A stretch of 64,000 bases of DNA from Rebecca billardiae RCC1528 (Eukaryota; Protista; Haptophyta). The notes under the pieces were generated by a model. That model was not told where the DNA came from. It saw only the letters and a list, made by a program, of their open reading frames with translations, and did no database searches. Below, one piece after another: positions 1-64,000 of this stretch. The stretch's first letter is position 1; the number at the start of each line of letters is the position of its first letter. The translations under genes and the position numbers were made by a program. Location: NCBI GenBank assembly GCA_965240325.2, contig OZ251231.1:1612001-1676000 (forward strand). Reading direction: 5' to 3'.

Positions 1-291
1 CAGCCCGAGCGCGTCAAGCTCGCGCGAGATCGCGCCGAGAACGCCCGGCGTGAGGCCGAGGAGCTGGTTCACTGTCTGCTCCGCGCCGCCTTCGACGACA
101 ACGCCCGACGTGCCAGCTGCCGCCCACGACGTGCGTGCATCGTCGTCGAGGCGGCGCCCCGCGCCACCGCACTGGCATTCCACCGCAGGCCTGAGCTGCA
201 CGCCGACGACCACGCCAAGGAGCGCGCTCAGCACGCACGCGTCCCAACGAGGCGGTGAGGACGGCGCTGCGCGCAAGAGGGGGCCCGCCAT
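1..291 (-). CDS. Hypothetical protein, 5' part only (runs off window start), with N-terminal hydrophobic segment
   Basis: Own translation from ATG at 291: MAGPLLRAAPSSPPRWDACVLSALLGVVVGVQLRP...RELDALGL, open to position 1; absent from the ORF track because no stop lies in the window. Confidence 0.45.
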   Translation of the reverse strand, partial: MAGPLLRAAPSSPPRWDACVLSALLGVVVGVQLRPAVECQCGGAGRRLDDDARTSWAAAGTSGVVVEGGAEQTVNQLLGLTPGVLGAISRELDALGL

Positions 292-300
292 TGTACACAC

Positions 301-347
301 TACAGTTTACTAAGAATAAGAGACGCACACAGCTCAGGCAGGCGAGA
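301..347 (-). repeat. Short dispersed repeat family A (ends TTCTTAGTAAACTGTA)
   Basis: Near-identical copies at 31808-31850 (-) and 61160-61206 (+). Confidence 0.8.
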
Positions 348-496
348 TACAGTTTATTTGTTTTAACGTGCGTAAGGCTCACGGTGGCAGGTTGCCGCGC
401 CATCCTTCATCGCACGCTCTCCGAAGAGAGACCTGGAAACTGGTTTTGAACCCATGACCTCAGTATCTCGAACCGATGATGAGTTATAACGCGGCC
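348..496 (-). mobile_element. tRNA-derived SINE-like element (family B)
   Basis: Minus strand has an A-box-like TAACTCATCATCGG and a B-box-like GGTTCAAAACC, then a body and the tail CACGTTAAAACAAATAAACTGTA; the 3' 60 bp are repeated at 534-593. Confidence 0.55.
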
Positions 497-533
497 TGTC
501 GCCTATTGATGACTTTTTTTCGTCTGAGACCAC

Positions 534-593
534 TACAGTTTATTTGTTTTAACGTGCGTAAGGCTCACGGTGGCAGGTTGCCGCGCCATCCTT
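534..593 (-). repeat. 5'-truncated copy of family B
   Basis: Identical to 348-407. Confidence 0.8.
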
Positions 594-944
594 ATTAACT
601 AACGAGGCCAGCCGATTTCCGACTTTCTCCTGGACCACAACGACATCCACCATAAAAGCAGCTGACGCTTCGCTTTTCTCCGCCCCAGCGGAACGGCGTG
701 CAGAGCGAAGGGACGACCAGTCGTGCCCTGCGCTGCGCTGGCAACCCGGCAGCCGTTCGCGGACGTCGAGTTTCCCGCTCCGGGAAAAAGGCCGGATTAA
801 AAAAGCGCACCCCCCCACCGCCGCTCGCCAAGCCGCCAAACTTAGTAGGCTCCAACAGGGGTCAAATCGCGGCAGCTGCTTATGGCGACCAACATCAACG
901 TGCTCACACCACTGCCACTGCTGCAAGCTTCGACCAGTACCACT

Positions 945-994
945 ACAGACGAATCAGGAGAGCTGCGCCCTCGTGCCTGTGTCTTAAATCATAT
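945..994 (+). repeat. Dispersed repeat family D (ends TTAAATCATA)
   Basis: ACAGACGAATCAGGAGAGCTGCGCCCTCGTGCCTGTGTCTTAAATCATA recurs at 40529-40578. Confidence 0.75.
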
Positions 995-1211
995 CGAATT
1001 AGTATGCGCCGCCATCGTGATTCGCGCTCGCGGGTTTGGTACACGGCCTACTAAGCCTAAGGGCCTACACGGGCCCTCCGGGCCCGCAAGTAACAATACT
1101 GAGCTCATGAGGCATCAGTCGTAGGGGTAGTAGTAGTCTTACGTGATGTACATTCGTTCTAAGTAGTCGAATGTAGATGTGAGTTCCCCGTGGCTGAGCG
1201 TAGCCTCTCAC

Positions 1212-1868
1212 TTAGTGGCTGTAAGAGGCTGAGCGACGCTGCTGGTACGACGTCGAGAGGCGTCGCACGCTCTCGTCGAGCTCGTTGCGCGACAGCGGTT
1301 TGCGCGCTGAGTCGGGCCGCTTGAGCTCCTCTTTCCTCTTCTCGGCGTTCTGCTTACGGACCATGTCGCGATGCTGAATCTGCTTGTCGTACAGCGTCTT
1401 CAGGTTCGCCTCCTTCTCTTCCTGGGTGCGCAGCACCTTCTTGCGCTGCTTCTCCTCGAAGGGCTGGTAGATCTTCTTCTCTAGGTCCTTCACGTTTGCC
1501 GCCTTGCGCTCCATCGACTCGTTCACGAGTCGCTTGACCATCTTCTCGCGCTCTTCCTTGGTCAGCTTCTTCTGCGGGCGCTGATGACGGGCGCTCAGCG
1601 GCCGCACGATTCTCTCGGGCGAGCTGTGCCTGCTCGACGTGTGCTCGATCTGCTTGTTCAGCTCGATCGACAGCATGGTCGACAGCCGAGATGCGAGCTG
1701 GTCGCGCTGCCGTGTCATGGCCTCGAGGTCGTGCTTGCACGCAACGAACCGGACATTGAGCCGGTCGCAGCGTCGGAGCGCCTCGTCACGCTCCGCTCTC
1801 ACCTCGGCCAGCATCTCAGCCTGCCTGGAGAGCGCGACGTCAAGCTCCGCCATCGCTCCCGATTTCAT
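1212..1868 (-). CDS. Coiled-coil hypothetical protein (218 aa)
   Basis: ATG-initiated ORF with gene-like codon bias and E/K/R-rich helical composition. Confidence 0.75.
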   Translation of the reverse strand: MKSGAMAELDVALSRQAEMLAEVRAERDEALRRCDRLNVRFVACKHDLEAMTRQRDQLASRLSTMLSIELNKQIEHTSSRHSSPERIVRPLSARHQRPQKKLTKEEREKMVKRLVNESMERKAANVKDLEKKIYQPFEEKQRKKVLRTQEEKEANLKTLYDKQIQHRDMVRKQNAEKRKEELKRPDSARKPLSRNELDESVRRLSTSYQQRRSASYSH

Positions 1869-1902
1869 CCACTTTCAAGACATGATTTGCTGAAAATACT
1901 GT

Positions 1903-1939
1903 TTAACCAAGTGTGCACGTTAAAACATAGTAAACTGTA
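1903..1939 (+). repeat. 3' fragment of short repeat family C
   Basis: TTAACCAAGTGTGCACGTTAAAACATAGTAAACTGTA matches the 3' end of the copies at 3394, 31864 and 44866. Confidence 0.75.
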
Positions 1940-2026
1940 ATGCTTCATCATCAGAAATTCAAAATGACTATGGGGGTATAAAAGGCCGCCCGCCATTGTC
2001 ATTCCCATCAACCGCCGATAAAATCG

Positions 2027-2902
2027 ATGGCCGCTCGCCGTGCGCTTGCGCGGTGGCCTGGCGAGCAGCGTGTGCTCCACGCCTGCCCGCGCCCACTGGC
2101 TCTGCGGTGGTTGCACGCCTCTGGACGACCTTTGCCCGCGTCTGTCTTCAACGCCGCGAACGCCATCACGTGCTCTCGCATCGCCGTCTCCCCGGTGCTT
2201 GGCTATTTTGTTCTGAACGGCGACTACGCGCTCGCGCTCGGTGGCTGCGCGCTCGCCGCGGCTTCAGACGCGCTCGACGGCGTGGTCGCTCGGCACCTGC
2301 GTGTGGAGACCGCACTTGGCTCGTTCCTTGACCCTCTCGCAGACAAGGCTCTCATCGATACTGTCGCCCTGAGCCTTGCGCACGTGGGCGTCCTCAACCC
2401 GTGGCTCGTTGCTTTCATCGTCGGGCGCGATGCGCTGCTGCTGGCGGGCACGGGGGTGGCCATCGTGGCGCACGTGCGTTCGACCGCGCCAGGGCAAGGC
2501 ATCGTGCAGGCTCTCCGGCAGTGGCCGCTCCGGGTGCACCCCACGGCGCTGAGCAAGCTGAACACAGCCGCTCAGCTGGGCCTGATCGGCAGCGCACTCG
2601 GCACCGAGGCCCTCGCACTCCCCGGGGATCATGTCACGACTGCGCTCTCCGCCGCGGTCCTGTGCACGACGTGCGTGTCGGGAGTGGAGTACTGGTGGAC
2701 TGCACGCCAGGCGAGGCTTGATACCGTCTTCCGTGCCACGCAGGCCGGGAGCAGAGGGGGCGGGCCAGAGCCGGCGGGCGATGGCACGGCGCACCACAGG
2801 CGCAGCACCGGCTGCGCTCCCCGTTCCGAGGACAGTCGGGTCGGCGGGCAAGAGGCCCCGGCGCGACAAGGTCGGAGAGCAGCCGGAGGCGTCCGAGTAT
2901 GA
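2027..2902 (+). CDS. CRLS1: CDP-alcohol phosphatidyltransferase, probable mitochondrial cardiolipin synthase
   Basis: ANAITCSRI; signature DALDGVVAR..GSFLDPLADK; IVGRD; SKLNTAAQ; Arg-rich N-terminal presequence. Confidence 0.8.
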   Translation: MAARRALARWPGEQRVLHACPRPLALRWLHASGRPLPASVFNAANAITCSRIAVSPVLGYFVLNGDYALALGGCALAAASDALDGVVARHLRVETALGSFLDPLADKALIDTVALSLAHVGVLNPWLVAFIVGRDALLLAGTGVAIVAHVRSTAPGQGIVQALRQWPLRVHPTALSKLNTAAQLGLIGSALGTEALALPGDHVTTALSAAVLCTTCVSGVEYWWTARQARLDTVFRATQAGSRGGGPEPAGDGTAHHRRSTGCAPRSEDSRVGGQEAPARQGRRAAGGVRV

Positions 2903-3393
2903 TGATGCTGTCGCGCTGTCACACGGCCCTTCGCCTCGCGCGGTTTCAATATATGATGATCCATTGATCCTCATCGATCATCAGGCCAACTGGGATGGCG
3001 CGGGTCCAATCACCTGTTCAAGGAATCGGCCACGTTCGCAAGGGCGTTCCCGGGATCCTGCCACATGCACGCTCCCGAAAGCAATGCCCCCCCCTGGGGG
3101 GGGGCATTGCTACCGGACTGGCGCGGGCCGTAATCAAATGTACCCGCTTGAATAGAGGAAGCCAATTTCAATAGGATGAATAGGAACGCGGTTCGATTTG
3201 GCGAAGTGCGGGGAACGCCCCTGCAAGTGACAGTGTGAGTGATTAGTCCAGCCCGTCAGCCGCCAGCTAGCGGCGGTACGCACCCAGCGCCTCAGTGGCT
3301 CCCGGCAGGGCTTGCTCCCGGAGTCCGGGACTCCTGACGTCCCGCCGCTGCCGCGAAGCGCCCGCCAACCCTCAAGTCGACGCCCCGACTACT

Positions 3394-3515
3394 GGTGCGG
3401 CAACGCGCCCCTCACCTGCCTGCGCCGGTCTGTTTTGTGGCGGTGTCTTTGTGCAGTGTTGGATGGCGTTAATCACGCCTTAACCAAGTGTGCACGTTAA
3501 ATCATAGTAACTGTA
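3394..3515 (+). repeat. Full-length ~122 bp family C retroposon-like repeat
   Basis: Copies at 31864-31983 (-) and 44866-44988 (+) start at the same GGTGCGGCAACG; this copy is flanked by ACGCCC(C)GACT, a TSD-like repeat. Confidence 0.8.
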
Positions 3516-3590
3516 CGCCCGACTCGCGACGCCCGCCGCTCGCGACGCCCCGACTCGCGCTCAAGACCGTGCGCCTGTCTCGTCTTGAGG

Positions 3591-4497
3591 ATGTCGGCCT
3601 ACGACAACCTAGTCAGCGACCTCACTGCGCTCGTCAAGGAGAAGGGCTGCGGGCCGATTCTCATTCGTCTCTCTTGGCACGATGCTGGGGTTTTCTCGAG
3701 TGGCACGGGCTGCCCCAACGCGGCCATGCGCTTCACTGATGGCGGCGAGGGGAAGTTTGGCGCCAACGCGGGCCTGCCGGACGTCGCCGTGGGGCTGCTC
3801 GCGCCCATCGCGGCCAAGTACGTCGAGGAGCAGAAGGCCATTTCCAACGCAGACCTGTGGGCCCTGGCGGCCAACGTCGCGATCGAGGTGATGGGCGGTC
3901 CAAAGGTGCCCACGCGCTTCGGCCGCAAGGACGCCGCATCCTCGGCGGAGTCGGTCGAGAGCCAGGCAGGCCGGCTGCCCGATGGTGACAAGGTGAGCGC
4001 TGCGCGTGTGAAGTCCTGGTCCGCCTGAACGCTCGCACCACCCCGATCACCACCCGCCCGCCCGCCCACCCGCCCTCCGGCGCCTGATTCTGCAGGGCGC
4101 GCAGCACCTGCGTGACATCTTCGTGCCCAAGGGCTTTGACGACAAGGAGATTGTTGCGCTCAGCGGCGCACACACCGTGGGCAGCTGCCATGCGGACCGC
4201 TCGGGGTTCGAGGGGCCGTGGACCGAGGCGCCACTCAAGTTCGACAACTCCTACTTCACTGAGCTGATGAGCAAGAAGTACGAGGCTGAGAAGACTGCGG
4301 CCGGCTGCCCCCAGCACCGCCACGCCGCGAGCAAGACGATCATGCTCGAGTCCGACCTCGCGCTGCTGTCGGACCCCGCCTTCAAGCCGCATGTCGAGCG
4401 TTACGCCGCGGACCAGGATGCGTTCTTCGCGGACTATGTCGCCGCCTGGGTCAAGCTGCAGGAGCTGGGCTGCTCTGGTCTGCGCGATGCTCTCTAG
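3591..4497 (+). CDS. APX: Ascorbate peroxidase (class I heme peroxidase); exons 3591-3992 and 4096-4497
   Basis: Distal [10 protein letters not shown], proximal [30 protein letters not shown]; GT..AG intron 3993-4095 joins in frame (PDGDK/GAQHLR). Confidence 0.92.
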
Positions 4498-4704
4498 ATA
4501 TTCTAGAAGTCAGACCGCAAGTGGACGCGCGCGCCGCGCGCTGCGTCCGGATGTCGTCGCTGGAATGATCCCGGGACGATCAATTTGCCGCGGATCAGAG
4601 CGCGCCTTGTAGTAGCTTGGCTAAGAAGGAATTAAGCCGAACTTCCGCCCGGTGCTGCAATCATTATATATCAGCGTACTGTGCAATAACGGGTCGCACC
4701 TGGC

Positions 4705-6503
4705 TAGGGGGTCCAAGCCGCGGAATTAAAAATCGAAAATCGACTGACCGATTTCGCGGTGACCATTTCCGAACATTGTTGGCTCGAATTGCGGCAGCAC
4801 GGGCCGCGGCCGTTCAGAGCACGGTCGAGCCCGAGATCGGGCGAGTAGCACGCCTGGGCGGTGGACTTCATCGTCGCGTCGGCGCGGCGGAGCGCGCTCT
4901 GGCGTCAGAGGCGCGCGGGCGGGCGAGTCAGGGTGGCCATCATGACAGCGGTCGACCAAATGATCGCTGGCAGCTCGCTCTCACCGGACATCTTGAACCT
5001 CACAGCCCCGCTCTGCGCGCCGTTCGAACTCTCATCCGGATGAGCGCGGACAACGCAGCCCCGGTTTCAGGTGAAGCGTGCACGCTGCGCGCTGGTTTAC
5101 ACCTGGTTTAGCTTGTCCATGATGAGCATGAATGACCCCCCGGCGCTCGGCCTGGTGCGTGCAGTGCTCACCTCCCCACGCGCTGCGCATGCACTCGCGC
5201 GATCGCTGGCCGCTCGTTCGCAAACGGGAGTGCGCGGCAGTCGTGGGTGGTAAGCAAGCTCGGCGACCCTGTGTACGTGCGGGGCCTGTCTTCCAGCTCA
5301 CAGTAGTACCGCCAGAAGCTCCAGCCGGCACGCGTCGGCTTGTTTGTTGTGCCACTTGGCGTGCCGCTTGGCTGCATGCAGCAGCCGAGCTGCGCTGAGA
5401 GCGTGCACCTTGTCACGAACGTCAAGCTTGCTGCGGAGCAAACGCGCGCCGCCAAGCTCCGCTATGACCGCTGCCACATCTGCACACCGTGTCTTCGTCT
5501 AGGGAGTGCCTGCGCCACTGTTGGCGGCCGTCTTGGAGCAGCGCGCGGACTGCATGATGCTCGGGGCAGGAGTGCTGCTGGGCACGGCAGTGGAGGCAGA
5601 GAGCTCAACGCTCGCCACCGAGCAGCTCGCAGAGTCAGAGGTAAGCTGGAGCAGCCTCGACTGCAAGCGCTATAGCCGCAGCAGAGGTGGACCGGCGGCG
5701 GCCTCGCGTGAGCTGGGGTACGACGAACGGCGACGGTGCCGGTGACACCTGAGTACGGGCAAGGAAGCCGCCCGGCACATGGCGAGCTAGTCTGCGCACG
5801 CCAGCCTCGACGGCGGAGAGGACTCTCATGCCGGGATGGTGGCGGCATGTTCAGTGGCGGAGTTGGCCGTGTGCCGCAGCACGTGCAGCCCGCCACCGGC
5901 ATCAGGCCCGCGTTCGCGGGCCGGCACTCACTGATGTGCTGAGTCCAGTGGCATGAGCCGTCTCGGCGCCGCCGTACTCCGTATTCGGATGACCCAGCAA
6001 GTAGTGAGCAAGGTACCCATGTATAGGCACTCACTTGAATACATATGGCAAAATTAACCACATTCTATATATAGTGGGTAACCTGGCGCTTATATGCGGG
6101 TATATTCCCATAATTAAATGGGTAATGTGCTCGATCTTGGAGTAGTTTTTCATGGACGTCTACGCGCACAGCATTGTGCCCCACTTTTTCGGTATTTTCA
6201 CCATAAAATCCTTTGGATAGAGGGCAGCGCTTGTCAATAAGTAAGTCCGACCGCGTATCGTCATCTAGTTGCCATGACAAGTAGGTAACATTCGGCTGAA
6301 TCTCTATGTGACACAGCGGGCGCCGCTGCGTGCGCGCGCGACCGCGCGACGACACGCGGAGTCGGTTTTTAGTGCTTCTGGCGGCTGGGCTGGGCTCTGG
6401 GACATATTTGAGGGTGACTCCGCAAGCGTCACGCTCATCAGACGCCTACATGGCATGGTTGTCAAATATCACCAATCGGTGGGCTGCTGGCTTGGACCCC
6501 CTA
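4705..6503. mobile_element. Non-autonomous TIR DNA transposon with TAG termini and 7-bp TSD (hAT-like)
   Basis: TIR TAGGGGGTCCAAGC / GCTTGGACCCCCTA; flanking ACCTGGC at 4698-4704 and 6504-6510; no transposase ORF. Confidence 0.75.
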
Positions 6504-7408
6504 ACCTGGCGTCTTACGCGGACGTTGCGGATGACACTATTTGACACTAATGAGTGAATGGCAATGCCCGACAATGAGCAGCCAGTCAGCCACTCTCTCC
6601 GACTCCGCCTAGATAGCTTAAGTCGTACCTTAAGTAGTCATCCGTAGCAGTACTTACTTAGTCGTACTACAGCGTGCGCGCGTACTCCGCAGACCGAGAC
6701 TCGGGCACTACTTATGTTACTATAGTTACTAGAGTACTGCTACCGTCACTGGCGTCAATCGGCGCCCTGCTGATCGAATCATGATGCGATAAGTGCACTC
6801 GGATCGACAGTCGTGCCAACACCGCCGGTCACCCCCGGTCTGACACCGGTCAGCGCTGGGCTACCCGAGTGCGGAGTGGCGGCGCCCTCGGACCCTGGCG
6901 GGCCCGAGCGGGGTCAGCACAGTGAGCACGGCCGTCCCGCGGCGGCCCGTCGAACTTCACTCACTAACTTGCAGGCCTGATCTCGAAGTGAGAGAGCTGA
7001 CAGTGCAAGAGTGGCTGACGATCATTGCACGACGAGTTGATCGGTGCAGCGCTGCCACGGCCCGGGCTGCACGCCGCATGATCCTCGGGAGTGAACTTAG
7101 TGGCTACTCTTACGGACAGCACGCATGCGCCATGCCCCGGCTCCGCGCGGCTGGCGGCCGCTCGGGCCGCTGCCGCGTCGGATGCCCCGTGACTTCGTCC
7201 CTGTCAGTCATGCAAGGCCTCACATCGTATTTAACGCGCGTTCCCTGGTAGCAGCTATGAGATGACCGTTGACCATGCTGCGTCGCCTGAGCCCGGCGGG
7301 GCGTAGGCGCCCTTCGGACTTCGATCATCGCAACAGCGCCAGTGGGCCGCGCCCGTGCGCCGCCTCCTTGCCAAAGTATGGATGGAGTGTGGCGATTCGG
7401 TGCAGCCC

Positions 7409-7876
7409 TCATTCCGCAGCAGCGCGCTCGACCAGTTCCTGCAGCTCGCCGTTCTGATACATCTCTACGACGATGTCACATCCGCCAATGAACTCGCCCT
7501 CGACGTACACCTGCGGGATCGTGGGCCAGTTCGAAAAGTCCTTAATGCCCTGTCGGATCTCTTGGTCAGACAGCACGTCGAAGGTCTCGTAAGGCACGTT
7601 GATCGAATTGAAAACCTGGACGACGGCGTTCGAGAAGCCGCACTGCGGCATGAGCTTGCTGCCCTTCATGAACACCATGACCTTGTTGCCATCGATCATG
7701 CTCTGGATACGCTCGTTGGCCGCACCGCCGCCACCCGCCTGCGCCCACGAGGGCAGCTCGGTATCCGACATCCGCATGGCGGAGCGACTGATGGCCCGGC
7801 CGCCAGTAGCGGGAGCAAGCGGCGAAGTGTAGCCGGCACACGCCACGGCGGACATCACAGCGGCAAACATCGCCAT
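7409..7876 (-). CDS. Monothiol CGFS glutaredoxin, probably plastid-targeted
   Basis: [24 protein letters not shown]; N-terminal signal peptide [14 protein letters not shown] followed by a transit-like stretch. Confidence 0.92.
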
Positions 7877-8252
7877 GAGGAGGGCCGGGACGTGAGCTGG
7901 CGCGTAGGGCTCCCTCGCGGCAGTGTCTCGACGACTTGCGATCTGAGATCGCGGGGAGATCAGTCTGAGATTTAGCTCAAGCCCGGCACCCGCCGCCCCC
8001 CGTGGACCTGGTGGACGGGCGGAGGTGCCGTGTGTGTATGATAACACTAACAGGGTGGAGGCGGAGGGTGCCGTGAAACGGCGTGGCTGCAGACTGCTGG
8101 GCTATGCTAGATTTTCGGAGGATGCCACACGGATTGTAGTGTATGGGCACGGGCCACGACGAGCTCACGAGCGTAGACTCACTCAGACTCAGTTAAGCCA
8201 CTGAGAGTGATGAGTGATCGAGCAGCGTGCTGATAATATGAAGTGATAATAT

Positions 8253-10143
8253 GACCGCGTTCCGCGGTCCTATTCTGCATAGAATCAACGCAGTTGGGGG
8301 CCCGCGGTGGCCGTGCAATCGCGGCTCTCCGCCGTAGTGGCAGTTCGCCAGTTGAAGTCGGTTCTGAGATGACTGAAGCTATATTAGTCCGACCGTCGCC
8401 CTGCCTGCGCGACCGCGAGACTCATTCACACTTCACACAATCACAGCAGCGGACCTGAGACCGCACCCGGCACCGGTCGTCAAATCGGACGTCCGTCTGA
8501 CAACTAGCTGCCAAATGTCCAACTGGCTGATCAGCTCGGATCCGACCCGTCCGCGATCGTGCCATCGGCATCGGAATTACTACTAGTAGCTGCCAAACTG
8601 TGTCCAACTCTGGCTGATCAGCTCGGATCCGACCCGTCCGCGATCGTGCCGAGTGAGTCGTGCCGCGGAGCTCGGAGTACTGAAGGAGTCGGGTGTGACA
8701 GCAGGGTGCTTTAGCGCTGCGGCCCGTGCCAGCCAACGACCAGACGTACTCTGGCCACTTGACCCGTTGCACGGGTGAGTGACCGTACGCCCTGCCTAGG
8801 GCCTACCGCGCGCGCCGCGCGACCGGCGACTCGGGGTGATGGAGAGCGGATGGCGACAGCAGCAGCAGTCCTCATGAAGACGATGAAACTGGCGGCACGG
8901 GTGCACGAGGTGGCAGGCGAAAGCGCGCCGACGAGACCGCATTTGACACACCTGAGCCGCACGCGCGTGCCGTCGCCGAGCGCGGAGCGGCGAGCGCTGC
9001 AAACGCGCAACCGTACCGCGCGCGCCACGACGGCGCGGCACTAGCTGATGCAGGCCGTACTGCCGCGCACCCGGCACCGGTCGTCAAATCGGACGTCCGT
9101 CTGACAACTAGCTGCCAAATGTCCAACTGGCTGATCAGCTCGGATCCGACCCGTCCGCGATCGTGCCATCGGCATCGGAATTACTACTAGTAGCTGCCAA
9201 ACTGTGTCCAACTCTGGCTGATCAGCTCGGATCCGACCCATCCGCGATCGTGCCGAGTGAGTCGTGCCGCGGAGCTCGGAGTACTGAAGGAGTCGGGTGT
9301 GACAGCAGGGTGCTTTAGCGCTGCGGCCCGTGCCAGCCAACGACCAGACGTACTCTGGCCACTTGACCCGTTGCACGGGTGAGTGACCGTACGCCCTGCC
9401 TAGTGCCTACCGCGCGCGCCGCGCGACCGGCGACTCGGGGTGATGGAGAGCGGATGGCGACAGCAGCAGCAGTCCTCATGAAGACGATGAAACTGGCGGC
9501 ACGGGTGCACGAGGTGGCAGGCGAAAGCGCGCCGACGAGACCGCATTTGACACACCTGAGCCGCACGCGCGTGCCGTCGCCGAGCGCGGAGCGGCGAGCG
9601 CTGCAAACGCGCAACCGTACCGCGCGCGCCACGACGGCGCGGCACTAGCTGATGCAGGCCGTACTGCCGGCACTGCTTCTGCGATCATGCGCCACGGTCG
9701 CAGCTGACTGCGTGAGCAGCAAGCGGGAGGCGGGTCCGGAGGCACGTGCAGGCGCCGTCCCGCATATCCGCCATCGCCCATCGTGCCGGGGCACGTCACC
9801 TCCGACGATCCGGATGTGGCCCAGTCCGGACGTCACGCGATCCGGGAAGACGAGTACGATTCGCTCGTAACGAACCGTTACACTAATGTCACGTCCAGCT
9901 GACGTCCAGATCGCACTTTACTTAAGGGAATCAGCTGGGCGCGCTTTTTTTTGGCCTGATAGACCTCTCAATGCGATCTCAAAAACTCGAAACTCGGTCT
10001 CCGCCAGCCCTAAAAATCGCCCCCCGTCCCTTTTTTTCCGCCGCCCCCCGTCCCTTTTTTCTTGATCAAAGATCTTTTTGAAACGTGGTTCGGGCCCGCT
10101 GGTGCGGGCTCCACGCTGCGCGCTCCGCCCTGCACCGCGGGCC
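8253..10143 (-). mobile_element. Helentron/Helitron2-like non-autonomous element, copy 1
   Basis: Terminal hairpin GACCGCG-TTC-CGCGGTC, sub-terminal GGCCCGCGGTG about 30 bp inside, and its inverse CACCGCGGGCC at the other end; ends shared with 10377-11732 and 45021-52569. Confidence 0.7.
8463..9667. repeat. Tandem duplication, 2 x 604 bp, with an internal ~40 bp subrepeat
   Basis: 8463-9066 is near-identical to 9067-9667; CTGGCTGATCAGCTCGGATCCGACCC occurs twice per unit. Confidence 0.92.
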
Positions 10144-10376
10144 AAAAGGTAAAAGGATCAGCAGTGCATTGATTCGTGATCTCAACTGATGCGTGATGAC
10201 ACTCACACTGATCGGGCCTGTGTGACATTGTGTACTGTATCTCGACGACGATGTCACCGATGTGATTGACCGCGGACGAGCGTTCAGGCTGGAGCCGAGC
10301 CCGATGTCGATGAGCCAGTTCAGACTTCAGTATCGGCGCTGCTGCGCTTATTGCCCTTATTTATAATTATTATTAT

Positions 10377-11732
10377 GACCGCGTTCCGCGGTCCTTTTCC
10401 GTAGAACGAACGTAGTTCGGGGCCCGCGGTGGCGGTGCACCCTCCGTCGCACCCTCCGTCGCGATCGAGAGTGGGCCCGCCCAGCCGCGAGCCCGGCGGC
10501 AGCGAGTAGACTCCAGCGGCGCGCCGCCGCCCGCCGCGCGGCCGGGCGGGCCCATCGCAGCCGCCGGCGCGGCGCCGAATGTGTACAGGCGGATGCGACG
10601 AGGCGTGATCGACGCATGAGCGCGACTCCACGTGCACGCCAGGCCACGCGGAGCTGACTGACAGCCAGGGAGCACGGTGCGGGGCCGCGGATCGGCGGAT
10701 TCCGCGTTCGGGCCGCTCAGTGCGGGCCGCCGCTGCTGACCGCTGTCGTCACCGCACGCCGGCAGCGCCAGGATAGATGATTTGCACTGGTCCGAGTAGG
10801 GTTCGACCAGCGCCTGCGCGACGGCCGACAGGCGGGCGCGAGGCGTGATCGACGCATGAGCGCAACTCTTCCTACGTGCACGCCAGGCCACGCGGTGCTG
10901 ACAGCCCGAGGGAGCACGGTGCCGAGGTGCGAGGGCACCAGGCATGGCAAGGGCGGCGCGTGGTGAAGTCGGAGACTCAGAGATCGATCAGTCCGGCATC
11001 AGGCGCCGCTGCCCCCAAGCTTGCGAGAGCCCGAATATAGGGCGGCTGCCTCGGCGCAGGCGCCGGCCCGACGCGCGGCGGCCGCGCAGGCAGTCGACAC
11101 GGGGCGGCGGGGGCGCGCGGAGTGAGCGGGGCACGAACGCGATGTCGCCCGTCAGTCGGGACCCGCCGCAGCCGCGCGCACCAGGCGCCACTCGGCGCGC
11201 GTACCTGCCCATCGCCGTCCTCACCCCGTCCCTCGCGAGTGCGACGAGTCGATCGCTCGTGGCTCGCCCCCTCGTCGTGCCTCGCGCAACTGGCGTGCAA
11301 AACGCGGGGACACGCGGCACGCGCCCCCTCCGGCTTACTATACGGATAGCTGCGGCGGGTATTTTTCAATGTCTCGCACTATTGGAGTTGGTGAGAGTCG
11401 TTCTTGCGGCGGCGAGACCATATTTATTTTACTATGGTCACACATGAACGACTGAGTCTACCCGTAATTACTCACCTTCGCACACTTGGGCGTGGGTTTC
11501 GTTGATTGATTCCTCTGTTCACTATTCAAGACGGCGGACGCGTCCTTTTTCGACGCTAATCCATGTGTAAGGAGGTCTCAAAAAATCGAAACTCGGTCTC
11601 CTCCAGCCCTAAAAATCGCCCCACGTCCCTTTTTTCTTGATCAAAGATCTTTTTGAAACGTGGTTCGGGCCCGCAGTGCGGGCTCCACGCCTCCACCGTC
11701 CACGCTGCGCGCTCCGCCCTGCACCGCGGGCC
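10377..11732 (-). mobile_element. Helentron/Helitron2-like non-autonomous element, copy 2
   Basis: Same hairpin and asymmetric inverted-repeat ends; 11366-11732 is the uninterrupted version of 45021-50880; internal ~85 bp direct repeat at about 10600 and 10840. Confidence 0.7.
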
Positions 11733-11939
11733 ATAAGTAGCTTATCCGTGTCTGATCTCGGAATAAGTGATTGAATAACTTCGTGAGTTTTTCCAACTGC
11801 GGCACTGTCGTCAGTGTCACCGCACTGTGACGATTGTGAAGCCTAGCATTGCCATTGAGCCGAACACTGAACGCTTTCAGGGTAGCAGTTCGAGCCCCCC
11901 CCCCCCCCCCCCCCGCTCCGTTACGTCTTGCTTGGCCCC

Positions 11940-14558
11940 GAGCCGAAGTCAACCAAGCGGACCATGCAGCAGAGTCCCAGGTTCCGACCCCTGATTGATG
12001 ACTTCAACGAGAAATGGCACGACATCCGACCACCTCCCAATAGATTCAGACTCAAATATTTTTACTATGTAATTACCCGTCCCTTACTCAGATTTCAGCA
12101 CAGTCCGGGAGCGTTCTCAGGACACTTGCACATATACGCGAAAACATCACCCGGATTGGGCAATTATTTAATAAAGAAATAGAGTCTACTGAGTCTACTG
12201 AACCTATTGGAGGTGCATGGCTGATGATCGTCCGCATATCAGGCCGTAATATCGTCCAAGGGACCGCCTGGGGTGGTCTATACTCTATGAGCTATTGTAG
12301 ATCACCAGAGGCGGCGATCCCACCGATTGCATGCAGTAGTGTCAAGATAGATCTGTACAGTTAATTAACGCTCCAGTGAGTGAGTCAGTGACCGCGGACT
12401 AGGGACTGCCGGGGGGGGGGGGGGGTCGAACCGAAGCGGGCGGAGCCGTGACTAGCTTAGCTTAGTGATGCTGTCACTCGTCCCATGCCGCCGCCTATTT
12501 ACGGCGCACGCGGTGGCTTCGGAACGGAACGGTCCTTCGGACCGTCGCTGAGATGGCAGAGATCCGGACAGTCCCGCAGAGTGAATCTCAGAAATAAAAG
12601 TTCTCAGTACTGTACTGTAGACTGAGAGAGAGAGACGGCCAGAGATCTATCGTCATAAGAAGAGATTGAGAGAGAGAGAGAGCGAGAGAGCGAGAGAGAG
12701 ATCGAGAGACTAGAGAGGCTCTGGCTTCGGTTGACCCCTGCCAGAGACGGGCACTGTGAGCTCCTTCACAGTGTCCATGACTCAGTCACAATTGTGAAAA
12801 CTGCACAGGAGAACCTCAATGGATGCCTAGATGATGACTTCAGAGCGATACTATTGGGCCAACAAGCACGGCTTCCTCTATAGTTCAGACTCTATGATTT
12901 TACTATGTATTGACCCATTTCAGACTCTGGTCAGAACCCGGTCCGGGAGCGATCCGGATGCACCCGTAGCTATTGGAAATGTGTCACCGGGCCGGGTAAA
13001 TAGCTATGAAAATATAGAGTCTGAAGTAGTCACAAACTGAGTTTCACACCCTGGGCACTTATTGGCTATCCATAGCAACCCTACTTGGGGCCCTGTGGGA
13101 CACTTCGGGCGTTCATTCGGCGGCGCAGGAATGCGAAGATCATTTTCGGTACGCCCGGTTTCTATGACCGGACTGGAGTGGCAACGGCCTCGGGGTCAAC
13201 CCGGGAGCCAGAGCCGAGTGACACAGTATTAGAGCTAGAGAGTTGTTCGTAATTGAATGACGATGCTCTTGAGCAGTCATAGCATCTGCTGCCGCTCCCG
13301 CAGCGGCTGCAGCTTCTTCTGCGACGCGTCACCTTCACCTTCCCGTTCGGATACTTCGGAGCCGACCCCCTCGGAGCCGCCCCAGAGGCAGAGGTTCTGC
13401 GCGCCCGTCTCCAACTGCGAGGCCAGGCCCACCTCCCAGATCTCATCTGCCCACTTATCGGCGTGCACCATGGTGGCCCGGGTCTGGCCCTCAGGCGTGC
13501 CAACCTCCAGCCCCGATGCGGCACCGGCAGCGCTCTCCTCCTCGGCGGAAGCTGCGTCGCGCTCGCGGCGCGCCATACAAATGGACACGAGCGCAAGCGC
13601 CGAGAGGATGAGCACCGCCCCGAGGGCAGAGGCGGGAGAGAGCCCATCGCCGCGCGCGATCTGCCAGAAGAAGCCGAAGATGACCTCGGAGGAGCGGAAG
13701 AGCGTGCTCGTCACCGGCTTCTCGCGCTGGAAGCCGTAGATGAAGAACAGCATCGAGAGCACACCGAGTGCCGCGGCGAGCATACTCAGCCAGAGCACGC
13801 TGCCGCCAAGGGTGCGCAGACGCTGCCCCGGCACCAGCATGGCGCCCACTGGGCTGATGAAGCACGAAAGCAGAGTCCCGCTTGAGAGCATCAGCGCAAT
13901 GCTGGTCTGATATCGCGTGTACAGCGCGCGGATCAGCACAGAGGATGAGCCTACAATCATCGCAAAGCCCACGCCAAACAGCACGCCGAAGAGCCGGCGC
14001 ACGTGCTTGTCGCCGTGCGCGGGCTCCACGACTTCCACGGGTCGGAACGGGGCAGGAAGCATGTGCATGAGTGGTCCTGGCTGCGCGATCAGCGCGACTC
14101 CAGCAAAAGAAAGGGCCGCGCCGATCATCTCGTCAGCGTGCCACGGCAAACCCAGGAGCAGCGCGCTCAGAATGACTGCGAAGACAGGAGCGAGTTGCTG
14201 GATGGTGATGGCGTCGCCGAGTGGAAGGAGGGCGTACGAGGTGAACTCGAGTGCAAACCCCACGAACGTCATCACCGAACGGAGCGTGAGCAGCTTGAGC
14301 TGCGGCCGTTGCAGCGAGCGCAGCTCGTAGATCGTCGTGGCAAGCCCTGTGCGCGACATCAGTGCAGCGCCGACGGCCGTTTGGAGGATGGCGCGCACCA
14401 TGACGAGCTCGAGCGTGCTTGGGCCGTTCTCGAGCCGGATCATCGCCTGGACGAGCAGCGCGCTCAGCGAGAAGCCGAGGCTCGCGACCACGATCGCCGA
14501 GATGGGTCCCGCCCTGCTACAGATAGGCATGCCGCCGAGCACCATGACGCGCTGATGA
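11940..14558. repeat. Segmental duplication, copy 1 (~2.6 kb; copy 2 is 18788-23637 with two TE insertions)
   Basis: Colinear high identity from GAGCCGAAGTCAACC to GCGCTGATGAA. Confidence 0.92.
13277..14545 (-). CDS. EamA/DMT (SLC35G-like) transporter, copy 1
   Basis: About 10 hydrophobic segments; LPLGDAITIQQLAPVFAVILSALLL; SEVIFGFFWQ; GAVLI; start placed at the ATG shared by both copies. Confidence 0.88.
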   Translation of the reverse strand: MVLGGMPICSRAGPISAIVVASLGFSLSALLVQAMIRLENGPSTLELVMVRAILQTAVGAALMSRTGLATTIYELRSLQRPQLKLLTLRSVMTFVGFALEFTSYALLPLGDAITIQQLAPVFAVILSALLLGLPWHADEMIGAALSFAGVALIAQPGPLMHMLPAPFRPVEVVEPAHGDKHVRRLFGVLFGVGFAMIVGSSSVLIRALYTRYQTSIALMLSSGTLLSCFISPVGAMLVPGQRLRTLGGSVLWLSMLAAALGVLSMLFFIYGFQREKPVTSTLFRSSEVIFGFFWQIARGDGLSPASALGAVLILSALALVSICMARRERDAASAEEESAAGAASGLEVGTPEGQTRATMVHADKWADEIWEVGLASQLETGAQNLCLWGGSEGVGSEVSEREGEGDASQKKLQPLRERQQML

Positions 14559-14587
14559 AAACGACGTGGCATGCAAGAGCGATTGGA

Positions 14588-14622
14588 TGAGATCCTGCGA
14601 TCCTGTATTTATCCGCGCCGCC
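14588..14622 (+). repeat. Short dispersed repeat family H
   Basis: TGAGATCCTGCGATCCTGTATTTAT recurs at 25214-25238. Confidence 0.6.
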
Positions 14623-14863
14623 GCTGCCGCCGGCGGGATTGAAGCAACTTGATTGAAGTACAGTACCCTGGCCAGCCCCCAACCAAGCCCCAACCAACCA
14701 GGCGCGTGCTCCCGCACCGGTCGTGCATGGGTCGTAAGAAATATCTCGAATTGTTGTATATTCGTATTATCTGGTCCTATCACAGCCAATCTTGAACCAA
14801 ATGAGAATTTCTCAAAACGGCCCGCCATTCTCAAAAGTAAAGACGAGGTGAGATCTGGGCGTG

Positions 14864-16204
14864 ATGCCGCCCGCGAACGCGAAGGAGAATGGCCTGCAGC
14901 TGGCGAAGATCGCCGAGGAGCGGGGTATCCAAGCATTCCTGGTGTCTTACCTCGACCTCTTCGGCGTGCAGCGCGCCAAGCTCGTGCCGGCGTCCGCGAT
15001 CGCGAGCGTCGCCAAAAACGGCGCGGGGTTTGCCGGCTTTGCCGCGTACTTTGACTCGACGCCTGCGCACGCCGACCTGCTCGCCTTCCCAGACCCCACC
15101 TCTCTGATTCGCCTCCCGTGGAAGCCCGAGGTGGGCTGGCTCGCCTCCGACCTCTGGATCGACGACAAGCCGTACGCGCAGTGCCCGCGACGCGCGCTGC
15201 GGCTGCAGCTCGAGGCGGCGCGCGCGGCCGGCTTCTCGTCGTTCAAGACGGGCGTGGAGGTGGAGTTCATGCTGCTCGAGCCCTCGGGCGCGATCGACGC
15301 GCGCGACGACGCGAAGAAGCCGTGCTACGAGATCGGCGCCTTCATGCGCCGGTACGACGTGCTCAAGCAGCTGCTGGACTACTGCGAGCAGCTCGGCTGG
15401 GGGCCGTACCAGTGCGACCACGAGGGCGCGAACGGTCAGTTCGAGCTCAACTTCGATTACGCCGACGCGCTCGTGACCGCCGACCGCATCGCGTTCCACA
15501 AGCTGATGGTGCGCTCCGTCGCCGAGCAGCACGGCCTGCGCGCGACCTTCATGCCCAAGCTGTTCGCGGACAAGACTGGCAACGGCGCGCACGTGCACTT
15601 CACGCTGCACGCGAGCGCGGGCGACAAGGAGCGCAACGTGTTTGCCGCGCGGGAGGGCGAGGAGGGCGACGAGTACGGGCTCTCGACCACGGCGCGCCAC
15701 TTCCTCGGCGGCGTGCTCGAGCACGTCACCGGCCTCTCCGCCATCGCCAACCCGACCGTCAACTCGTACAAGCGCCTGTGCGCGGCCGCGTCAGACTCGG
15801 GTGCGACCTGGGCGCCGACCGTCGCCTCGCACGGCGGCAACGACCGGACACACGTGATCCGGGTGCCCGACGCGCCGCGGTACGAGCTGCGCCTTGCCGA
15901 CATGGCGTCGCACCCGTACCTGCTGCCCGCCGCCCTGCTCGCCGCGGGGCTCGACGGCCTGGCGCGCAAGCTCGAGCCGCCGCCGCGCGCCAAGGTGGCT
16001 GCGTGGGCGCTGGACCCGGCCGAGGCGAAGGCGCTGCCGTCCAACCTGCTCGACGCGTTGCGCGCGTTCGAGGCGGACGAGGTGCTGCGGCAGAAGGTGG
16101 GCGTGGAGATGTGCGCCGCGCTGCACAAGCTGCGCATGAAGCAGTGGCGCGAGTACACGATGCACCTCACGGCCTGGGAGCTGGAGACCGGCCTCGACAT
16201 CTGA
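14864..16204 (+). CDS. glnT: GlnT-type glutamate-ammonia ligase / gamma-glutamylmethylamide synthetase (GmaS)-like, intronless
   Basis: DLFGVQRAKLVP, GAGFAGFA, LPWKPEVGW, TGVEVEF, YQCDHEGANGQFELNF, TFMPK..GNGAHVH, NPTVNSYKRL, RYELRLAD; ends WELETGLDI like proteobacterial GlnT/GmaS. Confidence 0.88.
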   Translation: MPPANAKENGLQLAKIAEERGIQAFLVSYLDLFGVQRAKLVPASAIASVAKNGAGFAGFAAYFDSTPAHADLLAFPDPTSLIRLPWKPEVGWLASDLWIDDKPYAQCPRRALRLQLEAARAAGFSSFKTGVEVEFMLLEPSGAIDARDDAKKPCYEIGAFMRRYDVLKQLLDYCEQLGWGPYQCDHEGANGQFELNFDYADALVTADRIAFHKLMVRSVAEQHGLRATFMPKLFADKTGNGAHVHFTLHASAGDKERNVFAAREGEEGDEYGLSTTARHFLGGVLEHVTGLSAIANPTVNSYKRLCAAASDSGATWAPTVASHGGNDRTHVIRVPDAPRYELRLADMASHPYLLPAALLAAGLDGLARKLEPPPRAKVAAWALDPAEAKALPSNLLDALRAFEADEVLRQKVGVEMCAALHKLRMKQWREYTMHLTAWELETGLDI

Positions 16205-16639
16205 GCGCCCGGCCAGCTCGGTGCACCTCGAGTGCACTGCGCGTGCGCGTGCGCACCGAGCCGCTCTGCCCGGCACTGCCTGAACAGTCGGCCCGCACAG
16301 CGCCGTCGTGCATGCCTGCCGCCTGGCTGCGCACGGACGCGGCGTGTCCGGGTGCGCCCCGCTGGCCGCGGCTCGTCCCAGCTCTCTCCCCGTCTCACGC
16401 GGATTCCCGCCGATCGTTAGAGCAGCGGCCTTGCTGAGTCGAGTGCGTCTCACGACTACGAGTCGACGATGCGGTCCTCGGGAGGTTGTGGAGCCCGCTT
16501 CACCATGCATAAATGACGGTGGCGACTACATACCTGACAGTGATATTAGATTCTAGCAATGGTTCTGGAAGGCTCTCAGGCTGTGAGTAGCAATAATCGG
16601 TGCAGTAGGGTTGACGACCGTTCATGAGCCCTGTGGTAC

Positions 16640-17900
16640 TCGTAGCCCGTGTCCGAGTGACGGCGAATTCTACTTGAGTACTCATGGCCATCACCGATGC
16701 ATTGGTGCAGATAGACCCCACCGCCAACCTGCTGGTGTGCACTGACCTGCAGGAAATGGTAAAGGCCGCCGAAATCTGGCAAAACGACCCCTGGGACCGA
16801 CGGCTGCGGCACGGGGGCACCACGCGTACGCCCCATACATCGCCAGGGTCATGAGCCTGGTGGGCTGGCGCCGCTTGAGGCATGGCAGCACCACTTCATT
16901 TGAGCATGTCAAGGCGCACTCTGCTGACGATGCGGCTGCGCGACACCTCAGCCTCACGCACACTCAGGGGCCACCAGCACTGCACTGTCAGCCAACACAG
17001 TGTGGCAGCTTTGCGCCAAGCAGGGATGAACCCCAAAACCCTGCTCAACGCATGCAGCGATGCGGGGGCCAAGCTCTGCTGCTCTGACCCCACAACCCCC
17101 TGTGTGACTCACAAGAGAGGTGGCCACCCAAGTGCTGGTTCCCATGCGCTGGTACAGCTGGCCGACGGAGAGCCAGTGGCAGGCCGAATCAAGCCCCTTG
17201 TGTATGACAGTGTGCTGTCCGACAAAGGGCAACCCACCTGCAAGCCACCAAGTCCAGCTGTGACTTGGTGGGTGAATGGACTGGTGTGTCACTGCCAGAG
17301 GCCTCCACTGGCGTACTACGGACCTGGCAGGCCAGCAGCACTGTGCCTGCCTACTACATACTCCACCACGGATATGAGTTCCTGCAGCCGGCTGCCCTGC
17401 CGCTGCGAGACCCGACGTTGTTCTCTGTGCGATTCCAGTCGGGGGCGGCATTTAGCGATGCCTGCCCCCTCTGCGATCATGCTCCACTGCTACATCCAGC
17501 GCCAGATACTGAGCACCACCAGACCCACCTCTTCTCTGAGTGCCCTGAGGTCGATGCCTACCGAATGGCTGCTGCCAGAAGCATATCGCATGTAATTGAG
17601 CCCTTCATGCAGGGACAGGCTGCAGCATGGAACTTGGCACGACACGTGTGCTCTGGGGCTGCCCTCATGGGCAGGGTGCCCAGCACACTGAAGACCACTG
17701 TGGGGGGCAACGTGCATCTCGGCAGGACCATGCACGTGGCCTTACTGAAGGCAGGGCTAGGCATCATGCAGGCCCGCAAGGACGTGGACTCCCAGCTGTC
17801 AAAGGCAAGGCGTCTCCTTCGACATGCCAGGGACTTTCGGCCGCCGCCTGGGCACGGCCAGGGGGGGCAGCCCCCGCCCCCACAGGCACAGGCAGGCACA
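16640..17900 (+). mobile_element. Decayed non-LTR retrotransposon 3' region (RNase H + CCHC knuckle), frameshifted
   Basis: LMAITDAL..LLVCTD, FEHVKAH, NACSDAGAK (RNase H motifs spread over different frames); CPLC..HLFSEC; base composition differs from host genes. Boundaries approximate. Confidence 0.7.
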
Positions 17901-18879
17901 GGAGGGGCGATTGCCATGAATAATCAGTTACAAGGGCCGCCTGTCATCCAGCAGCACCCCCTTGCCCAGGCTGGCCAGGGCTGGCAGGCAGGCGCGGGGC
18001 AGGCCAACCTGCACCAGCCCATCAGCGCGAGGTCACCACGTGCGCCCCCAGCTACTCTTGCGGGCATGGCCTCTACAGCGTGCTCGCACCCTCCCTATGG
18101 TGATTGCGTGGCCTCTGCAGCCTGCCACACCTCTTGTGGCATGGCCGCTCCAATATGCCACCCCGCTGGCTCGCCGCGATGTGCGTCCGTCGGACAATGT
18201 GTTGTCTGTGTTGACACATGGGGGCCCTGAGATTGAGGCAGACCCGGCTGCTGGCAGTCACACTGGTAACGGAGCTCACAACTGCCTTGCACAGTCAGAC
18301 ACTGGACAGCAGGCCACACAGCCACCTGCTGGCTCTGCCCGAGGCCACTGGCAGCCCCCAGGCACAGGCTGCCTCCTCCTAGTCAAGCTCAGCAAGACAG
18401 CCCCCCCCCCCCCCCCCCCCCCCCCCCAAACGACACTGCCCACCCCGCCGCAGGCAAATGTGCCTATCCTAGCACCAACTGGCAGGCAGGCTCAGCCTGC
18501 GCAGAGGAGCACGCTGACGCTACCCCCTGCAAAGAGCAGCAGGAAGAGGCGCGCAAACGACACCTCCCCAGGCGTACTTAGCCATCGCCACCACTCTGCT
18601 TGCGTCCTACAGCAGCCCATGCCCTGACTTGATGCCCGATGTCACACACATGTCTGACATGACCCCCTCTGCCTCCATAGCCGCACGAGTGAAATACAGG
18701 CGCCTCGCGGCCAGGGACAGTGGCCCAGACCCCTGCGGCCTGCCTAGCTACTGGGCTCGCTGACAGTCCCCTCCGCCCTTGAGACGGAGCCGAAGTCAAC
18801 CAAGCGGACCATGCAGCAGAGTCCCAGGTTCCGACCCCCGATTCGGATGACTTCAACGAGAAATGGCACGACATCCGAC

Positions 18880-19148
18880 CAAGGGGCTTACAAAATACCA
18901 CTGGGGGCGAAAGCGCCAGCGCGGAGCCCCGTCGCGACCCCGGCTCCTCAAACGGAAAGTGTCCGGTAGCTCTTATGAAAAAAAGACCGGAATGCCTTGA
19001 AAGAATACGAGATGTGTCGACAGATTACCCGCTTTCCCGGATTCAAACTTCTCGCACAGTGTTTTCCACTCACCGGACACATTCCGTTTGAGGAGCCGGG
19101 GTGGCGACGACTGTGTTTCGCCCCCAGTGGTATTTTGTAAGCCCCTTG
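18880..19148. mobile_element. 269 bp MITE, P-element-like
   Basis: 33-bp perfect TIR CAAGGGGCTTACAAAATACCACTGGGGGCGAAA; 7-bp TSD ATCCGAC; empty site at about 12024 in the paralogous copy. Confidence 0.9.
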
Positions 19149-20289
19149 ATCCGACCACCCCCCAATAGGTTCAGACTCAAATATTTTTATTACTATGTAA
19201 TTACCCGTCCCTTACTCAGATTTCAGCACAGTCCGGGAGCGTTCTGGACACTTGTATATATACGCGAAAACATCACCCGGATTGGGCAATTATTTAAAGA
19301 AATAGAGTCTACTGAACCTATTGGAGGTGCATGGCTGATGATCGTCCGCATCTCAGTCAGGCCGTAATATCGTCCAAGGGACCGTCTGGGGTGGTCTATG
19401 AGCTATTGTATCATAGATCATCAGAGGCGGCGATCCCACCGATTGCATGCAGTAGTGTCAAGATAGATCTGTACAGTTAATTAACGCTCCAGTGAGTGAG
19501 TCAGTGACCGCGGACAGGGACTGTCGGGGGGGGGGGGGGGGGATCGAACCGAAGCGGGCGGAGCCGTGACTAGCTTAGCTTAGTGATGCAAAGGTCACTC
19601 GTCCCATGCCGCCGCCTATTTACGGCGCACGGTGGCTTCGGAACGGAACGGTCCTTCGGACCGTCGCTGAGATGGCAGAGATCCGGACAGTCCCGCAGAG
19701 TGAATCTCAGAAATAAACTCAGTACTGTACTGTAGACTGAGAGAGAGAGACGGCCAGAGATCTATCGTCATAAGAAGAGATAGACGGAGAGAGAGAGAGC
19801 GAGAGAGCGAGAGAGAGAGATCGAGAGACAGAGGCTCTGGCTTCGGTTGACCCCTGCCAGACGGATGGGCACTGTGAGCTCCTTCATGTCCATGACTCAG
19901 TCACTTGACACTTGTGAAAACTGTTAACTGCACAGGAGGACCTCAATGGATGCCTAGATGATGACTTCAGAGCGATATTGGGCCAACAAGCACGGCTTCC
20001 TCTATAGTTCAGACTCTATGATTTTACTATGTATTGACCCATTACAGACTCTGGTCAGAACCCGGTCCGGGAGCGATCCCGCGGATCCGGATGCACCCGT
20101 AGCTATTGGAAACGTGTCACCGGACCGGGTAAATCTAGCTATGAAAATATAGAGTCTGAAGTAGTCACAAACTGAGTTGGCACACTCCCTGGGCACTTAT
20201 TGGCTATCCATCTAGCAACCGCCTACTTGGGGCCCTGTGGGACACTTCGGGCGTTCATTCGGCGGCAGGAATGCGAAGATCATTTTCGG

Positions 20290-22225
20290 TAGCCTGGTCC
20301 AAACGCACTGGAGCACTTTCGGGGATTTTATCGCCAAATGAATGCGGGCCCCTAGGCGCGCGCTCACACCCGGAAACAGCGTAGCAAATGGGCCCAGCCC
20401 GGGCGGAGCAAAAGTTTCGGCCTAAAAATCGCATCCGCGGCCCGTCGTGAGCGTGCGCGCGCGCGCCGCGGACAACTACGGACACATAGAGAATCGTCAG
20501 TCTGAATGTGGGTAAGTACTTAGCCGAAATGAGCCCAAACGCACGAACTTACTTATTGGCGTACGTCGAGGCGAACATGAACCTTGGTACAGGCCATTAG
20601 GATGGGCTCTGGTCTGTGCGCAAGTGGCCGTACTCAACTACTGCAAGATTGACTATATTACCCATTTGTACCCGCATAATATGGGAAATTTACCCGCATA
20701 AATATGCGTTCTGAGTCTGTGTAATTAAATGCCAGTATGTCGTTACATATTCGCCATAGGTGGGTAGCTGTCCCAGGCTGCACGATTAGTGCGGCGCTCG
20801 GGGTGCAGTGGTCGGACGAGGCTCCGCCTGGCCTTCCGCGCACTCCTGCAGACAAGAAGAGGGCCGGACTCCCACCCGGCCAGGCGTGCGACAGTCGGTC
20901 AGGTGCTGGACCTGGTCTGGAGACCATCTCCTGCGTGGCGACTGGCCGATGTGCGGCACAACGCGCGCCGCCGTGAGCCACACGGCAGGTTCGCAACGGA
21001 TCCGGATCGCGTGTCCATGGCGGCGTGCATCGAGTCATTCAAGCTGTCAAGTCGCGTGCCACGCCCGCCCTTTCACTTGGGGCATCCGTACTGCCTACAA
21101 CGACGACATGTGCGTCCTTAGACGAGGCATAATCGCGGTTCTAGCTGCTCGTCCAAGGGTCAGATCGCACGTCCTTGCTCGCCCGACAGCCTCAACGGCG
21201 GACTGATGTGATCCGCGGGTGACGATGCGACCGCTTCGAGTGCGCCTACGGCCACCACCGGGGTGGGGATCGTTCATGGGCACCCTCCGCGTGCCATGAC
21301 ATGCTCTGGCCGTGCGTGGTGACTTGACCCACCGCACGTAAACGGGGAAGACACCCGAGCACGTGCTTCCGAGCCACCCGAATGGCACAATGTGCCACCC
21401 ATGGACACCAAACACGTGCCAAAGCGCGAGCCTTGCGTGCTGGAGTAGCCGCACGACACCAAGGAAGACGTACGAGCGCTCTCAACCATCTTCAAGCGAC
21501 GACTCCGTCGACTCTGCCTCGCAGACCGCGGTACGATCCTCGACCTTGTGCTCGCAGCAAAGGCCACGACGGTAAAGCAGCACCCAGGGGATGGGAGTCA
21601 GCCGGCAGCCACTACAATGTAACTGTACATACCCAGCCCCGCAAGGCGAGCCGTCCTGATCGCCCCCAGCCCGTCATACAGCTCCACGAGAAGCACAAAT
21701 CGACTGCCGCCGCCTTGGGCGACCCATGCGCAAACGTGACGGGACTGGCCGGATGAAGCGTTGGCGATGCGCAGCGCGCCCAACGCTGGTGGTGGCATCG
21801 AGTACATGCTAGGGGTAGGCGGTGCCCCATGCGAGCCGTCGCGTGCCGCGCATATTCCCGGAGGTGCCCCTTCTCGAAGGCGCAGCGCAACCCAGCAGCT
21901 GAGCGTTCGACGCGCGCCGTCGGGCGAGAAGTCGACCTGGCGACGGACCGCGGGCGGCGGAAGCAACGCAGACATGTCGCTTAAGGTGTGCACGCACACC
22001 GCCGGGGCACCCGAACGATGTGTCCAGCACTACACCTGACATGAGGCGGCGCAGTCGTCCAGTCGAGGCTCTCGAGCCCCTTCCGACCTCGTCGCGGCGA
22101 GCCGTCGGACGGCCGGTGGCGATTTTTGACGAGCGCGACGAGCGACGAGAAAAATCGGGAGAAATGAGGCGCCCAAAATCCGAAAAAGGCTTTTTCAGTG
22201 GCGAAAATCGGGATGGACCAGGCTA
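20290..22225. mobile_element. Non-autonomous TIR DNA transposon with TAG termini and 7-bp TSD (hAT-like)
   Basis: TIR TAGCCTGGTCCA / TGGACCAGGCTA; TSD TTTTCGG; empty site at about 13143. Confidence 0.88.
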
Positions 22226-22354
22226 TTTTCGGTACGCCCCCCCTGGTTTCTATGACCGCGGACTGGCAAGCCTCGGGGTCAACCCGGGAGCCAGAGCCGA
22301 GTACAGTAAGAGCTAGAGAGTTGTTCGTAATTGAATGACGATGCTCTTGAGCAG

Positions 22355-23623
22355 TCATAGCATCTGCTGCCGCTCCCGCAGCGGCTGCAGCTTCTTCTGC
22401 GACGCGTCACCTTCACCTTCCCGTTCGGATACTTCGGAGCCGACCCCCTCGGAGCCGCCCCAGAGGCAGAGGTTCTGTGCGCCCGTCTCCAACTGCGAGG
22501 CCAGGCCCACCTCCCAGATCTTATCTGCCCACTTATCGGCGTGCACCATGGTGGCCCGGGTCTGGCCCTCAGGCGTGCCAACCTCCAGCCCCGATGCGGC
22601 ACCGGCAGCGCTCTCCTCCTCGGCGGAAGCTGCGTCGCGCTCGCGGCGCGCCTTACAAATGGACACGAGCGCAAGCGCCGAGAGGATGAGCACCGCCCCG
22701 AAGGCAGAGGCGGGAGAGAGCCCATCGCCGCGCGCGATCTGCCAGAAGAAGCCGAAGATGACCTCGGAGGAGCGGAAGAGCGTGCTCGTCACCGGCTTCT
22801 CGCGCTGGAAGCCGTAGATGAAGAACAGCATCGAGAGCACACCGAGTGCCGCGGCGAGCATACTCAGCCAGAGCACGCTGCCGCCAAGGGTGCGCAGACG
22901 CTGCCCCGGCACCAGCATGGCGCCCACTGGGCTGATGAAGCACGAAAGCAGACTCCCGCTTGAGAGCATCAGCGGAATGCTGGTCTGATATCGCGTGTAC
23001 AGCGCGCGGATCAGCACAGAGGATGAGCCTACAAACATCGCAAAGCCCACGCCAAACAGCACGCCGAAGAGCCGGCGCACGTGCTTGTCGCCGTGCGCGG
23101 GCTCCACGACTTCCACGGGCCGGAACGGGGCAGGAAGCATGTGCATGAGTGGTCCTGGCTGCGCGATCAGCGCGACTCCAGCAAAAGAAAGGGCCGCGCC
23201 GATCATCTCGTCAGCGTGCCACGGCAAACCCAGGAGCAGCGCGCTCAGAATGACTGCGAAGACAGGAGCGAGTTGCTGGATGGTGATGGCGTCGCCGAGT
23301 GGAAGGAGGGCGTACGAGGTGAACTCGAGTGCAAACCCCACGAACGTCATCACCGAACGGAGCGTGAGCAGCTTGAGCTGCGGCCGTCGCAGCGAGCGCA
23401 GCTCGTAGATCGCCGTGGCAAGCCCTGTGCGCGACATCAGTGCAGCGCCGACGGCCGTTTGGAGGATGGCGCGCACCATGACGAGCTCGAGCGTGCTTGG
23501 GCCGTTCTCGAGCCGGATCATCGCCTGGACGAGCAGCGCGCTCAGCGAGAAGCCGAGGCTCGCGACCACGATTGCCGAGATGGGTCCCGCCCTGCTACAG
23601 ATAGGCATGCCGCCGAGCACCAT
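22355..23623 (-). CDS. EamA/DMT (SLC35G-like) transporter, copy 2
   Basis: Same length as copy 1, intact, a handful of amino acid differences. Confidence 0.88.
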   Translation of the reverse strand: MVLGGMPICSRAGPISAIVVASLGFSLSALLVQAMIRLENGPSTLELVMVRAILQTAVGAALMSRTGLATAIYELRSLRRPQLKLLTLRSVMTFVGFALEFTSYALLPLGDAITIQQLAPVFAVILSALLLGLPWHADEMIGAALSFAGVALIAQPGPLMHMLPAPFRPVEVVEPAHGDKHVRRLFGVLFGVGFAMFVGSSSVLIRALYTRYQTSIPLMLSSGSLLSCFISPVGAMLVPGQRLRTLGGSVLWLSMLAAALGVLSMLFFIYGFQREKPVTSTLFRSSEVIFGFFWQIARGDGLSPASAFGAVLILSALALVSICKARRERDAASAEEESAAGAASGLEVGTPEGQTRATMVHADKWADKIWEVGLASQLETGAQNLCLWGGSEGVGSEVSEREGEGDASQKKLQPLRERQQML

Positions 23624-23706
23624 GACGCGCTGATGAATACCATATGATACCAAAATAATGGCGGGTACCCCTGTTGATATACTTTATTTATTGACGTGGC
23701 ATACGG

Positions 23707-23820
23707 TCAGTGGTTTGAGGTTGGGTGAGGGTGGTGGTTGGTTGGGGGCTGGCCAGGGTAGGGCTGGAGGCTTCGGCCGCCAGTCTGATCACCCGGAGCC
23801 CGTTATAAAGGGGAATTTAA
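23707..23820 (+). repeat. G-rich dispersed repeat family G with A-rich end
   Basis: Inverted copy at 35727-35838; partial copies at 14664-14700 and 52696-52755. Confidence 0.8.
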
Positions 23821-24570
23821 AAAAAATACAATATATGGCGGGCCGTAGGTCCGCCCCTTGTAGTGCCCGGGAAAAAGATAAGAAAAAGAAAATGAAAAAA
23901 GAAAATCGCCTCGCAAAGAAAAGAAAATCGCCTCGCTCACTGCCGGGTCGCTTCGCTCACTACCGGGCGCCCTCGCAGCTCCCACTGGGGACGCTCGGCC
24001 GAAAGAGAGTCCTGGATGGCGCGGAGCGCATGGGCCGCGCGCGCCGAATCCAACGCCGGCGTGGATATCGCGCGGAGACTCCCGAGGGGGGTTTTCGCCC
24101 GATTCGCGATTGCTGCCCTCGTCGTCTCGCGTGCAGGTCGAACGGGGGCTAAATCGACGCGTTTGGAGCGGTACGCTCGGCGCGTCGACACGATCGTGCG
24201 ACCTGGGGCGATCCTCGCCCGACGTGCACGTCGAAAGCTCGCACCGGCCATAGCATCATGCGCTGCGCACGATGGCCGCCTCGCGCGATCCACCGTCGCG
24301 CGTCGGGCTCGGTGCGGAAACGCATTCATCACGAGGCGTCTCGCGGGCGGGAAGCGCCATCGCACGCGACGCAAGCTTTGGCGCGGCCTTCTGAACACCA
24401 TAACCGGAATCCACACACCGGACTGTCGCGTGCCCCGGTTGGCAAGGTCGGGCGCATGCAAATCCGTTTGCTACGATCGGTGGTTTTCCAGAGCGCGAGC
24501 GATCATCTTTCACGCTCGCGAGCTCGCGACCAAAGATCGTTCGGCGCCTGAGGGCCCACGTCCAGCCTGC

Positions 24571-25131
24571 ATGGCGTCGACGGTGGCCAGTGCGACGGAG
24601 GCGCAGCGCGAAGCGGCGTACGAGGCGCACCGCACGCACCTGCCGGTTCTGCCGCCGTGGCCGGAATCGCGTCTTCGCGAATCGGCGATTGAGGCGACAG
24701 CGCGCTATAACCGATCCCAGGTGCGCATTCGCGACGAGCTGAAACGTCGCGCGTGCAAGATCGCCGCACCATCCTTGTCCATGGCACGGACGCTGCGGGA
24801 CGAGGCCAACGTCGTGAAGCCAGTGGCGCATGCGCTGCGCTTCCTGTGCCTGCTCGAACAGCGCGTGCCCACCCTCGATCGCGAGTGGCACACGCTCTCG
24901 CACTGCGCGCGCGCGCACCACCGAGAGCTCCTGATACCGCCGAACGTGCGAGTGCCGGACCTGTCGCGCGGAGCGGCGAGCGCCGACGAGCGCTTGGACC
25001 TGGACGCGCTGTTGTGCAGCGTGGCGGCCGTGCACGACGCCGACGCGACCTTCGCCGAGCCCATCGTGCCCGGAGCGGACATTGGCATCCTCGCGACACA
25101 CGATCTGTCATCCTGCCCGTCAATCCGCTAA
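24571..25131 (+). CDS. Hypothetical protein (186 aa)
   Basis: ATG-initiated distal part of a longer ORF with gene-like composition; no motif recognised. Confidence 0.45.
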   Translation: MASTVASATEAQREAAYEAHRTHLPVLPPWPESRLRESAIEATARYNRSQVRIRDELKRRACKIAAPSLSMARTLRDEANVVKPVAHALRFLCLLEQRVPTLDREWHTLSHCARAHHRELLIPPNVRVPDLSRGAASADERLDLDALLCSVAAVHDADATFAEPIVPGADIGILATHDLSSCPSIR

Positions 25132-25458
25132 AAGACGCGAACCCGCTGGGGAAATATTGCGACAGCACTGGCACGGCCCGCCGACCCCCCCGCCCGCCAG
25201 GGCAGAGTTTATATGAGATCCTGCGATCCTGTATTTATGTCGCCGCCGCCGGCCCGCCGCCGGTTTTGGGAATACGGGGATCCGCCGCCGCCAACTATGA
25301 TAATTCTTCTCAAAGCAATCTCATCATGCATACATCAATATCTCCGCCCCTGCAAGGGCGGGTTTGTATTAATCAATCAGCACAAGCAGACTACCGTATT
25401 CTGGTCCAACGCCACGCGGCCCGCGTTAGGAAACGCGCGCTCACAGTCACGTGGCCGG

Positions 25459-27535
25459 ATGTCGCCCGGCATGCAGACAGACGACACCACCCTGGGGTGG
25501 GCCGAGGCGCGGCCGTACTATGAACGCGTGCGATCAAGCGCGCTGCGTCACCTGTGCTCGATTTTCGCCGCTCGCAACGGCGGGCGCGACGACGGCTCGC
25601 ATTCGATGGACGTGCACTGGGGCGACGAGCTCGAGTACCACGTATTGCGCGTCGAACCCGCGCGACGGGCGGTGGCGCCTTCGCTGCGCAACGTGGAGCT
25701 CGTCGCGGCTCTGCGCGCCGGCGCTCCCGACGGCGCCAACGAGTGGCAGCTCGAGGCACCCAAGTGGCTCGTCGAGTCGAGCCCGGCGCGGCCGTACGGC
25801 CCGGCTCTCAACGGCATGCTGGACGTGGAGGCTTCGATGCGCGCGCGCCGGAGTCGTCTCGAGGCAGCGCTGCAAGCCGATGAGCGCGCGGTGACCTTCG
25901 CCGGCAACCCGCTCCCGCTCGTGGGCACGCACCAGCCCTGCGCCGATGATGGCGTGCGCGGCCCGCCATCAGATGCGTCGGCGGCGGCTGCCGCTGCTGC
26001 CACCGATGCCACCCTCCTCCTTCCCGGCCGCGCGCGCGCGCTCGCCGCGAACCTTCGGGACGGCCGGGCCTCGCCCATCGTGCTCCCGCTCTTTCGCGAC
26101 GTTGCGACCGCCGACGAGCCGTGCGTCCAGGTGCGTGCGCACACGTTGGCGCATGCGGCGAGCTGCTGCGCGCTGCAGGTGACGCTCGGCGCGAGCGACG
26201 CCGCCGAGGCGTGCAAGCTACACGACGCGGCGCTCGTCCTCGCGCCGCTCCTGCTTGCCCTCACGGCGGCGTCGCCCGCGCTCTTCGGCCGGCTCGTGGA
26301 CACGGACACCCGCTGGCCCGTGTGGGTTGGCTCGATGGTCGAGCGCTCGGCCGGCAGTGCGCGCAGTGCGGACCGGTGGGGCACTCTCGCCGGCGGCTAT
26401 GCCGACGAGGGCAGCCCAGCCCGCGCGAGTGGCGCCGAGGCCGAGGATGAGGACGACCAGGACGAGGACGACATCATCGCCGATGGCGCGCGTGCCTTCC
26501 ACGACGAGGCGCTTGGGCGGCTCCGAGCCGCGGGCTGCCCGCCGGCGCTCGGGGCGAAGCTGGCTCTGACGTGCTCTGCATTCGAGCCGCTCGTGATGGC
26601 GCGCGCTGACGCGCGCACGCTCGCGGATGGCTGGCCCGCTGATGCTGACGCGGACCGACGGCACTGGGTCTCGGTGCTCTACTCGTCCTTCCCGTGCGTG
26701 CGCCTGAAGCCGCCCAGCCAGGCCGACACCGACCCCGGCTGGCGCGTCGAGCTCCGCACCATGGAGGCGCAGCTCACGGATGGCGCGAACGCGGCGTGCG
26801 CCGTGTGCGCCACCCTGTTTGTCCAAGCTCTCGTGCGCAGCGGACTCGACGTGCGCGTGCCGCTCTCGGACATCAGGCGCAACATGGCGCGCGCACACGC
26901 GCGCGACGCGGTGCTCCACGAGCGCTTCGCGTTCTCGTGCGGCGGACACACGCCGGTGGACCTCACGCTCGACGAGATCGTCAACGGCGCCCCGGCGCTG
27001 CGTTGGGAAGGGCTCGTGCCGCTCGCGCGCCGCCACGTCTCCGCGCACACGGACGCGGCCGACGAGGCGACGCGGTGCGCGCACGGCCGCGCGCCACGCG
27101 CGCCCGTGCGGTGCGCTGTCCGTGCGGGTATTCGACGCCGATGCGCTCACCCACCACCCATCCCCACCTCCCCCGCCTCCCTGACCGCGCAGGCGTGGGA
27201 TCGACGCCCACCTCGCGCTGCTTTCCGAGCGTGCGCGCGGCTCGCGGGCCACGCACGCGGCGCGCGTGCGCTCCTTCCTGCGCGCACACGCAGAATACAA
27301 GGCTGACTCGGTGGTGACCCCGCCGATGATACACGATCTGGTCGAGCTCGAAGTGCCGGCGCTGAGGGCCGAGGAGGATGGCCAGGCGCACGCGGCGGCC
27401 AACGGGAAGCCGACCCGCCGCTGCGTCACGAGCCTTTCGCTGGCCTCGCCGCCGTCCTTCACGTCGAACGACTCGTCGTCTCGCAGCAGCACGTCGTCGT
27501 CCCCTGCTCTGTCGGATGCGTCGTCAGTCGAGTGA
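25459..27535 (+). CDS. Divergent glutamate-cysteine ligase (eukaryotic GCS family) homologue; exons 25459-27074 and 27193-27535
   Basis: HWGDELEY, SCCALQVT, LALTAASP, DTRW, RLKPP, GWRVELRTMEAQLTD; after splicing ERARG..VRSFLRAHAEYKADSVV..HDL matches the GCL C-terminus. Confidence 0.82.
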
Positions 27536-28056
27536 CGCCGCGAGGCGGTGGGCAGAGCGCGGCCCGCCACTCGGCGCTGCCGCTGCGCCGCCCACCTCGA
27601 CGGCCTCGACCGGCACGCCATCCCGGCAGGGCCGCAACGCGGCACGCGTGCCGGTGCCGGTGGCGGTGTGCCGCGACAGCGGCGTGACCATGTATTCACA
27701 GCAGCGTGTTGTACGGTACATATGTGTCGTCACTATAGTTAGTTAGACTGCTTATTATTAGATCATAGCAGATGCCCCTCATGCGTCCGACTAATTTGAC
27801 TTGGATGGCGCGCTGACGACGGTTGCCTGTGAGAACCGTGCATGTGACCCAGGAGGTCCCGTCAGACGCGCTACTAAGCTAACTATAAGCCGGCCGCGGG
27901 GAGCGGGCAGGGAGCGGGGGAGCCTACTACTTCAATGGCCTGGGCGAGAACTTTACGAGTGGCCCGGTACGTGGCAGGCATGCGCCGGACGGCCAGACGA
28001 CAGGCGACAACAGCCCGAAGCACGTATCGGGCCGTTCAGGGCTTCTGATTGGCTCA

Positions 28057-29637
28057 TCAGGCGCGAGCGCCGGGCACCGCCTTCCTGGCCCACGTGCGCA
28101 GCACGTCGGCCGTGCTCCGCGGCTCCTCCTGGAAGAAGCCATGGCCGAGGGGCAGCACGCGCGCCTCGAGCCGATCACCGAGGCCAGGCGAGAGCGCCGT
28201 GTGCCACGCGGCGTAGTTGGCCTGGTAGGGCACGACGCTGTCCTCCTCGCCCCACAGCAGCAACACCTGCAGGCTGGGCGAGCGGCCGAGCGCGGCAGCG
28301 CTCGGCTCACACCCGAACAGCGGGAAGTTCTTCACGCATCCCCAGAACGCGTCGAAGGCGTCGGGGCGCATCTCGGTCTGCAGGCGCATGAGGGTGAGCG
28401 CGCCACGCGCGCCGTCGGACGACACGTCGATGAAGTCGTCTTCCTGCGCCTTGTCGTTGCCCCGGCGGAGCACCCGACGGAGGATCGGATGCGCGCAAAC
28501 GGCCGCGCGGCCGAGCTTGATTGGCGCGGCCGCGGCTCCGGACATCAGCCCCGCCGGGGCGATCAGCACGAGGTGCGAGACGCGCTCGGGGTAGCGCTCG
28601 GCAAACAGCGCGGCCAACGCGCCGCCCATCGAGTGCCCCACCAGCACCACGGGCGGTGCCGCCGCGGCCCCCGCCTGCCGCCCACCGCCGCCGCCGCTCA
28701 GCCCGAGCCGCCCGGCGGTGTGCTCGAGCAGCTCACGCAGCTGCTCCACGTGTGCGGCGCCGTCGTAACGGCCGTCGCGCGGCAGGTCGGAGTGGCCGCG
28801 GCCGAAGAGGTCGTACGCGAGCACCCGAAAGCCCAGCTCGGCCAGCACGGGCAAGAGGGGGTCGAACGCCGCCGAGAACGCGCCGATGCCGTGGACGCAC
28901 ACGGCCACGGGTGCGGGCGCAGGCACATCCCTGCGCGCGGAGCCCGCGCGCGCGGGCTCGTGGATGAAGAAGTTGGTGCCCAGCGGGGTGCGCTCGCCGC
29001 GGCGAGCGGCCCACGCGCGCTTCAGGATCTCCGCGCGCACGTCCGCGTACACCGCATCCGGGGCGCGCGCGCCGTCCAGCCGCACGAGCGCGTGCGCGGG
29101 CACGGCGCCCAGCACCGCGCTCAGGTTGCGCTTGTACGTCTCGAGCCGCGTGCGCGCCGTCTGCTCGGTGTCGTCGTCGCGCTGGACGAGGCGCGCCTGG
29201 ACAGCGGGGTCCTTCGCGGGCTTGCTCTTCACGTGGTAGATCTTGCCCGTCTCCGGATCGAGCCGGCGGCCCGTCACGCGATCGACAATGTCAGCGTCCG
29301 GGACGTCCAGCACGACGAATGCGTCCGGCACGATGCCAGCGCGAGCGAGCGCGTCGGCCTGGGCGCGCGTGCGCGGGAAGCCGTCGAGGAGCCAGCCGCG
29401 CCGCGCGCAGTCCTCCTCGCCGAGCCGCGCCGTCAGCATCTCGATGATGAGCGCGTCGGGCACGAGCTCGCCTTTGTTCATGTACGACTGCGCCTTGCGC
29501 CCGAGCTCACTGTTAGCCTTGACGGCGGCGCGAAGCATGTCGCCGGTGGAGAGGTGGACGACGTTGAAGTCGCGCACCACCTTCTCGCACTGCGTGCCCT
29601 TGCCCGACGCCGGGGCCCCCGAGAGAATCAGCTTCAT
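28057..29637 (-). CDS. Adenylate kinase + alpha/beta-hydrolase fusion protein
   Basis: GAPASGKGTQ, STGDMLR, LLDGFPRT, GRRLDPETGKIYH, QRDDD; same frame then VHGIG, YDLFGRGHS, GHSMGG, GEEDSVVP, GHG. Confidence 0.88.
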   Translation of the reverse strand: MKLILSGAPASGKGTQCEKVVRDFNVVHLSTGDMLRAAVKANSELGRKAQSYMNKGELVPDALIIEMLTARLGEEDCARRGWLLDGFPRTRAQADALARAGIVPDAFVVLDVPDADIVDRVTGRRLDPETGKIYHVKSKPAKDPAVQARLVQRDDDTEQTARTRLETYKRNLSAVLGAVPAHALVRLDGARAPDAVYADVRAEILKRAWAARRGERTPLGTNFFIHEPARAGSARRDVPAPAPVAVCVHGIGAFSAAFDPLLPVLAELGFRVLAYDLFGRGHSDLPRDGRYDGAAHVEQLRELLEHTAGRLGLSGGGGGRQAGAAAAPPVVLVGHSMGGALAALFAERYPERVSHLVLIAPAGLMSGAAAAPIKLGRAAVCAHPILRRVLRRGNDKAQEDDFIDVSSDGARGALTLMRLQTEMRPDAFDAFWGCVKNFPLFGCEPSAAALGRSPSLQVLLLWGEEDSVVPYQANYAAWHTALSPGLGDRLEARVLPLGHGFFQEEPRSTADVLRTWARKAVPGARA

Positions 29638-29798
29638 TGTCGGCGGTGCGCGTTGGATCGGAGGGCTAGTCGCGCGTTCTGGGACAAGGCGTGGCAGACT
29701 GGACCGTTTGCGGGGCACAACTTCGCAGTCCGGCGCCCGGAAACTGTTTCGCAGGTGTGCAGCGGCCGCAGGACTTGCTGGCGGTGGTTTCTCGCAGC

Positions 29799-30650
29799 AT
29801 GTCGCTCAAGCCCGCGGTGCCGCGGGTGGGCTTCGGCGCGCAGGAGGAGTACAATCGAGTCGTCGATGGCGCACGCGTCATCTCGCGGGTCAGCCGGGAG
29901 AATGTCGGCCTCGCCAAGGCGGCACCGGCGCCACGCGCCTTCAAACCCATGCCGCCTCCCATCACGTCTGACGCTGAGCTGCTCGAACAGGCCAGGGCCG
30001 CCGAAGCACGAGAGCGGAGGCGAGCGGCGGCGCTCAAGTCCCGCGAGCACCAGCCACCAGCCACGTCCGATGGCCTTCGCACATTCTTCCGGCCCGAGCC
30101 CATCCAGGAGCTCGACATGCGCGTTGCGCGCGACCTCTACGATTTCCACCGCGCCACGCGGACCGTGTACGAGCTGCCACCTCCCGAAAAGCCCAAGCGG
30201 CGGTGGGTGACATACGTGCACGCGCAAACGAATCACGACCTGAGGACGCGGGCACTGCGTGATCAGGCGGAGCCGCCCACACTCAAGGCGGACCCTCACA
30301 CCTCGACGTCCATCCGGGCCGAGATGAACCGGCGCAGCGCGCGGGCATCGGAGCGCGCCAACAGGGCAGAGTGGCGTTCCCACATCCACCTGCCGAGCAA
30401 CCAGGATCTGCGGGCCGCGGCGTACCTCGACAAGCGGCAGGGCGAGCTACGCATGGGCGAGTCGACCGCGCCGCGTGAGGTGCCCCTGGCCATGACGATG
30501 AATGGGTGCCCTGGCGCAGTGCTCGGAGGGCACTCCTTCCGTGACCTCATCCCGCGCCGCACACACCTCATGCTCGAGAACGGCAAGCCCGAGTTCGAGC
30601 TGGCAACGCTGGCGAGGGTCCAGCGCGGAGAGCGCAGCGTCGTCACTTGA
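29799..30650 (+). CDS. Hypothetical protein (283 aa), head-to-head with the ADK fusion
   Basis: Gene-like codon bias; ATG 161 bp from the neighbouring start. Confidence 0.65.
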   Translation: MSLKPAVPRVGFGAQEEYNRVVDGARVISRVSRENVGLAKAAPAPRAFKPMPPPITSDAELLEQARAAEARERRRAAALKSREHQPPATSDGLRTFFRPEPIQELDMRVARDLYDFHRATRTVYELPPPEKPKRRWVTYVHAQTNHDLRTRALRDQAEPPTLKADPHTSTSIRAEMNRRSARASERANRAEWRSHIHLPSNQDLRAAAYLDKRQGELRMGESTAPREVPLAMTMNGCPGAVLGGHSFRDLIPRRTHLMLENGKPEFELATLARVQRGERSVVT

Positions 30651-30949
30651 CGCCGTCGTCCTTTTTTGGCTTACTCGGTGCGCATCGCATGTGATGAGCC
30701 GCTTCGTCGTGCTACCCTGCGGCTTGGCGGTGCCGCGCCGGACCGCACAATTCACTCCGGCACTGACCCGAAGCGCCACACGTACCCCGGGCCGTCTTGG
30801 GATGGAGTCAGAGTCACATCGTAATAACGTTTATGTAACACCCGCCTGGCTCCAGATGGCTTCGGACCGCTTATTCGGAGCGGGAGTTCGGCGGCGGTTT
30901 ATAACAAGATCGACCGCGGATCGTTATCATCAGACCCCCCCGCGCCTTA

Positions 30950-31483
30950 CAGGCAATCGCGGGCAGCAATAAGAAGTCAGAGATCTCACGGCTAGTCTCA
31001 GCGGGTTCTTAGCCGTTCGGTAGCCCGAGCGCCTACGGAGTCTCAGTTTCTTAGCGCTAGGTCCGCCCGCCGCGCAGGCGCGGGGGGCGCAGGGCCGGGC
31101 AGAGCCCCCGCGGCCGAGCTGAGTGTTCAGAGTTCAGGCCTGGCCGGCGAGGCCGAAGAAAATTTTGCGCCATTTTGGAGCAATAAATCTGGCATGATGT
31201 TGCATGGATGCTGCGGTGCACTGGCCAGGAGCCAGTCATCAGGAGAAGTCGGGACTTGGCCTGTACTCGTAGTCGGGCCGTGCGCCGGCGTCCCACGGGC
31301 CGACTGCGCCTCGGCGGACCACTCGTCAGCCGCGACGACTGTCACTGTAGTCCCGGTTTCTTAGTGTGACTATGCGTTTAGCGAACCAGCCATCAATCGC
31401 TAGTCTCAGTTTCTAGGCCAGATCCGCAGATAGCAAGCCCCAGTTTCTTAACGTGACAGCTCCTTATTGCCCGCGATTGCCTG
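30950..31483. mobile_element. Tc1/mariner-like MITE (534 bp)
   Basis: TA|CAGGCAATCGCGGGCA ... TGCCCGCGATTGCCTG|TA; repeated internal GTCTCAGTTTCTTAG-like motifs. Confidence 0.75.
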
Positions 31484-31807
31484 TATTCAATTCCGGCCGC
31501 CCGTATATTCGGTTACTATATATATATTCCGAGACGCAGCGGCCTGGTTATAATTACATATTGTAGTAGTGGGCCATTTAATAGATATAGCTGCTGCTGG
31601 ACTTCAGCCAGGGCGCGAGGGCTCAAACTAGAAGTAGACGGGCCGACAAGCCCGTAGCTTAAGTATGCCGTGTGAATCGCCATGCCACTATGTCTATAGT
31701 TAATAACTGAAACTAGTAATAATAATAAGTTCATGGCATCAGTGTCACGACAGTACGTAGCTAAGTCACTGAAAGTACTGATGAGCCCCTTCCGATCCGT
31801 AACTCAC

Positions 31808-31983
31808 TACAGTTTACTAATAATAAGAGACGCGCACACAGCTCAGGCAGTACTACAGTTTAATACAGTATGGTTTAACGTGCACACTTGGCCTTAAGGC
31901 ATGATTGACGCCATCCAACACTGCACAAAGACACTGCCACAAAACAGACCGGCGCAGGCAGGTGAGGGGCGCGTTGCCGCACC
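31808..31983 (-). repeat. Stacked family C and family A short repeats
   Basis: Family A at 31808-31850, an extra TACAGTTT, family C at 31864-31983, all in the same orientation. Confidence 0.78.
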
Positions 31984-32497
31984 TCATCGAGGCGGCCATT
32001 GCAGCAAGCGGCCGCCCCGCGCTCGGAGGCACGCGCTCGAGAGCGCGCTCTGACACCACACGGGGAGGGTGCTGCACGACAGTCTGGGACTGGATGTTGT
32101 ATCCCAGCCACCTCGAGAGTGCAGCCGCGCCGAACACCTGCCTGCGCTGTGAGCGACGCCGCGAGTCCAGTCGTAGATCTATGTCTCCGGTCATGTGAGC
32201 AGTTATCGTTGAGGTCCCAGGCATCTTAAATCGCGCCCGGCGCGGCCACCCGCTTACGTCACCTTCTTACGTGCCGCGCGCCCCCTCCCGCCTCCGCGCC
32301 GTCAGAGCTCACGCGCGCCGGGGCGCCATCGAACTTACGAAGATACGCGCTGGCGTATATAGATCTTCTCACTTAGACTGCCACGGCCCGAAGTCACTAA
32401 GAAGTCCGAACGGAACGAAGTCGAAGACGACGTGCGAGTCAAACAGAGTGCTGAGATACGACGGTACTGACGAGCTATAAATGTACGTTTATATACG

Positions 32498-32513
32498 TCT
32501 CTCTCTCTCTCTG

Positions 32514-32574
<61 letters not shown>

Positions 32575-32630
32575 AGCGCGCTCTCTCTCTCTCTCTAGCG
32601 CGCTCTCTCTCTCTCTCTAGCGCTCTCTCT
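32498..32630. repeat. (CT)n microsatellite, interrupted
   Basis: Direct reading. Confidence 0.95.
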
Positions 32631-32801
32631 GATGTCTATCTATATATATCGATCGTCTATGCTGCGCTATTATTTATCTAGTTATCTATAGTCATCTGTC
32701 TACTGTAGCATGTCGATGGCGTTCGTCCGACACTACGAGTACGACGTCACAGCCGAACGACACGACGACGAACCGTGTCGTCCGCCATCGGCTGCTATAT
32801 T

Positions 32802-34121
32802 TTATTTGATGGCCGATCGCAGCAGCGAACGGTAGAGCGCGCGGGCGTACCGGTAGAGCTCAATGTCCGGTTGGAGGAAGGTCCGGACCGCCGCGTACTC
32901 GGAAGGCGGGATCAGCCGCACCGCGCGCTCCGCGGACTGCACCAGCGTCGTCGGCGTTTGCGCGGCGGCCGCGGCGGCCGCGGCAGAGGAGCGCAGCTGT
33001 GCAGTGCCTTCCGCCGCCACCCGCTGCCGTCTCCACGCCCCGCTGATATCTACCCACGCGTTCTCGCGCACCTCGTCCTTGCCGCTCGCCATCTCAAGGG
33101 CAGGCGCGCGCGCCAGCGCGGCGAGGGCGCGCGTGCCGTTGCGCAGCCCTTCCTCGAGGATCAGCGCCGCCACGTACTCGCGCACGTTGCGCTTGGCCGC
33201 GCGGAGGAGGCGGGCGGCGGTGGATTGGTCAGCGGCCGTGCCGCCCACGCCGGGCGCGGACGCGTTGCCGCGCCTCGCGCTGGAGGGCGCATCGGACGCG
33301 TCGAGGCGCGCGCCGGAAGCACTGGCTGCCAGCGGTGGTAGTGGCCCGCAGTCCATGCGATACTCCCCGCGCGGCGGCGGGCGGGAGCGGCGCTCGTCGG
33401 CGGCGACGGCGCACGGCGCACATGCGAGCCTGCCCGAGAGCTGCTCGACGTACGGGTTGCCGAGCAGCGCCGTGAACTCGGAGAACGAGGCGTTGTGCGG
33501 GCACACGCGGCCGTCAATGGCGGCGAACGCATTGGGCGCGCACAGGTGGCCGCCCTCGGCGCACGCGAGGCAGAAGTAGCGGTACGAGCTCAGCGCGCGC
33601 CGAACGGGGTCGCGCAGCAGCGTAAAGTAGGTACACGGCCGCCGCCCGCCCGCGCCGCCGCCGCCGCCGCCGCCGGCGCCACCCCCGCCCGCCCACAGCG
33701 TGCGACAGTGCCCGAAGAAAGCCTGCACCAGCGTTATGGGCTGCGCACCCTGACCCACCGCCACTGGGCACGGAACCTGCGCACGCGGCACCGTCGCGGA
33801 AGGCGCCCGCTCACTGCCACCCATGTGCATGGGCATATAGCGTGGCAGCGCACTGCCCTGCACGCGCGACATGTGCGCGCGCAAGCTCGACGATCCCACC
33901 TTGGCAAACGGCACATAGACGAGCGTGCGGCCGCTGTGCCCGCCAACGGCATCACCAAAGCGGCGCGAGAGGCCGCCCGGCTCGGGCATCAGCCCATCGA
34001 CGCAGCCAAGGGTGCGAACTGCGTCTACGGGCGCGATGGCGTAGTCCGGCACAGAGACCCCGCCTCTCGTCGTCGTAGCGAGCGTCGCCACGGCGAGAAC
34101 TGCCATCGTGCAGGCGGTCAT
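32802..34121 (-). CDS. Sulfotransferase (Sulfotransfer_2 / Golgi-type) with signal peptide
   Basis: 5'-PSB-like YVPFAKVGSSSLR; 3'-PB-like YFTLLRDPVRRALSSYRY; C-terminal DIELYRYA. Confidence 0.8.
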   Translation of the reverse strand: MTACTMAVLAVATLATTTRGGVSVPDYAIAPVDAVRTLGCVDGLMPEPGGLSRRFGDAVGGHSGRTLVYVPFAKVGSSSLRAHMSRVQGSALPRYMPMHMGGSERAPSATVPRAQVPCPVAVGQGAQPITLVQAFFGHCRTLWAGGGGAGGGGGGGAGGRRPCTYFTLLRDPVRRALSSYRYFCLACAEGGHLCAPNAFAAIDGRVCPHNASFSEFTALLGNPYVEQLSGRLACAPCAVAADERRSRPPPRGEYRMDCGPLPPLAASASGARLDASDAPSSARRGNASAPGVGGTAADQSTAARLLRAAKRNVREYVAALILEEGLRNGTRALAALARAPALEMASGKDEVRENAWVDISGAWRRQRVAAEGTAQLRSSAAAAAAAAQTPTTLVQSAERAVRLIPPSEYAAVRTFLQPDIELYRYARALYRSLLRSAIK

Positions 34122-34172
34122 CGTGAACTGGCACTGCTTGCGGGCTCGTCGACCAAGGGGTCTTACAAATAA

Positions 34173-34400
34173 CCCACTCCGACTGGGGAGGAAGCCCCCA
34201 GTGCGAGCTCGGTCCCATGTTCTGTACGCCGCGGTTCTGAAGTCCGGTGATTTCGCAGGCTTCAGCGGTGATTTTCTAGCCGAAACGCCTATTCTGAACG
34301 ATCTCCGGACAAAAAGCCACTGTGACCAGGCTTCCAAAACACCGGACTCTGGAACCGCGGCGTACAGAACATGGGTCCACTTGCCTTCCTCCCCAGTGGG
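34173..34400. mobile_element. ~228 bp MITE with CCC..GGG termini between two divergent genes
   Basis: Nested inverted repeats CTGGGGAGGAAG, CCCATGTTCTGTACGCCGCGGTTC and AGTCCGGTG; flanks ATAA and TTTT, so no clean TTAA TSD. Confidence 0.65.
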
Positions 34401-34426
34401 TTTTTAAAGACTCCTTGCGTCGACCG

Positions 34427-35653
34427 ATGTCGGGATGGCTACTGCCCTCTGTCGCTTGCCCCTTGGCCGCCGCCGCTGCCGCGCCGCCGGTGGTGCGGGC
34501 GCGTGCGCCCGACGTTGGCAGCGCCTCGCGCCTCCTGCGCGACTGCTTCGACGAGCAGCGCGTCGTCTTCATCGGCGACTCCACCTCCCGCTACGACTAC
34601 GAGGCGCTCACGTTTGCGCTCGACGGCGTCCGCCTCGAGGCGTTCCCCCTCAGCCCGCTCGACGCACGCATCTACCAGCGCATCCCGCCGAGGGGCCACG
34701 AGGACCTGCTGCCGGCGTGGACCAAGCTCGAGCCACGCATCCCGCCGGGCTGCCACGGGCACCCCACCGTGAGCAAGTGGGCCCCCGTGATGCGGTGGAC
34801 GCACGGCCTCGTGTCAGCGCACGAGCTGTGTGACTGCTCGTCCGGCAACGCGACGTTTCCCTTTGACGGGCGCCATGAGAACCGCGTGTTTCGGACGGAA
34901 CGCATGCGCGCGAAGCGCGGCTACCTCGCCTTCATCCAGCTGCATGGCATCGAGGACGTGCACGGCAGCGTGCCGTGGGCCAACCTTGGCGCGTACGCGG
35001 ACGGCCGCATCACGGACGCGCGCACCGTCACGCCGTGCCCACCCGGCTCCAACCACGAGGCCGCGTGGGGGGCGAGCCCGCACGAGCTGCTCGAGCGGGT
35101 GTGGGCCCACCTGCGCCCCACGCTGCTCGTGCTCAACATCCGGCACTGGGTCGAGAACACCGAAGTGGCTCCGCAGGAGTGGCGGCTGTTGGCGCACTCG
35201 GCACAAGCGCTGGCGCGCAACACGGGCACGGCGCTCTACTGGCGGCGGACGCCCGCGCTCGGTGACAACGGGGCGGCGGGCTACCCGCTGGCTCGAAGGC
35301 GCGTAGACGCCATATTTGCGGCCCACGGCTTTCGCATTCTCGACGTGACGCGCCTCGCCGAAGAGTTTGCGCGCTCGTCCGGCGTGCCGTGGTTTGCGCC
35401 CAATTCGACGCACTGCGCGCTCGCGGGACGAGTGTGTCTCGGCGGCGACCGCAGCCTATTTGCCGACCCGGTCCACTTGAGCAGCCAGTGCAGCGCCCAC
35501 GTCGCGTGCGCGCTTGCCGCGCTCGTGTGCCACCGGGCCAGCCGTGACGACGGTACTGTCAGGAGGAAGTTAATATGCACGCCCGGGCTTGCGCCACTCT
35601 TTCGCACCACATATACCGCTGCTGTAGTTCAGAGCGCACCTAAGACTTGTTAA
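34427..35653 (+). CDS. SGNH/GDS-DxxH esterase or O-acyltransferase (TBL/PC-esterase-like), secreted
   Basis: RVVFIGDSTSRY; LLVLN; LYWRRT; ILDV; DPVH; hydrophobic N-terminus. 3' end uncertain. Confidence 0.72.
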   Translation: MSGWLLPSVACPLAAAAAAPPVVRARAPDVGSASRLLRDCFDEQRVVFIGDSTSRYDYEALTFALDGVRLEAFPLSPLDARIYQRIPPRGHEDLLPAWTKLEPRIPPGCHGHPTVSKWAPVMRWTHGLVSAHELCDCSSGNATFPFDGRHENRVFRTERMRAKRGYLAFIQLHGIEDVHGSVPWANLGAYADGRITDARTVTPCPPGSNHEAAWGASPHELLERVWAHLRPTLLVLNIRHWVENTEVAPQEWRLLAHSAQALARNTGTALYWRRTPALGDNGAAGYPLARRRVDAIFAAHGFRILDVTRLAEEFARSSGVPWFAPNSTHCALAGRVCLGGDRSLFADPVHLSSQCSAHVACALAALVCHRASRDDGTVRRKLICTPGLAPLFRTTYTAAVVQSAPKTC

Positions 35654-35726
35654 GCCTCGTCTCCGCCCGCGCGGTCGTCTCGGGCGACGTAACTACATAT
35701 ATAGCTATAGCCTATATGCATTTTGT

Positions 35727-35838
35727 TAAATTCCCCTTTATAACGGGCTCCGGGTGATCAGACTGGCGGCCGAAGCCTCCAGCCCTACCCTGGCCAGCCC
35801 CCAACCAACCACCACCCTCACCCAACCTCAAACCACTG
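35727..35838 (-). repeat. Family G repeat copy
   Basis: Reverse complement of 23707-23820. Confidence 0.8.
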
Positions 35839-35937
35839 GCACTCACTCAGTTCCGCCGGTGACTGACTAGTGACTGACTGCTGTTCCGCGTTTGCCGTTC
35901 AGCGGTTTGGGCGGCGGTCGTGGCTAATGATCTACAG

Positions 35938-37071
<1,134 letters not shown>

Positions 37072-37517
37072 ATTGATATTTGATAGTTACGCGCAGCATC
37101 AGGTGGCGGTCTGAGGGAGAGCTGCGAAACGCGGCTCCCCGAACGCGCCTGCGCGTGATCCGCACTCACTTCCCGCCCGCTCTGCCCGCTTATGCTCATC
37201 ACTCAGTCAGCTGAGCCTGACGTGTCCGAAGGCTCTCGGTCTGCGGTCTGCGGCGCAGGCCGCGCCCACCGCCGCGGGCCGGCGGCCCCCGGGCCGCCGT
37301 CGCCGTCGGTACGGAATGATGAGCCGTCGGAGTATGCGCACGAGTCAGACGACTCTCTTGCCTGCTAACTAATGACGAGGCTTGACGGACACTGTCACTG
37401 TTGCTTGACGCCTTGACGGCGTGCGGCGGGAGCACTGTACGTCACTGTGTGAAGCCTGAAGGCGCGCCCCGAATGTCAGTGAGTTTGATGGTTATTGGCG
37501 GCTGCCAGCGGTTATAA

Positions 37518-38740
37518 TCATGGGCGCTCCCTGACTTCTGTGTCGCCAAGCCCAAGGCCGGCTCCTGCCTTCTCGTCGTGGGCTCTGGAGCTTCTACTCT
37601 TGATCGCTTTGAGAAACTGCTTGTTCGAGCTGAAGCCCTTGCTGGGATCAGGGTACCCCAGCTCAGTCAAGCGCGCGACGATCTGCTCAGGGCTCCTGAA
37701 GCGGGCCCAATTCACCGGCGTCGAAGCGTTCTTGCGTATCCAGCCGCCGGTCCAGTCGATCTTGTGCACGTGCGCCGCCGTGGCGGAGAGGCCGGTGTCC
37801 GCCGCAAAGTCCTCCCACGCCTGCTTCACCAGCTTGCTGCCATAAATGTCGTCGAAGATGACAATGCCGCCGACCGAGACGCGGTCCCAGAGGTGGTATA
37901 GCGCGTGCTGGTACCTGAGAGGCGCGGCGGCATGCGGGCGCGCAGGCGCGCACGCGCGTGCAGCCCACGTCGCGCGCAGCCCGTCAGCAAACGGACGGCG
38001 CCCGACCCCGCTGTGCCTAGCGCGCGCGCGGCGGGCGTCCGGCGCGCTGCTGCGCACGAGCTGTAGTAGTTGGCGTCGATGCGTAGCACTGCGAAGCGCT
38101 CACGCTCCCAAACGCGCCGGAACCGGCGCAGCGTCTGCTCAAACAGGCCCTTGTGCATCACGACGCGCCCCGCCCGGAGCTCGTCCCCGTACCCGTACTT
38201 GACAAAATTGCGCGCCACCTGCTCTTTGCTCACCCGCAGGAAGGCCGCGTTGCCGCCGTACCCGCTGAGCGTGCCGAAGACATCGAACAGGTGCACGCGC
38301 CGATGCCGTTGGCCGAGGAGATCGAGCAACGCCCTCGCATAGATGCACGTCCCCCCACGCCAGACCCCGAGCTCAGCAAAGCTGCCGTCGACGCGGTTCG
38401 CGACGACGGACTCGATCGCCTCGCGCACATTGCGCAGCCGCTTGTGACCGATCATGGTGTGCCCGTACGGCGGCCAATCCAGCCCGCTGCTACGCTTGTA
38501 GGCCTCGAACGGCCACGTTTTATTGCACGAGCCCGGCGGCCAGATCTCGCACTGGCCGGCCTCGTCGGTGAGCGTCCCGACGAGCGCCATCTCCAGCAGG
38601 GTGAGGTACTGCGCCGCAATGCCATCGCCGTGGGCGGGTAGAGCGTCACGGCACGCCTCATCGCACGGGCCTGGCGTCGAGGGTGTGTCGTCGATTCCGA
38701 GTGGCGCGGCGAGGATCGCGACGACAGCGACCGTATTCAT
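37518..38740 (-). CDS. TylF/MycF (macrocin O-methyltransferase) family protein; exons 38740-38058 and 37914-37518
   Basis: HTMIGHKRLRN, FAELGVWRGG, LFDVF, KGLFEQTL, LRIDANYYSS/YQHAL, GGIVIFDD; in-frame GT-AG intron; signal peptide. Confidence 0.9.
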
Positions 38741-38849
38741 GCCGGGCGCGCGCCCGCGTGGGAAAGCCGCGAGTAAATAGAATTGGTATGGGGGTAGCTG
38801 CTTGTTCTAAAAGCCGTGCTGGTAGGGCGGTAAGGGCTGTTCAACTTCC

Positions 38850-40578
38850 TGTCCTCGGGATGTCTTCGAGCGCCTCGCGTCCGCGAGGCGTGCCCGCAAC
38901 AACTCCTCACGCCGGTGCCCTCGGGCACCATCCACACTGAACGCATCTAGCACGCCGCGTATCGCACACGCAACTCATTGACCCATCCGCTCTCGCACAC
39001 GAACGCCTTAACCTCCCCGCCGCCTGCTTGCCAAGCTCGCCCGGGATGATCACAACACTTGCCTTCCACTCGACGGCGCTCCGTAGGTGCCTGTGGGCCG
39101 CCCTCCTCCCCTGAGCACTGCCCAGCCCTCTACAGGCGGCCGAACGACGCCCCAGACTGCGCCCGCCCCGGCCCTCTCGCGGCGGCCGCGAGCGCACGTG
39201 CCCCCCACCCCCTTCCCCATCCTGCCCGTTTCGCGAAAAACCCCTCCCCCCCCCAAAACGCACGCCGGACGCCGCTGTGCATCCGGGGGGGGGCGCCCGG
39301 TGGGCCCACTCCGGAGTCCGGACCAGGGTTTGGAATTCCCCCGCCGAATAAATTGCCGAGAGCCCGAGTTTCGGTCCTGCCCTCGCCGTCGGGATGTCTT
39401 CCAGCGCCTCGCGCCCGCGAGGCGCGCCCGCAACAACTCCTCACGCCGGTGCCCTTGGGCACCAATCCACACTGAACGCATTCAGCACCCCGCGTATCGC
39501 ACACGCAACGCATTGACCCATCCGCACTCGCACACGAACGCCTTAACCTCCCCGCCGCCTGCTTGCCAAGCTGGCCCGGGATCGACTTCCACCGTGGCGA
39601 CGACGGCGACCCGTAGACCAGGGTTTGGAATTCCTGTGCGAACCCCGCCGCGCACACCCGGGCGAGCACCCTCACTCCGCAGTCCGCAACGGCCCCCCGC
39701 AGCTCCCGCACCCGCCACACCGACCACCATGTACAGGTACGGCACACTCGGCAACTTCTACAGCAAGACTGGCTGGCCGGCCTACCCCACCTGCGACGAC
39801 CACGAGCTCCGGCGAAAGCTGAGCCCGCCGCCCGACCCCACCGCCAAGCCGCAGGCGGCTACGGCGATGGTCAAGCTGCCCGCGCGCGTCCTGGCCAACC
39901 GGTGGCGACCAACTCGTACGGCGGGCGGCAGCTGGAAGGACTCACCCGGGACCTCAAAAGCAAGTACGCCCCCCGCCATTGGCTCGGTGCTCGAGAACAT
40001 GGACACCTGCGACCGCCTGGCCAACAGCCTGCGCGTGCCGAACACGACAGGCCCCAGCGCCGCTGCAGCTGCCCCCCGTGATCCGGCTGCCGCCGTGCCG
40101 CCGTCGCTGGCGTAGAGCCGCGCGCGGCGCTGGCGCGCCAGACGTGCCCGGTTGGGCAGCGCAGGCATCCTCAGCGGCCAGGGCGACGACTTCCTCAACG
40201 GCCAGGGCGACGACTTCCTCGTCAACGGCCAGGGCGACGACTTCCTCAACGGCAAGGGCGACTACTTCCGCAACTCGGCAAGACCAAGGCCGCGCACACC
40301 GGCCAGGGCGACCCCATCCACTATCTGCACCACTGCATCCGCAACTCGAACACGGCCTCGGAACGTCGACGCGTACAAGTACATGATGACCAAGGGCTGG
40401 CGACGACTGCAAATACTTCAGCGGCATCCCTGGGCACCTACTTCCTCCGTGTGATCCGGCATCGACGACGACTACGTCCTCACCCGCGGCCAACGCGCTC
40501 ACACCCTCTGTCTCCAATCAGTACTTCGACAGACGAATCAGGAGAGCTGCGCCCTCGTGCCTGTGTCTTTAAATCATA
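38850..40578 (+). mobile_element. Probable decayed non-autonomous retroelement ending in the family D tail
   Basis: ~200 bp direct repeat (38855-39050 and 39390-39585), GACCAGGGTTTGGAATTCC twice, 24-27 bp tandem GGCCAGGGCGACGACTTCCTC at 40176-40270, broken ORFs, family D end. Confidence 0.4.
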
Positions 40579-40602
40579 GAATTCTGGTGAACACAGCTTT
40601 AA

Positions 40603-42110
40603 GGTGGCACCTCCGGAACAGACGGCGGGAGGCAAGATGGCGAAGAAACAGCCCCGGCGTCGCGCTCGCTCGAGGCTCGGAGGCCCGTGCGAGCCGGCGG
40701 GGGCTCGAGCGGCACGGGGCGCACGTCGGGCGGGCAGAACATGCACGTGGGCCTTCCGAACCGCTCGCCGACGGCCTCGCTCCGCCGCTTCTCGCGCTCG
40801 CGAGCTGTGTCCGTGCGCACGCGGTGGGCGGGCGTCGCGCAGCTCGACGCGAGGCGTCCACGGCGGAGGTTGGGGCCAGCTGGGCGCTCGAACGGCCTCG
40901 ACGTGCGGGGCCGGTCATGTACGTGCGCGCGCGCGCGCCGGAGCCGTCTGGCAGCCTTGTGGCTGTGCTGCGAGAACGACGTCACACCCGGGCGGCACGG
41001 CGAGGTCTGCTCGGGCCGTCTGTGCATGCATGTGCGCGAGGCGTGGGCGGGCTCACGATGGCGGGGCGCGTTGGTCGAAGGTGCGCCATGGTCGTCGGCG
41101 CCGGCTAGGTGCCGTCGGGCGCGCGCGGCGGTCCATTCGGGGCCACGCGGGCCGCCGGGAGCTCGTGCGCAGCCGCTCGGCCAGATCGGCGGCCCCGGCG
41201 GCAGTCTGAACGAGGTGAGAACTCAGATTCTGACGGTCCGCACGCCCCGGCTCGTGGTGGGCCACCAAACCCCGCGCAAGGGGGTGCGCACAAGCAGCCG
41301 TCCCGAGGAAACTGTTGGTAGGATTCGAAAATAATTTGAAAAATCGTTGAAAAAGGCCTCATTTGAGCATTTTCTACAATAATTTCGGATCCTACCAACA
41401 GTTTCCTCGGGACGGCTGCTTGCGCGCACCCCCTTGCGCGGGGTTTGGTGGCCCACCACGAGCCGGGGCGTGCGGACCGTCAGAATCTGAGTTCTCACCT
41501 CGTTCAGACTGCCGCCGGGGCCGCCGATCTGGCCGAGCGGCTGCGCACGAGCTCCCGGCGGCCCGCGTGGCCCCGAATGGACCACCGCGCGCGCCCGACG
41601 GCACCTAGCCAGCGCCGACGACCATGGCGCACCTTCAACCAACGCGCCCCGCCATCGTGAGCCCGCCCACGCCTCGCGCACATGCATGCACAGACGGCCC
41701 GAGCAGACCTCGCCGTGCCGCCCGGGTGTGACGTCGTTCTCGCAGCACAGCCACAAGGCTGCCAGACGGCTCCGGCGCGCGCGCGCGCACGTACATGACC
41801 GGCCCCGCACGTCGAGGCCGTTCGAGCGCCCAGCTGGCCCCAACCTCCGCCGTGGACGCCTCGCGTCGAGCTGCGCGACGCCCGCCCATCGCGTGCGCAC
41901 GGACACAGCTCGCGAGCGCGAGAAGCGGCGGAGCGAGGCCGTCGGCGAGCGGTTCAGAAGGCCCACGTGCATGTTCTGCCCGCCCGACGTGCGCCCCGTG
42001 CCGCTCGAGCCCCCGTCGGCTCGCACGGACCTCCGAGCCTCGAGCGAACGCGACGCCGGGGCTGTTTCTTCGCCATCTTGCCTCCCGCCGTCTGTTCCGG
42101 AGGTGCCAGC
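40603..42110. mobile_element. Foldback element 1 (~730 bp arms), TTAA-flanked, Kolobok-like termini
   Basis: TTAA|GGTGGCAC...GTGCCAGC|TTAA; arms are near-perfect reverse complements around a ~40 bp AT-rich spacer. Confidence 0.88.
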
Positions 42111-42114
42111 TTAA

Positions 42115-43652
42115 GGTGGCACGGCAGGAAATCGCCCGGACCGGCGGGACGCGACGTAACAGCCATGGCTGCCGCGTGCGCGCGCCGAGTCGAGGCTCGT
42201 GCACGCCGACCGCGTACGGCACGGTCCGGAGCGCATGACGGGTGGTCGAAGCACGTGCGCCGGCCTCCTGCCCCGCCCTCTGATGAGCTCGTCGCGTCTC
42301 TCCTCACGCTCCAGCCGTGGACCAGCGTGCACACGTGCGGGTCGGCTGGCGAGCTGCAGACGCGGTGGATGCGCTGCATGGTATGTGCGCCACTGGCCGC
42401 CCAGATGGTCAGGGCGTACGGGGGCGGACGTGCGCACGTGCGTCCAGTCGTTTGAACCGTGCGCCGAGGCCGTTTTGGAGGTGTGCACCTACTCGCGGAT
42501 GTCGGCGGCACTCCATGGGCAGCCCGTGGGGCCAGAGAAGCCGCGACGGGCAGCATTCGGGCGAGGTGCGCATGGCCCCATGGCGGCAGGGAACGCCCTG
42601 TGCGTGCGCTACGGTCTACGCCGAGGTCAGCAATATGGACTTGGCCTGTGTATGTGGCTTGAACAGTCTGCTTGGGGCCCTACGGAAGTCACCGCGCGTG
42701 CGCAGCGTCCCCGGTGCCCTATAGTAGGCTATACGCGGCATGCCAAAACTCGAAATCTTTTATAGAACTTCTACTGGGACCCTAGCTACTCCCGAGCCGT
42801 ACTCATAAACTGTGCTTAGCCAGCTCGGCATGCGAATCGGATTTCGGAAAACGAAATTAACACGGAAATGGTCCTATTTTGGCTATTTTGAACCACTTTC
42901 ATGTTAATTTCGTTTTTCGAAATCCGATTCGCATGCCGAGCTGGCTAAGCACAGTTTATGAGTACGGCTCGGGAGTAGCTAGGGTCCCAGTAGAAGTTCT
43001 ATAAAAGATTTCGAGTTTTGGCATGCCGCGTATAGCCTAATACTATAGGGCACCGGGGACGCTGCGCACGCGCGGTGACTTCCGTAGGGCCCCAAGCAGA
43101 CTGTTCAAGCCACATACACAGGCCAAGTCCATATTGCTGACCTCGGCGTAGACCGTAGCGCACGCACAGGGCGTTCCCTGCCGCCATGGGGCCATGCGCA
43201 CCTCGCCCGAATGCTGCCCGTCGCGGCTTCTCTGGCCCCACGGGCTGCCCATGGAGTGCCGCCGACATCCGCGAGTAGGTGCACACCTCCAAAACGGCCT
43301 CGGCGCACGGTTCAAACGACTGGACGCACGTGCGCACGTCCGCCCCCGTACGCCCTGACCATCTGGGCGGCCAGTGGCGCACATACCATGCAGCGCATCC
43401 ACCGCGTCTGCAGCTCGCCAGCCGACCCGCACGTGTGCACGCTGGTCCACGGCTGGAGCGTGAGGAGAGACGCGACGAGCTCATCAGAGGGCGGGGCAGG
43501 AGGCCGGCGCACGTGCTTCGACCACCCGTCATGCGCTCCGGACCGTGCCGTACGCGGTCGGCGTGCACGAGCCTCGACTCGGCGCGCGCACGCGGCAGCC
43601 ATGGCTGTTACGTCGCGTCCCGCCGGTCCGGGCGATTTCCTGCCGTGCCACC
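42115..43652. mobile_element. Foldback element 2 (~760 bp arms), TTAA-flanked, Kolobok-like termini
   Basis: TTAA|GGTGGCAC...GTGCCACC|TTAA; ~20 bp spacer near 42880. Confidence 0.88.
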
Positions 43653-44865
43653 TTAAACAATGTTAATTTAATTGGTGTCACCTACTGATGGGGAAAGTAA
43701 TACCGGAGTAGGAATACGAAGAATGGGGCCTCAAACGTTTTTTGATTAGGCACGCCTCGGGAATCGAGAACGCATGTCGTTACCTTTTTGAGCGCGCGCC
43801 ATAGGGATGTCGTTGCGATTCCCACCTATTTGTTGACGCTTTTCTCGACCATCCGCTCCCCAGTCGAGCAGAACCGCGACGCACCCGGTGCTTTCGCCGC
43901 CGCGCCGCGTGCGCTCGGCACACACGATTGAGTATGACGAACGAGCGCGCTGCTGCAGGAGGCGAACGCCGCGCGCGACACGCAGAATGGCGCTCAGCCG
44001 GCGTGGCTCGACTCGCACACACGTGCGCAACCGAGGAACAGCTCCGCGGGCCTCCGCCGCGACCGCCGCCAACCCAGCGCCGGATGCCATCGTCGGCGTC
44101 GCGAGGAACTGCGCCGATCTGGCGGATATCCAGCGGCACGTGGCGGCGATCAAGCAGCCGCGACCGCATCAGATGACGTGCACGAACGGCCTCATGGAGA
44201 AGCTCGTACCACAAGCCTACCATAAGCCACCCGCTCGCCGACTTGCCCGACTACTACTACTCGCCCCGCTGGCTCGTCATCAACAGGCGCGGCCTTCGAG
44301 CCGTCACCCGCGCCGCCCGCGGCTCGCGGCGCCATCGCGGACCGGCGTGCCCGCCGGCGCGAGCTGCCGACACAACATGCACACCGACGCGAGCCGGTCG
44401 TACCACGTCGTGCCCGACGGGCCGTGCTCAGCGACGGCTTAGCAGGTGAGTCTACGCCGTGCAGTCGCGCCGGTTGTGCCCTGCCGGCCTGCGCCGCTCG
44501 CCCCGCGCCTACAGCCAGTGGGCCATCCGCGGTGCGTGCCGTTGCCGTGCCGTCGTGCCCGAGCGGCCGTGCGCAGCGACGACCGCATCGACGCGCGCCT
44601 CGCCGTGCGCCTCGGTGGGCCTTGCAGAAGTGCCGCGCTGCCGCGCCTGGCTTAATCGCACGCGCGACAATGCGTTATGCGGCGCGCCACCGGATGATAG
44701 CTACCGTCAGTCAGCGCTGAACGGCCAACTCGTCCCATCGTCGTCGGGTCTGCTGGCCCTGTGGAGCTTCTCCGTCGCGTCCTACACGCGCTGTGTTCGA
44801 CCAGCCCCACCGGGACAAGGCCGCAAGGCCCCCGCTGTTTAGTAATTCCGGCTTCATTAATCGGA

Positions 44866-44988
44866 GGTGCGGCAACGCGCCCCTCACCTGCCTGCGCCGG
44901 TCTGTTTTGTGGCGGTGTCTTTGTGCAGTGTTGGATGGCGTCAATCACGCCTTAACCAAGTGTGCACGTTAAATCATAGTAAACTGTA
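44866..44988 (+). repeat. Family C repeat copy
   Basis: Near-identical to 3394-3515. Confidence 0.82.
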
Positions 44989-45102
44989 AGCGAAAGGAAA
45001 AGCTCCTAAAGTACCATTATGGCCCGCGGTGCAGGGCGGAGCGCGCAGCGTGGAGCCCGCACCAGCGGGCCCGAACCACGTTTCAAAAAGATCTTTGATC
45101 AA

Positions 45103-45693
45103 AGCAGCTGCAGCTCCTCGACCGCGAGGTCTATGGCACGCTTGAGGGCCAGGTGGGCCCATACGAGGCGCGGCTCGACACCTTCCCCGCGATCGTCCCG
45201 ATTGTCGTGGGGGCGTTCGGCGAGTGGAGCGCGGAGGTGGACCTCACCCTCAAGAAGATCGCCAAGATGGGGCGGGACACGTGGCGCGCGCGCCTCAGCG
45301 CGCCCTCGCGCCCCGCCGCCGAGCGCGCGCTGCTCGGCACCATGCGGCGCGAGCTGGGCATGCGCTGCCTGCGTGGCCAGGCCAAGATGCTCATCGCCCG
45401 CGCGCGCATGGCGCACGTGCGCCCGGGGGCACGCGCCCGCGGGGGCACTGCGTACGACGACTGCTTCGAGACGACGGCTGACGACGCGTGGCACCGCGAC
45501 CACCGCGGTGGCGCGCGCGCGTCGACGCCAGACGGTGCGTCGAGCTTCCGCTCGGCGATGGAGTGATGGGCGACTACGAGGGGGGGGGGACGACGGCGAG
45601 GAGCGCTGATCCTGGTGTTTGTCTCTGCTGCTCGATCTGCCGCTACAGCTTGCTGACTCTGACGCCTGCCCGTTGCATACCACGTCGTTAATA
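45103..45693 (+). mobile_element. 5'-truncated non-LTR retrotransposon fragment (RLE-type C-terminus)
   Basis: Interrupts GATCAAGAAAAAAGGG (intact at about 11630); encodes IVPIVVGAFGEWS..LKKIA; ends TTAATAA. Confidence 0.6.
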
Positions 45694-45811
45694 AAGAAAA
45701 AAGGGACGGGGCGGTGTTTTCCAGAGTGGGGAGACCGAGTTTCGATTTTTTGAGACCTCCTTACACATGGATTAGCGTCGAAAAAGGTCGCGTCCGCCGT
45801 CTTGAATAGTG

Positions 45812-48800
45812 TATTGGGATTACCGCAAGCTCCGAGCGTCTCGAGCCCTGCTAAAAGCTCACCGCGCACGACAGGACGGACGCCACCGCGAGGATCACAT
45901 GCCTCGCGATCTCATCAGCTCTCAAGCCTCTGAACCTGGCCCTTATTTCCGGCGCTCTTGCGCCGGGCCAAAACAGCGATCGAGCTCCGATCGCTCCTGG
46001 GCTCGGGGCGGTAGTATCATCGCCGTGCCGACTTACCCAGATTTTGCCGCGATCAGCCAATCGGCGATCGCACCGTCCGTCCTGTTGCCGCTCAACTTTG
46101 TACCACTGCTTCTCGTCCATGTCCGGTGCTGCTCACCTGCTTTCCTTGGACAAATCCAGTGTACCAGCATGACGCCCGCGCTGCTCCGCGCTGCTCCGCG
46201 CTGCTCCGCGCTGCTCCGCGCTGCTCCGCGCTGCTCCGCGCTGCTCCGCGCTGCTCCGCGCTGCTCCGCGCTGCTCCGCGCGCTCCGCGCTGCTCCGCGC
46301 TGCTCCGCGCTGCTCCGCGCTGCTCCGCGCTGCTCCGCGCGCTCCGCGCTGCTCCGCGCGCCCCGCGCTGCTCCGCGCTCCCGCGCCGCTGCGCCCGCGC
46401 TGCTCCGCGCCCGCGCCGCTGCGCCCGCGCTGCTCCGCGCTCGCGCGTCTGCTGCCGCGCGCGTCCTGGACGCGCGCGCTGCCAGCCACTGCTCCGCAGC
46501 AGCTGCTGCCGCCGGCCCGCCTGATGCGGCGCCAGCCCTGACACCCCAGCGGCAACGCCATCTGCTGAGATGCGTGCCCCAGACTGTGCCAGTTCATCCG
46601 CACTGCTGCTCTGCAGCAGCTGCGCCGCCGGTCTGCCTGCTGCAGCACCGGCCCTGACTCACCGCCGGCGACGCCATCTGCTGAGATGCGCGCCCCTGGC
46701 CTCGTCAGCTCAACACCCCCCCTCGACAGCCATAGCCGCGAGCGAGTAGCACCGCTCATCGCGCGCGCGTCGGGTGTCGCACACCATGATGGCGTCGACG
46801 TGCCACTCAAACGTAGCAGCGTCGTCCGTCGCCTTCGTCATGATGTCGGCGTGGTACATTGACCTCACGCCACGTACTCCGCCTCCGTCGAGCTCAGCTG
46901 GGCCATAACCTGCAGCCCGCTGCTGTGCCACGACACCGGCGATCCATTGTAGAAGACAATGATGCAGCCACCCGTCGACCTCCACCCGGATTCCCCTGGG
47001 TTGTTAGACCAAACAGAGTCACCCAAAGTGAGCAAGTCGTCGAGCTCGTCAATCTCCGCGCGCTGGACCAACGCCTTGTCCGCGTCGGTCAGCCTCGCGC
47101 GCGCCGCTGCCTCTGGCAGCCGTATCCGCGTGCTCGCGTTCGTGCCGAATCGCTCGAGCCCGCCATCGATCGCCTCTGCGACCCGCGGCAACCCGCCCGC
47201 ATCTGCGCGGCGGTCCCGCGCCAAAGTTGCGCCGGTGGTATCTCATACCACCAGTGCGACTGCGCCCATGGCGCGCCCGCACCGCCCCGATCGCCGGCCT
47301 GCGGCATCGGCGGCTGTGCGCCCGTGCGCCCGCGCTGCTGCGCCCGCGCTGACCCGCGCCCGCGCTGCTGCGCCCGCGCACCTGTGCTACGCGGCGGCCC
47401 GCCAGCATCTGCTGCGGCCCCGCGCCGGGATTCCGTCGGCGGGATCCGACCCTGCCGACCCAGGCTGTGTCGCTGACGCGCCTGCTCCGCCACGCCCGCC
47501 CTGCGGCGTCGGCGTCGACGGCTGTGCGCACGCGCTGCTGCGCCCGCGCGCTGTTCCGCGCCTGCGCTGCCGCGCCCGTGCGCTGTTCCGCACCTGCGCT
47601 GCCGCGCCTGCGCGCTCCGCGCCCGCGCTGCTGCGCTCGCGCGCTGTTCCGCGCCCGCGCTGCTGCGCCCGCGCGCTGTTCCGCGCCCGCGCTGCCGCGC
47701 CCGCGCGCTGTTCCGCGTCCGCGCTGCCGCGCTCGCGCGCCGACGCCGACGCATCTGCGTCGCCGTCGTTCCTGACGTCGAACTCCGTCGCGTCGTCGTC
47801 ACCGGCGTCGGCCGGCGGCTCGCCGCCGTCGCCGTCATCGTCCTGCGCCGCGCGGCGGCCCGCCAGCATCTGCTGCGGCCCCGCGCCGTGATTCCGCCGG
47901 CGGTATCTGACCCTGCCGACCCGGCTGCGTCATCGACGCGCCTGTCCCGCCACGCCCGCCCTGCGGCGTCGGCGTCGACGGCTGTGCGCCCGCGCTGCTG
48001 CACCCGCGCTGTCCCGCGTCCACGCTGCTGCGCCCGCGCCCCGACGTTGACGCATCTGCGTCGTCGTCGTACCCGACGTCGAACTCTGTCGCGTTGTCAT
48101 TCCCGGCGTCGGCTGGCTGCTCGCCGCCGTCGCCGTCATCCGCGCCCGCGCTGCTGCACCCGCGCTGTCCCGCGTCCACGCTGCTGCGCCCGCGCCCCGA
48201 CGTTGACGCATCTGCGTCGTCGTCGTACCCGACGTCGAACTCTGTCGCGTCGTCATTCCCGGCGTCGGCTGGCTGCTCGCCGCCGTCGCCGTCCTCGTCC
48301 TCACCGTCGGCGTCACCGCCGACCGGACGATGTCCGCCGCTTACCGCGGCGCCGTCACCATCACCCACGTACGCGCCACCGTCAGGTGCGCCCAGCGACG
48401 AGTGCCCCCCCTCGACCAGGTCGGTCTCGTCGATGCGTACGTCACGCAAGTGAAGAGACGTCCGTCGTCTACACGACATACGTACCAGAGTACGTTGAAG
48501 CCACGGAGCTGCTCCGCGCGCGGCGCGCGCTGATCGCCGCCGCCGCTGCCTCCTCCGCCCTCGCAGCCAGTCGGTATCTCTCCGCCGTCTTGGCCGCCGC
48601 CACGATCCCCGCCGTCGCCACCGCCGCCTGAGCCAGGCGATGAGCTTCGTGCGTGGACGTGTGGGTGCCGCCGCCACCACCGGGCGTACGACCACCTGGT
48701 TCGGTGCGCCCAGCGCCGCCGAGCCACTGCCGCGCGCTGCTGCGCGCACACACGCCGCACCGGCGTCCTGCGCCGTGCGTGTGCTTCCGACGCCTCAGCG

Positions 48801-50689
48801 TCGGGTCCCCACCTGCCGCCGAATGATCTCGGCCCGCAGCATGGAATCGAGCTGAACCTCCCGGCGTGGGCCGAGTGCCATGCACTGCCCCGCCGTCACC
48901 CCGCACTCGCGCCTTGCGCGCGCGCGGATACCGCGACTCAAAGATCGCGCCAGCGCCGCCGTCTCGGCGGCACTGCCAGCTGCGCCTCGCGTCAGCTGCA
49001 GACGTAGTCTCGGCACCGCTGCGCCGCCCCGTCATGATCCCGCGCTCGCGCCTCGCGCGCGCGCGATTCCCGCGACTCAACAGTCGCGCCAGCGCCGCCA
49101 TCTCGGTGGCACTGCCAGCTGCGCCTCGCGTCAGCTGCCGGCGTAGGACCAGTGCCAAGCACTGCCCGCCGCCGTAACGGCGCTCGTGTCGCCAGATTCC
49201 ACCCGGACGATTCCGATAGATCCGGGTGTGCCAACCGCCGGACCTGTGTCCAGTCCGGTCGTGCCAGCCGTGCCAGCCGGACCGCAAAACCCAGTCCAGC
49301 TGCCAGCCGCCATCCGGTGCCCTAGACCACCGGACAGGTTGATGAGCCAGCCCCTCCGAGTAGATCGCCGAGCCCGCCGTCGCCGCCGTCAGCTGCCGTG
49401 CAGCCACCCGGCGCTCGGGGTGCGTGCTCGCGCCGATCGTGCCAGTAGCGCTGCTCAGTCATCCGCCGCTGCACGCAGTAGTTCTCCTGCACCAGCTGCA
49501 TCCGCTCAGATCCAATCGTGAGCTTCCGGGAGGCTGTCGTGTCGGGCTCATCACCGACAGGTACTGTTCCTCCCAATCGACGCGAAGTTCCGCGTCCGGG
49601 CCATGCGCGGAGATGATGCCGATGATCCCTGGCATCGTAGCGCCATGCCCCATCGAGAGCGTCGCCAGTTTGCCCGCGCTCTCGGCCAGGAACCTCTGCT
49701 GCATTCCATGCGATGCCAGAGTTCCTCGTTCCGCCCATCCTGCAACCACGGCCGCTCGTGCCCATCAGCCCAATCGATGAGAAAGGACAGTGCGGACAAC
49801 TCCCTCCCTGGGGTTGCTGCGCGCATATTGGGATTACCGCAAGCTCCGAGCGTCTCGAGCCCTGCTAAAAGCTCACCGCGCACGACAGGACGGACGCCAC
49901 CGCGAGGATCACATGCCTCGCGATCTCATCAGCTCTCAAGCCTCTGAACCTGGCCCTTATTTCCGGCGCTCTTGCGCCGGGCCAAAACAGCGATCGAGCT
50001 CCGATCGCTCCTGGGCTCGGGGCGGTAGTATCGTCGCCGTGCCGACTTACCCAGATTTTGCCGCGATCAGCCAATCGGCGATCGCACCGTCCGTCCTGTT
50101 GCCGCTCAACTTTGTACCACTGCTTCTCGTCCATGTCCGGTGCTGCTCACCTGCTTTCCTTGGACAAATCCAGTGTACCAGCATGACGCCCGCGCTGCTC
50201 CGCGCTGCTCCGCGCTGCTCCGCGCTGCTCCGCGCTGCTCCGCGCTGCTCCGCGCGCTCCGCGCTGCTCCGCGCTGCTCCGCGCTGCTCCGCGCTGCTCC
50301 GCGCTGCTCCGCGCGCTCCGCGCTGCTCCGCGCGCCCCGCGCTGCTCCGCGCTCCCGCGCCGCTGCGCCCGCGCTGCTCCGCGCCCGCGCCGCTGCGCCC
50401 GCGCTGCTCCGCGCTCGCGCGTCTGCTGCCGCGCGCGTCCTGGACGCGCGCGCTGCCAGCCACTGCTCCGCAGCAGCTGCTGCCGCCGGCCCGCCTGATG
50501 CGGCGCCAGCCCTGACACCCCAGCGGCAACGCCATCTGCTGAGATGCGTGCCCCAGACTGTGCCAGTTCATCCGCACTGCTGCTCTGCAGCAGCTGCGCC
50601 GCCGGTCTGCCTGCTGCAGCACCGGCCCTGACTCACCGCCGGCGACGCCATCTGCTGAGATGCGCGCCCCTGGCCTCGTCAGCTCAACA
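45812..50689 (-). mobile_element. Non-autonomous Ty1/Copia LTR retrotransposon
   Basis: LTRs 45812-46715 and 49826-50689; 5-bp TSD TAGTG (45807-45811, 50690-50694); polypurine tract at 46716-46723; RNase H remnants GSPVSWHS..LSSTEAEYVA and ADIMTKA; RDVRIDE post-integrase remnant; empty site at about 11520. Confidence 0.93.
46178..46445. repeat. (GCTGCTCCGC)n 10-bp minisatellite inside the LTR (also at about 50190-50415)
   Basis: Direct reading; the two LTRs differ by 40 bp, i.e. 4 units. Confidence 0.9.
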
Positions 50690-51288
50690 TAGTGAACAGA
50701 GGAATCAACGAAACCCACGCCCAAGTGTGCCAGGCTGGGTAAATTTTGTGGGTAGACTCTCGTTCTAGTGTGACCATAGTAAAATAATATGGCATCGCCG
50801 CCGCAAGATGCCATCACTAGAACGACAGTTGGTCAACATAATAGCAGTCCAACCAACTCCAATAGTGCGAGACATTCGAAGCAAGGCAAGGGCTGTATCG
50901 AATTGTGGGTCGTACTCTCGTTCAGTCTATCATATCAGTACATTGGCTCGCTAACGATGTTGGGGGCATAAGGTCATCTTGGGTAATTGTGGGTATTATC
51001 ATACCCAGTTGGGGGCCAGGGGGCGCGCGGCACGCGCTCGCTCCAAAAACGGGGCGAGCCCTCGATCGACCGCCAAACGGGGCGAGCCCTCGATCGACCG
51101 CCATCGGTGTGGACGACCGCGCGGAGCGCGCGCCGCGCGCGCGCCGCCCGCGCGGCCGCGGGCGCCTCCCGCGCGGGTGGCGCACGCACGCCCGCGCGCC
51201 CGCCCGCGCGCGCGGCCGCGTTTGCGGGCGCGCGCGGATTGTCGAAGGCTTCTGTCTGTCGGGCGTTGCGTCACTCGTGCGCCATGGC

Positions 51289-52186
51289 CATGTCGTGGCG
51301 TGCGCATGTGCGCACTCTCGGTGGGGTGGTGCGCGGGCGGCGGCGCTCTCCTGAATTCTACCCCGCGCCCGTTTCGCTGTGCGTGCGCGCTGCGTCGCGC
51401 AGGCACGCGAGAGTACCTGCGGCTCCCGCACGGCCGACGTGGACGGTCAGCCCCGGCGCGCCGCTCGAGCACGCGCTCGCGTGTCTGCGTGGACTGGGTT
51501 ATAGCGCGCGTGCCGCGCCTTCTTTTCTCGGTGCAGGCGCGCTGGCTGCAGGCCTTGGCCATCGACTACGCGGCGCGCACCCTAGCACTCCCTAGCAGCC
51601 AGCCGCGACGAGTCCCAGTCTGCGCGCGCAGATGGGCGGCGGCGCGCAGGCCGTGCGCGCGCAGATACACGAGCACGTGCGCGTGAAGGCGCTGGGCGCC
51701 GAGCTGGCAAAGCGCGACGCCGAGCTCGACGCGTGCGCGCAGAGGCGCTGGGCGCCGAGCTGGCGAAGCGAGACGCCGAGCTCGACGCGCTGCGTCACGC
51801 GGCACGGATGCGCTGGGCGCGCGCGCTGCCCTTGTCCACGCCCTGCAGCAGCTCGAGCAGGTGTGGACGGCCCTCGAAGCTACGGTGGGCGAGCGCGCGC
51901 CGCTCAGCCTGCCGCTGGCCGCCGCCATCCTCGAGGCCGACGCGGCGGAGCAGGCGGCGGGCGAGCACGGCGGCGCGGTGCGGAGCACTGCACTCGTGCG
52001 CCTGGCGGCGGGCGCGACACGCCACTCGCTTCGTCCCACCCCGAGCTCCGCTCGGTCTGCGCGTGGCTGCGCAGCGTGGGCGGGCAGCAGTGGCGCGCGC
52101 TCTCGCTATGCCGGCCCGAGGCGCGCCGGCTGAGCGACCAGCGGCCCTTCGTCGAGCGCATGGCGCAGCGCGAGCACCTCAAGCAG
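51289..52186 (+). pseudogene. Intron-containing, frameshifted gene fragment inside Helentron-like copy 3
   Basis: Coding-like segments (QIHEHVRVKALGAELAKRDAELD; VWTALEATVGE; FVERMAQREHLKQ then GTGCGC donor) in shifting frames, ~45 bp internal duplication, no downstream exon. Confidence 0.45.
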
Positions 52187-52945
52187 GTGCGCGCGCGCGC
52201 GCGCACGCGCCGGCCCGCGCCGCGCGGCGCCTCTCGCCCTGCACGCGCGCCGCCCCGCTTCCCCGCGCGGCCCGTCCGCGCCTCTCGCCCTGCGCGCGCG
52301 CCGCCCCGCTTCCCCGCGCGGCCCGTCCGCTGGTGTCCCGTGCCACCCTTGGCCGTCGGCGCGCCGCCATTCACGCGCCGCGAGTCCGACGGACGGGTCT
52401 GACTCTCACTCACTCTCCGTCTCTCCGAGACGGTGCGGCTGCCTGTCTGACTGCCAGGCAGACGCCAGACCGTGCGGATTGACGACGTCACGGTCTCATT
52501 CGTCTCAACCACTGCGCAGCGGGCCCCCAACTGCGTTGGTTCTACGGAAAAGGACCGCGGAACGCGGTCATTATTGCGAGTCTGCTCGTCGCAGCTTGTA
52601 GTAATTCCATCATCAGCCGATTATCATAATTCTCACTGAATTCTGTGAGGTCAAGATGTATGAGGTCAAGACAAGGGCGCCCTTGGTAGGTGTCTCGGTC
52701 AGTGGTTTGAGGTTGGGTGAGGACTGAGGGTGGTGGTTGGTTGGGGGCTGGCCAGAAAAAAAGGATCACGGACGACTGACGGAGGTGGCGTCAGTGCCCT
52801 TCCGCTTGGTCATCATTTATGAGCGCTGCGCTCATCATCATCATTATAATAATAATAATGATATCCGCGCATGGCCATGCGGCCCGGGCAGTGAGTCACG
52901 CTGGGCCCTGAGCCAGCGCAGCGCTGATGGCCGCACATGCCAGGC

Positions 52946-53971
52946 CTACGGCTTGGGCGGGTCGCTCGCCTCGCCCGCTATCCCCCGCGCGAGTCGCGGG
53001 AATCCGACCGCCCAGTGCGACGAATAGCCGTGCACCGGGGGCCAAGCATGCAGGGTGATTGGGCACCAGCATTGGTGCAGGGATGAGTAGCATGCGAGCT
53101 CGTCGAAGATGACGATAGAGCGGCCGAGCCGCGCGACCACGGTCCAGGAGAACACCTTGTCTTCTCCCCCGTGCCAATCTGGCCACTGCACCGCCGACAG
53201 GACCGAGCGGCGGATGGCGGGCTGCCCGGTGAGCACATACGCACCCCGCGCGCCGAGCGTGCTCGCATACACGGGCATGGTCTGGAGCATCTCGGCGGGC
53301 GAGACGCCGTCCGGCTCGGCGAGGCCCGATTTGAAGCTCGCGTTGGCGTGCGCGGCGAGAAGCTCGCCCGCGCTCAGATAGCCGCCCTTGTCGAGCAGCC
53401 GCGCGGCCGACGTGTCCAGTCGGCGGAAGGTCGAAGCGTTACACGTCCACCGGTGGTGCACCATCACGAGCTCGTCTGCAGCGCGGAGCGCAAAGTGCGC
53501 GAGCAGTACGTCCAGACGTTGAGGGTGCGCCGGGTCATCCGCGTCCGCGTACACCAGAATGTCGGCCTCGGCGAGCTCGCTGGCAGCCTGCCGGTTGAAC
53601 CCCGAGGAGCGAGGGCCCTCAAACGTAATGATCACAAATCGCGCAAACAACTGTGAGTAGCGTTCGCGTAGTGATGCCAGGAGCCAAGGGTCAAGCGCTT
53701 CGGCCTCGGAGACGGAGACGATCACCTCATCGGGCCAGACCGTGCCCTCCATGTACTGAAGCAGCGACAGCTCCAGGTGGATCTCGAAGTGGGCGCGCGT
53801 GCACGGGAGAATGAGCGCGCTGCGCAAACCCGACCGATGTGGCCGCGGATTGTATCCTTGCCCGAGCCGCAGCGCTCTCAGGTGCTCGAATGGGATGCCG
53901 TGGATGGCCGTGCGCACCAGCACGAGCACAGCGCACGCGTACACGCACATCCATCCCAGGTGCATGCTCAT
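52946..53971 (-). CDS. GT-A fold (GT2-like) glycosyltransferase
   Basis: ALILPC, PDEVIVSVS, GFNRQ, ILVYADADD (DxD), HPQRL, GEDKVF; N-terminal membrane anchor. Confidence 0.78.
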   Translation of the reverse strand: MSMHLGWMCVYACAVLVLVRTAIHGIPFEHLRALRLGQGYNPRPHRSGLRSALILPCTRAHFEIHLELSLLQYMEGTVWPDEVIVSVSEAEALDPWLLASLRERYSQLFARFVIITFEGPRSSGFNRQAASELAEADILVYADADDPAHPQRLDVLLAHFALRAADELVMVHHRWTCNASTFRRLDTSAARLLDKGGYLSAGELLAAHANASFKSGLAEPDGVSPAEMLQTMPVYASTLGARGAYVLTGQPAIRRSVLSAVQWPDWHGGEDKVFSWTVVARLGRSIVIFDELACYSSLHQCWCPITLHAWPPVHGYSSHWAVGFPRLARGIAGEASDPPKP

Positions 53972-54063
53972 CACAAAGCACAGGGCGCAAACCGCGCCGC
54001 GGCGGGGGCCGCCATTGCCCGTTAGTCCAAGTTGGCGGTGCTCACGCACAGACAGCAAGGGGA

Positions 54064-55312
54064 ATGGTGGACTACAGCAAGTGGGAGGTGCTCGACGACT
54101 CCGACGAGGAGCGTGAGCGTGTCAAGGTGCGCGAGGAGAAGGAGGCCGTCCGAAGGCGCAAGGAAGCGGCCGCTCGCGTCGACCGCGATCGCGCCAGCAA
54201 GCCCAAGATCGACTGGTCCAAGATCAGCTTTGACGATCCGTCCACTTTCAAGGACATGCCTGAGGGGATGGCGCAGTACATGAAGGCCGTGTCGTGCGGT
54301 CAGTTCGGCGCGAGCAAGGACAAGGCCAAGTACAAGCTCCCTGAGACAGACGAGGAGGTGCGCACGAAGGCGAACGAGGCGAATGGCCTCAAGGAGCGCG
54401 GCAACCAGCTGGTCGAGGAGGGTGAGTACTTTGAGGCGGCCAAGCTGTACGAGCAGGCGGTGCTCAAGTTCGACTGGTACTCGGAGACGTTCGCCACCGA
54501 GCACGAGCGTGCGATCGTGCTCCCGGTGAAAGTGCCGTGCCACCTCAACCTCGCGGCCATGTCGCTCGCGCTCGGCAACTACCAGCACGCGATCACGCAC
54601 TGCACGCAGGTGCTGAGGCACGAGTCGAGCAACGCGAAGGCTCTCTTCCGCCGGGGCCAGTGCTACATGCACAGCGGCCATCTGGAGGAGGCGAAGGCCG
54701 ACTTGCTCCGCGCGCGAGAGCTGCTGCCCAACGACACCAAGCTGGCTGAGGCGATGGCCAAGCTCAAGGTGGGCGCCGCCGCGCGAGGCAGTGCCCCCCG
54801 TGCGCACGCGGATCGCCAGACAAACTGACGGGCCCCTCGCGCTCACGAGAGTGCGCCCCCTCCCCATCCGCACCGGCCCGCTCGTGCGGCAGATCAAGCT
54901 GGCAGAGTACCAGCGCCGGAGCAAAAACATGTCGAGCAAGATGCTCGAGGCGCTGCGTCCCGAGGACGCTGACGCGGCTGCGGGCGCGGAGGACGCGTGC
55001 GAGGCGCCTGGAGACGCCGAACAGGTGGCAGGCAGCGCGGGCGACTCCCCGCCAGGCGCAAGCGCGGAGCGCAACGCCACCGTCGCGAGCGACGCGGCGC
55101 CCAGCGAGGCTGAGCGCAGTGCAGCGGATGCCCCACCATGCTCCGGCGCGCCTTCCGCCGATGTAGCCCGCCTGACGGCGTGGTCCGAGGAGCCAGTCGC
55201 GGTCGGGTACGCGTGCTCAGACTGCCCGGGTGCGGGCGCCGTCCGCCATCCCGTGCTCGGGCCGATCTGCTCACGCTGCAGGCTCGTGCTCTGTGCGATC
55301 ACAGATGCGTAG
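54064..55312 (+). CDS. TPR co-chaperone (FKBP/Cyp40-type TPR) with Cdc37-like N-terminal motif; exons 54064-54768 and 54893-55312
   Basis: MVDYSKWEVLDDSDEE; LKERGN; CHLNLAA; NAKALFRRG; in-frame GT-AG intron; C-terminal CxxC..CxxC. Confidence 0.82.
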
Positions 55313-55714
55313 CAGCACAGTGTCAATATTTCCGTCATTCTGTCAAAGCGGGCTGTCCCACCTGCTGCTGCACGAGTGCAAGCTACGCTCGCACGCGGCG
55401 GCCTGGGCCCCAGATTCTGCCGCCGGCCGCGTCGCCAGGCGTGATGACGTGCGTGGCGAGCGCGCCGCGGCGGTGACGACGCCATCTGCTCGCGATAAAT
55501 CAGGTGCTGCTGATCGGCTGGGAATTTGGAAAGCGCATGGCGATTTTCGTCGCGCGGCGATTATTTCGTCGTCGCAAAAGCGCTCATCAGCAGAAAAGTG
55601 ACGACGAAAAGTCGCGCATCCACGTCTTTTGGATGGACGACCAGTGCCGCAGTGCGGCAGCAGTGACTCGATCGAGGGCCGAGTAGTCGGCTGGCGTCGG
55701 CGCGCGGGACGGGC

Positions 55715-58700
55715 ATGGCTGACGCGCTCAACGGCTTGCCGCCCGGGCTCATCCCCGCAGACTACGTGGACGTGCAGGCGCTCGGCCGCGGCAGCTTCTA
55801 CCACGCGCGCGAGGGCAAGCAGGAGCCGATCGAGTATGACGGCGCGGCCGCCGGTCTGGAGATGACCGTCGAGTACGACCTGCTGGAGCCGTACCACGTG
55901 GACGACCGCACGGGGCTGGGGCTGCGGTGCAAGCGCGACATTCAGAAGGGCGAGCGCGTCGTCGAGTTCGTCGGCGAGGTGCTCGACGACACGGAGGTCG
56001 TGCAGAAGTACGACGAGTCCATCCCGCCACGCGTCGCGTACTACCTGATGACGCTCGGCGACAACGCGTCGCTCAGCCTCAAGCTGCAGCGCGGGGACAC
56101 GAGCCTGGGCGACACGGAGATGTTCGTGGACCAGCAGCAGTGGGGCAACAAGGCGCGCTTCGCCAACGACGACGAGCACAAGCCGAACATGCAGGTGTGC
56201 TACTGGCCGGAGCCGGTGCGTGCGGAGGACGGCAGCTTGGACGAGACGCAGATGCTGCCGCGCCGCGCGTACCTGCGCGCGATCCGGCGCATCCCGGCGG
56301 GTGTCGAGCTGCGCTACTCGTACGGCGCGCACTATGACCGCTTCTGGAAGCCGAAGGACCTGCCAAAGATGGGTGAGCGCGGCGCGCGGCGCGGCGCCCC
56401 CGGCCGTGAGCGCGTGGTTTGGCTGCATGCGGCGCACGCACGCAGCCGCACTCGCCGTCGCACGCGCGCGGCTGACGCGTGCGTGCGTGCGCGCGCGCTC
56501 CTCTGCGCGCGCGCCAGCCGAGACCATCGCCAGGTCGATCATCCGGCCCGAGCGCACGCGCTCGCTCCTCGGCGCGAGTGTGCACGTCCCCGCGACCGCC
56601 GACCGGCCCGGTCGGATGACGACCGAGGCGGAAGCGGTGGAGGCCGCGCTGCTCGAGGCGCTGCCGGAGGCGCCGACGCTGCGCCCCACGGCCGAGGAGT
56701 TCGTCGACCCCGTCGCGTACATCGAGGCGCACCAGGCGCACGCGCAGCGCTTCGGCCTCTTCAAAATCGTGCCGCCGCCCGGCTGGGTGCCCGCGCGCAC
56801 GTTTCCGGAGCGGTTCCTCGCGCGCCCGCTCTACTCGCGCTCGGCGACCGCGCCACGGCGCAAGCGCGCGCGCGCGGCGGAGGGGGCGGAGGGGGCGGAG
56901 GCGGGGGCGCCGGGCTCGGCCGACGCGCCGAGCGAGCCGCACGACGGGCGGGACGCGCAGCAGCGCCAGCAGCCCGTGACCACGGCGGCGGTGGCGGCGG
57001 CGGCAGCGGCGGCGGATACAGAGGCGCTGGCCCCCACAGCGGCCGGCGGGTCCAGCGCCCCGGCCGCCGACGGCAGCGGCGGCGCCGGTCGCGATTTCTG
57101 CGCCGCGACAGCGTCGTACGCGTTCACGATGCACAACCCGGGCGGGCGCTCCTCCCGGCGCTCGTGGCGCCTCGACGAATGGCGCCGGCTGTGCTCACTG
57201 CTCGAGCAGCAGGTGGCGAGTGCGATCGCCATGTCAGGCGTGGCCGGCGCCGACCTGAGCGAAATGCCGCTGGGTGGCCTCTTCTACTCGCTGTTTGGCG
57301 CGACGGCGGGCGCGCAGGCGCTGGGCGCGCCGGAGATCTACTACGGCCCCGAGCTGCGCGGCGCGGAGGCCGCACGCGCCATCTCGCCCTGGGACCTGTC
57401 CAAGCTGCCGCGCGCCAAAGGCTCACTGCTCGGCCCTGCGACGGAGCCGGTCGCGGGCGTGACCGCTCCCGCGCTCCGCATGGGGATGCTCTTCGCCTCG
57501 CGCGGCTGGGCGGCGGAGCCGTGCAACCTGTACTCGGCGTGCGCGCTGCACAGCGGCGCGTCGGTGAGCTGGTTCGGCGTGCCCGCCGCGAGCGCCTTCG
57601 AGCTCGAGCGCGCCCTCGTCAACCACGCGTTCGATCGGACGGCGCGCGACGCGCGCCAGATTGCAGCACCGCAGCTGGTGAATGGCAGCGCGCACGTGTC
57701 GCCGATCTACCTCCGCGCGCTCGGCGTGCCGTGCTGCCGGCTGGTGCAGCGTGAGGGCGAGATAGTGGTCTCGCTGCCGTACGCGTACACCACGCACGTG
57801 TGCCGCGGCTTCTCCGTCTCCGAGTGCGTGCGCTTTGCGCTGCCGTCGTGGGCGCCGCTCGGCATGCTCGCGCTGCGGCGTATGCGCTGGCTGCGCGCGC
57901 AGACGCCGATCGCGATCGATCGGCTGATTGTCGAGGCGGTCGCTGAGAGGCTGGGCAGCTTCACGCTCGACCAGCTCCAGCCGCTGCTCCACGCCGCGCG
58001 GTACGTCGCGCTGCTCGAGCTCCGCTGGCGGCGCACGGGCGTGGCCGCGCGCGCGCACGCCCGAGACGCTCGGGCGGAGCGGCCGCAGCGCTGTGCCTAC
58101 TGCCACAGCCTGGCGAGCTGCAGCTGGCTCGAGTGCCGAGCGTGCGCGTGCGCGCCGCTCTGCCTCGCGTGTGTCGCGCGGCGCGGCGGCGCGTGCGACT
58201 GCGACACCGCGAACGCGCCGCGCGTGCTCGCCGTGCGCGTGCCCGAGGCGACACTGCGTTCGCTCGTCGAGCTGCGCTCGGCGCACGCCCTGCCGACCCG
58301 CCCGCAGCTGGCCCTGGAGATGCCGGCGGGGCAGGACCCCCTCCTGCCGGAGGCAGCGGTGCGCGCGCACGCGCGTGCGCGCGCGCAGCGGCGGACCGCC
58401 GCCACCGGATCGCGCCGCGCCGCGGGGCCGTCTCTCACAGATCGCCCGCCGCCCGCCCGCCCTCGCGAACGCGCGCGTGGGCGTGCACTCGCGCGAATCG
58501 CGTGCGCGTCCTCGGAATTATTGTTCTGATTACATCCTGCCTCTATCTGTTTCGCAGGCGCACGTGTGGCCCACGAGCCTGACTGAGCTGCGCGAGAGCG
58601 CGCTGCCGCCCACCCCCTCGCTCATTGACCAGCTGATGCGCGCCGCAGAGTCCGCCGCGGCGCTGCAGCTGCGGCTCGCGGGGACGACTGCTGTGGCGCG

Positions 58701-59022
58701 CGGCGCCGGCGCCGGCGCAGGCGCGCAGGCGGGCGTGGCGCACTGGCCGTGCGCGGACCCCGAGACGAGGGCGCAGAACGGTCGCAGCAGCGGCGCGGCT
58801 GAGCACGACGCTGCAGGTGCGGGCGTGGGGGCTGGGGCTGCAGCTGTGCCGGACGCGCAGTCACCGGTGACGCAGCCAGCACCGCCATCACACGGCGAGG
58901 ATATCGCCCTGGGCACGGGCCCCAGCCGCAACGGCCACGGGCTGGGACCTCCCACACCCGGCTCAAGCAGGCAGCTGCGCTCGCGCCCATCCTCGGTGCC
59001 GTTGGCAGCTTCCCATTCCTGA
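55715..59022 (+). CDS. SET + JmjN + JmjC (degenerate Fe site) + C5HC2 zinc finger fusion; exons 55715-56372, 56518-58358, 58558-59022
   Basis: SET: GLGLRC..EFVGEV, NKARFAND, ELRYSYG. JmjN: PTLRPTAEEFVDP..GLFKIVPP. JmjC: PWDLSKLP, GVTAP..GMLF, WFGVP, LVQREGE. Zinc finger: CAYCHSL..CRAC..CLAC..CDC. Introns splice in frame. Confidence 0.85.
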
Positions 59023-59957
59023 CTTGCTGCCCATATGTGTGCGCGGCCTCGGCTGACAGTGTGCTGCGTCGGTTCATCAGGGTCAGGGAGCGGCTGATTG
59101 CGAGTGGGCACGCCATCACGGCCATCAGAAATGCCGACGCCACGGACTTCAAATAATTGCGCTCGATATATATATATATTAATTATACGACGCTATTTTA
59201 TAACCCGGGGTGCCCGACCCGCACTGGGGCTCGGATAACGACTGATCACAGCAGCGCTGACTCGATGATTGATGACAGATGAGTGATCTATCGTGATCGT
59301 CGGCCAATTCAGTGTATTCGGCCATCGTGATGAGTCCGTGATCGTCAGGGCTGAGGCGGTCTGCCGCCCCGTGCTGACGATATATCAGAATCGTCGTCGA
59401 TATACATCATCGTCGCGTATATATCGCGATCGTCTAGCGCAGCTGCCGGCTAGTCTCAGCGCGCGCTGGCTGCTGGGTGAGTGAGTCTGGGTCTTCTGCT
59501 GTCTGCACGTGCCGCGCATTAAATTTAATCGCCGCCAATGATTGATGCGCGCACGCCATACAGCATCATAGTCATATACTCATCCGGCGCCCGGCGCTCA
59601 CAGACTACTGAGACTAGTACTGCTACTACGACTGCGGGAGCACCGCGGGCCGCCGCTGGCCACGCCACCAGTCGCAGTGCGCGCCGCCGCGGCCCGCCGC
59701 CATGTGATGATCATGTGTCTCTGACCGAGCGACGGTCCCGGTCGGCATGGCAGAGCCGCAGGCTGAGGCTCCCCCGCGCAGCCCGGACTGCGCTCCACCA
59801 ACGGCGAGCGGGGTGCATCCCCTCGCCCGCACACCGCGCGTCGCCCAAGCTGCGCGCCCGCGCAGCGTCGCACCGGCGCCCCGCCGGGCCCGCGCGCTCC
59901 CCAGCAGCAACGCCGTCGCCGCCGACCGCCGCGCGCGCGCTCGCCGGTGCCGTCCGC

Positions 59958-61133
59958 TCAGCCGCGCCCGGCCTCGGTCGCCCGCGCTGCGGCGCGCGGC
60001 GCGCGGCACGCGAGCCGCAGCCTCTCCTCCGGGATTGCGTCCACGCGCATCAGCACCGGCCCGGGCGTGCAGTTGTACCGCCGCCACATGTCCAGCCCGG
60101 CGCTGCCCTCCTCCATGCACGGGTTGGGCCGCACCTTGCCCACCCGGCTGGGCGCGGCGCCGCCCTTGGCCTTGCGCGCGCTCGCGTTGCCGGCAAACGC
60201 GCGCACGAGGGCGCGCTCGTCCGGCTCCATGCTCCGCAGCGCGCGCGCGTCGGGCACCGCCCGCTCCAGGTGGTACCCCGCCTGCGTGTCGTCGATCGCC
60301 GCCACGCACTCCGCGCAGTACTTTGCGAAGCAGGGCGTGTAGCCGCAGCCGCCCACGTTGGCGCGGTCGAGCAGCGACGCGAGGCACGTCCACGCGCGGC
60401 GCTCGAAGAGGGTGGCGTGCCACTCGATGCTGGGTATGCGGCGGACGCACCGCCCTTTCGTCACGTCGCGCATCGCCGGGTACAGCGGCTCGCCGCCGTT
60501 GATCGCCGGCGAGATCAGGCTGGCGCCGACCGCGCGCATCGAGTGCAGCAGCCGCGGCACGCTCACGCGCAGCGCGCCCGAGCGCGGGATGAGCAGGTCG
60601 TCGAGGAGGAGGAGGATGTGCTCGTAGCGCGAGACCACGGCGGGCCGGAGGTAGTGCAAGAACTCGCCCCACAGCCGGCCGCTCGCCTGGAAGATCCCGA
60701 CGCCGCCGCCTGCGCGCACGAGCCGCGCGTCGGCGTCAAGTGCGTCTCGCAGCACCTCGCCGTTCGCGTACGCAAAGACGACGCGCTCCCACGCGGAGCC
60801 GTCGGCGAAGTGGGAGGCGAGGTTGGCCCGCACGACGGGCGTCGCGCTCACCCGCCCGTACGCGCTCACCACCACCAGCCGCCGCGCCGGCGAGGCCGCG
60901 CGGCCGTTGCGGCTGAGCAGCGCGTCAAACTGCGCCACCTCCGCCTCGAGCCCGCCGGACGCGACGACCAGCGCCGTGAGCTCGGCGAAGGCGGGGCCCG
61001 TCGGGGGCGGCGTCTCGGGCTTCCCGCCACTCACCAGCGGCACGGCGCGCGGCGCGAGCAGCAGCTGCAGGGCGGCGCTCCACGAGGCGAGGCGGGGCCG
61101 CCGCCCGCCGCGCGATGCTGTGCACGCCGCCAT
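59958..61133 (-). CDS. DUF707-like putative glycosyltransferase
   Basis: FLHYLRPAVVSRYEHILLLLDDL, LISPAI, IEWHATLFERRAWTC, AAIDD..H. Confidence 0.65.
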   Translation of the reverse strand: MAACTASRGGRRPRLASWSAALQLLLAPRAVPLVSGGKPETPPPTGPAFAELTALVVASGGLEAEVAQFDALLSRNGRAASPARRLVVVSAYGRVSATPVVRANLASHFADGSAWERVVFAYANGEVLRDALDADARLVRAGGGVGIFQASGRLWGEFLHYLRPAVVSRYEHILLLLDDLLIPRSGALRVSVPRLLHSMRAVGASLISPAINGGEPLYPAMRDVTKGRCVRRIPSIEWHATLFERRAWTCLASLLDRANVGGCGYTPCFAKYCAECVAAIDDTQAGYHLERAVPDARALRSMEPDERALVRAFAGNASARKAKGGAAPSRVGKVRPNPCMEEGSAGLDMWRRYNCTPGPVLMRVDAIPEERLRLACRAPRAAARATEAGRG

Positions 61134-61159
61134 CACTGGTGACAGTTGGCGGGCGTCAA

Positions 61160-61206
61160 TCTCGCCTGCCTGAGCTGTGTGCGTCTCTTATTCTTAGTAA
61201 ACTGTA
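61160..61206 (+). repeat. Family A repeat copy
   Basis: Reverse complement of 301-347. Confidence 0.8.
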
Positions 61207-62418
61207 CAATATTGTAGGCCGGGCGCAGGCGGCCATTTTTGATTTTTCCAGGCTTTCTCACGAATTAAAATTGTTTAAAGCTGATGTGTTCGTCATCACC
61301 AGAATTCTTAGTAAACTGTTACAAAGTATATATTTACCGACGTGGCAGCATCGGACAAGCGTCAGGCTCAGAGTGCAACAGACACATAGAATGCGTCCGC
61401 GCCTTCCGTCCAGGTCAGACAGTGCGCCACCCGCAGCCCTGCCCCCCTACGGGAGCGGGGCCGGGATGGAGCACCGCCTCGGCCTGGGGCACGCGGCGGC
61501 GACGGCAGATGCCGCCGCGGCCGAGCGCCTTCCGGAGCACTTGGATGAGGGTGAGGTCGTAGTCGATGTCGCCGCCCGCCGACCTAGCGGCGAGCAGCTC
61601 CGGCAAGCGGCAGCCGCGGCTGTCGCCCCCGTGCGCCCGCGTGGGCGCCTGGATGAGGATGAGGTCGTAGTACGCGTCGCCGCGCGCCGGCCAAGCGGCG
61701 CGCAGCTGCAGAAGAGGGGCTTGGAGAGTGAGCGCGCCGCCTAGCGCGCTCTGGGCGATGAAGCAGATGAGGTGGTAGTCGATGTCGCAGCCCAGCCCGC
61801 CGGCGGGCTGCTGCAGATGCAGTGCTTGATGCTGGGGAACCTGGCCCCTGGGCGCGTCACACCCCGCACCCCCTGCCCCACCTAGGGTGGAGCGAAGGGC
61901 ACGGAGGAGGCCAGCGCCAAGGGCCAGATGGGTGCAGCGGCGTCCACCTGCTGCATCGCCCCCCGAGGCGATGCAGCCGGCGGCCGGCTGGAGAAAGAGG
62001 GTGCCAGTGCCTATCCCGGACCCGCTGCGTGTGGTTGATCTCCGCGTGCACGTGCCAGCGCAGAGCAGTCGAATCGAACGTCGCGGGGTCAGCTGGCGAC
62101 CCGCGCGCTCGGCCCGCCCGCCGCGAGAATATATATATATATTGTACGGCCGTTGGACTCTGGCCTCTGCAGGGTGCGGACTCATGAACAGCCACACATG
62201 ACACAGGCACAGCGGAGGGGCTGCGGAGGCGGCTGCCTGCCCGGCCGGTGCCCCCACCACCGGGCCTTGGTGTGACTCAGGGCCAGGCGGCTGGCCCGGC
62301 CGGCGTGGCGGCCCATGTCGGCTCCATCATGACTCGCAGCATCAAATCCGACTGCGCGTCGTCATGCCTCGCGCCATCAGCAACTTGCCACCTTGCGGGC
62401 TTCGAGGGACTACTCTCA

Positions 62419-64000
62419 TTACTCCCGGCGGCGGGGCACGAGCCGGCGCTGGCCCCGTAGCCGCCGCGTGCGCCGCCGCCGCCTGCTGCGCCGCGCGTCG
62501 TCGTCGCCGCCGTGCAGGAAGAGCGCCTCGTTGAGCGGCGAGAGCGCCGTCTCGCGCGTCAGCGCGAGCGTGTCGTTGAGCTCAGCCGCGTCGAGGCCAG
62601 CCGGCCGGAGGTCAGCAGCGCTGGGCTGGGACTGCGCCGTAGGCTGCGCGCTGAGGTGGACAAAGACGGCGAGGGTGCCGCCGTCGCTCGGCGCCGTCTC
62701 GCCCTCGCGCAGCGCGCGCAGCCCCACGCGGCCGCGTGCGTCCGTCGCGGGCACCAGCCGCGTGAAGAGCGAGTAGACCAGGCTGTACTGCGGCCGGCCG
62801 ACGAAGTCGCGCACAGCGACCAGCGCGCCGCGCCGCGCGTGTGAGAACGTCTCGAGCGCGCAGCGCACGCGCAGCCGGCCGTCGATGAGCACCACGTCCG
62901 CCTCGCGCAGCCGCGCGCCGAGCGCGCGCACGTACGCGCGCGCCAGCGCGGCGGGGTCCGGCGCCGCCTCGGCCGCCCGCCCCGGGCGCGCGGCCGCGCC
63001 GCCCGCACGCGGCTGGATCGGGTGGTACCGGCGCAGCAGCGGCAGCGGCAGCGCGGCCGAGACGCGCGCGAGGTCTGCGCCCGCCGAGTCCACCGAGTAC
63101 ACGCTCGCGGGCGTCGAGCTGAGCACGAGGTAGCTGCTGCCGCCCGAGCCCCACTCGGCGAACAGCGCGCCCGGGTGGTCGAGCCACTGCCGCACGAGCA
63201 GCACGAACGTGCGCAGGTCGGCGGCCGCCATGCGCGGCGCGAGCGGCGCGGCGCGCGCCGCCTGCAGCGCGGCCTCGAGCTCGGCGCCCTCGAGCGGCGG
63301 CGGTGCCGTCCACGCGCCGGGCGCGGGTGTGTCCGCAGGCTCGGCCTGCCCGCCGCGCTGCCGCGCACGGCGCGCCCGGCGCACCGCCCACTTGCTCAGC
63401 ATGCCGCCGAGCGGGCAGCGGCCGGGCTGCGCGCCGCCCGGCTTGGGCCGCTTCGCAAGGCCGCGCTCGCACCTGCGCGGGCGTGCGGTGTAGTTGTAGT
63501 AGTGCTCGGAGAGGCGCGTGCCCACGGCCTGCAGCGTGAGCTGCGGCCAGGCGTGCAGCGCGAGCAGCCGCTCCGTGTACACCGCGTCCATCACCAGGTT
63601 GTCCTTCCCCGTGTACACGCGCAGCCACGACGGCGCGTACGCCGGGTCGCCCACCGGCTGCCCCGCGCCCACCTCCGCTCGGTACGCGGCCGAGCAGTTG
63701 GACGGCGCCGGCTGCGCGAACGCGGGGCTGCGCAGCGTGCCGTGGTACAGCTCGAGGTAGCGGCCGGTGACGCGCGCGAGGCGCGACGCCCCCGCCGGGC
63801 TGACCAGCAGCCCGTGCGCGCACAGCGGCTTGCGCGCGCGGAAGAGGTGCAGCGCCGCACCCGCCGCGCCGCCGCCGCCGTCGTGCACGCGCCAGCAGCG
63901 CTCGACCGCCCAGAGCCACTCGAAGCACGAGCCGAGGAAGACGAGGTCGACGGCGCACGCGCGCGCGAGCGCGTCGATCCGCGCGATGTGCGCGTCGAAC
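62419..64000 (-). CDS. GT25-like glycosyltransferase + class I SAM methyltransferase-like fusion (5' end outside window)
   Basis: Frame open to the window end: DLVFLGSC..PLCAHGLLVSPAGA; then FAEWGSGGSS, VYSVDS, DVVLIDGRLRVRC, RDFVGRPQY. Confidence 0.68.
   Translation of the reverse strand, partial: FDAHIARIDALARACAVDLVFLGSCFEWLWAVERCWRVHDGGGGAAGAALHLFRARKPLCAHGLLVSPAGASRLARVTGRYLELYHGTLRSPAFAQPAPSNCSAAYRAEVGAGQPVGDPAYAPSWLRVYTGKDNLVMDAVYTERLLALHAWPQLTLQAVGTRLSEHYYNYTARPRRCERGLAKRPKPGGAQPGRCPLGGMLSKWAVRRARRARQRGGQAEPADTPAPGAWTAPPPLEGAELEAALQAARAAPLAPRMAAADLRTFVLLVRQWLDHPGALFAEWGSGGSSYLVLSSTPASVYSVDSAGADLARVSAALPLPLLRRYHPIQPRAGGAAARPGRAAEAAPDPAALARAYVRALGARLREADVVLIDGRLRVRCALETFSHARRGALVAVRDFVGRPQYSLVYSLFTRLVPATDARGRVGLRALREGETAPSDGGTLAVFVHLSAQPTAQSQPSAADLRPAGLDAAELNDTLALTRETALSPLNEALFLHGGDDDARRSRRRRRTRRLRGQRRLVPRRRE

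What the first reader, a model, noticed from the sequence alone, without database searches (positions are those of the whole stretch)
55715..59022. Histone 'writer' SET domain fused to a JARID2-like catalytically dead KDM5-type demethylase
Seen: an in-frame GT-AG intron (56373-56517) joins a complete SET domain to JmjN, JmjC and a C5HC2 finger. The JmjC reads WAAEP where KDM5 enzymes have WHxED, and AYTT where they have AYHxG, so both iron-binding His residues are missing. Known: JARID2 is a dead JmjN/JmjC/C5HC2 protein that recruits the SET enzyme of PRC2 as a separate polypeptide. Inference: this could be a single-chain methyltransferase that uses a dead eraser as its reader or targeting module, in a TE-rich genome. 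The SET has RFAND rather than RFxNH, so its own activity needs testing.
Basis: partly seen in the sequence, partly recalled or inferred. Interest (0 to 1): 0.8.

Follow-up and report, generated by a model that had tools for sequence, protein, structure and literature searches.

The report
SET domain fused to dead KDM5-like demethylase
One gene of this GC-rich alga joins a histone-methyltransferase-type SET domain to a KDM5-type demethylase core that has lost its iron and cofactor ligands; the fusion is real and very rare, but it is a variant of architectures already described.

Summary
Pfam finds SET in exon 1 (55715-56372) and JmjN plus JmjC in exon 2 (from 56518). A 145-nt GT-AG intron joins the two reading frames.

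The only close relative among 1.84 billion representative proteins is P0001 (E 1e-93). It carries SET, JmjN and JmjC in one uninterrupted 897-codon ORF on a genomic contig. Its matches to the two window exons abut at residues 229/230, exactly across the proposed intron.

The JmjC is dead. The first iron His, the conserved Asp, the 2-oxoglutarate Lys, Asn and Tyr, and the second His are all replaced. Asp-to-Pro and Lys-to-Val are shared with P0001, so the loss is probably old. The fold is kept: the AlphaFold model matches KDM5B and JMJ14.

SET is the best-conserved part (66%). It keeps GxG and the catalytic Tyr but has Asp for the His of the NH motif in both species, so its activity is open.

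The JARID2 link is suggestive only (support 94/97; AU p 0.23). The C5HC2 finger is seen only as a positional cysteine pattern. SET+JmjC fusions are already published for a diatom and filamentous fungi. No RNA run was listed, and the 3' end is unresolved.

Verdict: new variant of a known kind.

The parts
55715..56372 (+). Exon 1: start codon, conserved N-flank, SET domain (aa 67-204 = 55913-56326) and conserved C-flank HYDRFWKPKD (56330-56359)
   Evidence: Pfam SET 5.2e-15. It is 65-66% identical to P0001 up to the last exon residue. GC3 is 0.95.
56156..56176 (+). SET motif III variant RFANDDE (Asn kept, His replaced by Asp)
   Evidence: Aligns to RFINHS of ASH1L. RFAND is identical in P0001.
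56306..56323 (+). SET motif IV ELRYSY with the catalytic-position Tyr
   Evidence: Aligns to ELTYDY of ASH1L. Invariant between the window and P0001.
56373..56517 (+). Intron 1: 145 nt, GT-AG, phase 1
   Evidence: Splice sites. No codon periodicity, GC 0.81. The P0001 matches abut at residues 229/230 on either side of it.
56518..58358 (+). Exon 2: linker, JmjN, disordered spacer, JmjC, helical domain and Cys-rich finger. The frame stays open to the stop at 58527-58529, so the exon may end there instead.
   Evidence: Pfam. 38% identical to P0001 over 586 aligned positions. GC3 is 0.92.
56673..56774 (+). JmjN domain
   Evidence: Pfam 7.9e-11, exon-2 aa 52-85. pLDDT 93-98.
56895..57110 (+). Ala/Gly-rich disordered spacer, largely absent from P0001
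   Evidence: pLDDT below 50 over aa 126-197. Gap in the BLASTP alignment.
57474..57836 (+). JmjC domain without the iron/2-oxoglutarate site (WAAEP at 57507-57521; AYTT within 57777-57794)
   Evidence: Pfam 1.7e-15. Column statistics. The model matches KDM5B and JMJ14.
58089..58202 (+). Cys-rich module at the C5HC2 position; eight ligand positions filled, Cys at the His position
   Evidence: Alignment. The KDM5B sequence alignment runs to aa 562. pLDDT 79-95. No significant profile score.
58359..58557 (+). Putative intron 2 (199 nt). This is the only codon-aligned GT donor that reaches the frame of exon 3. Tentative.
   Evidence: Read from the sequence. The frame-2 GC3 signal fades after about 58400. 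A pyrimidine-rich tract precedes the AG at 58556-58557.
58558..59022 (+). Putative exon 3 with stop at 59020-59022. Tentative.
   Evidence: Weak match to the P0001 C-terminus (WPT.L..LR, E 0.008). GC3 is 0.81 against 0.69-0.76 in the other frames.

Best explanation
This is a single nuclear gene of two, probably three, exons. It encodes a protein of about 890-990 residues. The order is: a conserved N-flank; a minimal SET domain without AWS/pre-SET or post-SET zinc clusters; a 35-residue linker; JmjN; a disordered spacer; a KDM5-type JmjC; a helical domain; and a Cys-rich finger.

Shown: the fusion, the KDM5-type fold, and the loss of the iron and 2-oxoglutarate ligands in both known members.

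Inferred: the Jmj module cannot work as an Fe(II)/2-oxoglutarate demethylase. It is kept by selection as a non-catalytic binding or scaffold module, as in JARID2 or yeast Ecm5. SET is the only domain that could still be catalytic.

My best guess is a chromatin-bound lysine methyltransferase whose pseudo-demethylase core positions it on a histone tail or a partner. I put the anatomy at about 0.9, the dead JmjC at about 0.9, an active SET at about 0.45, and the targeting role of the dead module at about 0.3.
For: Domains.

Fusion:
- P0001 (E 1.1e-93) has SET+JmjN+JmjC. It is one stop-free 2694-nt ORF on a 12.6-kb multi-gene genomic contig.
- tblastn places P0001 residues 13-229 on window 55733-56371 and residues 230-788 on 56517-58415. 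The two matches are contiguous in the orthologue, but in the window they lie 145 nt apart and in different frames.
- The linker is 35 residues in both.
- The SET frame has no stop until 57754.
- GC dips that mark intergenic DNA occur at 55500-55650 and 59100-59550, but not between the domains.

Dead site: H is A in the window and T in P0001; E is E/C; D is P/P; N is C/Y; K is V/V; Y is R/Q; the second H is T/H. These columns are 84-97% conserved in 150 relatives.

Fold kept:
- The window keeps all seven invariant columns and 41 of 66 columns conserved at 85% or more.
- The AlphaFold model has pTM 0.76.
- Foldseek gives JMJ14 3e-29 and KDM5B target-normalised TM about 0.77.

SET constraint: 66% identity, against 44% for JmjC.
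Against: - No transcript evidence: no RNA run was listed, so splicing rests on comparative and compositional evidence.
- Only two members are known.
- No haptophyte or other transcriptome protein appeared among the relatives. Expression is therefore unproven.
- The SET His of the NH motif is Asp. By published SUV39H1 mutagenesis (own knowledge, not tested here), loss of that His abolishes activity.
- The SET structure prediction failed (pLDDT 30).
- No binding function of the dead module was tested.
Confidence: 0.55

Rival explanations
1. Doubly dead scaffold. Both the SET and the JmjC are pseudo-enzymes, and the protein acts only as a chromatin adaptor with no catalytic activity of its own.
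For: The His of the SET NH motif is Asp in both members. There are no pre- or post-SET clusters. The fungal JmjC-SET family is also suspected to have an inactive SET (PMC2474616).
Against: GxG, the Asn of motif III and the ELxYxY Tyr are intact. The whole motif-III region is identical in the two species. SET is the most conserved segment at 66%. That fits a constrained pocket, though it does not prove catalysis.
Confidence: 0.33
2. Two transcription units. A SET-only gene is followed by a Jmj gene that starts at the in-frame ATG at 56616, or an internal promoter also gives a Jmj-only isoform.
For: An in-frame ATG lies 19 codons before JmjN. No RNA data are available.
Against: The SET frame has no stop for another 1380 nt. 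Every canonical donor/acceptor pair that restores a frame gives a fusion. Coding periodicity is already present upstream of the ATG. There is no GC dip between the domains. The orthologue is one continuous ORF with the same linker length.
Confidence: 0.07
3. True orthologue or early offshoot of animal JARID2 with a SET domain added. The dead state would then be inherited from a common ancestor with JARID2 rather than lost independently.
For: JARID2 is the best solved-structure sequence hit at 2.4e-34. Window+P0001 are sister to hagfish, amphioxus and insect JARID2 at UFBoot 94 / SH-aLRT 97.
Against: Both stems are long (1.55 and about 0.6) and the amino-acid composition deviates. The AU test does not reject JARID2 grouping with other KDM5-like proteins without the window (p 0.226). 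There is no ARID. The substitutions at the ligand columns differ. The JmjC bit scores to JARID2 and plant JMJ13 are equal, 82.3 against 83.8.
Confidence: 0.2
4. Decaying or non-functional gene (pseudogene).
For: The catalytic site is lost. The family is very rare. There is no expression evidence.
Against: There are no stops or frameshifts. GC3 is 0.92-0.95. The same architecture is kept in a second species at 38-66% identity. Losses are concentrated at the active site while fold-defining residues are kept.
Confidence: 0.03

Closest known systems
KDM5/JARID1 and plant JMJ14-type demethylase core (JmjN-JmjC-helical-C5HC2)
   Same: Same domain order and fold. Foldseek gives JMJ14 3e-29 and KDM5B/C target-normalised TM 0.75-0.79. 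The sequence match to KDM5B is 4e-28 and runs through the finger.
   Different: The iron triad and the 2-oxoglutarate ligands are lost. There is no ARID, PHD or PLU-1 domain. A SET domain sits at the N-terminus.
JARID2 (Jumonji), the inactive PRC2 accessory subunit of animals
   Same: A dead JmjN/JmjC with a kept fold. It is the best sequence hit among solved structures and the tree sister at 94/97.
   Different: There is no ARID. Kinship is not significant by the AU test. In animals the SET enzyme (EZH2) is a separate chain. By published work (own knowledge), JARID2 stimulates PRC2 through its N-terminal region, not through its JmjC. The analogy therefore does not predict a reader role for the dead JmjC.
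Phaeodactylum tricornutum SET-JmjC protein (gene model bd1647)
   Same: SET lies N-terminal to JmjC on one chain. Transcripts carrying both domains were confirmed by PCR on cDNA (PMC3145265).
   Different: That SET is listed with the SMYD class, and no JmjN or dead site is reported. No such protein appeared among the 150 nearest relatives of the window's Jmj part. Its sequence was not compared here.
Filamentous-fungal JmjC-SET family
   Same: SET and JmjC on one chain (PMC2474616). The ESM Atlas cluster nearest to P0001 is an Ascomycota SET+JmjC family of 104 members.
   Different: The domain order is the opposite. There the SET, not the JmjC, is the suspected inactive partner. JmjN is not listed for that cluster.
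NSD/ASH1L/SETD2-type SET domains
   Same: These are the best SET matches among solved structures, at E 1e-8 to 1e-5 with a two-sequence profile.
   Different: The similarity is weak. There are no AWS or post-SET clusters, and NH is replaced by ND.

Membership tests
KDM5/JARID-type JmjC proteins | JmjN and JmjC domains in this order | tested here: met
   Pfam JmjN 7.9e-11 and JmjC 1.7e-15.
KDM5/JARID-type JmjC proteins | HxE...H iron-binding triad | tested here: not met
   The window reads A-x-E...T and P0001 reads T-x-C...H. H/E/H occur in 142/146/144 of 150 relatives.
KDM5/JARID-type JmjC proteins | 2-oxoglutarate-binding Lys, Asn and Tyr columns | tested here: not met
   K is V in both (K in 145/150). 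N is C in the window and Y in P0001 (N in 126/150). Y is R/Q (Y in 142/150). Assigning these columns to 2-oxoglutarate binding rests on published KDM5B structures (own knowledge).
KDM5/JARID-type JmjC proteins | KDM5-type fold of JmjN+JmjC+helical+finger | tested here: met
   Model pTM 0.76. Foldseek ranks JMJ14, KDM5B, KDM5C and KDM5A first and KDM4 lower.
KDM5/JARID-type JmjC proteins | C5HC2 zinc finger | tested here: inconclusive
   Eight ligand positions are filled, with Cys at the His position as in P0008, which Pfam accepts. pLDDT is 79-95. Pfam is blank at E 10, and a custom profile scores no better than shuffles.
JARID2 | ARID domain between JmjN and JmjC | tested here: not met
   No ARID hit at E 0.1. 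The JARID2 representatives all have it.
JARID2 | Monophyly with animal JARID2 | tested here: inconclusive
   Support is 94/97, but the AU test gives p 0.226 for an alternative and both branches are long.
JARID2 | N-terminal PRC2-interacting region | not tested
   The N-terminus here is a SET domain. No comparison with the JARID2 N-terminal region was made.
SET-domain lysine methyltransferases | SET fold with the GxG AdoMet motif and the ELxYxY catalytic Tyr | tested here: met
   Pfam SET covers the full model, positions 1-105. GLGL and ELRYSY align to ASH1L.
SET-domain lysine methyltransferases | NH(S/x)C motif III | tested here: not met
   RFANDDE against RFINHSC. Asn is kept, His is Asp and Cys is absent. 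The same holds in P0001.
SET-domain lysine methyltransferases | Methyltransferase activity | not testable with these tools
   This needs a biochemical assay. The SET model failed.
Published SET+JmjC fusions (diatom, fungal) | Sequence kinship with those families | tested here: not met
   Only P0001 among the 150 nearest Jmj relatives has a SET like exon 1. The fungal family has the opposite domain order.

The most novel reading that the evidence does not exclude
A read-write enzyme built from a writer and a pseudo-eraser. The dead KDM5-type pocket still binds methyl-lysine, the former substrate, without removing it. That would tether the fused SET domain to already marked nucleosomes, so that a mark spreads or is maintained by one polypeptide. 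If the JARID2 sisterhood is real, it would also be a single-chain counterpart of the JARID2-PRC2 partnership outside animals.
Probability: 0.15. Interest if true: 0.8.

Novelty: new variant of a known kind. Interest (0 to 1): 0.5.

Why it matters
Pseudo-demethylases such as JARID2 are important, but what their dead JmjC does is poorly understood. Here selection has kept a dead KDM5-type core for a long time, covalently tied to a SET domain. That makes the question testable in one recombinant protein: does the dead pocket bind methylated tails, and does that steer the SET?

It also adds a third, independent way of joining SET and JmjC. The diatom SET-JmjC and the fungal JmjC-SET are the other two. 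In this one the eraser half is the inactive one.

Tried and rejected
- Word-index protein searches with exon 2, whole and restricted to residues 285-585, returned nothing. Low-complexity words probably swamped them. With P0001 as query, only P0001 itself and a fish KDM4A came back.
- Two metagenome scans, one with SET patterns and one with JmjC patterns, found no relative.
- No RNA run was listed, so read laying could not be used.
- The AlphaFold model of the SET exon from a two-sequence alignment failed (pLDDT 30). It was not used for any conclusion.
- The Pfam zf-C5HC2 and KDM5_C-hel models did not hit the excised finger or helical segments even at E 10. A home-made finger profile did not beat shuffled controls.
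- tblastx and blastn of L001 against the window showed no synteny beyond the gene itself. Nucleotide similarity (71%) is confined to the SET exon and stops at 56370.
- A PRDM-like reading of the SET, prompted by the ND(D/S)E motif and an Atlas cluster with some PRDM2_PR members, got no support from solved-structure searches.
- The joined (spliced) protein was never built, searched or folded.
Full report
**What is in the sequence**

The stretch 55715-59022 lies between two GC dips that look intergenic: 55500-55650 (GC 0.55) and 59100-59550 (GC 0.49-0.59). There is no dip inside it.

Translated exon by exon, Pfam finds a full-length SET domain in 55715-56371 (5.2e-15, aa 67-204). It finds JmjN (7.9e-11) and JmjC (1.7e-15) in 56520-58526.

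The two parts are in different frames. Third-position GC is 0.95 in the frame of 55715 over exon 1. It is 0.92 in the next frame over exon 2. It is already 0.94 in the 99 nt that precede the first in-frame ATG of that frame. The 145 nt in between show no periodicity.

That interval starts with tgg|GTGAGC and ends with cgccag|CC. The SET frame itself runs on without a stop to 57754. A free-standing SET gene would therefore need a long out-of-frame tail.

**Is the fusion real?**

No RNA run was listed for this DNA, so I used comparative evidence.

An exhaustive HMMER search of 1.84 billion representative proteins with exon 2 gave one close relative, P0001 (E 1.1e-93, 897 aa). The next hit scored 7e-37.

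P0001 carries SET, JmjN and JmjC. It is encoded as a single stop-free ORF at L001:5001-7694. The contig is 12.6 kb and has other genes on both strands, so it is genomic DNA without an intron here.

tblastn of P0001 on the window gives two matches:
- residues 13-229 on 55733-56371;
- residues 230-788 on 56517-58415.

These are contiguous in the orthologue, but in the window they lie 145 nt apart and in different frames.

Exon 1 aligns at 65% identity right up to its last residue. Nucleotide similarity (71%) also stops at 56370. The SET-to-JmjN linker is 35 residues in both proteins.

Other canonical donor/acceptor pairs exist: donor 56406 and acceptor 56445. They would only lengthen the linker, and all frame-restoring pairs give a fusion.

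I put the single-gene reading at about 0.9. An additional Jmj-only isoform from the ATG at 56616 cannot be excluded.

**The Jmj module**

By sequence the best solved-structure hits are JARID2 (2.4e-34), plant JMJ13, JMJ703 and JMJ14, and KDM5B/C/A. KDM4 scores lower.

An AlphaFold model of exon 2 built on 71 sequences has pTM 0.76, and its ordered parts are above pLDDT 90. Foldseek ranks JMJ14 (3e-29) and KDM5B/C (target-normalised TM 0.75-0.79) first. The alignments are about 570-590 columns long, gaps included.

The active site is gone. The table compares the two proteins with the 150 nearest relatives.

| Column | Conserved residue (of 150) | Window | P0001 |
|---|---|---|---|
| First iron ligand | His, 142 | Ala | Thr |
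| Acidic iron ligand | Glu, 146 | Glu | Cys |
| Next residue | Asp, 143 | Pro | Pro |
| 2-oxoglutarate site | Asn, 126 | Cys | Tyr |
| 2-oxoglutarate site | Lys, 145 | Val | Val |
| Upstream residue | Tyr, 142 | Arg | Gln |
| Second iron ligand | His, 144 | Thr | His |

The link between these columns and iron or 2-oxoglutarate binding comes from published KDM5 structures (own knowledge).

The shared Pro and Val suggest that the loss predates the split of the two species. Each protein keeps a different one of the three iron ligands, which points to relaxed constraint on the metal site afterwards.

The fold-defining residues are kept. All seven invariant columns are present, and 41 of 66 columns conserved at 85% or more are retained. 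The losses cluster around the pocket.

**The finger**

The Cys-rich stretch at 58089-58202 sits where KDM5 proteins have the C5HC2 finger. All eight ligand positions are filled in both proteins. Cys stands at the His position, as in P0008, which Pfam accepts as zf-C5HC2. The region folds with pLDDT 79-95, and the KDM5B sequence alignment runs through it.

However, Pfam reports nothing even at E 10. A profile I built from 40 canonical fingers scores the window no better than shuffled Cys-rich controls. I therefore call the finger probable, not shown.

**Is it JARID2-like?**

In a careful IQ-TREE analysis (60 rows, LG+C20), the window and P0001 pair at 100/99. The pair is sister to four JARID2 representatives at UFBoot 94 / SH-aLRT 97. 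Those representatives are hagfish and amphioxus JARID2, an unnamed Cimex (bedbug) protein, and an unnamed protein from a Logan run that pairs with it. All four carry the JARID2 domain set.

Several points weaken this:
- Both stems are long and the composition of the pair deviates.
- An AU test does not reject a tree in which JARID2 groups with other ARID-containing KDM5-like proteins without the pair (p 0.226).
- There is no ARID domain.
- The JmjC bit scores to JARID2 and to plant JMJ13 are the same.

The resemblance is real at the level of 'dead KDM5-type core'. Common descent of the dead state is open; I put it at about 0.2.

**The SET domain**

SET is the best-conserved segment: 66% identity, against 59% for JmjN, 44% for JmjC and 32% for the linker. 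A 55-residue N-flank and the C-flank HYDRFWKPKD are also conserved.

Its nearest solved relatives are ASH1L, NSD and SETD2, but only weakly (1e-8 to 1e-5 with a two-sequence profile). It lacks their AWS and post-SET clusters.

GxG (GLGL), the Asn of motif III and ELRYSY with the catalytic-position Tyr are present. The His of the NH motif is Asp in both species. In SUV39H1 that His is needed for activity (published mutagenesis, own knowledge).

A conserved replacement inside a perfectly conserved motif argues for a constrained pocket rather than decay. The SET model failed (pLDDT 30). I cannot decide, and put activity at about 0.45.

**The 3' end**

Frame 2 is open to a stop at 58527-58529, but its coding signal fades after about 58400. 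The frame of 58558-59022 shows a weak match to the P0001 C-terminus (E 0.008) and a modest GC3 excess.

The only codon-aligned GT donor that reaches the pyrimidine-rich acceptor at 58557 is at 58359, giving an intron of 199 nt. That donor cuts a short Ala/Arg-rich stretch that also aligns with P0001.

The protein is therefore either 889 residues (stop at 58529) or about 987 residues (stop at 59022). Only cDNA can tell.

**What is already known**

A SET and a JmjC on one chain are not new:
- A Phaeodactylum gene model (bd1647) has SET then JmjC, and the joint transcript was confirmed by PCR on cDNA. The same paper notes the reverse order in Neurospora (PMC3145265).
- The filamentous-fungal JmjC-SET family was described in 2008. 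Its SET is suspected to be inactive (PMC2474616).
- A 2010 survey lists SET among the fusion partners of the KDM4 family but not of the Jumonji/KDM5 family (PMC2938197).
- The ESM Atlas cluster nearest to P0001 is an Ascomycota SET+JmjC family of 104 members.

What I did not find described is a SET N-terminal to a JmjN / dead KDM5-type core.

This architecture is rare. There are two members in all the searches. Only the best 150 of 2998 hits could be inspected.

**Context and limits**

Another agent's note calls this genome a haptophyte alga (s1-371916). I did not test that. An Atlas SET cluster with haptophyte members is a weak hint in the same direction.

The joined spliced protein was not assembled, searched or folded. 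P0001, a natural uninterrupted orthologue, stood in for it.

**Verdict**

This is a new variant of a known kind, of moderate interest.

Noticed in passing
window 53839-55312 (+): The upstream neighbour looks like a TPR-containing co-chaperone-type gene in two frames, probably two exons. It ends about 400 nt before the SET gene's start codon, so the region is gene-dense.
   Followed up: no
window 52946-54058 (-): A 370-aa ORF with an ADADD (DxD-like) motif reminiscent of glycosyltransferases. It overlaps the 5' end of the TPR gene on the other strand.
   Followed up: no
window 59100-59550: An AT-rich intergenic stretch (GC 0.49-0.59) with an (AT)n microsatellite near 59160-59180, just after the putative stop at 59022.
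   Followed up: no
window 56895-57110: An Ala/Gly/Arg-rich spacer of about 70 residues between JmjN and JmjC. It is predicted disordered and is largely absent from P0001. It is a lineage-specific low-complexity expansion; an unrecognised in-frame intron is less likely.
   Followed up: partly
proteins P0098, P0107, P0111 (with P0021): A separate clade of KDM5-like proteins in which the first iron His is Lys (K-E-L, K-E-K, K-E-H). It sits next to the intact P0021, so it is another, independent loss of the iron site. Their organisms were not looked up.
   Followed up: partly
L001:1-4895: The P0001 contig also carries a pseudouridine synthase, a thiamine-diphosphate enzyme and two ORFs without Pfam hits. 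None has a counterpart next to the window gene, so no synteny was seen.
   Followed up: partly
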